From positions 3,906,001-3,970,000 of the forward strand of contig OZ024743.1 in the NCBI GenBank assembly GCA_964016885.1: 64,000 bases of DNA, in the 5' to 3' direction. Made by a program: the position numbers and the translations under genes. The notes under the pieces are model-generated. The model ran no database searches, was not told where the DNA came from, and saw nothing but the letters and a program-made list of their open reading frames with translations. The stretch comes from Eledone cirrhosa (lineage: Eukaryota). This document shows, one piece after another, positions 1-64,000 of the stretch. Each line of letters starts with the position of its first letter. Position 1 is the first letter of the stretch.

Positions 1-459
1 AATCAAAAAAGAAGCAGGCAAATGGTGTTTGTTTAAGGAAACATCGATCCGCCTAAATGTTGACCTCCGCTTGATATCGTCCCAGTTGCGTTGGATATAT
101 TAGATGACTGCAAGGCCTTCGTTGCTTCAATTGGTCAGAGGTAACTCCAATTCCCGATCCATTTATGTTTTGATAAACTGCAGAGGGCCTCAATGATGAG
201 TTGGATATTGTGGATGCATACAGCTCTTGTCCTCTTGAAATCTTTAACTGTAATTTTGAATATTTCTTTAAAAGCTTCAATAATAATTAATATCAACTTA
301 CACTCACTACCTCAATTATTTTGCTATCCTACCGAATTACTATAATCTGGCATTGACTTATTCTCAATATGTTTAAACAAAATCAGAAATGTTCTGCTGT
401 ATGCACGTCGTTCAAACCGCCTCTCTCTTTTTTATACATATTCTTTATTATAGCCACGT

Positions 460-1314
<855 letters not shown>

Positions 1315-1324
1315 AATGAGTAGC

Positions 1325-1420
1325 ACCCCGACGGCTGAGCTCAAGCCGTTTCGACGGCTAATTCTGGACTAAATGAACATTTTTATCCTGGTAAATGAAT
1401 AGCCGAGCTTTTCAGGGGGT
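1325..1420 (-). ncRNA. Inverted copy of the same HHR (core CTGAAAA, C3/A8 mismatch)
   Basis: Reverse complement of 3599-3694 with a few substitutions. Confidence 0.6.
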
Positions 1421-1551
1421 AATATTCCATATATGATAAAAGTGATTGTCACAAGGATTGGTCAAAAGTTTGTTGTTGATACACATAATTCTATCATGGC
1501 ATTTTGTGGAAGGAAGGGGTAGCTGAACTTGCCAGTAGAAGAAAGTCCCTA

Positions 1552-2567
1552 ACCCGAGTAAACTTCCTGGACGTTACCCTTGACCTCGATAATGATCTGT
1601 ACTACCAATACAGGAAACCAAACGATAACCTGCACTACATCCACCGCCGGTCAAACCATCCTAGAAACATCAACAATAACCTGGTTAAAAAGATATCCCT
1701 CCGCATATCTCGTTTGTCCGCTAATGAGCAGATATTCGACGAACATGCGCCTTATTACAACCAGGCCCTCAGGCGGAGTGGCTTCCGGGAGGAAATATCC
1801 TACTGTCCAGCTTCCATTAGCGGAACCAGCAGGCGACACCGCCGCTCACGCAACGTAATATGGTTCAATCCTCCCCACAACGCCGAGGTGACAAAAAACA
1901 CTTCCCACTACAACACCGCTACCAAAACATAATCAACAAAAATACCATCAAACTCTCCTACAGCACCACACCTAACTTTGCACAAAACATCGTCTCCTCT
2001 AACAACAAAAAACTCAACCCCTATGGAAGAAATAACCTAGATAGCAGTGGAGAGCCGACCAGGAGGTGTAACTGTCCTGTTGGATCCATTTTCCCCCTCG
2101 ACAACAGATGCAGAGATCGTAATGTGATCTACCAGTGCAACGTGAGGACGGACACCTCCAACAAAGCTTATATTGGATTAACCGCTTGTGACTTCAAGAC
2201 CCGGCTATACCAACACAGACATACTTTCCGAAACCCGGCCCGGCGTCACGCCACTACACGTTCGGGCCACATCTGGGACCTTAAAGATAACAATAGAACC
2301 TATAATCACACTTGGAGCTTACTGTCCAGAGCCAACTCTTACACGGGAGGACGCCGTCCGTGTAACCTATGCTCGGAGGAAACATTACAAATGTTGTTTT
2401 CGACGGACCAACTCCTAAACAAGAAAGACGAACTGGTAACTGCATGCAAACACAGATTGCGTAGGACCTACCTCGCCCTCAAACCCCATAACGACCCGGG
2501 GGGGGGGGGGGGCTGTAACACCTCACTTGCCGACTTTGTAATGGGTAACCCCTGCTTACAAAGGTAG
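1552..2567 (+). pseudogene. RT thumb + GIY-YIG endonuclease fragment of the Naiad-like PLE (frameshift/deletion at about 1890)
   Basis: ORFs 1504-1932 and 1860-2567 carry the motifs listed above. Confidence 0.85.
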
Positions 2568-3598
2568 ACGTAAGATTTTCTTATATATTTTTTATCGTTT
2601 CCTCTATATTTCCTCCTTCCCCCATCCCTTCCTAGTTTTTCCACCCCAGTCCTCCTTCTTTGTTGTCGTTCTTTTCACCTTCTCGCCCACTCCGAGGCAG
2701 CCCTTCGGTCCTCCGTAGCCGCAGTACCCCCACCCCCACCCCCATTCTATGATAGAGTTGGCCGACTCCGCTTTTTATAGCAGATGTGCTAGACCCCAGA
2801 TACTTGCTTTCTTATCTGATTGCTGCCCCATTTCCGTGATTTCTAGATTGCTTAATATCTCTGCTTTAGTTTCTCGTATATCAGTATTTATTTATTTATT
2901 TTTATTTATTTATTTTTTTCGGGGGGGGGGGGGGGGGGGGATTCTGAATTAATTTTTCGTATTAATTTTTTCTTATATATCGTACGAGCATTTATGTAGT
3001 TTGCATTAGAATTTATGTATTGTAGCGGCACTCTTATATATCGTATTAGTATTCATTTTCGAGATCTGAATTAATATTTCGTATTAGTTTCGGGACCCTG
3101 AATTATTATTTCGTATTAGTTTTTTTTTAGTATTTTGGTCCCCTACTTGTTGACCTGTCATTGTAAGATAGATTAGGCCGGTACTACTAACTCATAAAAT
3201 TCTTTCACTACAATCTCGTATGTAGTACCTCGCCCCACATATTAAACTTTTCTATAGTCTAATGAGAGATTTGATGATTGTGGTAGGGGAATAGTAACCA
3301 GAAATTGTGTTTTTTTATATTTTTAACATTCTTATTTTTCTATATAGATTTACTCCATATAGATCTACTTATTGTTTCGACCCCCACCTCCCCCTCTTGA
3401 CCTCTTATCCTTAGGATTCTGCTGTAGTCGTCACTTTCAACGCACGACTGGGTTTCCTCCACTCCCTCTCCCACTTTCTTCTACTAGCAAGTTCAGCTAC
3501 CCCTTCCTTCCACAAAATGCCATGATAGAATTATGTGTATCAACAACAAACATTTGACCTATCCTTGTGACAATCACTTTTACCATATATGGAATATT

Positions 3599-3694
3599 AC
3601 CCCTTGAAAAGCTCAGCTATTTATTTACCAGGATAAAAATTTTCATTTAGTCCAGAATTAGCCGTCGAAACGGCTTGAGCTCAGCCGTCGGGGT
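3599..3694 (+). ncRNA. Type I hammerhead ribozyme with full stem III and U3-A8 core
   Basis: acccc-TTGAAAA-g..gcta[long loop]tagc..c-GAAA-cggct tgagctc agccg-TC-ggggt. The triplet is GUC. Confidence 0.75.
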
Positions 3695-3939
3695 CCTACT
3701 CGTTCCTATTACCCACTCTACTACCCTAAGTATTGAGTACTTTGGTGCGTTATGGTTCACCTGGTTCCGAACCACATTTCCTTCGTTATATATATATATA
3801 TATATAGTGAAGGACTAATGTCCGAAATATTAAGACACGTTTCCTACTATATCAAGTGTTAAACTAATATATATCTTCATTGTACTGTGTCGTCTTTCTG
3901 GGTATTTTTCGTTTAATTGTGGCACACACACGCACACGC

Positions 3940-3970
<31 letters not shown>

Positions 3971-3985
3971 TATATATGCATATAT

Positions 3986-4635
3986 TGCCTCACATCTCGG
4001 AGGTTGTTTTTCGTTATTTCGTGGGCCGAAATGCGAATCTCAATAATTTATGTTTGTATTTATCTCCAGACTCTAGCTGTTGACCAGTTAATTTTCTTGA
4101 TTTTTTAGTTGATTCTATTGACTGATGAATAGCTTATGTTAATTTTAACCCTTCTGTTGAGAACTCTATTCGATTGTGATGTTTTTGCATTTTTGCAAAA
4201 ATATACACAACTGAATTTATTCGCCTGATATAGGGGCTGCCTCCCTTGCTGATCCTCACGTGGAGTCAGCAATAGTCAGTCCTTGTATTAACATTGAGCT
4301 AAAACCCGTTGAGAAAGTGGCTTCCTTGTTCAATCATCTTACCAGAAGCCTGACATTATTTATGCAAGCGGACGGTACTTGATTTAGGAGCCGCAGAAAC
4401 CCAAATACTGGATTTTACCAACCTTCCAGGGGTCAGGGTAAATTTTCAATACCCGAATTACTTGATCGTTTTTTTTGGCTATGCGAATGCTTGTTTAACC
4501 ATCGTCTCAATGTGTTTGGCGTTTAACGTTTGTTATAGCTCTGGTTCATCTGAACCATTGAGCACTTGCCTCACATCTCGGAGGTTGTTTTTCGTTATTT
4601 CGTGGGCTGAAATACGAATCTCAATAATTTATGTT
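3986..4635. repeat. About 650-bp unit bounded by ~65-bp direct repeats
   Basis: ttgcctcacatctcggaggttgtttttcgttatttcgtggg at 3986 and 4567. Confidence 0.7.
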
Positions 4636-4641
4636 TATATA

Positions 4642-5149
<508 letters not shown>

Positions 5150-5166
5150 GTATGCATATATATATG

Positions 5167-6305
<1,139 letters not shown>

Positions 6306-6374
6306 TATATATATGTATATATGTGTGTTTGAATGTTTATGTGTATGTGTATGTATGCGTGTACGTGTGCCACG

Positions 6375-7609
6375 TTTATATGCCACAATTAAACGAAAAA
6401 TACCCAGAAAGAGGACACAGTACAATGAAGATATATATTAGTTTAACACTTGATATAGTAGGAAACGTGTCTTAACATTTCGGACACTAGTCCCTCACTA
6501 GAAGATTAAATGATGGATATAAGAAGTAGAGAGATTGACAAGGGTAAGAAAAGAAAAACTTCAGAGAGAAAACCCATGAGGGTTTAGTCAGCTAATTTGA
6601 GGAAGCGTGGGTCTGAATTTGTCTTGGATATAAGAAAGTTATTGAAAGGAACATAATCTTTGCGTATTTTGAGTTGACATTTGCACGTGTGCGCGCATGT
6701 GTGTGTGTAGCCAGGGGTGCATATACCTGTGCATAGCTGGGAAGTTATTGAGGTATGGTGTGCGGTGCTACTAGGAATGCGTATGTGTGCGAGTAAGTGA
6801 GCTGACCAACGCTGTAAGTGAGAGTAGGTGTACATGTGTGTGTATGTGCATATTCACACACTTGAGCGCATTTGACCTATGTATATGTACTTGTGCATAC
6901 ATATAGAGGATCAAGTAGAAGCAGTCGTTATGTGTTGTCGGGAAAAGAAGGTGGCGGTAAGCACATCCTTACTCAGTTACATGACGTGGCTATGGCCGTA
7001 TGAGGTAGGTGAAACATCACAATGATGCTGCGACGGCATATCATCAACTAAGAAGTGTTAAGTCACTGCGTACGTGGAGAAGGATAGAATAAGGATATGG
7101 TGGTGGTGGTGGCGGTGGTGGTGTGTCGGAATAAATGTTGCAAAGCATTTATAACCATCGGAGACCTAGCTCTGGTAACAGGTCCAGTCGCATGCGCAGA
7201 AGATAGAAGCACATATGCACCTTCAAGAGAGTGCCATCAAAGGTTTTGTATCAGTGGGGTATGATGCCTGCGTACGTGCGTATGTGTACGCGTATAAGGT
7301 CGCACATATGCGTATATGCACCTAAAAGTGTTTGGAAAATACAGGTGGAATGTGGTGTGTTAGGATGACCGTGTGCGCAGGTATATATACGTAAATGATG
7401 CAGTAGTGTATGTGTGTTTATACATATTTATTTGGATGGAAGTCTACAACTTGAGTGTGGTGCGACAGATGGGTCCAATAGGGGGATGGAGGAGTATGCA
7501 TGTGTGTGAGTAGGAATATGAATGTTATGTTTGTGTATAGGTATACACGTGTGTTTGACAGTTTGTACGAATGTTGTGTGTGTGAGTGTGTTTCTGTGTG
7601 CGTGTGTCT

Positions 7610-7680
<71 letters not shown>

Positions 7681-7935
7681 CAGGGATAAATGGAAGTTAT
7701 AGAAATAGTGGTGAAGATTATAGAAACTGTAGTGGAGAGTTGATGCCATTCGGGATGTTAGTTCCAAGTCGGAAAATCAAGTTCTGTTCAGCTCTGGAGT
7801 GAGTATTTGGGGATCCATGATGTAGAATGATATCAGAACCAGAAAGATGTTGCGTTGAATGATTGTGGGAACGGGAGTGATGGGTGTAGTTTGCCAAGAC
7901 AGGTTTTCTGCGAATAGCAAGGCGCCGGCCTGTTT
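6375..7935 (-). mobile_element. PLE 3' portion: GIY-YIG C-terminus (7718-7935) and long 3' UTR/pLTR; partial inverted copy at 9763-10160 (+), terminal fragment at 3805-3925 (+)
   Basis: HNHSTQHL..IILH..RAEQNLIFRLGTNIPNGINSPLQFL* is a typical Neptune endonuclease C-terminus; repeated copies match. Confidence 0.8.
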
Positions 7936-8041
7936 ATCTGATGTTAATGGATAAATGCATATATGATGAGATGACGATGCGGAATCAGGCCTCGAATATT
8001 ATGAGCGAACCATGAGCTGATGGATAGCGAAACAACTGTCA

Positions 8042-9062
8042 TCTATATATATAAAACTGTGGTTGTCTGTCTGTCTATCGATTTTTGGCACACATCTCCT
8101 CTTAGAATCTCTCACGGAATTGCACTGAAATTGCTATACTTGTACATTGAGCCCTAGCAAAGACATCGGAAAAAAAAAAATTTCAAATTGACCCACCCTA
8201 TGTGACGAAATCGAATATAATGTATCGATTTTTGAGCGTAAGTTATCAGTTATTTCCCTTTGTTCTGTTTACATTGAGCGTCTTACGTAAAAAATTACGC
8301 TGGCTTTCTCAGTCTTTGTTAATAAATAACCAGTGCAGTTTCTATCCCCAGCATCCTCTTTTGTTATAACATTCGGGTTATCGTTATGTTTTCTTAACTT
8401 CATAAGGCATATTGTTGGTTGAGGGAATATTAATCAAAAACACCACATGCAAGTCTGCACAGTAGACACTACAGTTTTTAAGCCAAAAAAGAAACCCTAA
8501 CATTGTAACTTTATCACAGCTACTGAGCGACCCCGTTTTGCTTCATTTCCATTTAAAAGCATTTTAAAACAATATTTTTACTTGAAAACAAGTCTATTTA
8601 AAGACTACGTAAAACAAGCAAATATTTCGTCGTTAGGCGTGCAGACAGACAGTCGTGCAGACAGACAGTCGTGCAGACAGACAGTCGTGCAGAGAGGTGA
8701 TATAGGCGTGCAGACAGACAGTCGTGCAGAGAGGTGATATAGGCGTGCAGACAGACATAACTGATAATTTGGTTACGCTAATGTTTTTCTCTGCGTTGCA
8801 GTGTTTACATTTTCGATCTTTGTTAATAAATAACCAGTGCAGTTTCTATCCCCAGCATCCTCTTTTGTTATAACATTCGGGTTATCGTTATGTTTTCTTA
8901 ACTTCATAAGGCATATTGTTGGTTGAGGGAATATTAATCAAAAACACCACATGCAAGTCTGCACAGTAGACACTACAGTTTTTAAGCCAAGAAAGAAACT
9001 TAACATTGTAACTTTAACACAGCTACTGAGCGACCCCGAGCAACGCCAGGCTTTACTGCTAG
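8042..9062 (+). mobile_element. Non-autonomous Helitron
   Basis: 5' TCTATATATATAAAA start; 3' CCCGAGCAACGCCAGG hairpin-like motif then CTAG. It is inserted between A and T with no TSD, and the empty site ctgtca|tatacaataaag is seen in the inverted copy at about 9730-9752. It has an internal 220-bp duplication (8314-8535/8818-9037) and 16-bp tandem repeats at 8637-8757. Confidence 0.8.
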
Positions 9063-9981
9063 TATACAATAAAGTTCATTTATGGTGCAACCTTCACTTC
9101 GTTCTGCTTACAGACCCCCCCACACACACACGCACACATATTTTAAAGAAATGGGGTTACTAATTTTATATATATATATATATATATCCGTATGCAGTTG
9201 ACGGTGGAGAGAAATACCAAAGTACAGTTTTAATATTCATTTTATTAAGGGTAGATAGTTAATTTTGTTGCTCTGGATTTTAGCCTGTGTCACAGGGTCA
9301 TCAAAAACTCACAATTTGACCTTAATAAAATGAATATATATGTATATATATATCCAAAATTAAATTAAGGTTGTCATGTCTGAGAGACATGCGCCATATT
9401 CACTGCAGAATAAGCTCAAAGATTTCAATGAATAGTTCCGAGCATTTTATATCAACTAGAAATAGTTTGACACATATATATATATATATAAAATAAACAC
9501 ATGAAACAATCTCAGGGAATAATTTGTAAAGTGTGTAAGCACACATAGCTAGGTAGGTAACTAATTAAAGTTTAACTAGAACTTCAAATATAGATACCTT
9601 TTAAAATGATTAATCTCCTTTGTATATATTTCTTTAAAATATGTGTGCGTGTGTGTGTTTGTGTGTATGTGTGTGTGTGTGTGTGGGGGGGGATCTGTAA
9701 GCAGAACGAAGTGAAGGTTGCACCATAATGAACTTTATTGTATATGACAGTCTATGTATATGACTTGGCAAACTACACCCATCACTCCCGTTCCCACAAT
9801 CATTCAACGCAACATCTTTCTGGTTCTGATATCATTCTACATCATGGATCCCCAAATACTCACTCCAGAGCTGAACAGAACTTGATTTTCCGACTTGGAA
9901 CTAACATCCCGAATGGCATCAACTCTCCACTACAGTTTCTATAATCTTCACCACTACTTCTATAACTTCCATTTATCCCTG

Positions 9982-10041
<60 letters not shown>

Positions 10042-10158
10042 TACAGACACACGCACACAGAAACACACTCACACACTCACACACACAACATTCGTAGAAA
10101 CTGACAAACACACAAACATAACATTCATATTCCTACTCACACACATGCATACCCCTCC

Positions 10159-10204
<46 letters not shown>

Positions 10205-10210
<6 letters not shown>

Positions 10211-10670
10211 AGATCAAAAGGTGGTTAAAGGAGTTCCATGTATTTTATTATGCGCATTTCAAAAACAAACATCATCATGCAATAATATTTGTGTTTTCAT
10301 CAGATAAAACAGGAGAACATGATATGAAGGCTAAAAAACACTTGTGGATAATGCAGTTTTAAATCAACATATATGTTGATTTGTTGATGATATGTTGATT
10401 TAAAACTGTTGATTTAAAACTGTTGATTTAAAACTGCACTATCCACAAGTGTTTTTTAGCCTTCATATCATGTTCTCCTGTTTTATCTGATGAAAACACA
10501 AGTATTATTGCATGATGATGTTTGTTTTTGAAATGCGCATAATAAAATACATGGAACTCCTTTAACCATCTTTTGATGTTATATTATGTATACTCCAGTC
10601 CTACAAACTGTGGAGTGCTTCTTATCCGATATCTGCATTGCTTTATTGTACTACAATAAAACTCACCTCC

Positions 10671-10727
<57 letters not shown>

Positions 10728-11220
10728 GTGAGGTTTTTTTTACAAAATGAAAAATAACCGAGTGAAAAGTATAAGGAAAAAAGTTTCATGTATTTTATTA
10801 TGCGCATTTCAAAAACAAACATCATCATGCAATAATATTTGTGTTTTCATCAGATAAAACAGGAGAACATGATATGAAGGCTAAAAAACACTTGTGGATA
10901 GTGCAGTTTTAAATCAACATATATGTTGATTTGTTGATGATATGTTGATTTAAAACTGTTGATTTAAAACTGTTGATTTAAAACTGCACTATACACAAGT
11001 GTTTTTTAGCCTTCATATCATGTTCTCCTGTTTTATCTGATGAAAACACAAATATTATTGCATGATGATGTTTGTTTTTGAAATGCGCATAATAAAATAC
11101 ATGGAACTCCTTTAACCATCTTTTGATCTTATATTATGTATACTCCAGTCCTACAAACTGTAGAGTGCTTCTTATCCGATATCTGCATTGCTTTATTGTA
11201 CTACAATAAAACTCACCTCC

Positions 11221-11223
<3 letters not shown>
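10205..11223. mobile_element. Two tandem fold-back PLE ends, four hammerhead copies
   Basis: Palindromes at about 10205-10673 and 10785-11223, separated by (TA)n. Confidence 0.82.
10481..10547 (+). ncRNA. Minimal hammerhead (copies at 11031-11097 +, 10243-10309 -, 10793-10859 -)
   Basis: ttttat-CTGATGA-aaaca..tgtttt(t)-GAAA-tgcgca-TA-ataaaa, with palindromic stem III AUGCGCAU. Confidence 0.82.
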
Positions 11224-11276
<53 letters not shown>

Positions 11277-11283
<7 letters not shown>

Positions 11284-11645
11284 GTGAGGTTTTTTTTACA
11301 AAATGAAAAATAACCGAGTGAAAGTATAACGAAAAAAGATGAAATCGAAAATGCAACTGGAGTCTTATTTAAAAAAATATATATATATTTATTTGGTTCC
11401 TTTTACCGGTTTCGCAGTTCTTCTGCTTTTCAAAAGTTGAGTTGAGATGGAGGGTCTAAAAACCACAGACCCTCCATCTCAACTCTACTTTTGAAAAGCA
11501 GTGCGAAAAGAACTGCGAAACCGGTAAAGAAACCAAATAAATATATATATATTTTTAAAAATAAGACTCCAGTTGCATTTTCGATTTCATCTTTTTTCGT
11601 TATACTTTCACTCGGTTATTTTTCATTTTGTAAAAAAAACCTCAC

Positions 11646-11652
<7 letters not shown>
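11277..11652. mobile_element. Fold-back (palindromic) pLTR-only insertion of the Neptune family with two U3-A8 HHR copies (11400-11437 -, 11488-11529 +)
   Basis: Both arms match the pLTR 3' end (ttagaaagtgagg...) and are flanked by (TA)n. The + copy has an extended stem II (gcagt/actgc) with a different loop. Confidence 0.85.
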
Positions 11653-11727
<75 letters not shown>

Positions 11728-12628
11728 TTATATATATATATAATTGATCGTGCCTCGAGCTGGTCGCCAGAGAAACGATTGTAATATGTCCAATAAATTC
11801 CATTCGTCGCAACACTGATTCTCTTTTCTTTGTGATATATATATATAAGTATTGGTGCGTCAACATAGCCTTATACATATATCTGTACGTGTTGTGTACA
11901 AGAAGTTTATGAAAAATATTTGACCGCCTTCCGCTATGAAATTTTAAATGCTGTGACCACCATCACACATCCTTAGTCTCAGTAAAAATCAGGGGAAGCA
12001 ACTGACAACGCTGTTTCTTTCTTGTTGGTTGTTGTCAAGTCTGAGTAAAAAATAAGCTAGAAGTTTATAAATTTCGCACATATGTATATGAGCTGATGAA
12101 GCTCATTTACATACGGAGCGGCCAGTCTTATATAAAAAAAAAATAGATTAGTATCGGTGCTCTAGCATAGCGTTATACACATGTACGTGCTTTATACATG
12201 ATGTTTATAAAAAAATGTTTTCACAACATTCCGCAATGAATTTATGTACGTATGTCTGAAGAAACTCGACATGATGATGATGATTATTATAATTATGATA
12301 CGTGTGTGTGTATGTGTGTGCTTGTGTGTGTGGGTGTGGGTGGGGGTTGCGGGGGGGGGGGGGTGAGTGATATGCTGAGAAGATAGTTTCTGTCTAATAG
12401 TTTCCGTGATAAGGGAACGACGAAACGAAATATAAGTGTAGATATAAAGAAATTAATATGGTAAGTGGAGGAGAACAAGATGAAGGCGTGCAGAAAGCGG
12501 AAGTAGTGAAAGTGAAACGAATGAAAAGAAAGTGTTTATGGTGAAATAGATAGCTTATAGTCAAACCGACAAGGAGAGATTGATATACAGATATACCGAC
12601 AGATAGAGAGAGAAAGAGAGGAAGAGGA

Positions 12629-12659
<31 letters not shown>

Positions 12660-13011
12660 GGGAGAGAGGGAGAGAGAGAGAGATTTAGACATAAAGACAG
12701 ACAAATTGATAGATAAATCCATACATATATACATTCATACACACATACATAAATACATACATATATACAAACATGTATAATAAAGACTCGCTGAAAGGTA
12801 CTGTTGATATAAAAGAATAAATGGGTAGGAAGACAGACAATAAAGATAGAGGGGAGGACAAACATAAAAGGGGAAATAATGCGAAGAAGCAGTCTAGCCT
12901 CCCACTCCTTTAATCATTCCATTCTTCCCACAATTCCGTGTATTGGGAAAAGCCTCCGTGTTGCTCACATTTACTGTAAGATCGATGCTGTGTTTACAGC
13001 GAGCGGTGGCC

Positions 13012-13157
13012 ATGGCTGACGGACTACCGTACCCCGCTCCACCTCCACCGACAGACCCACGTCTGCCACTCAGTCCTTTACAGGTGTTTAAACTAAAGAA
13101 ATCATGGAAAGGTATCAAGAGATCAATAGAACTAACCGGAGTGGAAATGTTTGTGAG
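13012..13157 (+). CDS. First coding exon of a globin (neuroglobin/globin X-like): N-terminal extension plus A and B helices
   Basis: gccATGG at 13012 gives MADGLPYPAPPPPTDPRLPLSPLQVFKLKKSWKGIKRSIELTGVEMFVR. It shows the globin A-helix Trp (KSW, A12), Gly B6 and Phe B10. The exon ends with AG|GTAGGT after the second base of the B12 codon, the conserved B12.2 globin intron. An in-frame ATG at 12985 and a possible acceptor TTTACAG at 12999 lie upstream. Confidence 0.88.
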
Positions 13158-13307
13158 GTAGGTAAACACATAAGAATGTCTCCGCAAACTATGTAAACAC
13201 CCACAGATATACTTACATTCACCTTTACCAACATACATGCTTACGATATCTCTCTCGTGCTCTCAACCCTACATACGTTGCACACACACACACACACACG
13301 CGCACAC

Positions 13308-13403
<96 letters not shown>

Positions 13404-13466
13404 GTCCCAAGGCTCTGATACCATCAACACTATAAACACAGAGCTGGCATATCTAAGAACTGACTA

Positions 13467-13522
13467 ACTGCCTGATGAGGTCATAGCCATTCAATGGCTA
13501 TCATCGAAATATATATACCAGT
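13467..13522 (+). ncRNA. Minimal hammerhead in globin intron 1
   Basis: actg c-CTGATGA-ggt c atagccatt c aatggctat c atc-GAAA-tatata-TA-c cagt, then AATAAA. Confidence 0.75.
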
Positions 13523-13581
13523 AAATAAAGGATTATGAGTTCATGCAATTGACTTATGTTTCGTCACTATATATATATATG

Positions 13582-13629
<48 letters not shown>

Positions 13630-13808
13630 AGTTTATCCCGGGTTCAATCGGGGGTAACCACAGTAAGTAAGGTACTCAATACACAGCAGAGTATAAATAT
13701 TTAATATAGAAATGGCTTCTACAGTACTAGAACTGTTTCATTCCCGAATGAAACAGTTCTAGTCCTGTAGAAGCCATTTCTATATTATATATATATATAT
13801 ATTTTTTC

Positions 13809-13862
<54 letters not shown>

Positions 13863-14268
13863 GATAGATAGAGAGATAGATAGATAGATAGATATATGTA
13901 CATGCATACAAAGTCCCTCTCGTAGTCTCAACCGTACCTACATACGTTGTGTGTGTATATATAATAAATATTGCCTGTACAGGTAATCAAAATGTGTATA
14001 TATATATATTTTTTTTTTTGACGGGGGGGACACTCTGTGTATATATGAACGCATAAGAGCCGACTAATACACACAGAAATATATAACAATATTAATTGTT
14101 GAAATCGTGTTTACGTTCATTCTACCTATATGTTGTCGCTCACTTGTTAATAGGCGCGCTGCTGTAATATAACTGTTGCTTTCACATAACAAGCCTTATC
14201 ACATCACGCTTTTAAACCTTACCAGCTTAATCTTTCGCTTATTCTATGTTCTGTGTTATCCCTGTTTG

Positions 14269-14474
<206 letters not shown>

Positions 14475-14627
14475 TTTAAATGTACGGGATTTAAACCTCT
14501 CTGACACTAATTTGCATAATAGACTAATAATAAAATTAGTAACCCCACTATCCGGGAGATTCCAACCGACATGGTAGCATTCTTTAAGGGTATGTCAATA
14601 TTTGTTTATAAAACTGATCTATATTAT

Positions 14628-14690
14628 ATTTTATCTGATGAAAGCGCACCATAATTTGCTTTGTTGTCCTTGAAATATGTATAATGAAAT
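14628..14690 (+). ncRNA. Degenerate minimal hammerhead
   Basis: attttat-CTGATGA-aag..ctt-GAAA-tatgta-TA-atgaaat, then AATAAA. Stem II is weak. Confidence 0.5.
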
Positions 14691-14966
14691 AAATATGGTT
14701 TTATAAATATAGTTTCCATTTGTTAATATATTATATGTATATATATGTGTGTGAGGAAATAGGTAAAAATGTATATGTATGTATATATATATGTATGTAT
14801 ATATGTATGTATTTATGCATGTATGTATATAGTTACGTATGTGTGTATGTATGTATATATTTACGTATATGTGTGTATGTATGTATATAATTATGTATGT
14901 ATATATTTATGAATGCATGTATATATTTATGCATGTATGTATAAATTTATGTATGCATGCATGTTT

Positions 14967-15055
<89 letters not shown>

Positions 15056-15416
15056 ATATATATATGCATATACCGACATATACCTACACACACACACATA
15101 TATATTCATGCGTGATGTTTGTAATATGTATGTGTGTGTATATATGTGTGTGTATGTGTGTATATCTCTCAATATCTTTGTCTCTTCCTCCTCTAGTACG
15201 CTCTGCCTGTCTATATTTCATCGTTGTCGTAACGCTTTATTTTCTCCATAATATTATAATATATTATTTCCTTCTATCAATCTGGTTTATCAGAATAATA
15301 GTCTCATACGCGCCTATGTAATTCACTCTTTCTTTGATTCCTTCTCTTTCCCTCTCTCACTATTTCTCTTTTGCTTTTTCTGTCTGTCTCCCTCTTTCTC
15401 TTTCTATCTGTCTATC

Positions 15417-15493
<77 letters not shown>

Positions 15494-18400
15494 TATTTAT
15501 GTATATATGGGTGTGTGTGTGTGTGTTGTGTGGGTAAGGTTTACGTCTGTTTCTGTATACATTGTATATCCATCTTTCTATCTATACGATGCCATCTCTC
15601 TGATCGTTTATCTACATTTATAGTTTTCGCATCATTTTATATAAACCAAAACCTTCCTATTACGTCCGTCAGTACCTTTACGTGTGTGCCTCTTTTGTTT
15701 GTGTATGCATGCTTTTGTGATAGTATGTGTGTGTGTAATTCTTAGATTGTATAATTGAGTTTGCGTTTATATGAGTGTAGGATAATAATCCGTTTATCAG
15801 TTCGTTGTATGTATTTGTACGAATGTATTTCTATGTATTTTATGTATGGCTCTCCACCTAACTTATGTTTCTGTCTAAATTTTTCGATGTCTCCTTGTTA
15901 GTTGAAAGTGTTGTGTGTAACTATGTGTTTCTTTTAGCATATGTGTGTATCTGTGACTACTTATTAGTTAGTGTATATGTGTACATACGTTTATATGTGT
16001 GTGTGTGTCTGCTTATTAGCTTGTGCTTATTTGCTGTAAGTGTACGTGCTTATATGCAAATAAATATATGTTATTTTCATTGAACTATAAACTCGCGTGT
16101 CCGTACGTGTGCGTGTGTTTGTTTTACAATGCACACCTACCGAGTAATTAATGATTTATTTCTATTCTTCTACAAAGTCTGTACTCAAGTCCAATCTCCT
16201 TCTCACTAAGCCGTTTCCATATAGTAATGACGATCATAATTGCAACATTAAAAATAAAATATACTAGCAACAATGGTGTAATTTAAGTGCAGCGAATTGT
16301 TATTATTATTTAGCTCCACACCCAGTTCTGATCAAGCAGGCCTATGATTAGAAAAGTTCCAACCTTAATTGAATCATGTTTTCAGATGTTGTGTATTTAG
16401 GAATATATTATCTAATGCGTTGTTCCTTTTTTAAGACGACAGAGTGTTAGTGTTAGTTTGGGAATATTTATTGCTATTTCTAACTGATCGAGCTGCAGCG
16501 TAGTGGTTCCTTCACTGTTTCGAAAAGCCACGAATGTGTATAAATAATAGAACACCGGACTACCCGTTTTAGTGTATTTAGTTTCATTTAGTTATGTCCC
16601 TTCTATATCCGCAGGTAAAATTCCACGAGGGTCCACTTTACATTCCATCCTTCCTGTGACGATAGAGTAAGTAGCTATGTGCTGGAATCAATTAAAAGAG
16701 TATCATGTGGTCGATTCTGTCAGGCAGTATGAATTCTTGTGCCAATATGAAACTTAATTATCTGATTGGAGATTTGTGCTTCGGTAGAAATGGAGAATGC
16801 CAAATTAGATAACTGTACTGTTAGTATTTATTCTTCCTTTTTCAGCTCAAATTCTGCCAGGTTTGACATGGTTTTTTTTTTTTTTCTTAATAATTTTTCG
16901 AGGTTTGTTGCAGCAATCCTCTCCCAAACGACCAATATCATCATAGTTACCCGCTTTATTAAAAGTAGCAGTTAAATCTAACTTATACCAGACCCTACAG
17001 ATCTATAAAGGAAAGTACAGAACGGGTAATGTGGATATAGAAATACTGTCTGAAAGAATGTATGTGATATTTATGGCTGGTAGTTGATACTACATGCTTG
17101 CCTGGGCAGTGTTTACATGGGGCTAAAGGACAACCAACAATAACATAATAAAAAAGAAAGAGCAAACAACAAATAATTAATTAATAATTCTTTATTATGA
17201 CTTGAGCCAGTTCCTCTAATCTAGCGAGGATAGATTTAAGATTTAATGGAGCCCATATGCTTTCATCTTGGAAAATAGAAAATAATGCTAAGGTGCCGAA
17301 CGACAGAAGTGAAGAAAAATATATAGCATTACAAACAGAAGACAGGGGGCTGGCAGAATATGCTGAAAATCTATACTTCATAGGGGTAGTTATCATATGA
17401 AACCCCTAAAGATAACCCTGTTTATCAGCGTACATAGAAAATTATAGAAAATGTCTTTAATTTTCAAACCGAGGCTTCTAATTTGAAAAGAAAACCGTAA
17501 TTATATCCACATTAAATTTAACTTAAATCTTCTAGTATAGACCGTACTCTGCAAAAATATGTATTATTTATAAATATAGATTTTGCGTTTAGGTGCAAGG
17601 TCATCTGTTGATTTCTGAATGCTTATAATATTATGAGTTTACTGAGCGAACGTATTGGTATTGTTATAATCGACTAAAAACGATGAAAGAAAATAGACCA
17701 TCTCTGTAGGGATTTGCATTTATTCAGAATAATGAGGCATGACAATCATTTCCATAAATCACCCTTTAAACACGTCTAATCGCAATATTGATTCCTCATT
17801 TTGGCAACACTCCATGGGTTATAATGAAAGTGTAAAGCCGATTAATGTGACAGGCGAAAATGTAAATACATTTAATAATTTGACTGCTGGAGAAAGGAAA
17901 AGAAAGGTGGTTTGAAAATTCAGATTATTATGTCTAGGGTTACTCCATTTATGCTAACTACTCCTTTGCTGTTATTATATAAATAATATTTCCAATGTTA
18001 ATTTAAACGCACTGAATCATAGCAAGGAAGAGGAATTGGAAACTGAGACTTTCATGTTAATACCGTGGAGTTTGGAGGTTTAAATGAATTATGATATGTT
18101 CAACGGAGAATCGTTACCCAAGCCCGGACAAAAAGTCAGACCATTTCTTGTTTACATCATATACGCTAATCTCTCCTCCATTCCTCGACAAATAACTATC
18201 TATTCGTTTGTGTGCACACGTTTATTCAGTATATATGCGAAGGTGAATATATGTATTTGTTGTTAGTATTGTTTTTCATCTAATCAATTCATCTGTGTAC
18301 TTTTCTGTTTTATTTTTACATTTACTTCAATCCATCTTTATTGATACCTATCTCATTTTCACACTGTTTTGTTTTAGTGAACACAAAACAACGAGACATA

Positions 18401-18785
18401 CATCGTGTTAGATGTTGTTACTTATTTCCCTTTCCTATTTTCTTCTTATATTTTTACATCTTTCAACTGATATTTATATATTTAAAAATTTAAATATAAA
18501 GTGTAAAATTGTAAATGTTCGGCTTAGATCTCAAAGCCACGAGAGGGGATGTTTACAAAATGAGAGATAAATAGAGGAAAATAGAGCATATGTAAAGAAA
18601 ACAATAGGTCTAAGTAGACAGAACAATCATGGTTTGATTGCTAGTTATAATATCACGCATTAGATGGAAAAAAGGAGTCTAAATTCGTTGAATTTACAGC
18701 AGTCTAATAATAACTCTCTCTCTCTCTCTCTCTTTATATATATGTATATATATATATATATATATATGCATACACACACATATAC

Positions 18786-18832
<47 letters not shown>

Positions 18833-21107
18833 AGTGTGAGTGTGTGTGAGTGTGTGTGTGTGTGTGTGTGAAAAATGCCCTGTTAAAACGTTAGTCGTAT
18901 TTTTTTACTTTCGCAACAACTTGTGACATGAATTGTGTTTAAACAATAATCGAAAACATTTCTGCTACACAAGAGCTAATCTTAGCTAAGTTCTTCAGTT
19001 CACTTAAAAGTTGTAATACAGCATGTTTTGTTACAATGCCATTTAATTACATGTACGATTAATGCAGCCCTTCATTTGTTGCCAGAATATTGCGACTGTA
19101 TTTTATTGAACACAGAAATAGAGCCAAGAATTAATGTCTCTAAGATTTTGGCAAAAGTATCAGCATTACGCAATCCTACATTTTTGGTATCAGCATCACA
19201 CACTCCTCCGTTTTTGTAAATCATACCAATTCGATCAAATCCTAGATCTCTGCTCTGCCATAGTTATCCATAGATATATGGGAAAGTATATTTCCACGTT
19301 TCTTAATATAAACGAATTGACTTCCTTGTAATCATTATAATATTGGTATTTGTGTAAATTATAGTAGTGTATATTCTTCCAAAATCTAGAAATTTATCAA
19401 TGAATGAAGATAATTCTACAATATTGAATTAGGAGAATTTCCAATTTAATTTATTTTCGATATTGCTTTAAGCATGTGATCGTGTCCCCAATGTATGATT
19501 TCTCGTTGTATCTTATTTTTGCGTTTCCAGAATCGGAAATGCGTTTGTTGGCTGTCACTAGCTTTATGGTTGATCATTGAATAACTCTACACCTTGAATT
19601 GTCTGTAAAATTTCCCTAGTGGTCCTTTAATCGTATGTAAGATCTGTGTAGTTTGACGCATTTTGCTCGATCTGTTAAACGCAAGCATGCTGCAAGGCTT
19701 CTTGCTTAGATGTTGTTTATATCATATGAATTGAAGTTTTCTCTTACATGTTTCCTTTACATTGTCCTACACACTATGGTATTTATATTAAGTTTATAGA
19801 TATGCTTCGTTTTATCGGCATGGATATACATATATAGTTTTTGAAATTTTAAGAATGATAAGTGACATTTATATGTGATTTAGAAGAAATTGGTATAATG
19901 AATAAATATCGTGTTTCCCCTCGGAGTTAATCAACTTCATTTAGAATTGTTTAAAGTCCTTATAAGATTGAATTTTAGATTTCGATTTCTCGTCTGCGGA
20001 TATGTTATGGGTGCCTTTGTCGAGGAAGTACGCCTTCTAATTCAGTGACCATAATGCGTATTTAAGTTTCTCTATAAGGTATATAATATAGTCTTCGGAG
20101 TTGTGATGATATTCATTGAGGGGTGTGAATTATAGGGCGCTTTTCCATTACTCATCTTTGTGATCTCTGTTCACTTTTAGTGCAGTCGGCAGTAAAATAT
20201 GCATAGCTTATATAGGAAAAGTCTATCACCTGACTATACTGGACTTCAATACGAAATATATCTTATTAGAAAATGGCACTGGTACCTCAGTGTTTCACTG
20301 GATAGAAACTACGCCCCGAATGAAACGTAAAGGACGGGTATTCCCAACAGGAAAAGAAAACGTTTTATCCCAAGGAGAGAAAACACTATTGAATTGCAAA
20401 CATTTGTCATTTAGCTTAAACCTTTATTCATCTTTTCGTATTTGGTTCAATGCTGTCTTCTGTTTCTCATAGAGAACATAAGAATATAATTTTCTTATCC
20501 TGATAATAAATGCTGAAACAAATAGAACAGGATCTACCAACATAAGAAATCACAGAGATCATTATCACATTTTAAAAATTCGATTTAAGTATTTCACATA
20601 CACACACACACGCACAAGAACCCCAACAGATACACACATACACGCACACACACACATATGATGGAATTTAGTGCAGATGACAGGATTATGGTTTAGTAGG
20701 ATGGAAGCATTGATCGAATCTTGGTTTTAGATCTTAGATCACGAAGATGGACCAGACGAAATGTTCAAACTTTTTATAACTTCCTGGCAGACAGTACTCC
20801 ATTTTCCACGGGCAGCAGATAGGGCTTCAAAAGAAGTAAAAGGTATGTTCATAGATTTACGATCGTACTACAGTTTGTCTTTATATCTGAGTACTAGTCT
20901 TCCTGTATTACATGCACCATTATGAAGTTGACTCTATAGCAGTAACTTGGGTGGGCGGTCCTTGGTCACGAGTAGGACATGACCAGCCCATCAAAGTTGG
21001 GATTGCATCAAAAATGATTCAATACCACCGAATATAGAACATTCCCTAGATGCAACACTAAACCTAAACACAGGCAAAAACCACGCCTAACCTAAATCTA
21101 AATCTAA

Positions 21108-21259
<152 letters not shown>

Positions 21260-21311
21260 GATTTCTAATGAATGAAACAGTTCTAGTCCTGTAGAATCTC
21301 ATCTATATTAA

Positions 21312-21383
<72 letters not shown>

Positions 21384-22143
21384 GATACAGTCATCCGGCG
21401 CAGCCTTTATCTAAAATTTGATTATCCCAACAGTCCACTACAGATGTCTTACTAATATAGTATTCGCCAAACGTATAATTATGTCTGATGACAGCGATCG
21501 TTGTTAAATGTCAGGAGCCTTAGTCTAATGGTTAATTTTCAGAACCTGTTTTCCAGACCTCAGTTGGAAACTTTTCATTGATGTCAATAATACCTTTGGA
21601 AATATCAGAAATATCACATCTTTGGATTTTGTATATCTACGAGTCGGATACATACCGCCTATTTATAGGAAATACATACATGTATTAATGATAAGTGCAG
21701 CTGTTATTAGATCCCAGTTAGGCAGGTCTGCAACCAGTTTTAATTCCTAATGTTATGCATTTCAATTAGCGTTCCCTCTCATACGCATGGCAATGATAAT
21801 GAATGTATACGAAACAAAGTTACTCTTTTCGATAAATGTAAAACATTGTAACTACTACTTCTATGTATCAATATATTAATTATCATTGGTATTGCAGTTG
21901 TTGCTTACACTCATTGATTATTTGCTTGTTTACTTTCCATAGGCGTTGTCAAGGGAAGACATTGTTGTCAATAGCTGTCACCATTCATATTATTATTGGT
22001 ATTGTTGTTATACAGATGATTTCATTGACGAAGAGAGCAATGTTCAACTAGTTGCACCAATAAACCAATAGCAGTTAAGTCGGCTGTTTTGTGTGAAACG
22101 AACTGATCAAATTGCTTTTGTGTGTTATACATGCACACATATC

Positions 22144-22201
<58 letters not shown>

Positions 22202-22375
22202 GTGGAACACTGGAAGTAATATCCGTAGTGGCAGAGCACTCAGTCCATGGGAGAGTTAGGTAGAAGTGGTTACACAACGGTTAGTTCACCATACCGAGAA
22301 CAATTGTGAAACCGTTGTGTAACCACTTCTATATATATATATATACGATATGAAACAGTTCTAGTCCTGTAGAAG

Positions 22376-22478
<103 letters not shown>

Positions 22479-22546
22479 AAAAAGGGATGAAATCGAAAAT
22501 GCAACTGAAGTCTTATTTTTTAAAAAATATATATATTTATTTGGTT

Positions 22547-22584
22547 CCTTTACCGGTTTCGCAGTTCTTCTGCTTTTCAAAAGG
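22547..22584 (-). ncRNA. Hammerhead ribozyme U3-A8 variant in 3' pLTR
   Basis: Reverse complement of the 28569-28606 motif. Confidence 0.75.
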
Positions 22585-23095
22585 TGAGTTGAGATGGAGG
22601 GTCTGTGGTTTTTCTCACATCTGGTTGGTCTCTAAATGTTACTTGTTTTATATGGAAAAACTGGCTCGAAAACCAGGTTTTTCGAGAAGTAATTTGATTG
22701 GTTTGTCAATAATTATAATAAATTTCGCGCCAGTTCGCGTTACAATAGTTCTTCAAATAAGAGAGGGGGGGGGGTTGTCACAGGTTGTTTTTTCATATAT
22801 GAGTGTTTGAATTTCTTTTTACTTGAAAAAATGAGGCTCACGAAGGCTTTTTTTTGGTTGGTTATAAATGAAATTTGGCTGTCACGTGAACAAGTTTTCA
22901 TTACATTTTTGCGCCCTTATTTGGAAAACTATTCTGTAGTCTATAGTGAATGTTATAACAATGGAGAGATAGTGGTCAAGGGAAAAGGGATTGGGAGAAA
23001 TGTTCTGGTTCAGTGAATATGGCCAGCTGTCAGAGTTCAGGTGTCAGAGTTCAGATTTTCTATTGAGACTGAAGATATGTGTTTATTTGTGTGCT

Positions 23096-23141
<46 letters not shown>

Positions 23142-23392
23142 TATTGGAAGATGATTCTATTAGTAGAGATGGGGGAGGGAGTTGTGTGTGTGTGTATATG
23201 GGTGTTATGTGTGTGTGTGCGAGTATGTTAGATAGAGAGAATATATATTTTTTGTGTGTGTGTATATATATATGTGTGTAGGAAAGTGGTTCTATTAGTA
23301 GAAATGGGGAGGGTGTTGTAGGTGTGGGGGTTTTTATGTGTGTGTATGGGTGTTATGTGTGTGGGAGTATGGTTAGCATGTTAAGATGAAGA

Positions 23393-23447
<55 letters not shown>

Positions 23448-23651
23448 GTGTGTGTATGTGTGTGTGTAGGAAAATGATTCCTTTAGTAGGAGTATTTTTG
23501 AATGAACATATTTTCCTGACTTTTTCGTGTTTGCTGTTGTATTGCCAGTGCAAACGTATGTTTAAGGTTTATTTAGTTCGGGTTTTTATTTTCTAAAGTA
23601 GGTGTTATGTGTGTGTGTGTATGTCATATTGTGGTGTTGACATAATGTATA

Positions 23652-25400
23652 TTAAACCTTATTTAATGTTGGTCTATATTTTTGAATAAACATATTTTCC
23701 TTATTTATTCGCATTTGTTCTGTTGTATTGTTAGCGCAAAGGTAAAATGGGAAGACTTGGAATTTGGGTGTCTTATTACTTGCGCAAATGTCTAGATGTG
23801 CACTTAGTGGTATTTGTCTCGTGGTTGGATCTCGTAATTGTTGGCGATGAACTGTCATTCTGTTTCTGAGTGTGAGTTTAGTTTGTCCTATATAATCTTC
23901 ATTGCATCCTTTACATTTAATGGCATAAATTAGATTTTTTGATGAGCAAGTGAAGTGATTTTTTACAGTAAAATTTTGTCCTGATTTAAATGTATACGTG
24001 TTGCCTTCAATGAGGTGAGTGCAGGTTCCACAATTAGAGCGACCACATTTTTTGATACTTGGTTGTGGGTTTGTGGTAGGTAATTTGGCATTGGTGAGTA
24101 ATGTTTTCAGTGATTTTGGTTGTCTTTTGCTTTTGATTATTTTGTGTGTTTCAAGGGCTTTTTTCATTCTTGGGTTTTGTTTTAGTAGTGGGATGTTATT
24201 GTGAATAGTGTTGTAAGCTTCCGCATTTCTTGGGTTGTGTGTTGAGATATATGATAGAATATTGGACGTACCTTGAATTTGTTTCTGTTTCCGTAATTCA
24301 TCAATGCCTATTGCTTTAGCCCTTTCTATTCCATTATTTATTAGTAATAGTGGGTACTCTCTCTCAAGTAGAATTTCCTTTAATTCTTGAAGTCTTTTAT
24401 TTCGCGTTTCATAATTGGAGACAATTGTGCAAATTCTTCTTGCTAGGTTAAAAGGAATGTTCGTCTTCGTGTGCTTTGGATGGTTGGAGGTGAATAGCAG
24501 ATATTGTTTGGAATCTGTTGGTTTGTAGTGTATGTCAGTTTCGATATTTGTGTCTTTTTTTGTGATTAAGATGTCCAGAAATGGGAGTTGATCTTGGCTG
24601 TATTCCATTGTGAATTGGATGTGGTTATTGATGCCGTTTATTAAGTTTTTGAAATCCTTCAGTTGGTCGAGTGTGTGGGACCAAAGAATGAGGCAATCAT
24701 CCAAGTAGCGTTTCCAATCCTCTGATAAATATTTGTGGAAGTTCAATCCGTATTTTGATTTGGACTGTTCATATATCTGGACTTCTAAGTATGCCATGAC
24801 TAAGTTGGCATAAGTTGGAGCGGCTTTTGTGCCCATCGCAGTCCCCGATATTTGCTTGTAAGTATTGCCATCGAAATCAAAAAAGTTGTTCTGTAGGATG
24901 AATTTTAATCCCTCGGTGATGAAGCTTTTTTCTATTCTGTCAGGTATCTCATTGGGATATTTCTCTAGCCAGAATCCTATTGCTTGTAGTCCGTATTGGT
25001 GTGGGATTGTTGTGTAGAGATTCACTACATCGAAAGACACAATAATAGTGTCGTTGTTGACATGTTTGGGGAGGTGGTTTAAGAGGTCCAGATCGTCTCT
25101 TACAAGGCTTGGTATGTGTTTCAGTATTGGTTTCAGTAGTATGTCTATAAAGTTGCTCAATCTGTGTGTTTCACATTGTGGGCCCGCTACAATTGGTCTT
25201 AATTTAAGGTCTGTGGGGTATTGTGTGTTCACGCAGGCTGAGGTGGATTGTTTACAGGCATCGTTGATTATTTTACATTTGTGGATCTTCGGAAGTCCGT
25301 AAAGGTTGCTGGTTTTGTATTCAAAATTTGTTAAATAATCGCGTTCCTTTTTAGTTAGGTCTTCCTGGTATCGATAAATCAGTGTGTTTAATTTGGTCAT
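23652..25400 (-). CDS. PLE reverse transcriptase + Cys-rich linker + GIY-YIG endonuclease (main part of ORF2)
   Basis: Motifs LYGLPKIHK, LRPIVAG, SFDVVNLYTTIP, QISGTAMGT, RYLDD, LPFLD, CGRSNCGTC (Neptune-type Zn linker) and NLIYAIKCKGCNEDYIGQT..RMTVH. Confidence 0.95.
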   Translation of the reverse strand: MTKLNTLIYRYQEDLTKKERDYLTNFEYKTSNLYGLPKIHKCKIINDACKQSTSACVNTQYPTDLKLRPIVAGPQCETHRLSNFIDILLKPILKHIPSLVRDDLDLLNHLPKHVNNDTIIVSFDVVNLYTTIPHQYGLQAIGFWLEKYPNEIPDRIEKSFITEGLKFILQNNFFDFDGNTYKQISGTAMGTKAAPTYANLVMAYLEVQIYEQSKSKYGLNFHKYLSEDWKRYLDDCLILWSHTLDQLKDFKNLINGINNHIQFTMEYSQDQLPFLDILITKKDTNIETDIHYKPTDSKQYLLFTSNHPKHTKTNIPFNLARRICTIVSNYETRNKRLQELKEILLEREYPLLLINNGIERAKAIGIDELRKQKQIQGTSNILSYISTHNPRNAEAYNTIHNNIPLLKQNPRMKKALETHKIIKSKRQPKSLKTLLTNAKLPTTNPQPSIKKCGRSNCGTCTHLIEGNTYTFKSGQNFTVKNHFTCSSKNLIYAIKCKGCNEDYIGQTKLTLRNRMTVHRQQLRDPTTRQIPLSAHLDICASNKTPKFQVFPFYLCANNTTEQMRINKENMFIQKYRPTLNKV

Positions 25401-25951
25401 TTTTTTGATTGCTGGTAGTTTTTTACTCTTTCATAGTAATTAGCATTTTGTAAGAGAGAGAACATAGAATTTTTATATTTTTCAGCCTCCATAATGACAA
25501 CAGTACTTCCCTTATCCGCTTCCTTAATTACAATGTCCGGATTGTTTTTTAGTTCATGGATAATCTCCCATTCCCTTCGACTTGTGTTGGGTTTGGGTTT
25601 AGGTTGCGGTAGTTCATGGTATGGGAAGGTAGCTATGTGGTCACAAAATTTGTCCAGAACTCTGTTTCTACCTTTTGTTGGGTTGTAGCTGCTTTTATTC
25701 CGTACAATTGATTCGTCGTTATTCTCCTTGTCAAAGAATTCCTCTGTGAGACGTAATTTTCTACAGAAGTGTGAGATATCGTCATTTATCTCGTTGGGGT
25801 TAGGATATTGTGGTGTTGGTGTGAATTTCAGACCTTTGGAGAGAATTTTTACTTGTTGGGCTGAGAGGTTTGTATTTGAAATGTTAATTATTTTCGGTTT
25901 TTCAAAATCGGTTTGTGCCACCGGGTGTCGTGAGTCCTGTAGCCTTGGTCT
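25397..25951 (-). CDS. N-terminal part of PLE ORF2, separated from the RT part by a 1-nt indel in an A7 run at about 25400
   Basis: IINISNTNLS..ILSKGLKFTPT..FCRKLRL and DIVIKEADKGSTVVIM are typical PLE N-terminal motifs. There is no ATG before them (the ORF track uses GTG). Confidence 0.85.
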   Translation of the reverse strand, partial: RPRLQDSRHPVAQTDFEKPKIINISNTNLSAQQVKILSKGLKFTPTPQYPNPNEINDDISHFCRKLRLTEEFFDKENNDESIVRNKSSYNPTKGRNRVLDKFCDHIATFPYHELPQPKPKPNTSRREWEIIHELKNNPDIVIKEADKGSTVVIMEAEKYKNSMFSLLQNANYYERVKNYQQSKK

Positions 25952-27092
25952 AAAAAATGATTTTTCTGGAATGTTTTTTCATTGGTATTATTATATCTAA
26001 TGGTATTTCCCCTGTTGTTGTGTGGTCTTGTATAGAAGTTTCGGACGTATTGAGGTTCGGTGTGTTGATAGTCCGGGTTGTAGATTTGGTTCCTTTGTGT
26101 GGGTTGGGATCTATGGTTTTGGAACAGGCTCTGTGTGGGCAGGGGTCTACGGTTTTGGAATAGGTTTTGTGTGGGTTGTGATCTGCGGATCAGGTCCTGC
26201 CTTGTGTTCGGGGATCTTTGGTTTTTGTTAGTAGGGTTATAGTTTTGTCTATGGTTTCTGGGATTATCGTTATAGTTTTGCTGGGGGTATGTTGGACGTT
26301 TTGTTACTTTTTTTGTTATTTGTTGTGCATGTGGTGTGTGAGTTTTAGTTTGTTTTAAAAATGGGTTACCTGTATGTTGTTCATTTTTGAAGTCCATTTC
26401 GTAGTTGTTGAACCAGGTGGCGTTTTTTTCCCATCGCTGGAGGGATGTGAGTTCTTCATCCTCACAGTTTTCTTTCCAAAGTTTTAGGGTTTTTTTTTGT
26501 AGAGTAGGCCTTCAGAGTGCTTTGAGATTTCTGTGTCCATCTGTTGGTCGAGTGACTTGAATTTTTCTTCGTTGGAGTTGGCTCTTAATCGCAACAGTTC
26601 TATTTCTGTTTAAAATTTTTCCAATGCCATCTTTTCCCTAAGTCTTTGTTGGTTTTCTGGTTCATTCGGGATGGGTTTTATTTGGAGTTTTTTGGGGAGG
26701 ATGATTGGGGTAGAGTTTAGCCACTTTTCATATATGTCTGCCTTGCCATTATTTTTTAGGAGATTCCAAAGGGCGAATTTGCGGGCTGTGAGCTTTTGAG
26801 TCCATATGTTGATTAGGGTGTTTTTCACTGAGTGGACATCTCGTAGATTGGGTTCTAACGGTTGTTCAAGCTTTTGGAGCATTGTTGTTTCAATGGTTTC
26901 GATTAGCTTAGTTAATACTGGAGTAATATTCGTCTCTTGGGTATTTTCTGTTTCTTCGTGGGGTCCTTTTTTATAGATGTGTATTTGGTCCACTTTGTTG
27001 GTCAAAATTGAGAGTTTAGAGGAAATCTCTTTGAGTTCATTTAAGATGTCCTGGTTCAGTGAGTTGTTGTTTTGTTGAGACTTTGGTGGCAT
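25888..27092 (-). CDS. PLE ORF1 (helical/coiled-coil N-half, Q/N/R/P-rich C-half); one in-frame TAA (26610-26612) and one indel in an A run (~26490)
   Basis: ATG 27092 MPPKSQQ... Reading continues past the TAA as TEIELLRLRANSNEEKFKSLDQQMDTEI, then shifts to LKLWKENCEDEELTSLQRWEKNATWFNNYEMDFKNE and joins ORF 26397-25888. It lies between the 5' pLTR and ORF2. Confidence 0.7.
25951..25957 (-). promoter_or_regulatory. Putative -1 programmed ribosomal frameshift heptamer U_UUU_UUA
   Basis: ORF1 frame reads caT TTT TTA gac. The -1 frame continues AGA CCA AGG CTA ... GTG GCA CAA ACC into ORF2. Confidence 0.7.
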
Positions 27093-27256
27093 TTTCGGTC
27101 TTCGTGTGGTGGGTATATATTAGAAAGTGAGGTTTTTTTTACAAAATGAAAAATAACCGAGGTGTCCTACACGAGTGGAAGTATAAAGAAAAAGGGATGA
27201 AATCGAAAATGCAACTGAAGTCTTATTTTTTTAAAAATATATATATTTATTTGGTT

Positions 27257-27294
27257 CCTTTACCGGTTTCGCAGTTCTTCTGCTTTTCAAAAGG
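27257..27294 (-). ncRNA. Hammerhead ribozyme U3-A8 variant in 5' pLTR
   Basis: Reverse complement of the 28569-28606 motif. Confidence 0.75.
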
Positions 27295-27809
27295 TGAGTT
27301 GAGATGGAGGGTCTGTGGTTTTTCTCACATCTGGTTGGTCTCTAAATGTTACTTGTTTTATATGGAAAAACTGGCTCGAAAACCAGGTTTTTCGAGAAGT
27401 AATTTGATTGGTTTGTCAATAATTATAATAAATTTCGCGCCAGTTCGCGTTACAATAGTTCTTCAAATAAGAGAGGGGGGGGGGGGGGGTTGTCACAGGT
27501 TGTTTTTTCATATATGAGTGTTTGAATTTCTTTTTACTTGAAAAAATGAGGCCCACGAAGGCTTTTTTTGGTTGGTTATAAATGAAATTTGGCTGTCACG
27601 TGAACAAGTTTTCATTACATTTTTGCGCCCTTATTTGGAAAACTATTCTGTAGTCTATAGTGAATGTTATGACAATGGAGAGATAGTGGTCAAGGGAAAA
27701 GGGATTGGGAGAAATGTTCTGGTTCAGTGAATATGGCCAGCTGTCAGAGTTCAGGTGTCAGAGTTCAGACTTTCTATTGAGACTGAAGATATGTGTTTAT
27801 TTGTGTGCT

Positions 27810-27844
<35 letters not shown>

Positions 27845-28568
27845 ATGTGTGTATTGGAAGATGATTCTATTAGTAGAGATGGGGGAGGGAGTTGTGTGTG
27901 TGTGTATATGGGTGTTATGTGTGTGTGTGCGAGTATGTTAGATAGAGAGAATATATATTTTTTGTGTGTGTGTATATATATATGTGTGTAGGAAAGTGGT
28001 TCTATTAGTAGAAATGGGGAGGGTGTTGTAGGTGTGGGGGTTTTTATGTGTGTGTATGGGTGTTATGTGTGTGGGAGTATGGTTAGCATGTTAAGATGAA
28101 GAGAATATATATATATATATATATATATATTGTGTGTGTGTATGTGTGTGTGTAGGAAAATGATTCCTTTAGTAGGAATATTTTTGAATGAACATATTTT
28201 CCTGACTTTTTCGTGTTTGCTGTTGTATTGCCAGTGCAAACGTATGTTTAAGGTTTATTTAGTTCACGTGACAGCCAAATTTCATTTATAACCAACCAAA
28301 AAAAAGCCTTCGTGAGCCTCATTTTTTCAAGTAAAAAGAAATTCAAACACTCATATATGAAAAAACAACCTGTGACAACCCCCCCCCCTCTCTTATTTGA
28401 AGAACTATTGTAACGCGAACTGGCGCGAAATTTATTATAATTATTGACAAACCAATCAAATTACTTCTCGAAAAACCTGGTTTTCGAGCCAGTTTTTCCA
28501 TATAAAACAAGTAACATTTAGAGACCAACCAGATGTGAGAAAAACCACAGACCCTCCATCTCAACTCA

Positions 28569-28606
28569 CCTTTTGAAAAGCAGAAGAACTGCGAAACCGG
28601 TAAAGG
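28569..28606 (+). ncRNA. Minimal type I hammerhead ribozyme, U3-A8 core variant (inverted pLTR copy)
   Basis: cctt-TTGAAAA-gcag aagaa ctgc-GAAA-ccgg-TA-aagg. Stems I and II are intact, stem III is the palindrome ACCGGU, the triplet is GUA, and AATAAA follows. Confidence 0.75.
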
Positions 28607-28736
28607 AACCAAATAAATATATATATTTTTAAAAAAATAAGACTTCAGTTGCATTTTCGATTTCATCCCTTTTTCTTTATACTTCCACTCGTGTAGGACA
28701 CCTCGGTTATTTTTCATTTTGTAAAAAAAACCTCAC

Positions 28737-28817
<81 letters not shown>

Positions 28818-28878
28818 GAGAGGGGTAGAGAGAGAGATGAGTGTATGTAAATCTATCTCTCTTTCTGTGTGTGTGTGT

Positions 28879-28929
<51 letters not shown>

Positions 28930-29777
28930 TTTGAATATGTGTGAGCGTGGCGTACGGCTTTAATTATAGTTTGCGTGCAAAAATATCAAAGTCATCAATT
29001 TGAGCTTGCTTGTAAATGTATAGAGTCCAGTATGTGTGCACTTATGATTTACTAAATATAGCATTAGATTCATAACATATCTTCAAGACAATTTCCGAGT
29101 GGATATTAATCCGAGGTAAATCTACAGGGATCTTGAAGTGAAGGTCGAAAAGCCACTTTCTACCCCAATACTTGTGTTATGATGCTGTATATATATAATA
29201 GCATAGGTACTAATGTATTGATTTCTCATATTCAAACAAGCCTGAACAATTGTCAGAAGGGCATTCAGTCAATGAAATCGATAACCTTACGTTACTGGTA
29301 TTATTTTATCGACCGATCATGGACTAATAAAGCCGAGCAGAATTCGATCAAACTTGAACTCATATTGAAAAGTGACGTAACTACATACATATATACCTAT
29401 ATATATATATATATCCACGCACAAATTAAACTTCTAGTACATCTGCGTATATAGAACACGTGTTATTAATAGTATATTCTCATAGAGACAGTACCATAAA
29501 TATTTTCTTGTGTATAAATATAGGTTAGAAAATGTCTGCGCGCACAGGATTCAAGTTATTATATCGTTTTTATTTACAATTCCTTTAGATGAGTCGCTTC
29601 TCTTATGAAGATATACACACAAACACGCGCACACACAAGAACACGCACGGACATTTCATACATTTATACACACTTATGATCATCATATACACATGCATAC
29701 ACAGAGGTATATATGTATATATATAATGAACTAATGGACTACCTACATCTGACTTCTGTCATTTTTCATTGCTCTAT

Positions 29778-29853
<76 letters not shown>

Positions 29854-29964
29854 GGTTTTGAGTTCGGATCCAGTGTAGTGGCATTTTGACAATGACATGT
29901 GAGTAACATTGAGTAGTTGGAAACTGTTTGGAAACGCGACCAATATATTTATGTATATATATAT

Positions 29965-31441
29965 ATCTATCGTTTCTGAATTTGTTTAGCAAGATTCTTT
30001 ATCTGAAAACGTGTGTTGAAACCGATATTGTTATGCTTTGGGAGGGTCATGTTGCCAATAAGAAACACACGCACGCGCTGCTTTCACTCCAATTTATTAT
30101 AAATTAAATTTATGAATTTAAGAATTTATAAATTTCCGGTTGGTTGGTTGGTTCCACAACCGGGCGGTTGTTCATATATTGTCAAATTTCTTTCGTCACA
30201 CATTCTGTGACCTCTTCAGTGACTGGTGATTCTTTTCTTTGTTTTGTGTCTCTCTCTCCTTTGTTTTGTCCTACGCCAACTTGTTTTTGTGTGTGTTGTG
30301 TGCTTAGTTGGCGCATGTGTTACATCCGGGTGTCTGTGTGTTTTTTTATTTGTTTATTTATTTGTTTATTTATATGTTACTGGTTGGTTGTTTGTTCTAT
30401 GTGTGTGTGTGTTCATTTTGTCCTTAATTGTAAGTTGTGATGTTGCTATTGCATTCATGTTTTCTATTTAATTTTGGTTGGAGTTCATTTATGTTTATAG
30501 CCTCTGTGATTTGTCTAAACATTGTGTCTTTTCTGTGTGTAGATTCTATTTTTATTTCTATGTTCTCTAATTTACCTTTATGTTCTATTTTAGCATGTTG
30601 GTGGAGTACAGATGATTCTTTTCTATCTTGAAGCTCTCGCCAGTGTCCATTTATCCGTTCTCTTATACTACAAGCTGTCTCACCTATGTACACTATATTC
30701 TTATCTCTACATTGTCCTTCAGTACATCTTATGCTATATACTACATTTCTAGTTTTACAGTTAATATGGGGGCTTATTTTACATAGGTGAGACAGCTCGT
30801 AGTATAGGAGAACGGATAAATGAACACTGGCGAGAGCTTCAAGATAGAAAAGAATCATCTGTACTCCACCAACATGCTATAATAGAACAACTGGGTAAAT
30901 TAGAAAACAGAAATAAAAATAGAATCTACACACAGAAAAGACGCAATGTTTAGACAAATCACAGAGGCAATAAACATAAATGAACTACAACCAAAATTAA
31001 ATAGAAAACATGAATGGAATAGCAACATCCCAATTTACAATTAAGGACAACATGAAAACACACACACACATAGAACAAACAACCAACCAGTAACATGTAA
31101 ATAAACAAATAAATAAACAAATATAAACACACACAGACACCCGGATGTAACACATGCGCAAACTAAGCAAACAATACACACAAAAACAAGATGGCGTAGG
31201 ACAAAACAAAGGAGAGAGAGGCACAAAACAAAGAAAAGAATCCCCAGTCACTGAAGAGGTCACATAATGTGTGACGAAAGAACTTTGACAATATATGAAC
31301 AACCGTCCGGTTTTGGAACCAACCAACCAACCAACCAGAAATTTATAAATTCTTAAATTTATAAATTTAATTTATAATAAATTGGAGTTAAAGCAACTAG
31401 TGCGTGTGTTTCTTATTGTCAACATGACCCTCCCAAAGCAT

Positions 31442-31447
<6 letters not shown>
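29965..31447. mobile_element. Fold-back PLE insertion: GIY-YIG fragment + pLTR in both orientations
   Basis: CKTRNVVYSIRCTEGQC..VYIGET..RERINGH (30424-30780 -) with an inverted copy at 30782-31447. HHRs lie in both arms and the flanks are (TA)n. Confidence 0.9.
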
Positions 31448-31492
<45 letters not shown>

Positions 31493-31511
31493 TATATATA
31501 TATATATTATA

Positions 31512-31570
<59 letters not shown>

Positions 31571-32838
31571 CCCTGACTTTGTTTATTTACCGCTAAATTA
31601 GCAGTTTTTAGCAGTTTACAATAATGAGATCAACGAAATATATACGTGAGTTGATATGAGCGGCTATATCTCTTGAATGCGATGCACTAGCATAATTATG
31701 CATTCTATTTCAACCGTGTGGATATCTGACGTGTTAATTTCATATATTTAGCTTTCAAATTTCCGTATCGACCAACACCTCGTTTTCTATGAATAATCAA
31801 GCACATAGCTCCTATAATGGCTGGCTCTTAATCATGATTCTATGATATGACATTAGGCTCTTTATTTTAAAGTACTTGCTTGCGTAAAACCTTCAAACGT
31901 AACTTTTGGTAAGAATCTGTTTTAAGATGTGGTTAAAACAATGGATTAAAATAAGAAAGTTAGTTATATTACTACTCATTACAAATCCTTGATTATTTTC
32001 AAAATTATTCACAAACCAAAGGCAGTTATTTTCTTTAAAAATATGGTTGCGAAATGGTTAATATCCGAAGTGCGGACTCCGATTAAGGTCCCTTACATAC
32101 AGGGCACATACATATTCCTGTGATTTCAATTTAGCATCCATACTACTTCCAATAACCTTTTTTCTCTTATATACGATCATAAATAGCTGGGCTTGCAATT
32201 GTCAAAAAGTAGCATTTTAGTATACCTCCTTAACTTTAATTCTGTATAAATAAACATTGAGCAATTTCATGACATGTGAGGCGATTTGACAGAGTCGTTA
32301 GAGCGTCGGATAGAATGCTTTGCGCTATTCGTTCCGGCTCTCTTTCCTCTGAGTTGAAATCCCGTTGAGGTCAACATTGCTTTTCATCATTTCGGGGTCG
32401 ATAAAAAAGTACCAGTCCAGTGCTAGGGTCGAATCTTTCTCTTTATCTATCTCTCTTTCACTCTCAATCCTTCTATGTCAGAAATTCGATGTGATCAGGC
32501 TTAAAAATGCCTTAGAAACGCTGTATGTCACTACGGTCCCCCTACGACTCCTCCAGGAGTTAGGGAACCATACCATACCAAAACAATTTCACGACAACTC
32601 GCTCTTTCAGATTTTACAACCTCATTTCTCTATTATGATCTATACTTTGTGTTACCTGGTTATATATCTCTATCTTATTCTGTATTTTTAATCAAGATTT
32701 TGTTTAATTATCTATTTAAATTATTCACTTAAATAGTTACTCAATTGAATATTATCTTTGAAATTATCTGATTATACATTTAAATACTAGGTCCTCTTTG
32801 TTTAAATATTCATTATATACTATGCAGAACATTGGCAG

Positions 32839-33020
32839 AGGGCGTTGGATTGGCAGTATCGGTAGAGGGTCGGACGCCATGCTTTGAAGCATAGAGTTAC
32901 CTCCCTTTATGATCTGAGTTCAAATCCCGCCGAGTTTAACTTTGCCTTTCATCTTTAAGGGGTAAATTGCCAGTAATGCACTGGGATAATTGCTGGCCTT
33001 GTACCAAAAGTAGAAATAAT
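32839..33020 (+). mobile_element. SINE copy (an older copy lies at 32278-32430)
   Basis: Homology to the family consensus. Confidence 0.8.
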
Positions 33021-36000
33021 TATATTTAATCATTCATTTTGATATTTTTCTTTAATTTAGATATTGATCTCGTCTTTATGTTATATCTCTTTTACAAGTA
33101 AATGTAATCTGAGTTTTTCGAATATTAATAATAATATTCGATTCGTTTGCAATTATGCAAACAAGCCTCATTTTTATAGCCATGTCAGTAGAATGAACCC
33201 TCCATTCTTGCTCTTGTGTTGGCATGTGAACAGAACTGCAGACACTAATGTTTCTGGGTATCACCCTTCATCAGTACAGCTCACTGTTCACCTGCCAAAC
33301 TGTCAGAGCTACTGAAAATATATGCAATTTTCAAAAATACACAGTGACTGATCGGCCTGATATGCATATTAGCAGACTGGCTGGTCAGTCAGATCTGCAT
33401 AATAGCAGATCCACTGATCAGCCAGATTTGCATATCAGCAGACTGGCCAGTCAGTTCCTGTATACGAGCGATAAATGGCCGGCTTTGCCAAATTCAAATA
33501 GAAAAGAAAAAAGAATTGCAAACGAATCTTATTATTAATATTCGAAAAGCTCAGTTTAAATTTATTGTATTCAGCCATGTAGAGCGAAAATTTTCTATTT
33601 TACAAGTAATAAACAGCTATTTCTTGACACTATTTTATTAAATACATTCCATTTTCATATTCATCTTGTCTTAATTTCCAGCAAGTTACCATATGTTATA
33701 TTTATTCAATGTTGTCTATTCTTCTTTATTTCTTCCCCCTGTGGTCTGGGAAATATGTTTTCTTGCTTAACACACTGAAAGTTGTGTGCTGAATGTAACT
33801 ATATTTCATGTGTTAACAATCCGAATGCTTCTTTAGGTTATAACATATGAATATTTTCATCATCATTTGCTATTTAACCCAGATGAGGGCGAAAACCATA
33901 CCGTCCAGTTTCCCACTTCCCTTTTTCTGAGTAGATCAGAAACACACAGATGACATTTATTGAATACATTCTCTTACTTTCGCTACTGTGTTCCGTATGT
34001 AACTAAATATTTCCTTATCTGTACGGCTAAGTTACACATACGTTTTAGATAATGGAGGAACAGTTTGATACTGCATATTTTGAGCCTTTCCAATATATGT
34101 CCATCTTTGATTGTTTTATTTTCCTAAATAGTATTACTTGTCATAGATCAGGAATGTAATAGCTATTATTTCTTTATTTACTGTAATTTTACTCATTTAT
34201 CAACTATAATATCTTCTTCATCATAAAACATATATGACTTGGTATTCAAATTTGTTTTTTTGACAATTCACAGAAATAATTATCTTGAAACACTACCTTT
34301 CAACTTTTGAAACGCGACCTATTTTTGCATTAGAATAATACTAGATTTAATACACAATCAGTATATAATCTATTCAGCAGATCTGTTACAGACACACTCC
34401 AACTACTCAGCTGCCGGATACGTCGCCTACCACGCTTCATACAAAGAAACACGATGTTAAAATTCATGCATACTTTCTTTCGTATTTTTCGCAATTCGTT
34501 TCCCAAACTCCAGCCTTCATTGAGTGGATCAGTTGCCCAAAAGAGGATCAGTTACATAACAAGGGCACATTCATTCGTCCATTGTTTAATGAGTGACAGC
34601 TCAGTTGTTTATGGATGACGAGAAGGCGCATCCCAAATGTTACAGGATTTAATGTAGGTACAGCAAAAATTAGATGAGTTCAAATATGATATCTCACCAA
34701 GGAGTACATACAGTATATGAGTTAAATATAACATCTCACAAAGGACCTACAGTATATGAGTTAAATAAGGCATCTCACCAAGGACTCTATGAGTTACACA
34801 CGAATGATCCATTTACTGTAAATAAACACTCATATCTCCCAGCATATGATTTGATACTATAGCTTTAAACATATGTCAATGACAGTCATCATATTTAAAT
34901 TTAAAGAAATGAAATTTTAAGGTGCAGAGCCGTATTTTTGTGATTTCAAATGCAAGCTCAATTAATTTCAACAACCATCAGTGTTTATGGTTGTGCTTTT
35001 ACTCTACGTATATCATGAATACGTGAGTACTGACAGTAAATAATTGACACCATGTTGTGTTGTGTTATTGAATTATTTACTTATTTATGAAACTATTTAC
35101 TATATTATTAATATATTTAATTATTTAGTTACTTATTTAATTTTATATTTAATAACTCAATTATCTTTCTTTACATATGTATTCGGTTATTAATAATTAT
35201 GTAATTATCATTAATAAAGAAATCATTATTTCATTATCATTAATCTAATAATATTTTTAATTAGTTTTCTTAATTACCCACACATAATGTCTTCATTTTA
35301 AATTAATTCTCTCCTAAAAATACCCCCCACAGACAAACGATATTTCCTTCACTATGTTTATGATACAGCTATCTCCCATACTACAATATTTTAAATTATT
35401 TATCTTATAATTCGTTCATTGTTTACTTTATATTGTAAGTCGCCCTTTGATTATAAACTTATAATCGTTTAATTTGCTCAATTTTCCTAATGTTATTTTG
35501 GTAAACCATGCAACATATAATCTTTTAGTTATGCAAGGTCTCATCAATGGTACAACTAAATAGTTAGCAAATGAAACGACTACAACCCTAAAAAGAATTC
35601 CTTACAAATATAGAATTTGAAAGATATTTGGCAAAGGTTATCCATTATAGCCTAGAACTGACCAATGCCTTATCATTTGAATTTGATACACGAACGTCTG
35701 TAGAAACCTGCCGAATATACACTTAAACACCAAGACAATACTTTCCAGAATACTTTTTCTTTACCACACGTAACTTCATGAATTAAAATAAATTTACATA
35801 ACTACATTGTTCACATAAGTACATTGTCTTCCCCACCTCCATATATTTCGATGAAATATACCTTTGTAAATATCTTGAAAATTTTATAGTTTTCTATTTG
35901 CACAAACCTTCAGAGGCGGAATTGTCAACTCGTATATATATATAACATTTACTCTACTACCGACAGTTCAACATTCATCAGGAAATGTTGGTGGTCATCA

Positions 36001-36129
36001 GGTACTTAATAACACGCATTAATATCAATACGAATTATCATCACGCATAATCAACACGCATTATCATCAATACCCACTGTGGGTATTGATATTAATGCGT
36101 GTATTGACAGTATCTGTAAGGCTTTGACA

Positions 36130-36335
36130 GTATCTGGGTATTGACAGAATCTGTAAGGCTTTGCGGCATAGAGTTACGACATTTTAACTTCTGAGTTCAA
36201 ATCCCGCCGAGGTTAGCTTTGCCTTTTATCCTTACGGGGTCGATAAAATAAAGCACTAGTTATGCACTGGGGGCAATTTAATCGATTTCCCATCCCCCAA
36301 AACTGTTGGTTTTGTGCCTAAATCAGAAACAATTA
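36130..36335 (+). mobile_element. SINE copy
   Basis: B-box, core and tail are present. Confidence 0.8.
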
Positions 36336-36368
36336 TCAATACCTACTTTGAACATATATATATGAAAG

Positions 36369-36660
36369 TACTGCTGGAATGTTCCAGTTAAAGCCCCAAT
36401 AGAATGCATTTATAACAAACCAGACATAGTGATATGGGACAGAGAAAAGAAGCCGCATCCAATAATGGAAATGGCTACTCAGCAAATGTCAATATGCTGC
36501 TAAAGATTGGCAAAAAGGAGAACAGCCATGCTGAACTAATGAGGAGCCTGCAAATACTCCGCCCTGACTATGCCTTTAGATTTGTACCTGTGATCAATGG
36601 GTCTCTGGAATATGTTACTAACTGCCTCAGTACAAATTATAGGAAATAGGGCTTCACAGA
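36369..36660 (+). pseudogene. Restriction-like endonuclease fragment of an R4/Dong-type non-LTR retrotransposon
   Basis: YCWNVPVK..NKPDIVIWDREKK..IME, then after a frameshift NMLLKIGKKENSHAELMRSLQIL..FVPVINGSLEYV; this is the PD-(D/E)xK RLE pattern. Confidence 0.7.
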
Positions 36661-36790
36661 ACCAGAAAGATCACGGCCAGTTAGGATGTCAACTATCTTT
36701 TTTGTAAATATATATCTATATTACTTATTTTGTTTAAAAAAAACAATAGTTAATTTGTGAAAATATTAGTTACAATAGGCCAATATATTG

Positions 36791-37005
36791 GTTTCTTATA
36801 TAGGCACAAGGTCAGCAACTTTGGGGGAGAGGAAAGTCGATTAAATTGACCCCAGTGCGCGACTGGTACTTTATTTTATCGACCTCGTAAGGATGAAAGG
36901 CAAAGTTAATCTCGGCGGGATATGAACTCAGATCATACAGGGTCATAACTCTATGCGGCAAAGCATGGCGTCCGAGCCTCTACCGATACTGCCAATCCAC
37001 CGCCC
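36791..37005 (-). mobile_element. Full-length tRNA-derived SINE
   Basis: A-box-like TGGCAGTATCGG, B-box-like GAGTTCATATCCC, and core GCCTTTCATCCTTACGAGGTCGATAAAATAAAGTACCAG. TSD includes GGCCAATATATTG. Confidence 0.85.
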
Positions 37006-37792
37006 TAAAATGGGCCAATATATTGAAAATACAATCGCATATTTTTTCTTTCTGAAATGTATTTTATTTATTCTATGTGGTTGGTGGGTTCACTTTCAAC
37101 TATAGTATTATGTTGTCTGATTATCTATTAGTGTTATGAAGCCTGTAATGGGTGTATGATGATTTGTTATTCAATAATATGTAATAACTATTTAGTAAGC
37201 TTTAAATGTTATGCTATTCCTGTTATTTATGAATACGTAATGTTGTAAATGAGGATTTATCGCTGGGGAGGTTGTTAAAATATTTGTTTCAATGTTTGAA
37301 TTACTGCTCATGTTGAGTTTCATTTTTTCCTTTTCCTCACGTTTAGCTATTTCATTTTTATATGTCAGCTCAAGAGATATTTTGACACATCTTCGCATGC
37401 AAGTTAGCTGTGAATATTTATGTTTTTTTTACCATAATTATCTACATATTATGCACTGTCAAAATTATGATATAAATAAATTATTTCCAATTTTATATCG
37501 AACGATATTGAACAATAAAGTTACATTAATATAGTCAATTTGAATTTATAGTTAATACATTTAAAATTAAAGAGTGAAATTAAAATGTTATGTTTTATTC
37601 TAAATTTTTGAAATTTGATTTTACGTTAATAACTGGAAACTAAAATTAAAATTGAATTAAAATTACTCAAAATAAATGTTTCAACTACTGGCACAAGGCC
37701 AGAAATTTGGTTTATGTTATACATAAAACTTTACATCGAAATATATATAATGAAATAGAGATCATATAAAGTATATATCTTTCGTTTATTAC

Positions 37793-37872
<80 letters not shown>

Positions 37873-38003
37873 ATATATATGTCACATGGTTGCTAAGATG
37901 CGTCCATAGGCGGTATGCCGGTTGAGCACTCTATGCTCCTACGGAGCAGAGTAAGATAAAATGGAAAACGAAGAATCAGTGATGCATCGGAACTCAATTT
38001 ATT

Positions 38004-38096
38004 ACGTATTACAATTGTTTTCCCGGCGAACAGCTCGAGGTGCGATCTGTGTGTGGATCGAACCTGACTCTGGATTCGCAAGTTCCTCAGATACGT
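38004..38096 (-). ncRNA. Hammerhead with long stem II inside a fold-back PLE end (37881-38200)
   Basis: acgtat-CTGAGGA-[~60 nt stem II]-GAAA(A)-caattg-TA-atacgt-AATAAA. A 3'-half homologue lies at 11746-11797. Confidence 0.65.
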
Positions 38097-38215
38097 CTAG
38101 TGGTTTCGGAGCAAATTATCTTTCTCAGAAAGAGAATTTGCTCCGAAACCACTAGACATATCAGATGCATCGCTGATTCCTCATTTTCCATTTTATATGA
38201 AAAATAAGATTATTT

Positions 38216-38650
38216 TTTTTGCATTATATATATTTCAATGACATGGTTATGCAATGGGTATATCATTAACAAGTTTCCATGTGAAGACCTGTCAACTCTA
38301 CCTGTCCGGCGGGGAGATCTCCCACCCACTTTGGGGTGGGTGAGAGATGTCTTCCCTTGTGAAAATGGGTATAGCTTTCATTATGTAAAATCTCCCCATT
38401 TTGCCACATTTCTCCCCGTTTTGGGGCACGTCTTTTCATGGTACTCTCCGTTTAGGTTTTTAGATTTTGGCAGGTCTGCATGTGACACCATCAGATACTC
38501 ATACAATGTCGTTATACAAGTATGCAGATATGCCGCCAGTAACGTATTACCATCACGGTATGATACATCTGATGATGTGATGTCACATGGAAAATATTAA
38601 TGATATAGCCATTACACAACCATGGCATTGAAATATATATAATGTAATAA
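38216..38650. mobile_element. Inverted-repeat-bounded element, probable PLE end, with HHR-like motif at 38566-38602
   Basis: About 50-bp inverted repeats; cat-CTGATGA-tgtga tg tcaca tg-GAAA-atat-TA-atg. Confidence 0.5.
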
Positions 38651-38952
38651 AACAATTGTAAAAGTAACTCTGTCTTAACAACATTTCAGAAATTGGAAGT
38701 CCGTCACACCTAATCACCAACATTTTAGCTTGAGATACACAACTCAGTTGAAGTGCTTTTGGATTGCTTAAACTGTTTATTTTCGCGGAGTTACAGCGTA
38801 ATTTCCATGGATAAGCACCTTGATTATCTGCACTATATATATATCGACAGTCGATTGACTTTCGTCAAATCCGACCGAGGAAACAATGTTTACATTGGTC
38901 TTTCCAATTGCTAATACTATCTATCGGTTGCAACTCCAGGTAGAAGGTGCAA

Positions 38953-39055
38953 CGTGAAATAAAGTGTCTTGCCCAAGGACATAACGCATCGCCCGGTCCA
39001 GGAATCGAACTCTCAACCTCATAATTGAGGGTTCAATTCTCTTACCACTCAGCCA
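38953..39055 (-). mobile_element. Second tRNA-derived SINE family (CORE/V-like centre)
   Basis: TGGCTGAGTGGTAAG (A box), GAGTTCGATTCC (B box), then tgtccttgggcaagacactt. Confidence 0.65.
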
Positions 39056-39181
39056 GTAAGGTTCTATACAAAACAGTGGATATAGAGAAAAGATGAAGTT
39101 GGAAATAACATGGAAATATACTTAAGGGTCTGTTTTTCTTTTTTTATCCTTTCTTTGATACGTCAAAGTGACATTATTGAA

Positions 39182-39288
39182 CAAATCCCGCCGAGGTTAA
39201 CTTTGCCTTTCATCCTTGCGGGGTCGATGAAATAAAGTACCAGTAATGCACTGGAATAATTGCTGGCCTTGTGCCAAAAGTAGAAATA
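39182..39288 (+). mobile_element. 5'-truncated SINE, TSD ATTATTGAA
   Basis: TSD at 39173-39181 and 39289-39297. Confidence 0.85.
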
Positions 39289-39393
39289 ATTATTGAAAAG
39301 ATAACATTATTGAAAAAATCAAAGGGACAATTCTTTAAAAAAAAAAGTTTTATAAAGTATATAAAGTATTACTGGTCTTGATGTATTATTAAA

Positions 39394-39576
39394 GGTGGAT
39401 AGGCAGTATCGGTAGAGGCTTGGACGCCATGCTTTGCAGCAAAGAGTTACGGCCCTTTATGGTCTGAGTTCAAATCCCGCCAAGGTTAACTTTGCCTTTC
39501 ATCCTTACGGGGTCGATAAAATAAAGTACCAATAATGTACTGGGTATTTACGGGCCTTGTGCCATAAGTAGAAATA
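39394..39576 (+). mobile_element. SINE copy, TSD ATTATTAAA
   Basis: Same family; TSD at 39385-39393 and 39577-39585. Confidence 0.85.
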
Positions 39577-39965
39577 ATTATTAAAATTCATCTTATCAAA
39601 TGTTGAGTATTGAAATAAAAATTAAAAAGAATTAATAGGAGTTAAAAACTAAAAATTAAAGATTTAAAATTAAAATCAAATGTTGGAGTAAGTTTTCTTC
39701 CATCTTTCCTGCTCAAAATTAGGCTGGACAATGAGTTCTTGTTAATAGAGAGGTGGTAGTGAAGATAGCAGCAGCTGTGTTTCTTCACAGAACAAAGTTG
39801 TTTTTTCGAAACATCCTGTAAATATGTGTGTATATATGTGATTGTGTTAATTGACTGGTCAAGAGTTCAAAAGAGGATGGGCAACTGTAAGGTAGAGGTA
39901 AGTTCTATGGCAGTAGTAGGAGTGTAAGAGAAATTCTATTATTAGAATATGGTTTTAGGGAGTGC

Positions 39966-40003
<38 letters not shown>

Positions 40004-40187
40004 CCTCACGCACTATATATATATATGAATAAAGTTAGTCCTTCATCAGTGATCTTCCAACCATCATTGGTATTTCATCGCTTTAAAGACCATGTGAGGG
40101 TGTATATATAACAATACACACATGTGTGTGTGTTTTTCAGTCTGTCTGTCACAGTCCATGTGTGTGTGTGGGTGTGTGTGTGTGTGA

Positions 40188-40226
<39 letters not shown>

Positions 40227-40407
40227 CACACACATATATACATATGTATATATATATATATATAAATATATAATATATATATATATATACACACACACCA
40301 CAAGATATTCAATTTTTAGTTTTTAACTCCTATTAATTATTCTTCATTTTTATTTCAACACTCAACATTTTATAAGATGAATTTTAATAATACATCGAAA
40401 CCGGTAA

Positions 40408-40848
40408 TACTTTATATACATTATATACATTATATACATTATATACTTTATATACTTTATATACATTATATACTTTATATACTTTATATACTTTATATAA
40501 TTTATATACTTTATATACCTTATATACTTTATATACTTTATATACATTATATACTTTATATACTTTATATACCTTATATACTTTATATACTTTATATACA
40601 TTATATACTTTATATACTTTATATACATTATATACTTTATATACTTTATATACCTTATATACTTTATATACTTTATATACATTATATACTTTATATACTT
40701 TACATACATTATATACATTATATACTTTATATACATTATATACTTTATATACTTTATATACATTATATACTTTATATACTTTATATAATTTATATACTTT
40801 ATATACATTATATACTTTATATACTTTATATACTTTATATACTTTATA
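40408..40848 (+). repeat. 9-bp minisatellite TAC(T/A)TTATA, about 49 copies
   Basis: Direct reading; it explains the YIKYIM ORFs. Confidence 0.95.
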
Positions 40849-41002
40849 ACACTTAAAAAAAGAAAGAAATGTCCCTCTCATTTTCTCAATAATGTTATCT
40901 TTTCAATAATGTCACTTTGACGAATCAAAGAAAGGATAAAAAAAGAAAATCAGACCCTTAAATCTATTTTCCGTGCTATTTCCAACTTCACCTTCTGCCC
41001 CC

Positions 41003-41092
<90 letters not shown>

Positions 41093-41130
41093 ATAAAACA
41101 ATTGTTACTATCTGAAATAAAGCCCCTTGT

Positions 41131-41386
41131 TGTACAGCCAACCATGTTACTCTTCATTCTCTCACTATTATTACTCCATGTACAGCCAACCATGTTACTC
41201 TTCATTCTCTCACTATTATTACTCCATGTACAGCCAACCATGTTACTCTTCATTCTCTCACTATTATTACTCCATGTACAGCCAACCATGTTACTCTTCA
41301 TTCTCTCACTATTATTACTCCATGTACAGCCAACCATGTTACTCTTCATTCTCTCACTATTATTACTCCATGTACAACCAACCATG
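41131..41386 (+). repeat. 48-bp tandem repeat, about 5.3 near-identical copies
   Basis: Unit tgtacagccaaccatgttactcttcattctctcactattattactcca. Confidence 0.95.
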
Positions 41387-41490
41387 GAAACATCTTGTTG
41401 AGTCAAACAAAGCCGTACGTTAAAACTATCCACGACGCAGAGTACTCACCACGTCTAACTGGATTACCTATGACGATAACTTGTTATCCC

Positions 41491-41623
<133 letters not shown>

Positions 41624-43130
41624 ATAAAATATTATGTAGGTAGGTATGTGTGAATTTAGAACAGAAACTGCATGTAAAAACAGCCAGAAACAATAATATC
41701 GATATACATTTCTAATTTATGTTGACGTGGCACACGGTTGTTTTTGTGGAAAAGGCTATAATCAATTAAATCGACCTCGACTCTAATACCCAACAGAGTT
41801 TTCTCATTGATTTTTCTGTTCAGCTGGCGTAAGGCCTAATTTTACCAGAGAAAAACCCAGATAAATCATTTGAAGCGATACGACTATATTTTAATCGTAT
41901 ATTTTCAAGCTCAGGGCGATGAATGAAGTCCCTCTAAAAACAAACCGAACAATACCTGAACTTTCAACAGTAAAATATAGGAGTTGTCAGGGCCAAATTC
42001 CTAGTCCAATGTTCTAATTTATCCAATAACTTCGCAAATCTATTAACAATAGTCACATAATTAAAAAAAAAAGTATAGTTTGAGCTAATTTCCTGATTAA
42101 ATAACAACGGTTTCTTCATTAGAAGTATAATATAATAATAATGAGGGATGAACGTCAGTATATCTTGACGTTCACAAGTTTTTCAATACAATTCTTGATT
42201 TCAATTTACTGAGAGAATGAATTCCCTAAACGTTTCCTGCCACACATCATTACGCTTAAATGTGCTCGTATACGACACCTAAGAAAATAAAATCACACAC
42301 GGTAAACTCTAGCATATTGGTAAATTTAATCGTTGAGGAATCCAGTTCTCGACTAACATATATAGACAGTTATACGCAGATAGGTAAATGTATTTTTAGT
42401 AGCTTAGAGAACAGAATTAATTTTGCATGTTGTTTCAAGTAGAAAAGTCAAATGAATAATCTTTTTATATAAACAATTGCAAATTTCATCTAAATATTGC
42501 AATTCCACATTTTATTTCTATCCACTGAAGATATTTCAATTTTCATTCTGAGAAATATATTATTTATTATTTACATTCCTATCTATTTGCTGTCAAGGAT
42601 ACCCATCCAGGAGTGATTGGCATTCCATTCAATATCGTTTCTTTTTTATTGACATAAATTTGGTGTTTAAAATCTATCAGGATTTTAGAAGCAGTTTTGC
42701 TTTTCTATCTTCATTTTTATAAATCTTAATATATTAGAGTGTAACAAAATAGTGTACTATGAAGGAACAAATATAATAAAAGGATAAAGCTGAGAGAAAA
42801 TTCTAACTGCTTGTCAAATGTTGTTCAGGGATTCGATTTGCAATAAGCGAGGTTCAATTAAATTATCACACAATCATATCCCGCCATAAAACTTCCTGAC
42901 ATGAAAAACGTGCTACTTATAGATAATTATTCATTATAACACTACAATCAACTCATAATTTTCTCTGAGTTCAACGCCGCAATTATCAAGTCATTGTTAT
43001 TGTATTTCAACTGTTATCTTCACTTTGCATCGAGTGTATACAGAAAATGGGTTAATATCTTAATCTGGTACACTACACAAATCTCACATTAAACAAAACA
43101 AACGGGCTAACGTAATCTAGATGTATTTCC

Positions 43131-43181
<51 letters not shown>

Positions 43182-43605
43182 CACACACACTCACATATAT
43201 ATATGTATATATATGTATGTATATGAAGAAAAACGATAAAGTTTCGTTTACATGTATTTAGTTTTTTATTGTGTATCGACCTGTTACGTAGAAAATTGAC
43301 AGTGACTTCGAAATTTTAGCCCGGATTCGTATATCCCATGATACAGAAATAGCTGGTTTGAAACTGAAGTATTCCATCACGTTATAAGGGTAGGAAGAAC
43401 TTCTTATTCTTGGATGACATTCTCCCAAGAGCTGGTGTTTGATTACAATTTCGTTGATAATTATCAACGAAATTGTACGCAAACCCGTAAAATCAGCAGC
43501 CTTTTATTTCCAAGAAGTATAAGATTTAACCCTAGTTGAAAACTATCTAATTTGAAAGAGTGCTTCTCTCGCCTTGGCTAACAATCCTCCATTATGAATG
43601 AAAAT

Positions 43606-43718
43606 CTGAGTTCAAATCCCGCCGAGGTTGACTTTGCCTCTCATCCTTACGGGGTCGATAAAATAAAGTACCAGTGATGCACTGGGTAATTGCTGGCCTT
43701 GTGCCTAAAGTAGAAACA
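43606..43718 (+). mobile_element. 5'-truncated SINE, 15-bp TSD ATTATGAATGAAAAT
   Basis: TSD at 43591-43605 and 43719-43733. Confidence 0.85.
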
Positions 43719-45294
43719 ATTATGAATGAAAATGTGAAAGGATGATATCATTGACAACCCTTCCACCGAAACATCTAGGGAAGGCACCAAAAACAGGACT
43801 CGTTGAAGTCTGTGAAATTAAAGCTCTCCGTAGCACGCATGAGTAGGTCCATGTCGGTTGTCATTCAATGCTACAAATATAATAACCCTAGTTTAGGAAA
43901 ACAACAAAATTGCAAACATTTTCTAAAACTTCGTTAAAATTGTTTGAGAATTTAAAGGGAAGAGGAGGACACAATAATGAACAACCAGATGCATAAAGAA
44001 GCAAAGAGATTTAGAGTGATATACGAAACAAGATGATGAGTCACAATGAGGATATGTAGTGGAGAGGATCAGTAGAACATGAATTAAGACCAGGGAAACA
44101 GCAAATCATTATAATAATCATTAAAAACAAGCTAAAAAACTATTTGATTGGAAGGAACTCAGACCAGAAGGACAGCAAGATTTCTCACCGCGAGTGTGTC
44201 TCTGTGTTTGTGTAAATATGTGTGTATGTGTGTTGTGACTATGAACAAAACAAAAATGTAATTGGAATGAATAATAAACATAAATATATGTTCTTGAATA
44301 AACAGAAGCCGTGACAATGCAGTGCAATATTTCTTTAAAAAATAAATGACACTTTTTTTCCTTAGTCGATAATTCAATCTTAAAATATGATATTCCGGGA
44401 ATTAGATCACAATTGAAAATAACATTTGAGTTCACATGGTTAGATGCAACACGACAGTATTTACGAGAATTTAGTTTCATCGATCGAATATCTGTCGTAA
44501 TACTGTCGCAAGTGTATCAGTGAAGCGAAGTTTTCCTATTACACTTTACAATTCTTGAATCTAAGATCAGCAGGAGTCATCAAATTGCAACGGCTGAACA
44601 CTTCTTGTGTGATTTTCTTTTTTTAAAAAAGAAGATATTTGAAGCATTGCAATTTTGTATTTGAATGCAAAGAATATATGTCAATTCAAATAACTATTTT
44701 AAAATAAATTATTTCGAAATACAGATAAATGATAATAGAATATTTCGTTTCACCGACTCACTACTTCTGATCTATAAATTATAGGTGGAAAAATCATTTA
44801 ACCAACACATTTGACTTGGGATAGGCAGGGCTCCTTGACCCTTTAGCATTTACATAACTTTATATATACTATTTTATTTTTGTGGTAAAGATTTTACCTC
44901 ATAAAATTCTCAGAGAGAACCTCGATTGATGAACCAAATTATCCTAAATTCTGTCCTGCCCCACATGGTTTAACTGGACCAAATGAACCGGTTATTTAAT
45001 GCACCTCGTATCTAAAATAAATTTAATTTATTCAAAAAACAAAAAATATTTTAATTATAATCATAGCTTCTGTTTAAATACAATTTCAAACACATTTCCT
45101 CAACAAAATTTATATACATGTATAACTTTAATAATAATAACAGTGTTGCTATTATGCTATTATTGGGTATATACATAACCAGAAGGTTTAAAGCACAATA
45201 TATATAGTAATAATAATTAATAATTATGAAGACTTATATATATATATATAGTAATAATAATTATGATGGTTGGAACAGGTAAAAGAATAAAAGA

Positions 45295-45389
<95 letters not shown>

Positions 45390-45866
45390 GCGGTTGGACG
45401 CAAGAGGAAAATTTGAAATGTGTTCCAACGCAAATGATAATAATAATAGCCACTCTCTATAAATAGTAGTTAGGAAAATCGGGTAAAATACCTCTCATGA
45501 CGGTAGGATGCACATATGTCAAATTTCAGATTTTTTTAATATTCCATAAATTAATTGTTTTGTTGAGGTCAAGCTACAGACTTAGCATTTTCTGAAAAGA
45601 TGGAATTAGTGGCCGGTGGCCCCTTAACGTAGTCGTTAATGCACTTGCTCGGCATTCGAGAGATGGGGATTTCGATTCTTCACAGCACATCTGACCACAT
45701 TTTTTCACTTCAGTTGTTACTTTAACTTACTTTCTCAACTATTATTTAGAGTGATAAACTATTAAAATGGTCATTTGCGTTGGACCTCATATATTTCAAA
45801 TCACACACACACATACATATTAATAGATACAAACGCACACATATATTTAAATAAATGAATATATAT

Positions 45867-45994
<128 letters not shown>

Positions 45995-45999
45995 TTATA

Positions 46000-46932
46000 G
46001 ACAACTGCTGCAGGCTAGCCAACTGCCCCATCAACGACACAGACCTATGCCACCAGGCTTACGTCGTATACAGACTAGAGACTAGAGTGTGACAAATGCA
46101 CCAACTTCTACGTAGGTAGCACCACCAGACCACTCCACATAAGAATAAAAGAACACCTCAATACTAACGCTTCCTCATGTATGAAACACCTAGTGAAATA
46201 CAAAAACACCGACAAAACCATAACAGTTAGGATAGAAACTAAGGAAAGAAACCTCGGCAATCTTAGAATTAAAGAAGCACTGATTATAGACAAAACACAA
46301 CCACCAATCAATAATAGACTAGAATTCAACACCCAATTTATAACTTGATAGAGCATCTATCTCCATAGTTACACCCCCCACACACACAGACCCACACACA
46401 CACGCACGCACACACACACGCTTACACCTCCATTTATTCTCTCTCACACATACACACACAAAGACCAGTTCTAACACGAGATAACATCTATACCCCACAT
46501 TTACGCATAGACATATCTTCTCACACTCACACACACACACTCACATACTTATACCTTCATGCATTCTCCCACACACTTAAACAGACATGTACAAAAAAAA
46601 ACAAAGCCCTTTTAAAGGGAGACTACTCTTTATCCACCTAACCTAACTCTTTGACATTAGAGATAGAACAGACACTCTATACCATTTCCTGTCAGCATGA
46701 CTTGGCAAGCTATTTAGAACACTGGTTTAACCGCTTTACTTCCCTCCGAAGAAGAGATATTATCTCGAAAATAAGGACATTTAAATAAATCTATATAAGA
46801 CTAATTGTCAACAATATCTTTTGAATCTGCATTCTTTATTCTATGTCCATACCTGCATTGTTTTGGCTTTATTATACATATACAAACGTTTATACCTCAT
46901 TACACAATGCTTCAAGTGAACTATAACTCCCT

Positions 46933-46933
<1 letters not shown>
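46000..46933 (+). mobile_element. PLE 3' fragment: GIY-YIG (46000-46348) + 3' UTR with degenerate HHR (46743-46776)
   Basis: Own translation: NCPINDTDLCHQAYVVYRLE/CDKCTNFYVGSTTRPLHIRIKEH...LRIKEALIIDKTQPPINNRLE*, with a 7-bp duplication causing a frameshift. HHR-like cct-CCGAAGA-a gagata t tatctc-GAAA-a-TA-agg. Confidence 0.85.
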
Positions 46934-46995
<62 letters not shown>

Positions 46996-47018
46996 AATAA
47001 ATAAATATATATAAGCAT

Positions 47019-47089
<71 letters not shown>

Positions 47090-47119
47090 TATATACATAT
47101 ATGTATATATATACATATT

Positions 47120-47216
<97 letters not shown>

Positions 47217-47495
47217 TATATATATATATAGATGCGTGGCGTGTTATTACATATGAATCGTTTATAAAGATATTATACAAACTTTACTTGAGTTGACTTT
47301 GATTAGTCGCGTTGAGCATATACAACAGCCTAATAAATATAGACGCCAATACGATTATCTTCTCAATCCCAACCGCCAATCAAACGTCATCTGTAAAATT
47401 ACTTCTTTTCTCGGCAAAACTAAAAACAGTATTTATCGACATGCCGGACATATTGGCTAAATTTCCCCTAAATCACGTTAGATTATCGTCCAATT

Positions 47496-47710
47496 AACAA
47501 GGCCACCAATTATCCCAGTGCATTACTGGTACTTTATTGCACTGGGATAATTGCTGGCCTTGTGTCAAAAGTAGAAACAATTATTACTGTTTTACTCGAT
47601 AAAATAAAGTACCAGTAATACACTGGGATAATTGCTGATCTTGTGCCAAAAGTAGAAACAACTATTACTGTTTTACTACTGGCCTTGTGCCAAAATATTG
47701 TTTTACTTAT
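47496..47710. repeat. Rearranged array of SINE 3' tails (one inverted, then three tandem)
   Basis: Repeated gcactgggataattgctggccttgtg..aaaagtagaaacaattattactgttttact. Confidence 0.7.
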
Positions 47711-48324
47711 TGCCAGGACCGGTAGAGCTTCGGACAATATGTTTCCGCTATATATTATAGCGCATTACGTTTGTTGCACAAATCATCCTGAGATTAAATT
47801 TACTTTTCTGCCTTTTATAAGGTAATATATCAAGAGTGTTAATAAAATCAACGGTCTCCCTTTCGCTAAATGTGTCGCCTTCGATTTATGTAAACGTTTA
47901 TTATTAATCTTTTGTTTCAAATCATTGCAGGGTTAAGTTTAGTTAATCGATAGAATAAAGTATCAGTCAAGTACTGCAGCCGATTTAATTGAGCATGAGT
48001 TCTTCAAAACAGGTGGCCTTGTGTCCACCTTCGAAATATTTATTACACTTGTTAATATTCGTACTGTTGCTGCTGTGTGTTTTGTTGAGTAAAACAGTAA
48101 TAATAACATAATTATCTGAACAATCGACATTAACCTGAGCTAGAATAACAATAGTGACAGCAACGCTAGAAGTTACTGCCAGATCTCCATCAACCACAAC
48201 CAGCAGAAGATAAAAAAATAACGGAACGAGATGGTTATGACCGAAATAATTTGAGCATATGTACGCACAATCGGAGCTGACCTTGGGCTAAACAAATGTA
48301 CCATAAAATATGACAACTCCAACG

Positions 48325-48640
48325 ATCACTACAATCATCACTCACGCCATCCTCATCATCATCATCATCATCATCATGATTAGCAACAGCAAAATCAACA
48401 GGAACAACACTATTGTCATCATCATCTGCAACGCCATCACCGACACTAGCAACAGCAGTAGCATAAGTACAAGAATATATAGCTTGCTGAAACCATACCT
48501 TCCAGTAGTACTGTCATCACCCTAACAAGACCACCACCTTTATCACACTATCATCATCATCATCATCATCACTACCAACATCACCATCATCAACAGCAAC
48601 ATCAACAACAGCGACAATAATAATAATACTATAATAATAA
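48325..48640 (+). repeat. Degenerate (ATC)n/(AAC)n/(AAT)n trinucleotide region
   Basis: Direct reading. Confidence 0.8.
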
Positions 48641-48957
48641 GGAAGTGAGTATAAGGAGGGTGAGAGAGAGAGAAGATCACGTGAAGAAAACCTAAAATAC
48701 AAACTCATTGTTGTGGTAGAGAGATGTGCAGGCAGATAATACTACCTGACCTGCTGCATCAATTTTATCACACGGCTCAGTTTCAGTATGGCTTCTGTTT
48801 GTTTCTTACATTAACATTCCTATCAATCAAAATGAATCACTTGTAAACATGACATGTATGTTATAATTTCCTTATACCACCACCACCGCCACCATTACCT
48901 TATCACCAGCGGCAGGAATTGTAACATAAAGTTCGATATCTTAGTAAAACTAATAAT

Positions 48958-49347
48958 AATGGTTTCTGATTTAGGCACAAGGCCGACAATGTTGGGGAAG
49001 AGAAAGTCGATTAGATCGTCCCCAGTGCATTACTGGTACTTTATTTTATCGACCCTGTAAGGATGAAAATGCTCCAAAGCATATTATCCGACGCTCTACC
49101 GATACTGCCAATCAACCACCCTTAAATAATTGTTTCTTATATAGGCACAAGACCAGCAATTTTGGGGGAGGGGAAAGTCGATTAAATCGACTTCAGTGCG
49201 TGACTGGTACTTTATTTTATCAACCCAGTAAGGATGAAAGGCAAAGTTAACCTTGGCGGGATTTGAACTCAGATCATAAAGGGCCGTAACTCTATGCTGA
49301 AAAGCATGGCGTACGACCCTCCACCGATGCTGCCAATCCACCGCCCT
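48958..49347 (-). mobile_element. Two adjacent SINE copies (48958-49122 internally deleted; 49128-49347)
   Basis: Homology to the family. Confidence 0.8.
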
Positions 49348-49409
49348 ACCACCCTTAAATAATAATAATAAAAATAATGGCCAGCAATTTTGGAGGGAAA
49401 GGGGAACTG

Positions 49410-51950
49410 GTGTAGCTGGTCGTTGGTGTGTCACTCGAGACACTTTTGCAGTTAGCCGTCGACACTGGTCTCTATTCTCCGTCATGCGTAGAGGAGTCTT
49501 GCTTGATGGCTTCTTGTTGTGACCAGTCTAGTCTTTGATGCTGTCAGACCAGGATTTTCTTTGTCTGCTTCTCCTTCGCCCTCCATTGACTGTGCCTTGA
49601 AGTATGGTTTTAGTCAAGGAGTTGTGGCGGGATATATGACTATACCAGACAAGCTTCCATCTTTTCACCATCGCATGAAGTGGTTCTTGCCTGCCAGAGT
49701 ATCAACCTTCTGAAGCACATGTGTTCGAATGCTTGGATTCTTCGTTCGATGTCAAGTGTTTGAGTCCAACTCTTACTCCATACAAAAGGCAGGCTTGAAG
49801 TCACCATATGACATTCAGCTTTACCATGGCAGACATGGCCAGGCTAAATCTTGTCGGTATATTCTTTTGAGATCTACCGTCTTTCGTCAGGGTGAATCCT
49901 AGGTACTTGAAGGTTTCACTTCTTCAAGTCTTCCTCGATTCAGAATGATGTTGGCTTCTATATTTTCCATATGATTATCAACCAGAATCTTGCTCTTTCA
50001 AAGCTGATCTCCATTCCGTATGCTACTGATACCGTTTCCAGTTTGATAGTGAGCTCCTGGAGTTCTGCTTCACTGCTTCCTAACAGGCCAATGTCATCAG
50101 CAAATCGTAGGCTGGAAATGAGTCATCTTCCATTGGAAACAGAGGTGAGGAAGTGTTGTATCTCTTGCATGATATCTTCCCCAGGAAGATGTTGAAAAAC
50201 ACTGGATGTCGAACATCCACTGTTGTTCAGAAGAATGTTATTCAGGAGAATTGCACCTATTAAGTTGTAATTAAGTGTGCTTTAATTACTTGAATGAGGG
50301 TGATGTCATAGTTGAATCCTATATCACCTTCTACAAACCCTCGTGGCAAACATGGTCAAGGGTTAAATCAAGAAAGATATGAGAAGTCAGATTGGTGCGA
50401 CATGCGTTTCTCAGTGAGTAGTCTGATATTAAACATTTGATCTGTTGAACCTTTTGGGTCGTACATCCTGTTTGTTTTTTTGCAAGGATTTCTGCCTTCC
50501 CTTAAGTCTGTTTAGAAGAGCTTAGCTGTAATTTGCTGGAGTGGTTAATTAGGCTGATTGTTCTGTAGTTCAGGCAAAGTGTTAAGTTTCCTTTTTTGGG
50601 AAAAGGTATCGTCAGTGATTGGGTCCACTCCTTTGGCCACTGCTTTGTTTCCCATAGCTTATGACAGGTAACTGTCAATACCTTGATAGGCTTTGGCTCT
50701 CCGTGTTTTAGGAGATTTGATGGAATGTTACCAATTCCTGGGGGTATACAATCTTTGAGTATGTGTGATACTTTTTCAACTTCCTTCTGGAGAATTGGAG
50801 TATCCTCAATTTCTTTGTTCTTATTGGTGGAATTATCCAGGATGTTGATGTCATGTCTGAGTTTGTGGTTGTAAATGTCTTCGCAATATTCATCCTGTCT
50901 TTTGATGACACCGGTCTCGCCTGTGAGGCGCAAGACAGTTTTATCCTCAATGACAGTGGCGGTGTGTTGCTTTCTTTTTGTTAGCCTTTTGAGGGTTTCA
51001 TGAACAGCCTTCATGTCGCTCTTTTTTATAATTCCAATTTCAATGTTTTAGCACTGGTCTGATATCCATTTCTCTTTGGCTTCCCTCATTTTCTTCCTGA
51101 TCTCCCAGTTCACAGTGTTGAACTGTTAGCGTAGTGTTCTTCAAGACACGTCTTAAATCACATAGGTCAAAGTTGTCACCAGTGACCCATGGTTTATTTT
51201 TCCTTCTCTTTCTCCCCGGCACTTCTAAAGCTGTTTCATGAAGTACTTCCTTGATGTCGGTTAAAGAGATAATATCTCCTTCTAAAAGATTGAGGACAGT
51301 AAACGATCGTTTTTTTACTCTAATCCCGCTGTCCCAGCCCATTGGTCATATACACTCGGGCCTACTTTGGGATTCCAGTCTCCTAAGACGATGAGTATGT
51401 CTTTTTTAGGAGCCGCCCTGATGATTTTCTTCAGGTCCTCATATCACTCTTCAGCAGCATAATTGTGATAACAGAGTGTCGGTGCGTGGTTTTGTATGAT
51501 GATAACGTTCTATAGACTTGCAGTCACATTCAAGGTGATGAGTCTACTGGATACTGGTGTACAACTGATGACTGAGTTCACTCTGGTTTTGTTAACAATG
51601 AAACTCCTTCCAGTTCGGGTTTGGTGTCATAACCGCCGCTGTACTACAGTGTGAGACCGTCATCAAATCCTGTCAACCTGACTACAACTAGCCCTAAGTT
51701 ATCCCATCTATATCTGGCAAGTTCATATGTAAGTTCTTTCGTTATTTCAGAAGCATATAGAGTGCGGATAATCCATTCCCAAAGACAGTATTGTCTTTAG
51801 AACTTTTGATGGTTCTCATTGTCGGTGTCATTGTCATTATTGGCACCGTCCCAGTTGCATATTGATCACTTCCACCCTGAGGCTCTCGAATAGGGAAGAG
51901 AAGTGGTGAATGGAAAACCCCACTCTAGTCAACATAGATAAATGCTTGAA
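49410..51950 (-). mobile_element. Decayed RTE-clade LINE (APE + RT, internal deletions)
   Basis: APE N-terminus IRTLYASE..KELTYELARYRWDNLGL at about 51780; KNKPWVT, WPKEWTQSLTIPFPKKGNL..NYRTISLINHSSK, LRFADDIGLL (~50090) and TFKYLG. Confidence 0.88.
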
Positions 51951-52034
51951 CAACAGCTGTGCTGACTTACTTATCGTTCATCACACCAGATAATATGGGA
52001 CCGTTGTACTCTCTCATGAAAGTATCATTGTGAA

Positions 52035-52212
52035 TTGGCAGTATCGGTAGAGAGTTGGACGCCATGCTTTGCAGCATAGTTACGTCCCTTTACGATCTGA
52101 GTTCAAATCCCGCCGAGGTTAACTTTGCCTTTCATCCTTACGGGGTCGATAAAATAAAGTGCCAGTAATTACTGGGTAATTGCTGGCTTTGTGCCAAAAG
52201 TAGAAACAATTA
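52035..52212 (+). mobile_element. SINE copy
   Basis: Homology to the family. Confidence 0.82.
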
Positions 52213-55200
52213 TTAGAACTTAGCACTTCTCACGGAAGTCAACTAGAGTATTTCGTGACGAAAAATTTCATAAAGAAATGAAGAAGGTTGACGGTCTCGT
52301 AGAGGCTCTAGGCATTGATAAAGATCAAGAGAACACTTGATTTAGGGATAATGGAAACGTTCGAGAATTTTCTGCTTTAGCGTGCTACCGGAAGTATTGC
52401 TAGTTAGAGATACATTCTAAGAGCATGGAAGCCACTTCATCATTGCTTGTCTGAGATTATAATGATAGAATTTGTTTGAAGGAAAACAGCATATGTTGCA
52501 ATATATTAACTACTTCCTTATTTCAGGGTCTGGTTGGGGAGCCGATTTAGTCGCCGACTACTCAACCATGAAGCAGGTTGTACTGAGTTATATGGTACTA
52601 GTAGCAGGCAGAAGCCTGACTTGACCATTTTGTATCTTAGTCTTGTTAAGTCTCTTACTCTCCTGTCGAGAATATAATAACTCCAATGATTATGTGTAAC
52701 AGGTTATTTCTGTTACCTTATACTTTTCTTTTATATTTGATTTAATAATTTAAGTATTAACGTCGTACATCTGTAATATTTTTTCCGAAACATTTATCTC
52801 ATTTCTTATTGAAATTGTCTATTTCATTAATTGCTAAGTATGTGTTGGTCTGTATTTCGTTGAATTTTCTTATATCTGATACTATATGTTTGTAGTGATT
52901 TTAATTAATCTTCTTCTCTTCAATGTTGTCTTGACGCATTTTCTAACTTGGTTTCCGTATCAATTTCTCTGGTAAACAAATGTGCTGTCGGCAGAATTAT
53001 TATTCTTTGTACAGTATACTTGAACATGATTGATTGATATTCCATAGGATGTGGATCTCAGTCGTGTTTGGTTAAATTTTTGTTTAAAGACAAAAAAGAG
53101 AGGAGAGAAAGAGTCTCATTGGAAGTTCCCCTTTTTATACGGGCAGAATGTGCTTATATAATTTCCAATTTTGCCTGTATCTGCACATCTGTTTGCCATA
53201 TGTTCGTGACATGTTTAATACACTTGCATATTACTGGTGCAAATGACTCCAGGATTCGTTGTAAAAAGAAAGGCCTTGTATTCTGTCACTGCCGTCTCCA
53301 AATTTTTATTGTTTTATTCTACATGTTTTCCTGGGAGGTGGCAGTAGCAGGAGGTTGAGACCTTGGGTCATCTTTAAGAATCTCCCTTTCCTTCCTAAAT
53401 TCAGCTGCCCACCTGGGCACTGTTGATAAAGCTGGAGTGTCATCCCCCAAAGTAGGCACTATGTCAGCATGAATGTCGTTGGGGGCTAAATCCTCTTTCT
53501 GCCAGTTCTACATAACACCATGAAGCCAAACCCTGTCCAGTTTCAAGAGAAGTCGCTGCTAGTTACTTTTAAAGTCTAAAACAATGCAATTACCGATAAG
53601 AAGAGTTGCAATTAATGCGTTAGATTTCAGAGTTCTAGCATCACTCCTTCATGGTCAGCCTATCAACTTTTCCGCCCACCCTCGTAACTAGATTAATAAT
53701 TTGAAGGTTAGGATTTGATGTTTACAAATATATAATTCGTTTCAGGATCCATTTGATACTCTGCAAGGGAGCTGTTTGCTTTTTAGGCAGTTATTTATAC
53801 AATGGGATAGTATTTTAGTTGAGGTGATTTAAGCTGTAGAAACACAGGTTATGGTTCTGAAGGGTTAGATGTTTGCTATTTCTCTAGATTTAGGGTTATG
53901 GTGAGGATATCCTTTATGGGCCCCATTCAATTGGTTGTTGTTTTGGGGCATTCTTTTCAGTTATAAAAGCCTCTATCAATATTCAGGTACTGGATTAGCT
54001 GTTGTCACGTGGAGCAATCGGTTTTCTGCCCATTATCGTTCCTAAACCAATTTTACTTTCTGTACTCTTAACATTGCATTAATCCTGTGCCTAAATCAGA
54101 AACTATTAATTTCTAATTCATCTTAGTTTCATGTTAAACTGTTTTTGTTTCTCCATGTTATACCAGCACCTGGATGCTGAGTACCTTTAGCTGTACTCAC
54201 TAGTTTGCACGCATTCTGACCAGACCTTCGGTTACCTTTCGACATTCGAGTCTTATAATCCTTGAAAATGATTTGGGACACTAGTATTTTTCCTAACTGA
54301 GTATTTAAAAAAATGTGGTTTGCTTTTTATTGCTACTACTATATTAGCATTAAGGCTTACTGTAGTCAATGCACAGATCCTTTATCGATTCTAATTATTT
54401 AATGGGCTACATCTTTATATCATTTTCATATTCTGAATTTTCCATTCCTAAATTATTCTCAAATTCTTGTATATGTTTGATTCTGTTGTTATACTTGGCA
54501 TTAATTGTACTGAGTATTGGCATTTACTTGTTTGTTTTGTACATATTATGCATTATCCATATTGTTAGCTTAAATTGTATGTAATTGGTTGCATTTCTCT
54601 GTTTGTGATTTCATTATTTATTTGATTTTCTATGTTTTCTGATATCGTCTTAAGTTTGAACTTGTATCATCTTCAAATAACTTGTCTGTAGAAATGCAAA
54701 GTTATTTTCAAATAAGTGATGTTTACATATATCAAATGTGGATAATGCAGTGTCGCCTCGTGCTTGAGGTAGAGTGTAGTTATAAAACGTGCATTTAGTA
54801 TAGAAAATTGCTCATATGTTATGTTGCATGCATTTAAGAATAAAGTAAATCCAGATTCTTTAGATTTTCTACAAGTATCGGTGCATATTTCTATTAATAT
54901 AGAATCTCCACGCTCCATTTCAACTGAATGATACGTATTGTTTGTCATATCTTTCGACGCAATGGGGGTTGATCTTATTTGCTGGTGGTGTGACGTGCGC
55001 CAGTTTAGTGTATATCCATGTGGTGGCAAGACAGCATTAAGACCAGTTTCTAATACATTAACTTAAAAAGCAATGTTATTATAAGTAAAAAGCTACAGAC
55101 TTCCTAACACGTTTTTGCCATTTTATTCAAACCCAATTTAAGCAATTTTAATGGATATTGTCCGGAGCAGAGAAGTCATGTTATGCATCACATGAATTGA

Positions 55201-58200
55201 GGGAAGTTTCAGCTGGAAATATTACCTTCCTCGAATAATGGAACCGATCCGAACATTCAGATGTGTCTTCTTTCTATGCTATACTAAATAGTCAAACATC
55301 GTTGTCAAATTTAACCCTTCAGCAATGCCTTCAGAATCAGTTTTATATTAGTTAATTATTCGCTTTAATCAAGTTGTTTACATTAGTAAAAGGAATCGTA
55401 TCTAACAAAGTTTATAGGCGGAACAATTACTGGGGTTAAATGTTACTAATCTGTATCGTATTACCGATGCTGTCTTGTATCGATAAGAAAAACACATAAA
55501 TGAAAAGTTGCCTTTCATTCACCTTATCTACATGCAGTTCTTCAGCAGCGCTGCAATTAAGTTGTGGCAGCTTAAAAAGGGTTAATCTTCAATAGTTCAG
55601 AGTAACCTATTTTAAGTAGATACTATAGGGTTAAATCCCGGGATATTGAAAATTTGAAGTGTTGTTCGTTTTGAGTGCTGAATTCAAAATATTCTATGGC
55701 TTTTGATAGAAGTATTCAATACACCGCTCTGATATGAAAATCTCTCGTGACTGCGCCAATGGCAAATGCAAATTCTAAATTAAATTGATAAGGTGATCAT
55801 CATTTTAATATTGTATCGGAATTAGGCATTCGCTTATAATGATATAATTTGTTTGAAGGAAAACGGCATATGTTGTAATATATTAACCATTACATTATTT
55901 CAACCTTGGTAATATGAGACATTACGATAAAGGGATATACAAATACACTAATGTTGAGGACTTTCAAGTGATTCAATCAGAGAGGGGAATTCTTTAAAGA
56001 TAATCATTTCACTTTCCCGCAAACGAATTACTTTTCTTTAAGATTATCTCATTCATATTTGTGAGTGTCATAAACTTTTCACCTAAAGCAATTCCCCAAA
56101 CTTTCTTTGATTCTTTTATGAAGTATATACTTGTAATACTACTCCCCATACACTTAACAATACTCTTAACAATAAGTTTGCCATTTAATTAAACATATTT
56201 CTGTACGTATTTCAATCCATTCGATCGATGACTCTACTGTCGAAGATGCTTCACAACACAGAACTGACGCGCTAGCACGAATATAATATATTAAAAACAA
56301 CACTTCACTAAACCATGAAAATAGAATTCATCATATATGGTTCAAGCATCTTTTCAGTCATCAAATTTTCAACTCAGTAGCTTATGTCTCCTACACTTGT
56401 TAAAATTACATACTTCGACCCTGCAAATCATACACATCTCAAAACTATTAATAGACCAATTGTAAACATTTCTTATCGAACACTCTCAAACTTATAACAT
56501 TTTTATCCAACAAAATTTCAATTAAACTAGGCCATTTCCAGTCTTTTTTTCCAACCATCCAGCTGTATTCAAGAATCAGCACACCTCTTCTTCCATAAAT
56601 CAACACAAAAAGAATTACTTACTGAACTAAAGTTAACTGCAGCACAGTCTCTATATCATACATTGGATTAACAGCAAACTCACTCATTTTGATATCGCGT
56701 TATTCGAATGTGTCTGGAATGTGAAATAGAATGAGAAATATAACGTTAAATAGAAAATTATTTGTTTCACTAATCTTCATTTCCTCTCTTATATTCCTTG
56801 TTAACTTTGGACATCCGAAGAGCTAGAAATATTACTTATTGATGAATCTCTTCTTAACCATCTCTTCAGAATGTATCTTTGCATGGTTTCTGGAGAGGTT
56901 TTAGGTAATATAAACACTTAAAGAGTATTCCATACATCTTCAAAAATTTAGATTCTCCTTTCATTTATTCCTTAAGTATACTTTCCACTTAAAGAATTGT
57001 TATTGCTAATTCTAACCATTACCGAATTTCTCAATAGATTTCTAGCCGAATCATTAATTACGTGAATGTTCATTAAATATAACAAATTTCGTTACTCGCC
57101 CCCATTTCAAATCCTCCCTGTGTGCTGTTAATTACCTCGTTCCACTCCACGAGTCTCTCACGTTTCTCCTTTCTCGTGTCCTCCACATTCCTTTCATGTA
57201 TAATGAGAAATTTTCGAGGGGCTTTTCCATATAATATTTGAAAATTCGAGATAATCCTTAAGCAATTGTAGTACTGATACATAACATTTCGCAATGAATT
57301 ACTATGATAATCTAATTCTTTTTTTTTTACTCAGTCCTGCCTGTATTAACATAGAAAACATGTTTCCTAAAGTACATATTTGTGTCACTGTGTGTGTGTG
57401 ATTGTGCGATGAAGGGTGTGTTGCATTGGCTAACAAAATGGCATTTTTACTATCATGAAATTTAGTAATCCTCCGTAGAAATGGGGCCTTGATCCACACA
57501 TACACAGTCGTGTGTAATCAGAGATATTTCCAACCTGGAGTTGAAATTAGTGACTATCACGTTAGACACACACTGAAACACATATACCCCTCCCCACACA
57601 ACCACTCCACACACATTATACTAGTGAATTTACATCGATATACAATAAATACAATACATTGTAAATCTGGCGTTAACATACCAAAAACCGTGTTTGTGTG
57701 TAGTCTTCAGGAAACAAAATTATGTATGTTTCCTTTAGGAACAGTAAAGGCTTCATGTTTGGAATAAGGTACAACGGGTACGGTACAAAAACTGGACAAC
57801 GGTTAAACTGAAACTGGCGGTCGGCTGTATAAAAAATAATTCCTACGTTACATTTGCTGGTAGTATATTCAAGCAAGCTAGAGGTATACCAATAAGCAGG
57901 AATCCTAGTTCGTCCCTGGCGGCTTTATATTTATCCCCATGTTCGTTGGCTTGTCTAATAAGGTTAAATAAAATGAGGATAGGCCTGATTATGTAGCTGG
58001 ATGGGAATTTCGAAGACTAGCTCCACAAAATCTATCCGAGGAGTTCAGAGGTCAAAAGCAATGCTTGCGACGTTAACAGGGTCAATTCTTTAGACGTCGA
58101 TAGTGACGAAAGTTTACAATAAGACTAGGTATTTTAGTTTTACGGTGTATTTGATACCCTTCACCTCCAGCTGTATACTCATGTTAATGGGTTACAATAT

Positions 58201-59309
58201 TAAGATACAGTAGGTTAAGTGACCAGGTAATGTGTTTTGTTATGCAAAAGATTAGGAGCTTATTGGTATTATGACTGGACATTGATTTGAATGATAGGTG
58301 AGTTTTGTATTTCCATTGCAGTAGCATTGCAAGTTAGGGTCGGTGGCACACGTATCTATAAATAACAATGTATTTCACCTTATATGATTTCAGCTTACTT
58401 TCAAATGGCAGACTTGACTGGTGTTCTTGGAACTTATGGGTGAGGGTGCATGTGTGATTCGGCCTCACTTCGCTCGTTTTGCTGGCATAACTGGTGTACC
58501 GAGCTCTTTGAACTTTGCGGTGAGGCTGGGGTTCTGATTGATAAGCATGCTCACCCTTGAAAAGCATGCTTTGAAATATGAAATAGCTTTTAAATGGTAA
58601 TTTCGGGCCGATATTCTTCAACTCTATGGGTGGGAGTGTGGATTTCGGCTTCCTTTCGTTTTGCGGGCTTTACTGACTGACCAGGTTTCTTTGTATCTTG
58701 TGTTGGGAGTACGGTCTCAGTTGGCAGGCATGATTCTGTCGAAGTGGATGAACACGAGGTGCTTCGGCTAGATAAAACGTTTTTAGACAAGACTCCATCT
58801 GGTTTTTTTTTATATAAAATTTAGTGTTATTTACGAATTCTCATACATATATATTATGGCGGTTTGAAGTATGCCTATGTGGTAGTTTGATATTGTATAT
58901 TTATGTAATATTTATCTGTTTGGATTAATTGCATTTATTTCGATAATAATTATTTTCACTGAAATATAGCTCGATAACTTTATCTAGTGTTGTATAAACT
59001 GTGGCATTTCCTGGTGCAAACGTTCTTTAGTATTTTGTTTGCCTCGGTCGGCTTTAGGATTTATCAGTCTGTTGTTACGTTGATACTGAATTGCTCCGAT
59101 TAGTGGTTCTTCTTTGATCCTATTTCATGGCAACACGCCGGTAGTTTATTCGGGATTTAGAATTTCTTCCGGTGGCTCAATTTGGTGGTTCATTTTTGAC
59201 TGGTTAAAATAGTCTTAAAGAACATGTAAGACACCAGAACGGAAGAAATGGGCTCATATGCTCTGTTACGTGCCTAGTCAAAAGTACAGCGAAAGCTTCT
59301 AATTCAACT

Positions 59310-59920
59310 CTAATATTTAGAAAGTGATTGAAATATATATATATCTAAAATAAACATATGAAACAATGATAGGGAATAATTTGTAAAAGTGTGTAAGCAC
59401 ACATAGCTTGGTAGGTAGCTAATTAAAGTTTAACTAGAACTTTAAATATAGATACCTTATAAATTGATTAATCTTCCTCGTATATATTTCATTAAAGAAA
59501 TATATTTCACCATCAATCGATCAGTAAACCTCAGTAGCCAAATCCCGCATTTTCAACAAGGGAGAAGATCTAACTATCTGTGTTTACACAGCAAATTCAA
59601 ATCTGCGAATGACTAGCAGCATGTGTTGCATTTTTTAAAAATACACACATCGTACCAGCTTCATCCCAGTCCAGTGGCGTGAATAGGGTTATCGACAACT
59701 AGAAATAGCAGCTGAGTCCTTTCAACTGAGTTAGCTCTACAATTAAGGGGCCGTATATATATCCAAAATTAAATTAAAAGTTAGAGAGACATGCGCCATA
59801 TCCACTGTAGAATATGCTCCAAGATTCCAATGAATAGATCCGAGCATTTTATATCAACTAGAAATTGATTGACATATATATAAATCTAAAATAAATATAT
59901 GAAACAATCACAGGGAATAA
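59310..59920 (+). repeat. Interspersed repeat with an internal ~545-bp periodicity; another copy at 9345-9640
   Basis: Shared blocks tccaaaattaaatta..gagagacatgcgccatat and catgaaacaat..agggaataatttgtaaa. Confidence 0.7.
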
Positions 59921-60247
59921 GATGTATGTGATAATAACATTTTCTTTCCTCCCAACTTAAACCTTTCTACATTTACATGCTAACTCCGTTGTGTACATAT
60001 TTCAACCATAATGTTTTACTTAGTCGAAAGACACCTGAATATTTTCCTGTACACTCATTGTTTTGTTATTGTCTCACATGCATCTACTTCTTCTGGAAGA
60101 TATAGAATTCAATTCTCAGTAGCGGCCACTCACCACTATTTTTCGTCCTTATGGATATTTTACCTGACTTTCATGTTATTATTAACAACATTCGGCTGTT
60201 TTAAGAGCTATTTCTCTTGTTTGAGTTTCCCATTTTTCTATGAACTA

Positions 60248-60321
<74 letters not shown>

Positions 60322-60323
<2 letters not shown>

Positions 60324-60440
60324 AGGAAAAAAGGTGAAATCGAAAATGCAACTGGAGTCTTTTTTTAAAAAATATATATTCATTTGGTTCCTTTACCAGT
60401 TTCGCAGTTCTTGTGCTTTTCAAAAGTAGAACCGAGATGG
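60322..60440 (-). mobile_element. Truncated pLTR of the same Neptune family with a mutated HHR (60390-60427)
   Basis: Homologous to 22474-22620. Confidence 0.8.
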
Positions 60441-60456
60441 AGGGTTTGTGGTTTTT

Positions 60457-60589
<133 letters not shown>

Positions 60590-60615
60590 ATATATATTTC
60601 TACTACCATTTTAAA

Positions 60616-60702
60616 GGGTCCGTCGAGCTGCCAATTATAGAGTCGGGTAAGATCGATACAGATCGAACCTTGAGCTGATCAGTGGCGAAACGCGCGTCAC
60701 CT
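60616..60702 (+). ncRNA. Degenerate long-stem-II hammerhead
   Basis: gggt-CCGTCGA-gctgc..gtggc-GAAA-cgcgcg-TC-acct, then AATAAA. Stem II resembles that of 38004-38096. Confidence 0.5.
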
Positions 60703-60764
60703 ACCAATAAATGTAATGAAGGAGTAACCAATCGTCCTTGTTGTCCTTTCAATATATATACTTC

Positions 60765-60960
60765 GTTTTTGAATGAGTTTTGCAACATTCCTTATCTGAA
60801 GACGTGTGTTGAAACAGATGTTGTTATATTTTGGGAAGGTCATGTTGCCAATAAAACACACGCACCAGTTGATTAACATTTCAATTTATTATAAATTTCC
60901 GGTTGGCTGGTTCAATAACCGGATGGTTTATATATTGTCAAACTCTTTCGTGACACGAAA
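60765..60960 (-). mobile_element. Diverged pLTR fragment of the 5236/29965 PLE family
   Basis: Homologous to 29975-30200. Confidence 0.7.
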
Positions 60961-61049
60961 TAACACGGGGAAAGCACGTGAATGTTTAGTCAACATTTTC
61001 GGTCGTTGTATAATGGTTAATATTGCTTCTGAAGATATACAATACGTAA

Positions 61050-61177
61050 TAATTGTTTCTAGTTTAGGCACAAGGCCAGCAAATACCCAGTACATTACTG
61101 GTACTTTATTTTATCGACCCCGTAAGGATGAAAGGCAAAGTTAACCTCGGCGAGATTTGAACTCAGACTGCAAAGGG
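61050..61177 (-). mobile_element. SINE copy (partial)
   Basis: Homology to the family. Confidence 0.8.
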
Positions 61178-61313
61178 ATACTTTATATTCATTATATTTT
61201 CCCTCTTTTACTAAATTGCAATAATATAAACAGTAGTTGAATAAGATGTATTGAATTGCTTATATTTGTATAGCTATTAAATGCTTTAAGAAATCTACTG
61301 TTGTCTCATCTTG

Positions 61314-61383
<70 letters not shown>

Positions 61384-64000
61384 ATAGATAGAGAGATAGA
61401 TAGATACTTACATAGTTCATGTTCAATAGCTTGTGCACTATTACTTAAGATACCGTTATAGATCAGAAAATGATTAATAACTCTCAAAGACAAATAAGAA
61501 GTTAATCAACAAATCGTCTCGTAGTAGATTAATTTTCATTTAAAGAAAATTATCTATTTTCCAAATGTCACTGATGTTTGATTATATTTCAATAAATACA
61601 GAATAATAAACAGTGATAACGAAACAAAACGTCGAAAGTTCATTCATTGGCAAAATATACAAATTAATGAAAATTATGTATCGCTATTAGTTATCGTATT
61701 AATCATTGAAACTAAGATGATGGAATTTATATAGCTTGTTTGTAGTATGAACTAAAGTTAAGGATCATGGCTAGTAGCTTTCAGTGCTTCTGGAATTATG
61801 TAAAGATACGTCTAGTAAAAGAAGATGATAGACTCTTCCATTGGTATAGAGACACTGGAACGCTACAAAAGACAGCAAAAATTGTAATGCGATTACAATG
61901 GGTGTTTCTTACGTGAATGTGTAAAGGTATTTTGCAAGAGGTCTCTAGACGTTTGCTAGCAGGTAATCATACATTGTGTTTTAAACGCTACGTGCTTGTT
62001 GTTGTTGGTTTTTGTTTAGCTCAAGTTCAAATCTGATTGAACAGACTTTATGATGAACAACTGACATGATCATTCCATTTTTCGAGGAACATAGGACTAC
62101 ATTACTCAATTTTTAAAATGGTTGTGTCAAATATGGAGGAATTGGCTATTATGTTTAGAACGTTGAGCAAAATGACAGAAGCATCACCACTGACTCGACA
62201 ATTTAATGTGACATTATATATATGATTCATTGACACGAAAAGAAACAGTTAGTTGAGGCAACGCTTTGAGTAGGTGTAGTTTATTTCATCTCATGGGAAT
62301 GCTTGGAAGACCGTATGAAGTGAAATGCCATCGGAATTGATATTGCTTAGCTTATGAAAACAATTGTTATTGAAAATGTTTGCTTCTATCTCACGAAGAG
62401 ATGATTATCAAACAACAAAATATCCATTTATACAAAATAATCTATATATATTTTATAACGTACCTAAACAAAAAACGTTTTCCAATACACATTAGTACAA
62501 CTTTAGATGTATGAATAGAAAGTATTATAATAATATCAGGATGGTCAGAAATTAATGCTCTAAGATTCTATATCTCGGTTCAGAATAAATTTTATTGGAC
62601 CTTTTCTATTGGCCGGTACTGGGCACAGTATTCCTCTGTTGTTACTGGTTTCACCAGGAATCAGAAAGCCTTAGTGGATTAATCTGACTGTGGACGACTA
62701 AACAGTCTGAAAGCTCTATTGTTGCTCACGTTCAGGACTATAAATGTACCGTACGGTTCCAGAAACATCGTCCATATTCATGCTCCAGGCCTTATAAAAC
62801 AGCACTGCTATTCTGCTTCAATTTCAGACTGACTAAATGATGTGTAGATCTCAAAGTTGTAAAATGTGGATGCTAGTGCGCATGTATCAACATTCCTAAT
62901 CTCGCTGCGATCAATACGTAATTATTTGAGGTAGTTAAGCAAGTGCTCTTGCCTCCAGGGTAATTCTAAGTTACATGCATTTATACATCTTATCCTATAG
63001 CAGCTGTGCTGGCAAGAAAGAGGGGATGGAGAGAAAACCTCTAGGTGCCATTAGAGATCAGGTGTTTTGGTTTTAATGGCCACTTGGGGTTCCTCTGGGA
63101 AACTGTTTAGGCGTTAACTGGCTAATTTGACATTAGGGTTATCAGTGTCATATGAGAAATTTGACTTCATTGTTTTGTATGTCTGTATGTTGATTTTTAG
63201 TTTAAAGGTTTGTCCTATGAAAAACATTCATTCTTGATAGTGTCTCTCACTAGCACAAAGTTTGATGCTGGTGTGTTTGTTGTGTTTTTCAGCTGGTTTT
63301 GTTATTACGTGTGTTTTCTCTTCGCTATCTTAGTGGTGGTGGCGGATGAATTGGTACTGTTGTTGTTGTTGCTGGAGGTGGTGTTGTTTTGATGCTTATC
63401 GTTCACTCATATATCACCTGTAATTGAACATGAAGACCAGCTTTGAAGTCAAGTAAAGATCTGCCTTGATGACCTATAAACATATAAGTTGCCTAAACAT
63501 GCAGTCAGATTAATTGCTGTTTGGATGAAGATTTTTGAGGATGTTAATATATGTAATCTAACCAGTGAGAGCTACTGATAAATTCCAGAGAATACCCAGG
63601 GAAAATGCGACGAAATTTTACAGCCATAGTAAAATAGAAAATCTATTTATTATTATTTATATCAACGTTAAATATTTCTACTCTCTATGCAACATTGCTT
63701 ATCCTTTGTCTTCTTAAATGATTTAAACAATAGGGAGTCCAATAATGAACAAACCAGCAGATGATTCATGATTTATGGCGTTTCGCAGAAAAATCTCATC
63801 TCTCATTAGGATCAGAAACTGGTAGCCAGTTTTACGAAAGCATTACAAGCTGTGATTAGGAATATTTCAATCTTACTTAAAGTTGCGTAAGAAGATTCAA
63901 TTAATCTTACTTATATTCACCTTCTGCAGTTGAATGCTGATGGTGCAGCAAGCCTGTAAATGTCGCATATTTCATGAAATAACTGGCTTCGTCTTAAGGT

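Follow-up and report, generated by a model that had tools for sequence, protein, structure and literature searches.

A minimal hammerhead fold with a U3-A8 core pair in the pLTRs of a Penelope-like retrotransposon of Eledone cirrhosa

A short motif resembling a hammerhead ribozyme, with U at position 3 and A at position 8 of its core, recurs in a 64,000-nucleotide stretch of the Eledone cirrhosa genome (GenBank assembly GCA_964016885.1, contig OZ024743.1, positions 3,906,001 to 3,970,000; referred to below as the window and numbered from its first letter). The locus raises the question of what this motif is, whether it could cleave RNA, and what part cleavage would then play in the movement of the Penelope-like element (PLE) that carries it. 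Six copies lie in the window, as follows.

28569..28606, + strand: copy in an inverted truncated pLTR; stem I CCUU/AAGG, stem II 28580-28592, GAAA 28593-28596, U3 28573, A8 28578, palindrome ACCGGU 28596-28601, predicted cut after A17 at 28602
27257..27294, − strand, sense to the ORF: hammerhead of the 5′ direct pLTR; U3 27290, A17 27261
22547..22584, − strand, sense to the ORF: hammerhead of the 3′ direct pLTR; U3 22580, A17 22551
11488..11529, + strand: solo truncated copy; loop II with a 6-nt insertion, stem I of 3 bp
11399..11436 (copy 11400), − strand: solo truncated copy; extra A past the cut site, stem I of just 2 bp
60390..60426, − strand: solo copy, diverged; ACUGGU as helix III, stem II with its fourth pair broken

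Read 5′ to 3′, the 28569 copy is CCUU / UUGAAAA / GCAG-AAGAA-CUGC / GAAA / CCGG / UA^ / AAGG, and the 27257 hammerhead is identical to it in sequence. The strands are thus mixed, with 28569 antisense to the ORF and to both direct pLTRs, and 11488 and 11400 forming an inverted pair (inverted repeat 11224-11709). As the initial annotation had stated, the core reads UUGAAAA (U3, A8) in 6/6 copies; it is followed by stem II, GAAA, a 6-nt helix III and GUA. The same annotation described a conserved stem II with a varying loop and a stem III consisting of just the palindrome ACCGGU, and both descriptions hold in the main but need correction: stem II (GCAG/CUGC, closed by G10.1-C11.1) is intact in five of the six copies and reduced to 3 bp in 60390, loop II differs only through the insertion in 11488, and helix III is ACCGGU in five copies, while the ACUGGU of 60390 still pairs via G-U. 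Stem I is open-ended (type I); three copies have 4 bp of it, two have 3 bp, and 11400 has 2 bp. All six copies fit the type I minimal hammerhead core N3-U-G-A-N-N8-A ... G-A-A-A ... U-H with a Watson-Crick 3-8 pair. The spare base between A9 and G10.1 that is common, though not universal, in minimal hammerheads is absent here, as it is in two of the related loci described below (L001, L014). On sequence grounds, it is a type I hammerhead fold of the minimal kind whose core pair is U3-A8, set in a PLE pLTR.

A structural descriptor recovered five of the six copies in the window, against a background for the U-core descriptor of 0.07 strict and 0.33 relaxed matches per resampled 64-kb window (30 resamples). 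Because the six copies belong to one repeat family by descent, they count as one occurrence, and their agreement is not covariation; that occurrence sits in the pLTR of a PLE, a place in which a hammerhead is to be expected. A literal CUGANGA search does miss the motif, as had been predicted, since the core reads UUGAAAA. No hammerhead family appeared among 141 Rfam matches at E ≤ 1, which were mostly microsatellite-driven miRNA; Rfam also misses the C3-G8 hammerheads of the window, so its failure is not due to U3-A8 alone. In the older copy at 60390-60433, a longer stem I interrupted by a 2-nt bulge is possible (GGUUC-UA-CUU with AAG-GAACC), and the UA allele of this form is the majority in raw reads, so the 4-bp CCUU stem I may be derived. 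A strong splice-donor look-alike (AAG-GTGAGT) and a look-alike acceptor occur on the strand complementary to the ribozyme; they were discounted as probably a by-product of the motif read in reverse complement, and no clear sense-strand acceptor was found at this element for an intron ending at stem I, as in the Penelope of D. virilis.

The element that carries the two direct copies is laid out as follows.

23652..27092, − strand: PLE ORF; ATG at 27092, in-frame stop at 26612
near 26486-26514, 25890-25981 and 25399-25433, − strand: three frame changes in the ORF
24654..25097, − strand: reverse transcriptase (RT) core; Pfam RVT_1, E 2.6e-6, slightly below the curated cut-off; YLDD at 24696-24707
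24021..24047, − strand: CX4CxxC linker CGRSNCGTC between RT and endonuclease
23664..23936, − strand: C-terminal GIY-YIG endonuclease with CCHH motif; Pfam PF01541, E 8.5e-7, above the cut-off
27182..28265, − strand: 5′ direct pLTR, a partial upstream tandem copy
22472..23579, − strand: 3′ direct pLTR, with a (TA)n(GA)n microsatellite at its end
28262..28749, + strand: inverted 5′-truncated copy of pLTR and tail, ending in (TA)n(GA)n
27114..27181, − strand: tail-like extension between two alternative 3′ ends, directly upstream of the ORF

Spanning about 3.4 kb, the ORF region is long and its N-terminal part is of low complexity; the RT, linker and GIY-YIG domain all fall within the last 592 residues of the ORF. 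Of 7992 candidates scored in a protein search, 2250 were homologues, and the best of those with a name came from Octopus bimaculoides (74% identity). Among 34 aligned sequences, C506, C509 and H528 of the CCHH motif are invariant and H545 nearly so, and the three linker cysteines are invariant. The direct pLTRs share 1074 identities with 5 mismatches, and the inverted copy matches 27114-27605 with 486 identities and 1 mismatch; the ATG lies about 170 nt beyond the cut site, and both ends of the element are flanked by (TA)n(GA)n. The order RT then GIY-YIG/CCHH, the direct pLTRs, the adjacent inverted truncated copy and the tail are those of a C-terminal EN+ PLE; direct pLTRs with such a copy and a tail are the standard PLE layout, and a CX2-5CxxC linker between RT and endonuclease is typical of Neptune and Nematis (PMC8557442, in the parts that treat them). 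By this linker definition, and judged from sequence, the element is a C-terminal EN+ PLE of Neptune or Nematis type, the RT tree described below being one without named references. The identity of the motif as a pLTR hammerhead, as first annotated, is therefore upheld by its place inside the pLTR of a PLE with RT, CX4CxxC and GIY-YIG. The element does not belong with Naiad/Chlamys (N-terminal EN+), as its endonuclease is C-terminal and a hammerhead is present, nor with the non-LTR retrozymes, as the copies flank a coding element or are solo or inverted fragments, and the six copies in the window include no short head-to-tail array of hammerhead units. Some of the ORF breaks fall at homopolymer runs and may be read errors; with its ORF broken, this copy would be movable only in trans. 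The 28569 copy is likely a by-product of insertion.

Further hammerhead-like motifs and repeats lie elsewhere in the window.

4762-5048: inverted repeat with two C3-G8 hammerhead-like motifs (cores 4959, +, and 4852, −)
10198-11142: nested inverted repeats holding four C3-G8 hammerhead-like motifs (10303, −; 10487, +; 10853, −; 11037, +)
38559-38609: solo C3-G8 minimal hammerhead-like motif; helix III AAUAUU, A17
29943-31449 and 5206-6226: second repeat family, in long inverted arrangements
30427-30876, − strand: GIY-YIG remnant in the second repeat family; Pfam E 6e-4, 35% identity to the main element over 48 aa
32839-33023, 36158-36336, 36782-37007, 39182-39586 and 43604-43723: dispersed repeats of 120-230 nt, 80-94% alike, in both orientations
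47596-47668, 48952-49348, 52030-52218 and 61046-61178: further copies of the dispersed family
41116-41643: tandem array with a 48-nt period, yielding open frames of 150-175 codons

The motifs at 4762-5048 have a long stem II, a 7-bp stem I, CCACUGG in the middle of helix III, and A17, and this repeat probably represents the pLTR ends of another PLE family. Those at 10198-11142 have the palindrome AUGCGCAU and an 8-bp stem I, with a related motif at 14635 (+). In the second repeat family (29943-31449 and 5206-6226), the descriptor picked up no hammerhead. At 1513-1797, translation gives a weak match (30%, E 1e-5) to a PLE-protein homologue, possibly another PLE remnant, and the dispersed family appears SINE- or MITE-like in its sequence.

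Covariation at positions 3 and 8 had been chosen beforehand as the test of the core pair, and it was found across related families but not within this one. The comparison covered 86 loci with a related RT (the best 80 of 348 confirmed metagenome loci, and 6 genome loci), searched with a descriptor in which positions 3, 7 and 8 and helix III were left free. This gave 33 rows with 30 distinct motifs, in 25 of which positions 3 and 8 are Watson-Crick (17 C-G, 5 U-A, 2 A-U and 1 G-C). Helix III is strictly palindromic in 21 of the 30, and 20 of those 21 are Watson-Crick at 3/8, compared with 3.3 matches, 1.0 Watson-Crick and 0 palindromic per replicate in resampled controls (20 replicates). On an RT tree of the window and 19 loci, whose labels assume that the nearest downstream hammerhead is part of the RT-bearing element, the six U3-A8 rows require six changes, at least four of them forced by strong branches. 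L047 (U3-A8) and L053 (C3-G8) are sisters (support 96/94) with near-identical stems, and the window falls in a seven-row clade with five C3-G8 and two U3-A8 rows. In this clade together with L014, the middle of helix III varies and stays self-complementary (CAUG, CGCG, CCGG, CUAG, ACGU), and L007 combines C3-G8 with the same ACCGGU as the window motif. The 3-8 pair has thus flipped several times independently among PLE families.

Two rows have weak or ambiguous stems (L082, L084). Kept outside the tree were six rows as probable chance matches (L027, on the minus strand, L038, L049, L055, L080 and L083), five whose motif is not downstream of the RT match on its strand (L014, L026, L029, L046 and L071), and two duplicates (L073, L074). 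Two well-formed minimal hammerheads with palindromic helix III carry other pairs: A3-U8 at L023:1969 (+), with the core AUGAGUA, downstream of a PLE RT, and G3-C8 at L071:117 (+), with the core GUGAACA. As read from their sequences, these are candidate forms, rarer swaps of the 3-8 pair; a phrase search for 'A3-U8' in the hammerhead literature, most subscription papers being out of reach, found none. L081-L086 hold PLE genes of animal type, with hammerheads in their pLTRs, and come from short contigs in bacterial genome bins (SUP05, Bacteroidota, Campylobacteraceae); they are likely host DNA that was wrongly binned.

Within the window's own family, figures rest on contigs and reads, two further organisms (E and F) with one contig each being left out of the counts. 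No change at 3% or more is listed at 27284-27290 in contigs of four runs (n = 4951, 7, 126 and 9). Because 27221-27261 is skipped in the contigs as a repeat, they are silent on copy ends at the cut site. In raw RAD-seq reads of two runs (2048 and 2194), changes with at least 12 start places in both runs occur at no fewer than 12 of 93 sites, including C11.1 to U (which keeps a G-U pair), the distal pair of stem II and the outer pair of stem I. Among the variants listed, none reaches that number at a core or palindrome site, core changes having at most 9 start places. The lack of lineage-level change at the 16 core and palindrome sites, given 12 such changes among 93, has P = 0.09 and is not significant. 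U3-A8 thus appears essentially fixed within the family, with no covariation of its own as far as these sequences go, and stem I is 3 bp in most family reads (27294/27295 allele). Read ends pile up at 27299 and 27404 in the RAD-seq data and were considered as a 5′ boundary upstream of the ribozyme; they are likely a restriction artefact, because AATT stands at 27401-27404 and the 27298 allele creates another at 27297-27300.

Folding, by secondary-structure prediction that is blind to tertiary contacts, agrees with the earlier claim that helix III forms only between two copies. In a monomer, the active topology lies at −0.4 kcal/mol against a minimum of −7.5 kcal/mol, and the probability of the A15.1-U16.1 pair is 0.000. 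For two copies, the double hammerhead lies at −18.6 kcal/mol against −0.8 kcal/mol for two monomer folds, and with two separate strands the free minimum coincides with the dimer forced through helix III (−22.5 kcal/mol, against −15.0 kcal/mol for two monomers). A single copy is therefore predicted to be unable to form helix III, while two copies are predicted to form one of 6 bp. Stem II has a pairing probability of 0.81; in native 300-nt context, the direct copies hold stem I in register at a probability of only 0.06 and 0.15. The short stem I, its low register probability in that context and the absent spare base after A9 count against the reading favoured below.

The dimer fold further contains a pair between U3 and A17, with a probability of 0.59 here compared with 0.00 in 13/13 hammerheads of other families. 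The other folded U3-A8 hammerheads have U17 or C17 (5/5), L084 with an alternative A17 register. Modelled in this way, the U3-A17 pair is predicted to compete with the active core and so to be inhibitory. By analogy, it may be the mirror image of the C3-G17 pair, the reason proposed in passages of PMC3884650 for the impairment of minimal hammerheads by G17. A U3-A17 pair in hammerheads was not found by phrase in the literature, most subscription papers being out of reach, and the predicted trap is the single fresh detail of this example. Lunse et al. may already cover U3-A8 or A17 variants. It is conceivable, if on balance doubtful, that the 3-8 swap makes this pair into a trap over the cleavage site, so that the ribozyme is braked and freed only by the dimer together with the element's protein, and the RNA is mostly kept intact for reverse transcription.

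As to what cleavage would do for the element, the A17 sites of the direct pLTRs (27261 and 22551) are 4710 nt apart on the same, sense strand. The initial annotation had proposed that two pLTR copies in one transcript delimit a unit of about 4.7 kb; this spacing bears out the unit exactly for 27257 and 22547, but the copy it had singled out, 28569, is antisense. In a read-through RNA begun beyond 28749, the inverted copy would base-pair with the 27257 ribozyme over its full 38 bases, and 28569 would act as an antisense blocker of the 5′ ribozyme rather than as its partner. All six copies in the window span the cut site, none starting or stopping there. Two positions account for their 3′ ends: some 74-79 nt beyond the cut site in 22547 and 60390, and, in 28569, 147 nt beyond it, at a further terminal sequence that 11400 and 11488 share. 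Copies that run across the site imply that the copied RNA was continuous there, either uncut or re-ligated, and a linear cut unit would need a precise template jump to serve as their template.

The reading favoured here, with moderate confidence, is that slow, dimer-dependent and probably protein-assisted cleavage frees a unit-length RNA, and that cDNA is primed downstream on an uncut or circular template. Two same-strand copies would pair via their ACCGGU palindromes and allow a slow cut after GUA. If one sense transcript covers the two direct pLTRs, or two transcripts meet in trans, the cuts would fall at 27261 and 22551; cutting at both pLTRs would release the 4710-nt unit out of read-through RNA, probably with the element's protein assisting. 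The start of reverse transcription would lie some 80 or 147 nt beyond the cut site, on an RNA template unbroken at that site and either uncut or re-ligated to a circle, and copying beyond one unit length would yield the upstream pLTR. The two 3′ ends and the continuity of the RNA across the site match the Poseidon element PAc of Anolis. As reported in parts of PMC11167929, the PAc ribozyme cleaved in vitro only with the element's protein, ribozyme mutants left insertion unchanged, RNA-seq ends at the ribozyme site were absent, and reverse transcription begins at two internal sites that define the tail. The need for protein, the unchanged insertion and the missing ends also weigh against the favoured reading.

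A stricter version would have the two pLTR ribozymes of one transcript pair in cis and cut efficiently, with the excised 4.7-kb unit, linear or circular, as an obligatory intermediate. The 4710-nt spacing on the sense strand and the favourable double-hammerhead fold speak for it, and a circle would account for the seamless GUA-AAGG junction and for a copy longer than one unit, as proposed in the relevant part of PMC4209133. However, a linear cut unit cannot template the site-spanning copies (6/6), the minimal PLE hammerheads are slow in vitro (PMC4209133, as described there), the main substrate of the Anolis element is, in the part of PMC11167929 that addresses it, uncut RNA, and the U3-A17 trap is predicted to slow cleavage, so efficient obligatory excision is held to be unlikely. 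Somewhat less probable again is a real but nearly silent fold, shut by U3-A17 and the short stem I and carried along beside the start of reverse transcription. The predicted trap (by analogy with C3-G17, PMC3884650, as far as that source goes), the erosion of stems I and II in many family members, the non-significant within-family core conservation and, in passages of PMC8557442, the spread of Naiad PLEs without canonical hammerheads are all in keeping with it, but U3-A8 took two compensating changes from the C3-G8 of the closest relatives, which suggests selection when the core arose, and the only frequent changes in stem II leave its core-proximal pair able to form, as C11.1 to U keeps G-U. 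Lastly, a chance match in A/T-rich repeat DNA, multiplied by repeat copying, would fit the descent of all six copies from one repeat, the A/U-rich core and the lack of a hammerhead match in Rfam, but is very improbable given the strict background per resampled window, the covariation, and the position of the motif on the sense strand in a pLTR like that of its closest relatives, whose hammerheads share the layout with a 4-nt palindrome. Slow, dimer-dependent cleavage with priming downstream of the cut site thus remains the preferred explanation.

Much of this has precedent. In the parts consulted, PMC4209133 describes minimal hammerheads in pLTRs of metazoan PLEs, Neptune included; most of the published ones have the spare base after A9. 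It further describes U3-A8 cores, with about 1,300 matches in the PLE pLTRs of Schistosoma mansoni, palindromic helix III with uncleaved monomers, low dimer cleavage and opposite-strand pairs, and a proposed excision and circularisation of unit-length RNA. The dimer model is also reviewed in passages of PMC6765202, which cite Lunse et al., and a part of a bioRxiv preprint (10.64898/2026.07.22.740005) links retrozymes to pLTRs. For PLEs, the literature thus already contains U3-A8 cores, palindromic helix III, cleavage as dimers and the excision/circle model. The earlier remark that dimer cleavage had been proposed for minimal PLE hammerheads is accurate on this evidence (PMC4209133); the label 'non-canonical' overstates the novelty of the swap. 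A literature search by title found no octopus Penelope hammerhead ribozymes.

The closest published case among U3-A8 forms is that of the Cercyon PLEs of S. mansoni (Sm3/Sm4; Cervera and De la Pena 2014, PMC4209133, here and below as far as its relevant parts go), which share the type I minimal form, U3-A8 and palindromic helix III, likewise with a dimer model and with solo and opposite-strand copies; the Sm4 row in Fig. S3 of that paper reads UUGAAAAA. By comparison, the present motif has a Neptune-type host, no spare base after A9, a stem II of 3-4 bp, a 6-nt palindrome rather than the 4-nt ACGU, and A17 in place of U17. In the same figure, the row for Marsupenaeus japonicus shares the lack of the spare base, a 4-bp stem II and A17, and has the 6-nt palindromic helix III AGCGCU, but differs in having C3-G8. 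With the Neptune clade, as portrayed in passages of Craig et al. 2021 (PMC8557442), the element shares the RT, the CX2-5CxxC linker, the GIY-YIG/CCHH order, the pLTRs with an inverted truncated copy and a tail, the microsatellite targets and the pLTR hammerhead. PAc of Anolis carolinensis (Frangieh et al. 2024, PMC11167929, in the parts describing it) shares the hammerhead at the pLTR-ORF junction and two genomic 3′ ends downstream of it that define the tail; it differs in C3-G8, in an ORF start inside the ribozyme and in a tail of 30-40 nt, while the two ends here are about 68 nt apart. The natural U3-A8 core variants of Perreault et al. 2011 (PMC3088659) show the same compensatory 3-8 swap and are stated to be active in vitro, the passages on them making no tie to PLEs or to minimal dimer forms. 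Against these known systems, the present example adds a very repetitive Neptune-type family to the class. It offers a usable, though not unique, test case: the element is young, its two ribozymes are identical and lie 4710 nt apart, a third copy is antisense, and a U3-A17 brake is predicted.
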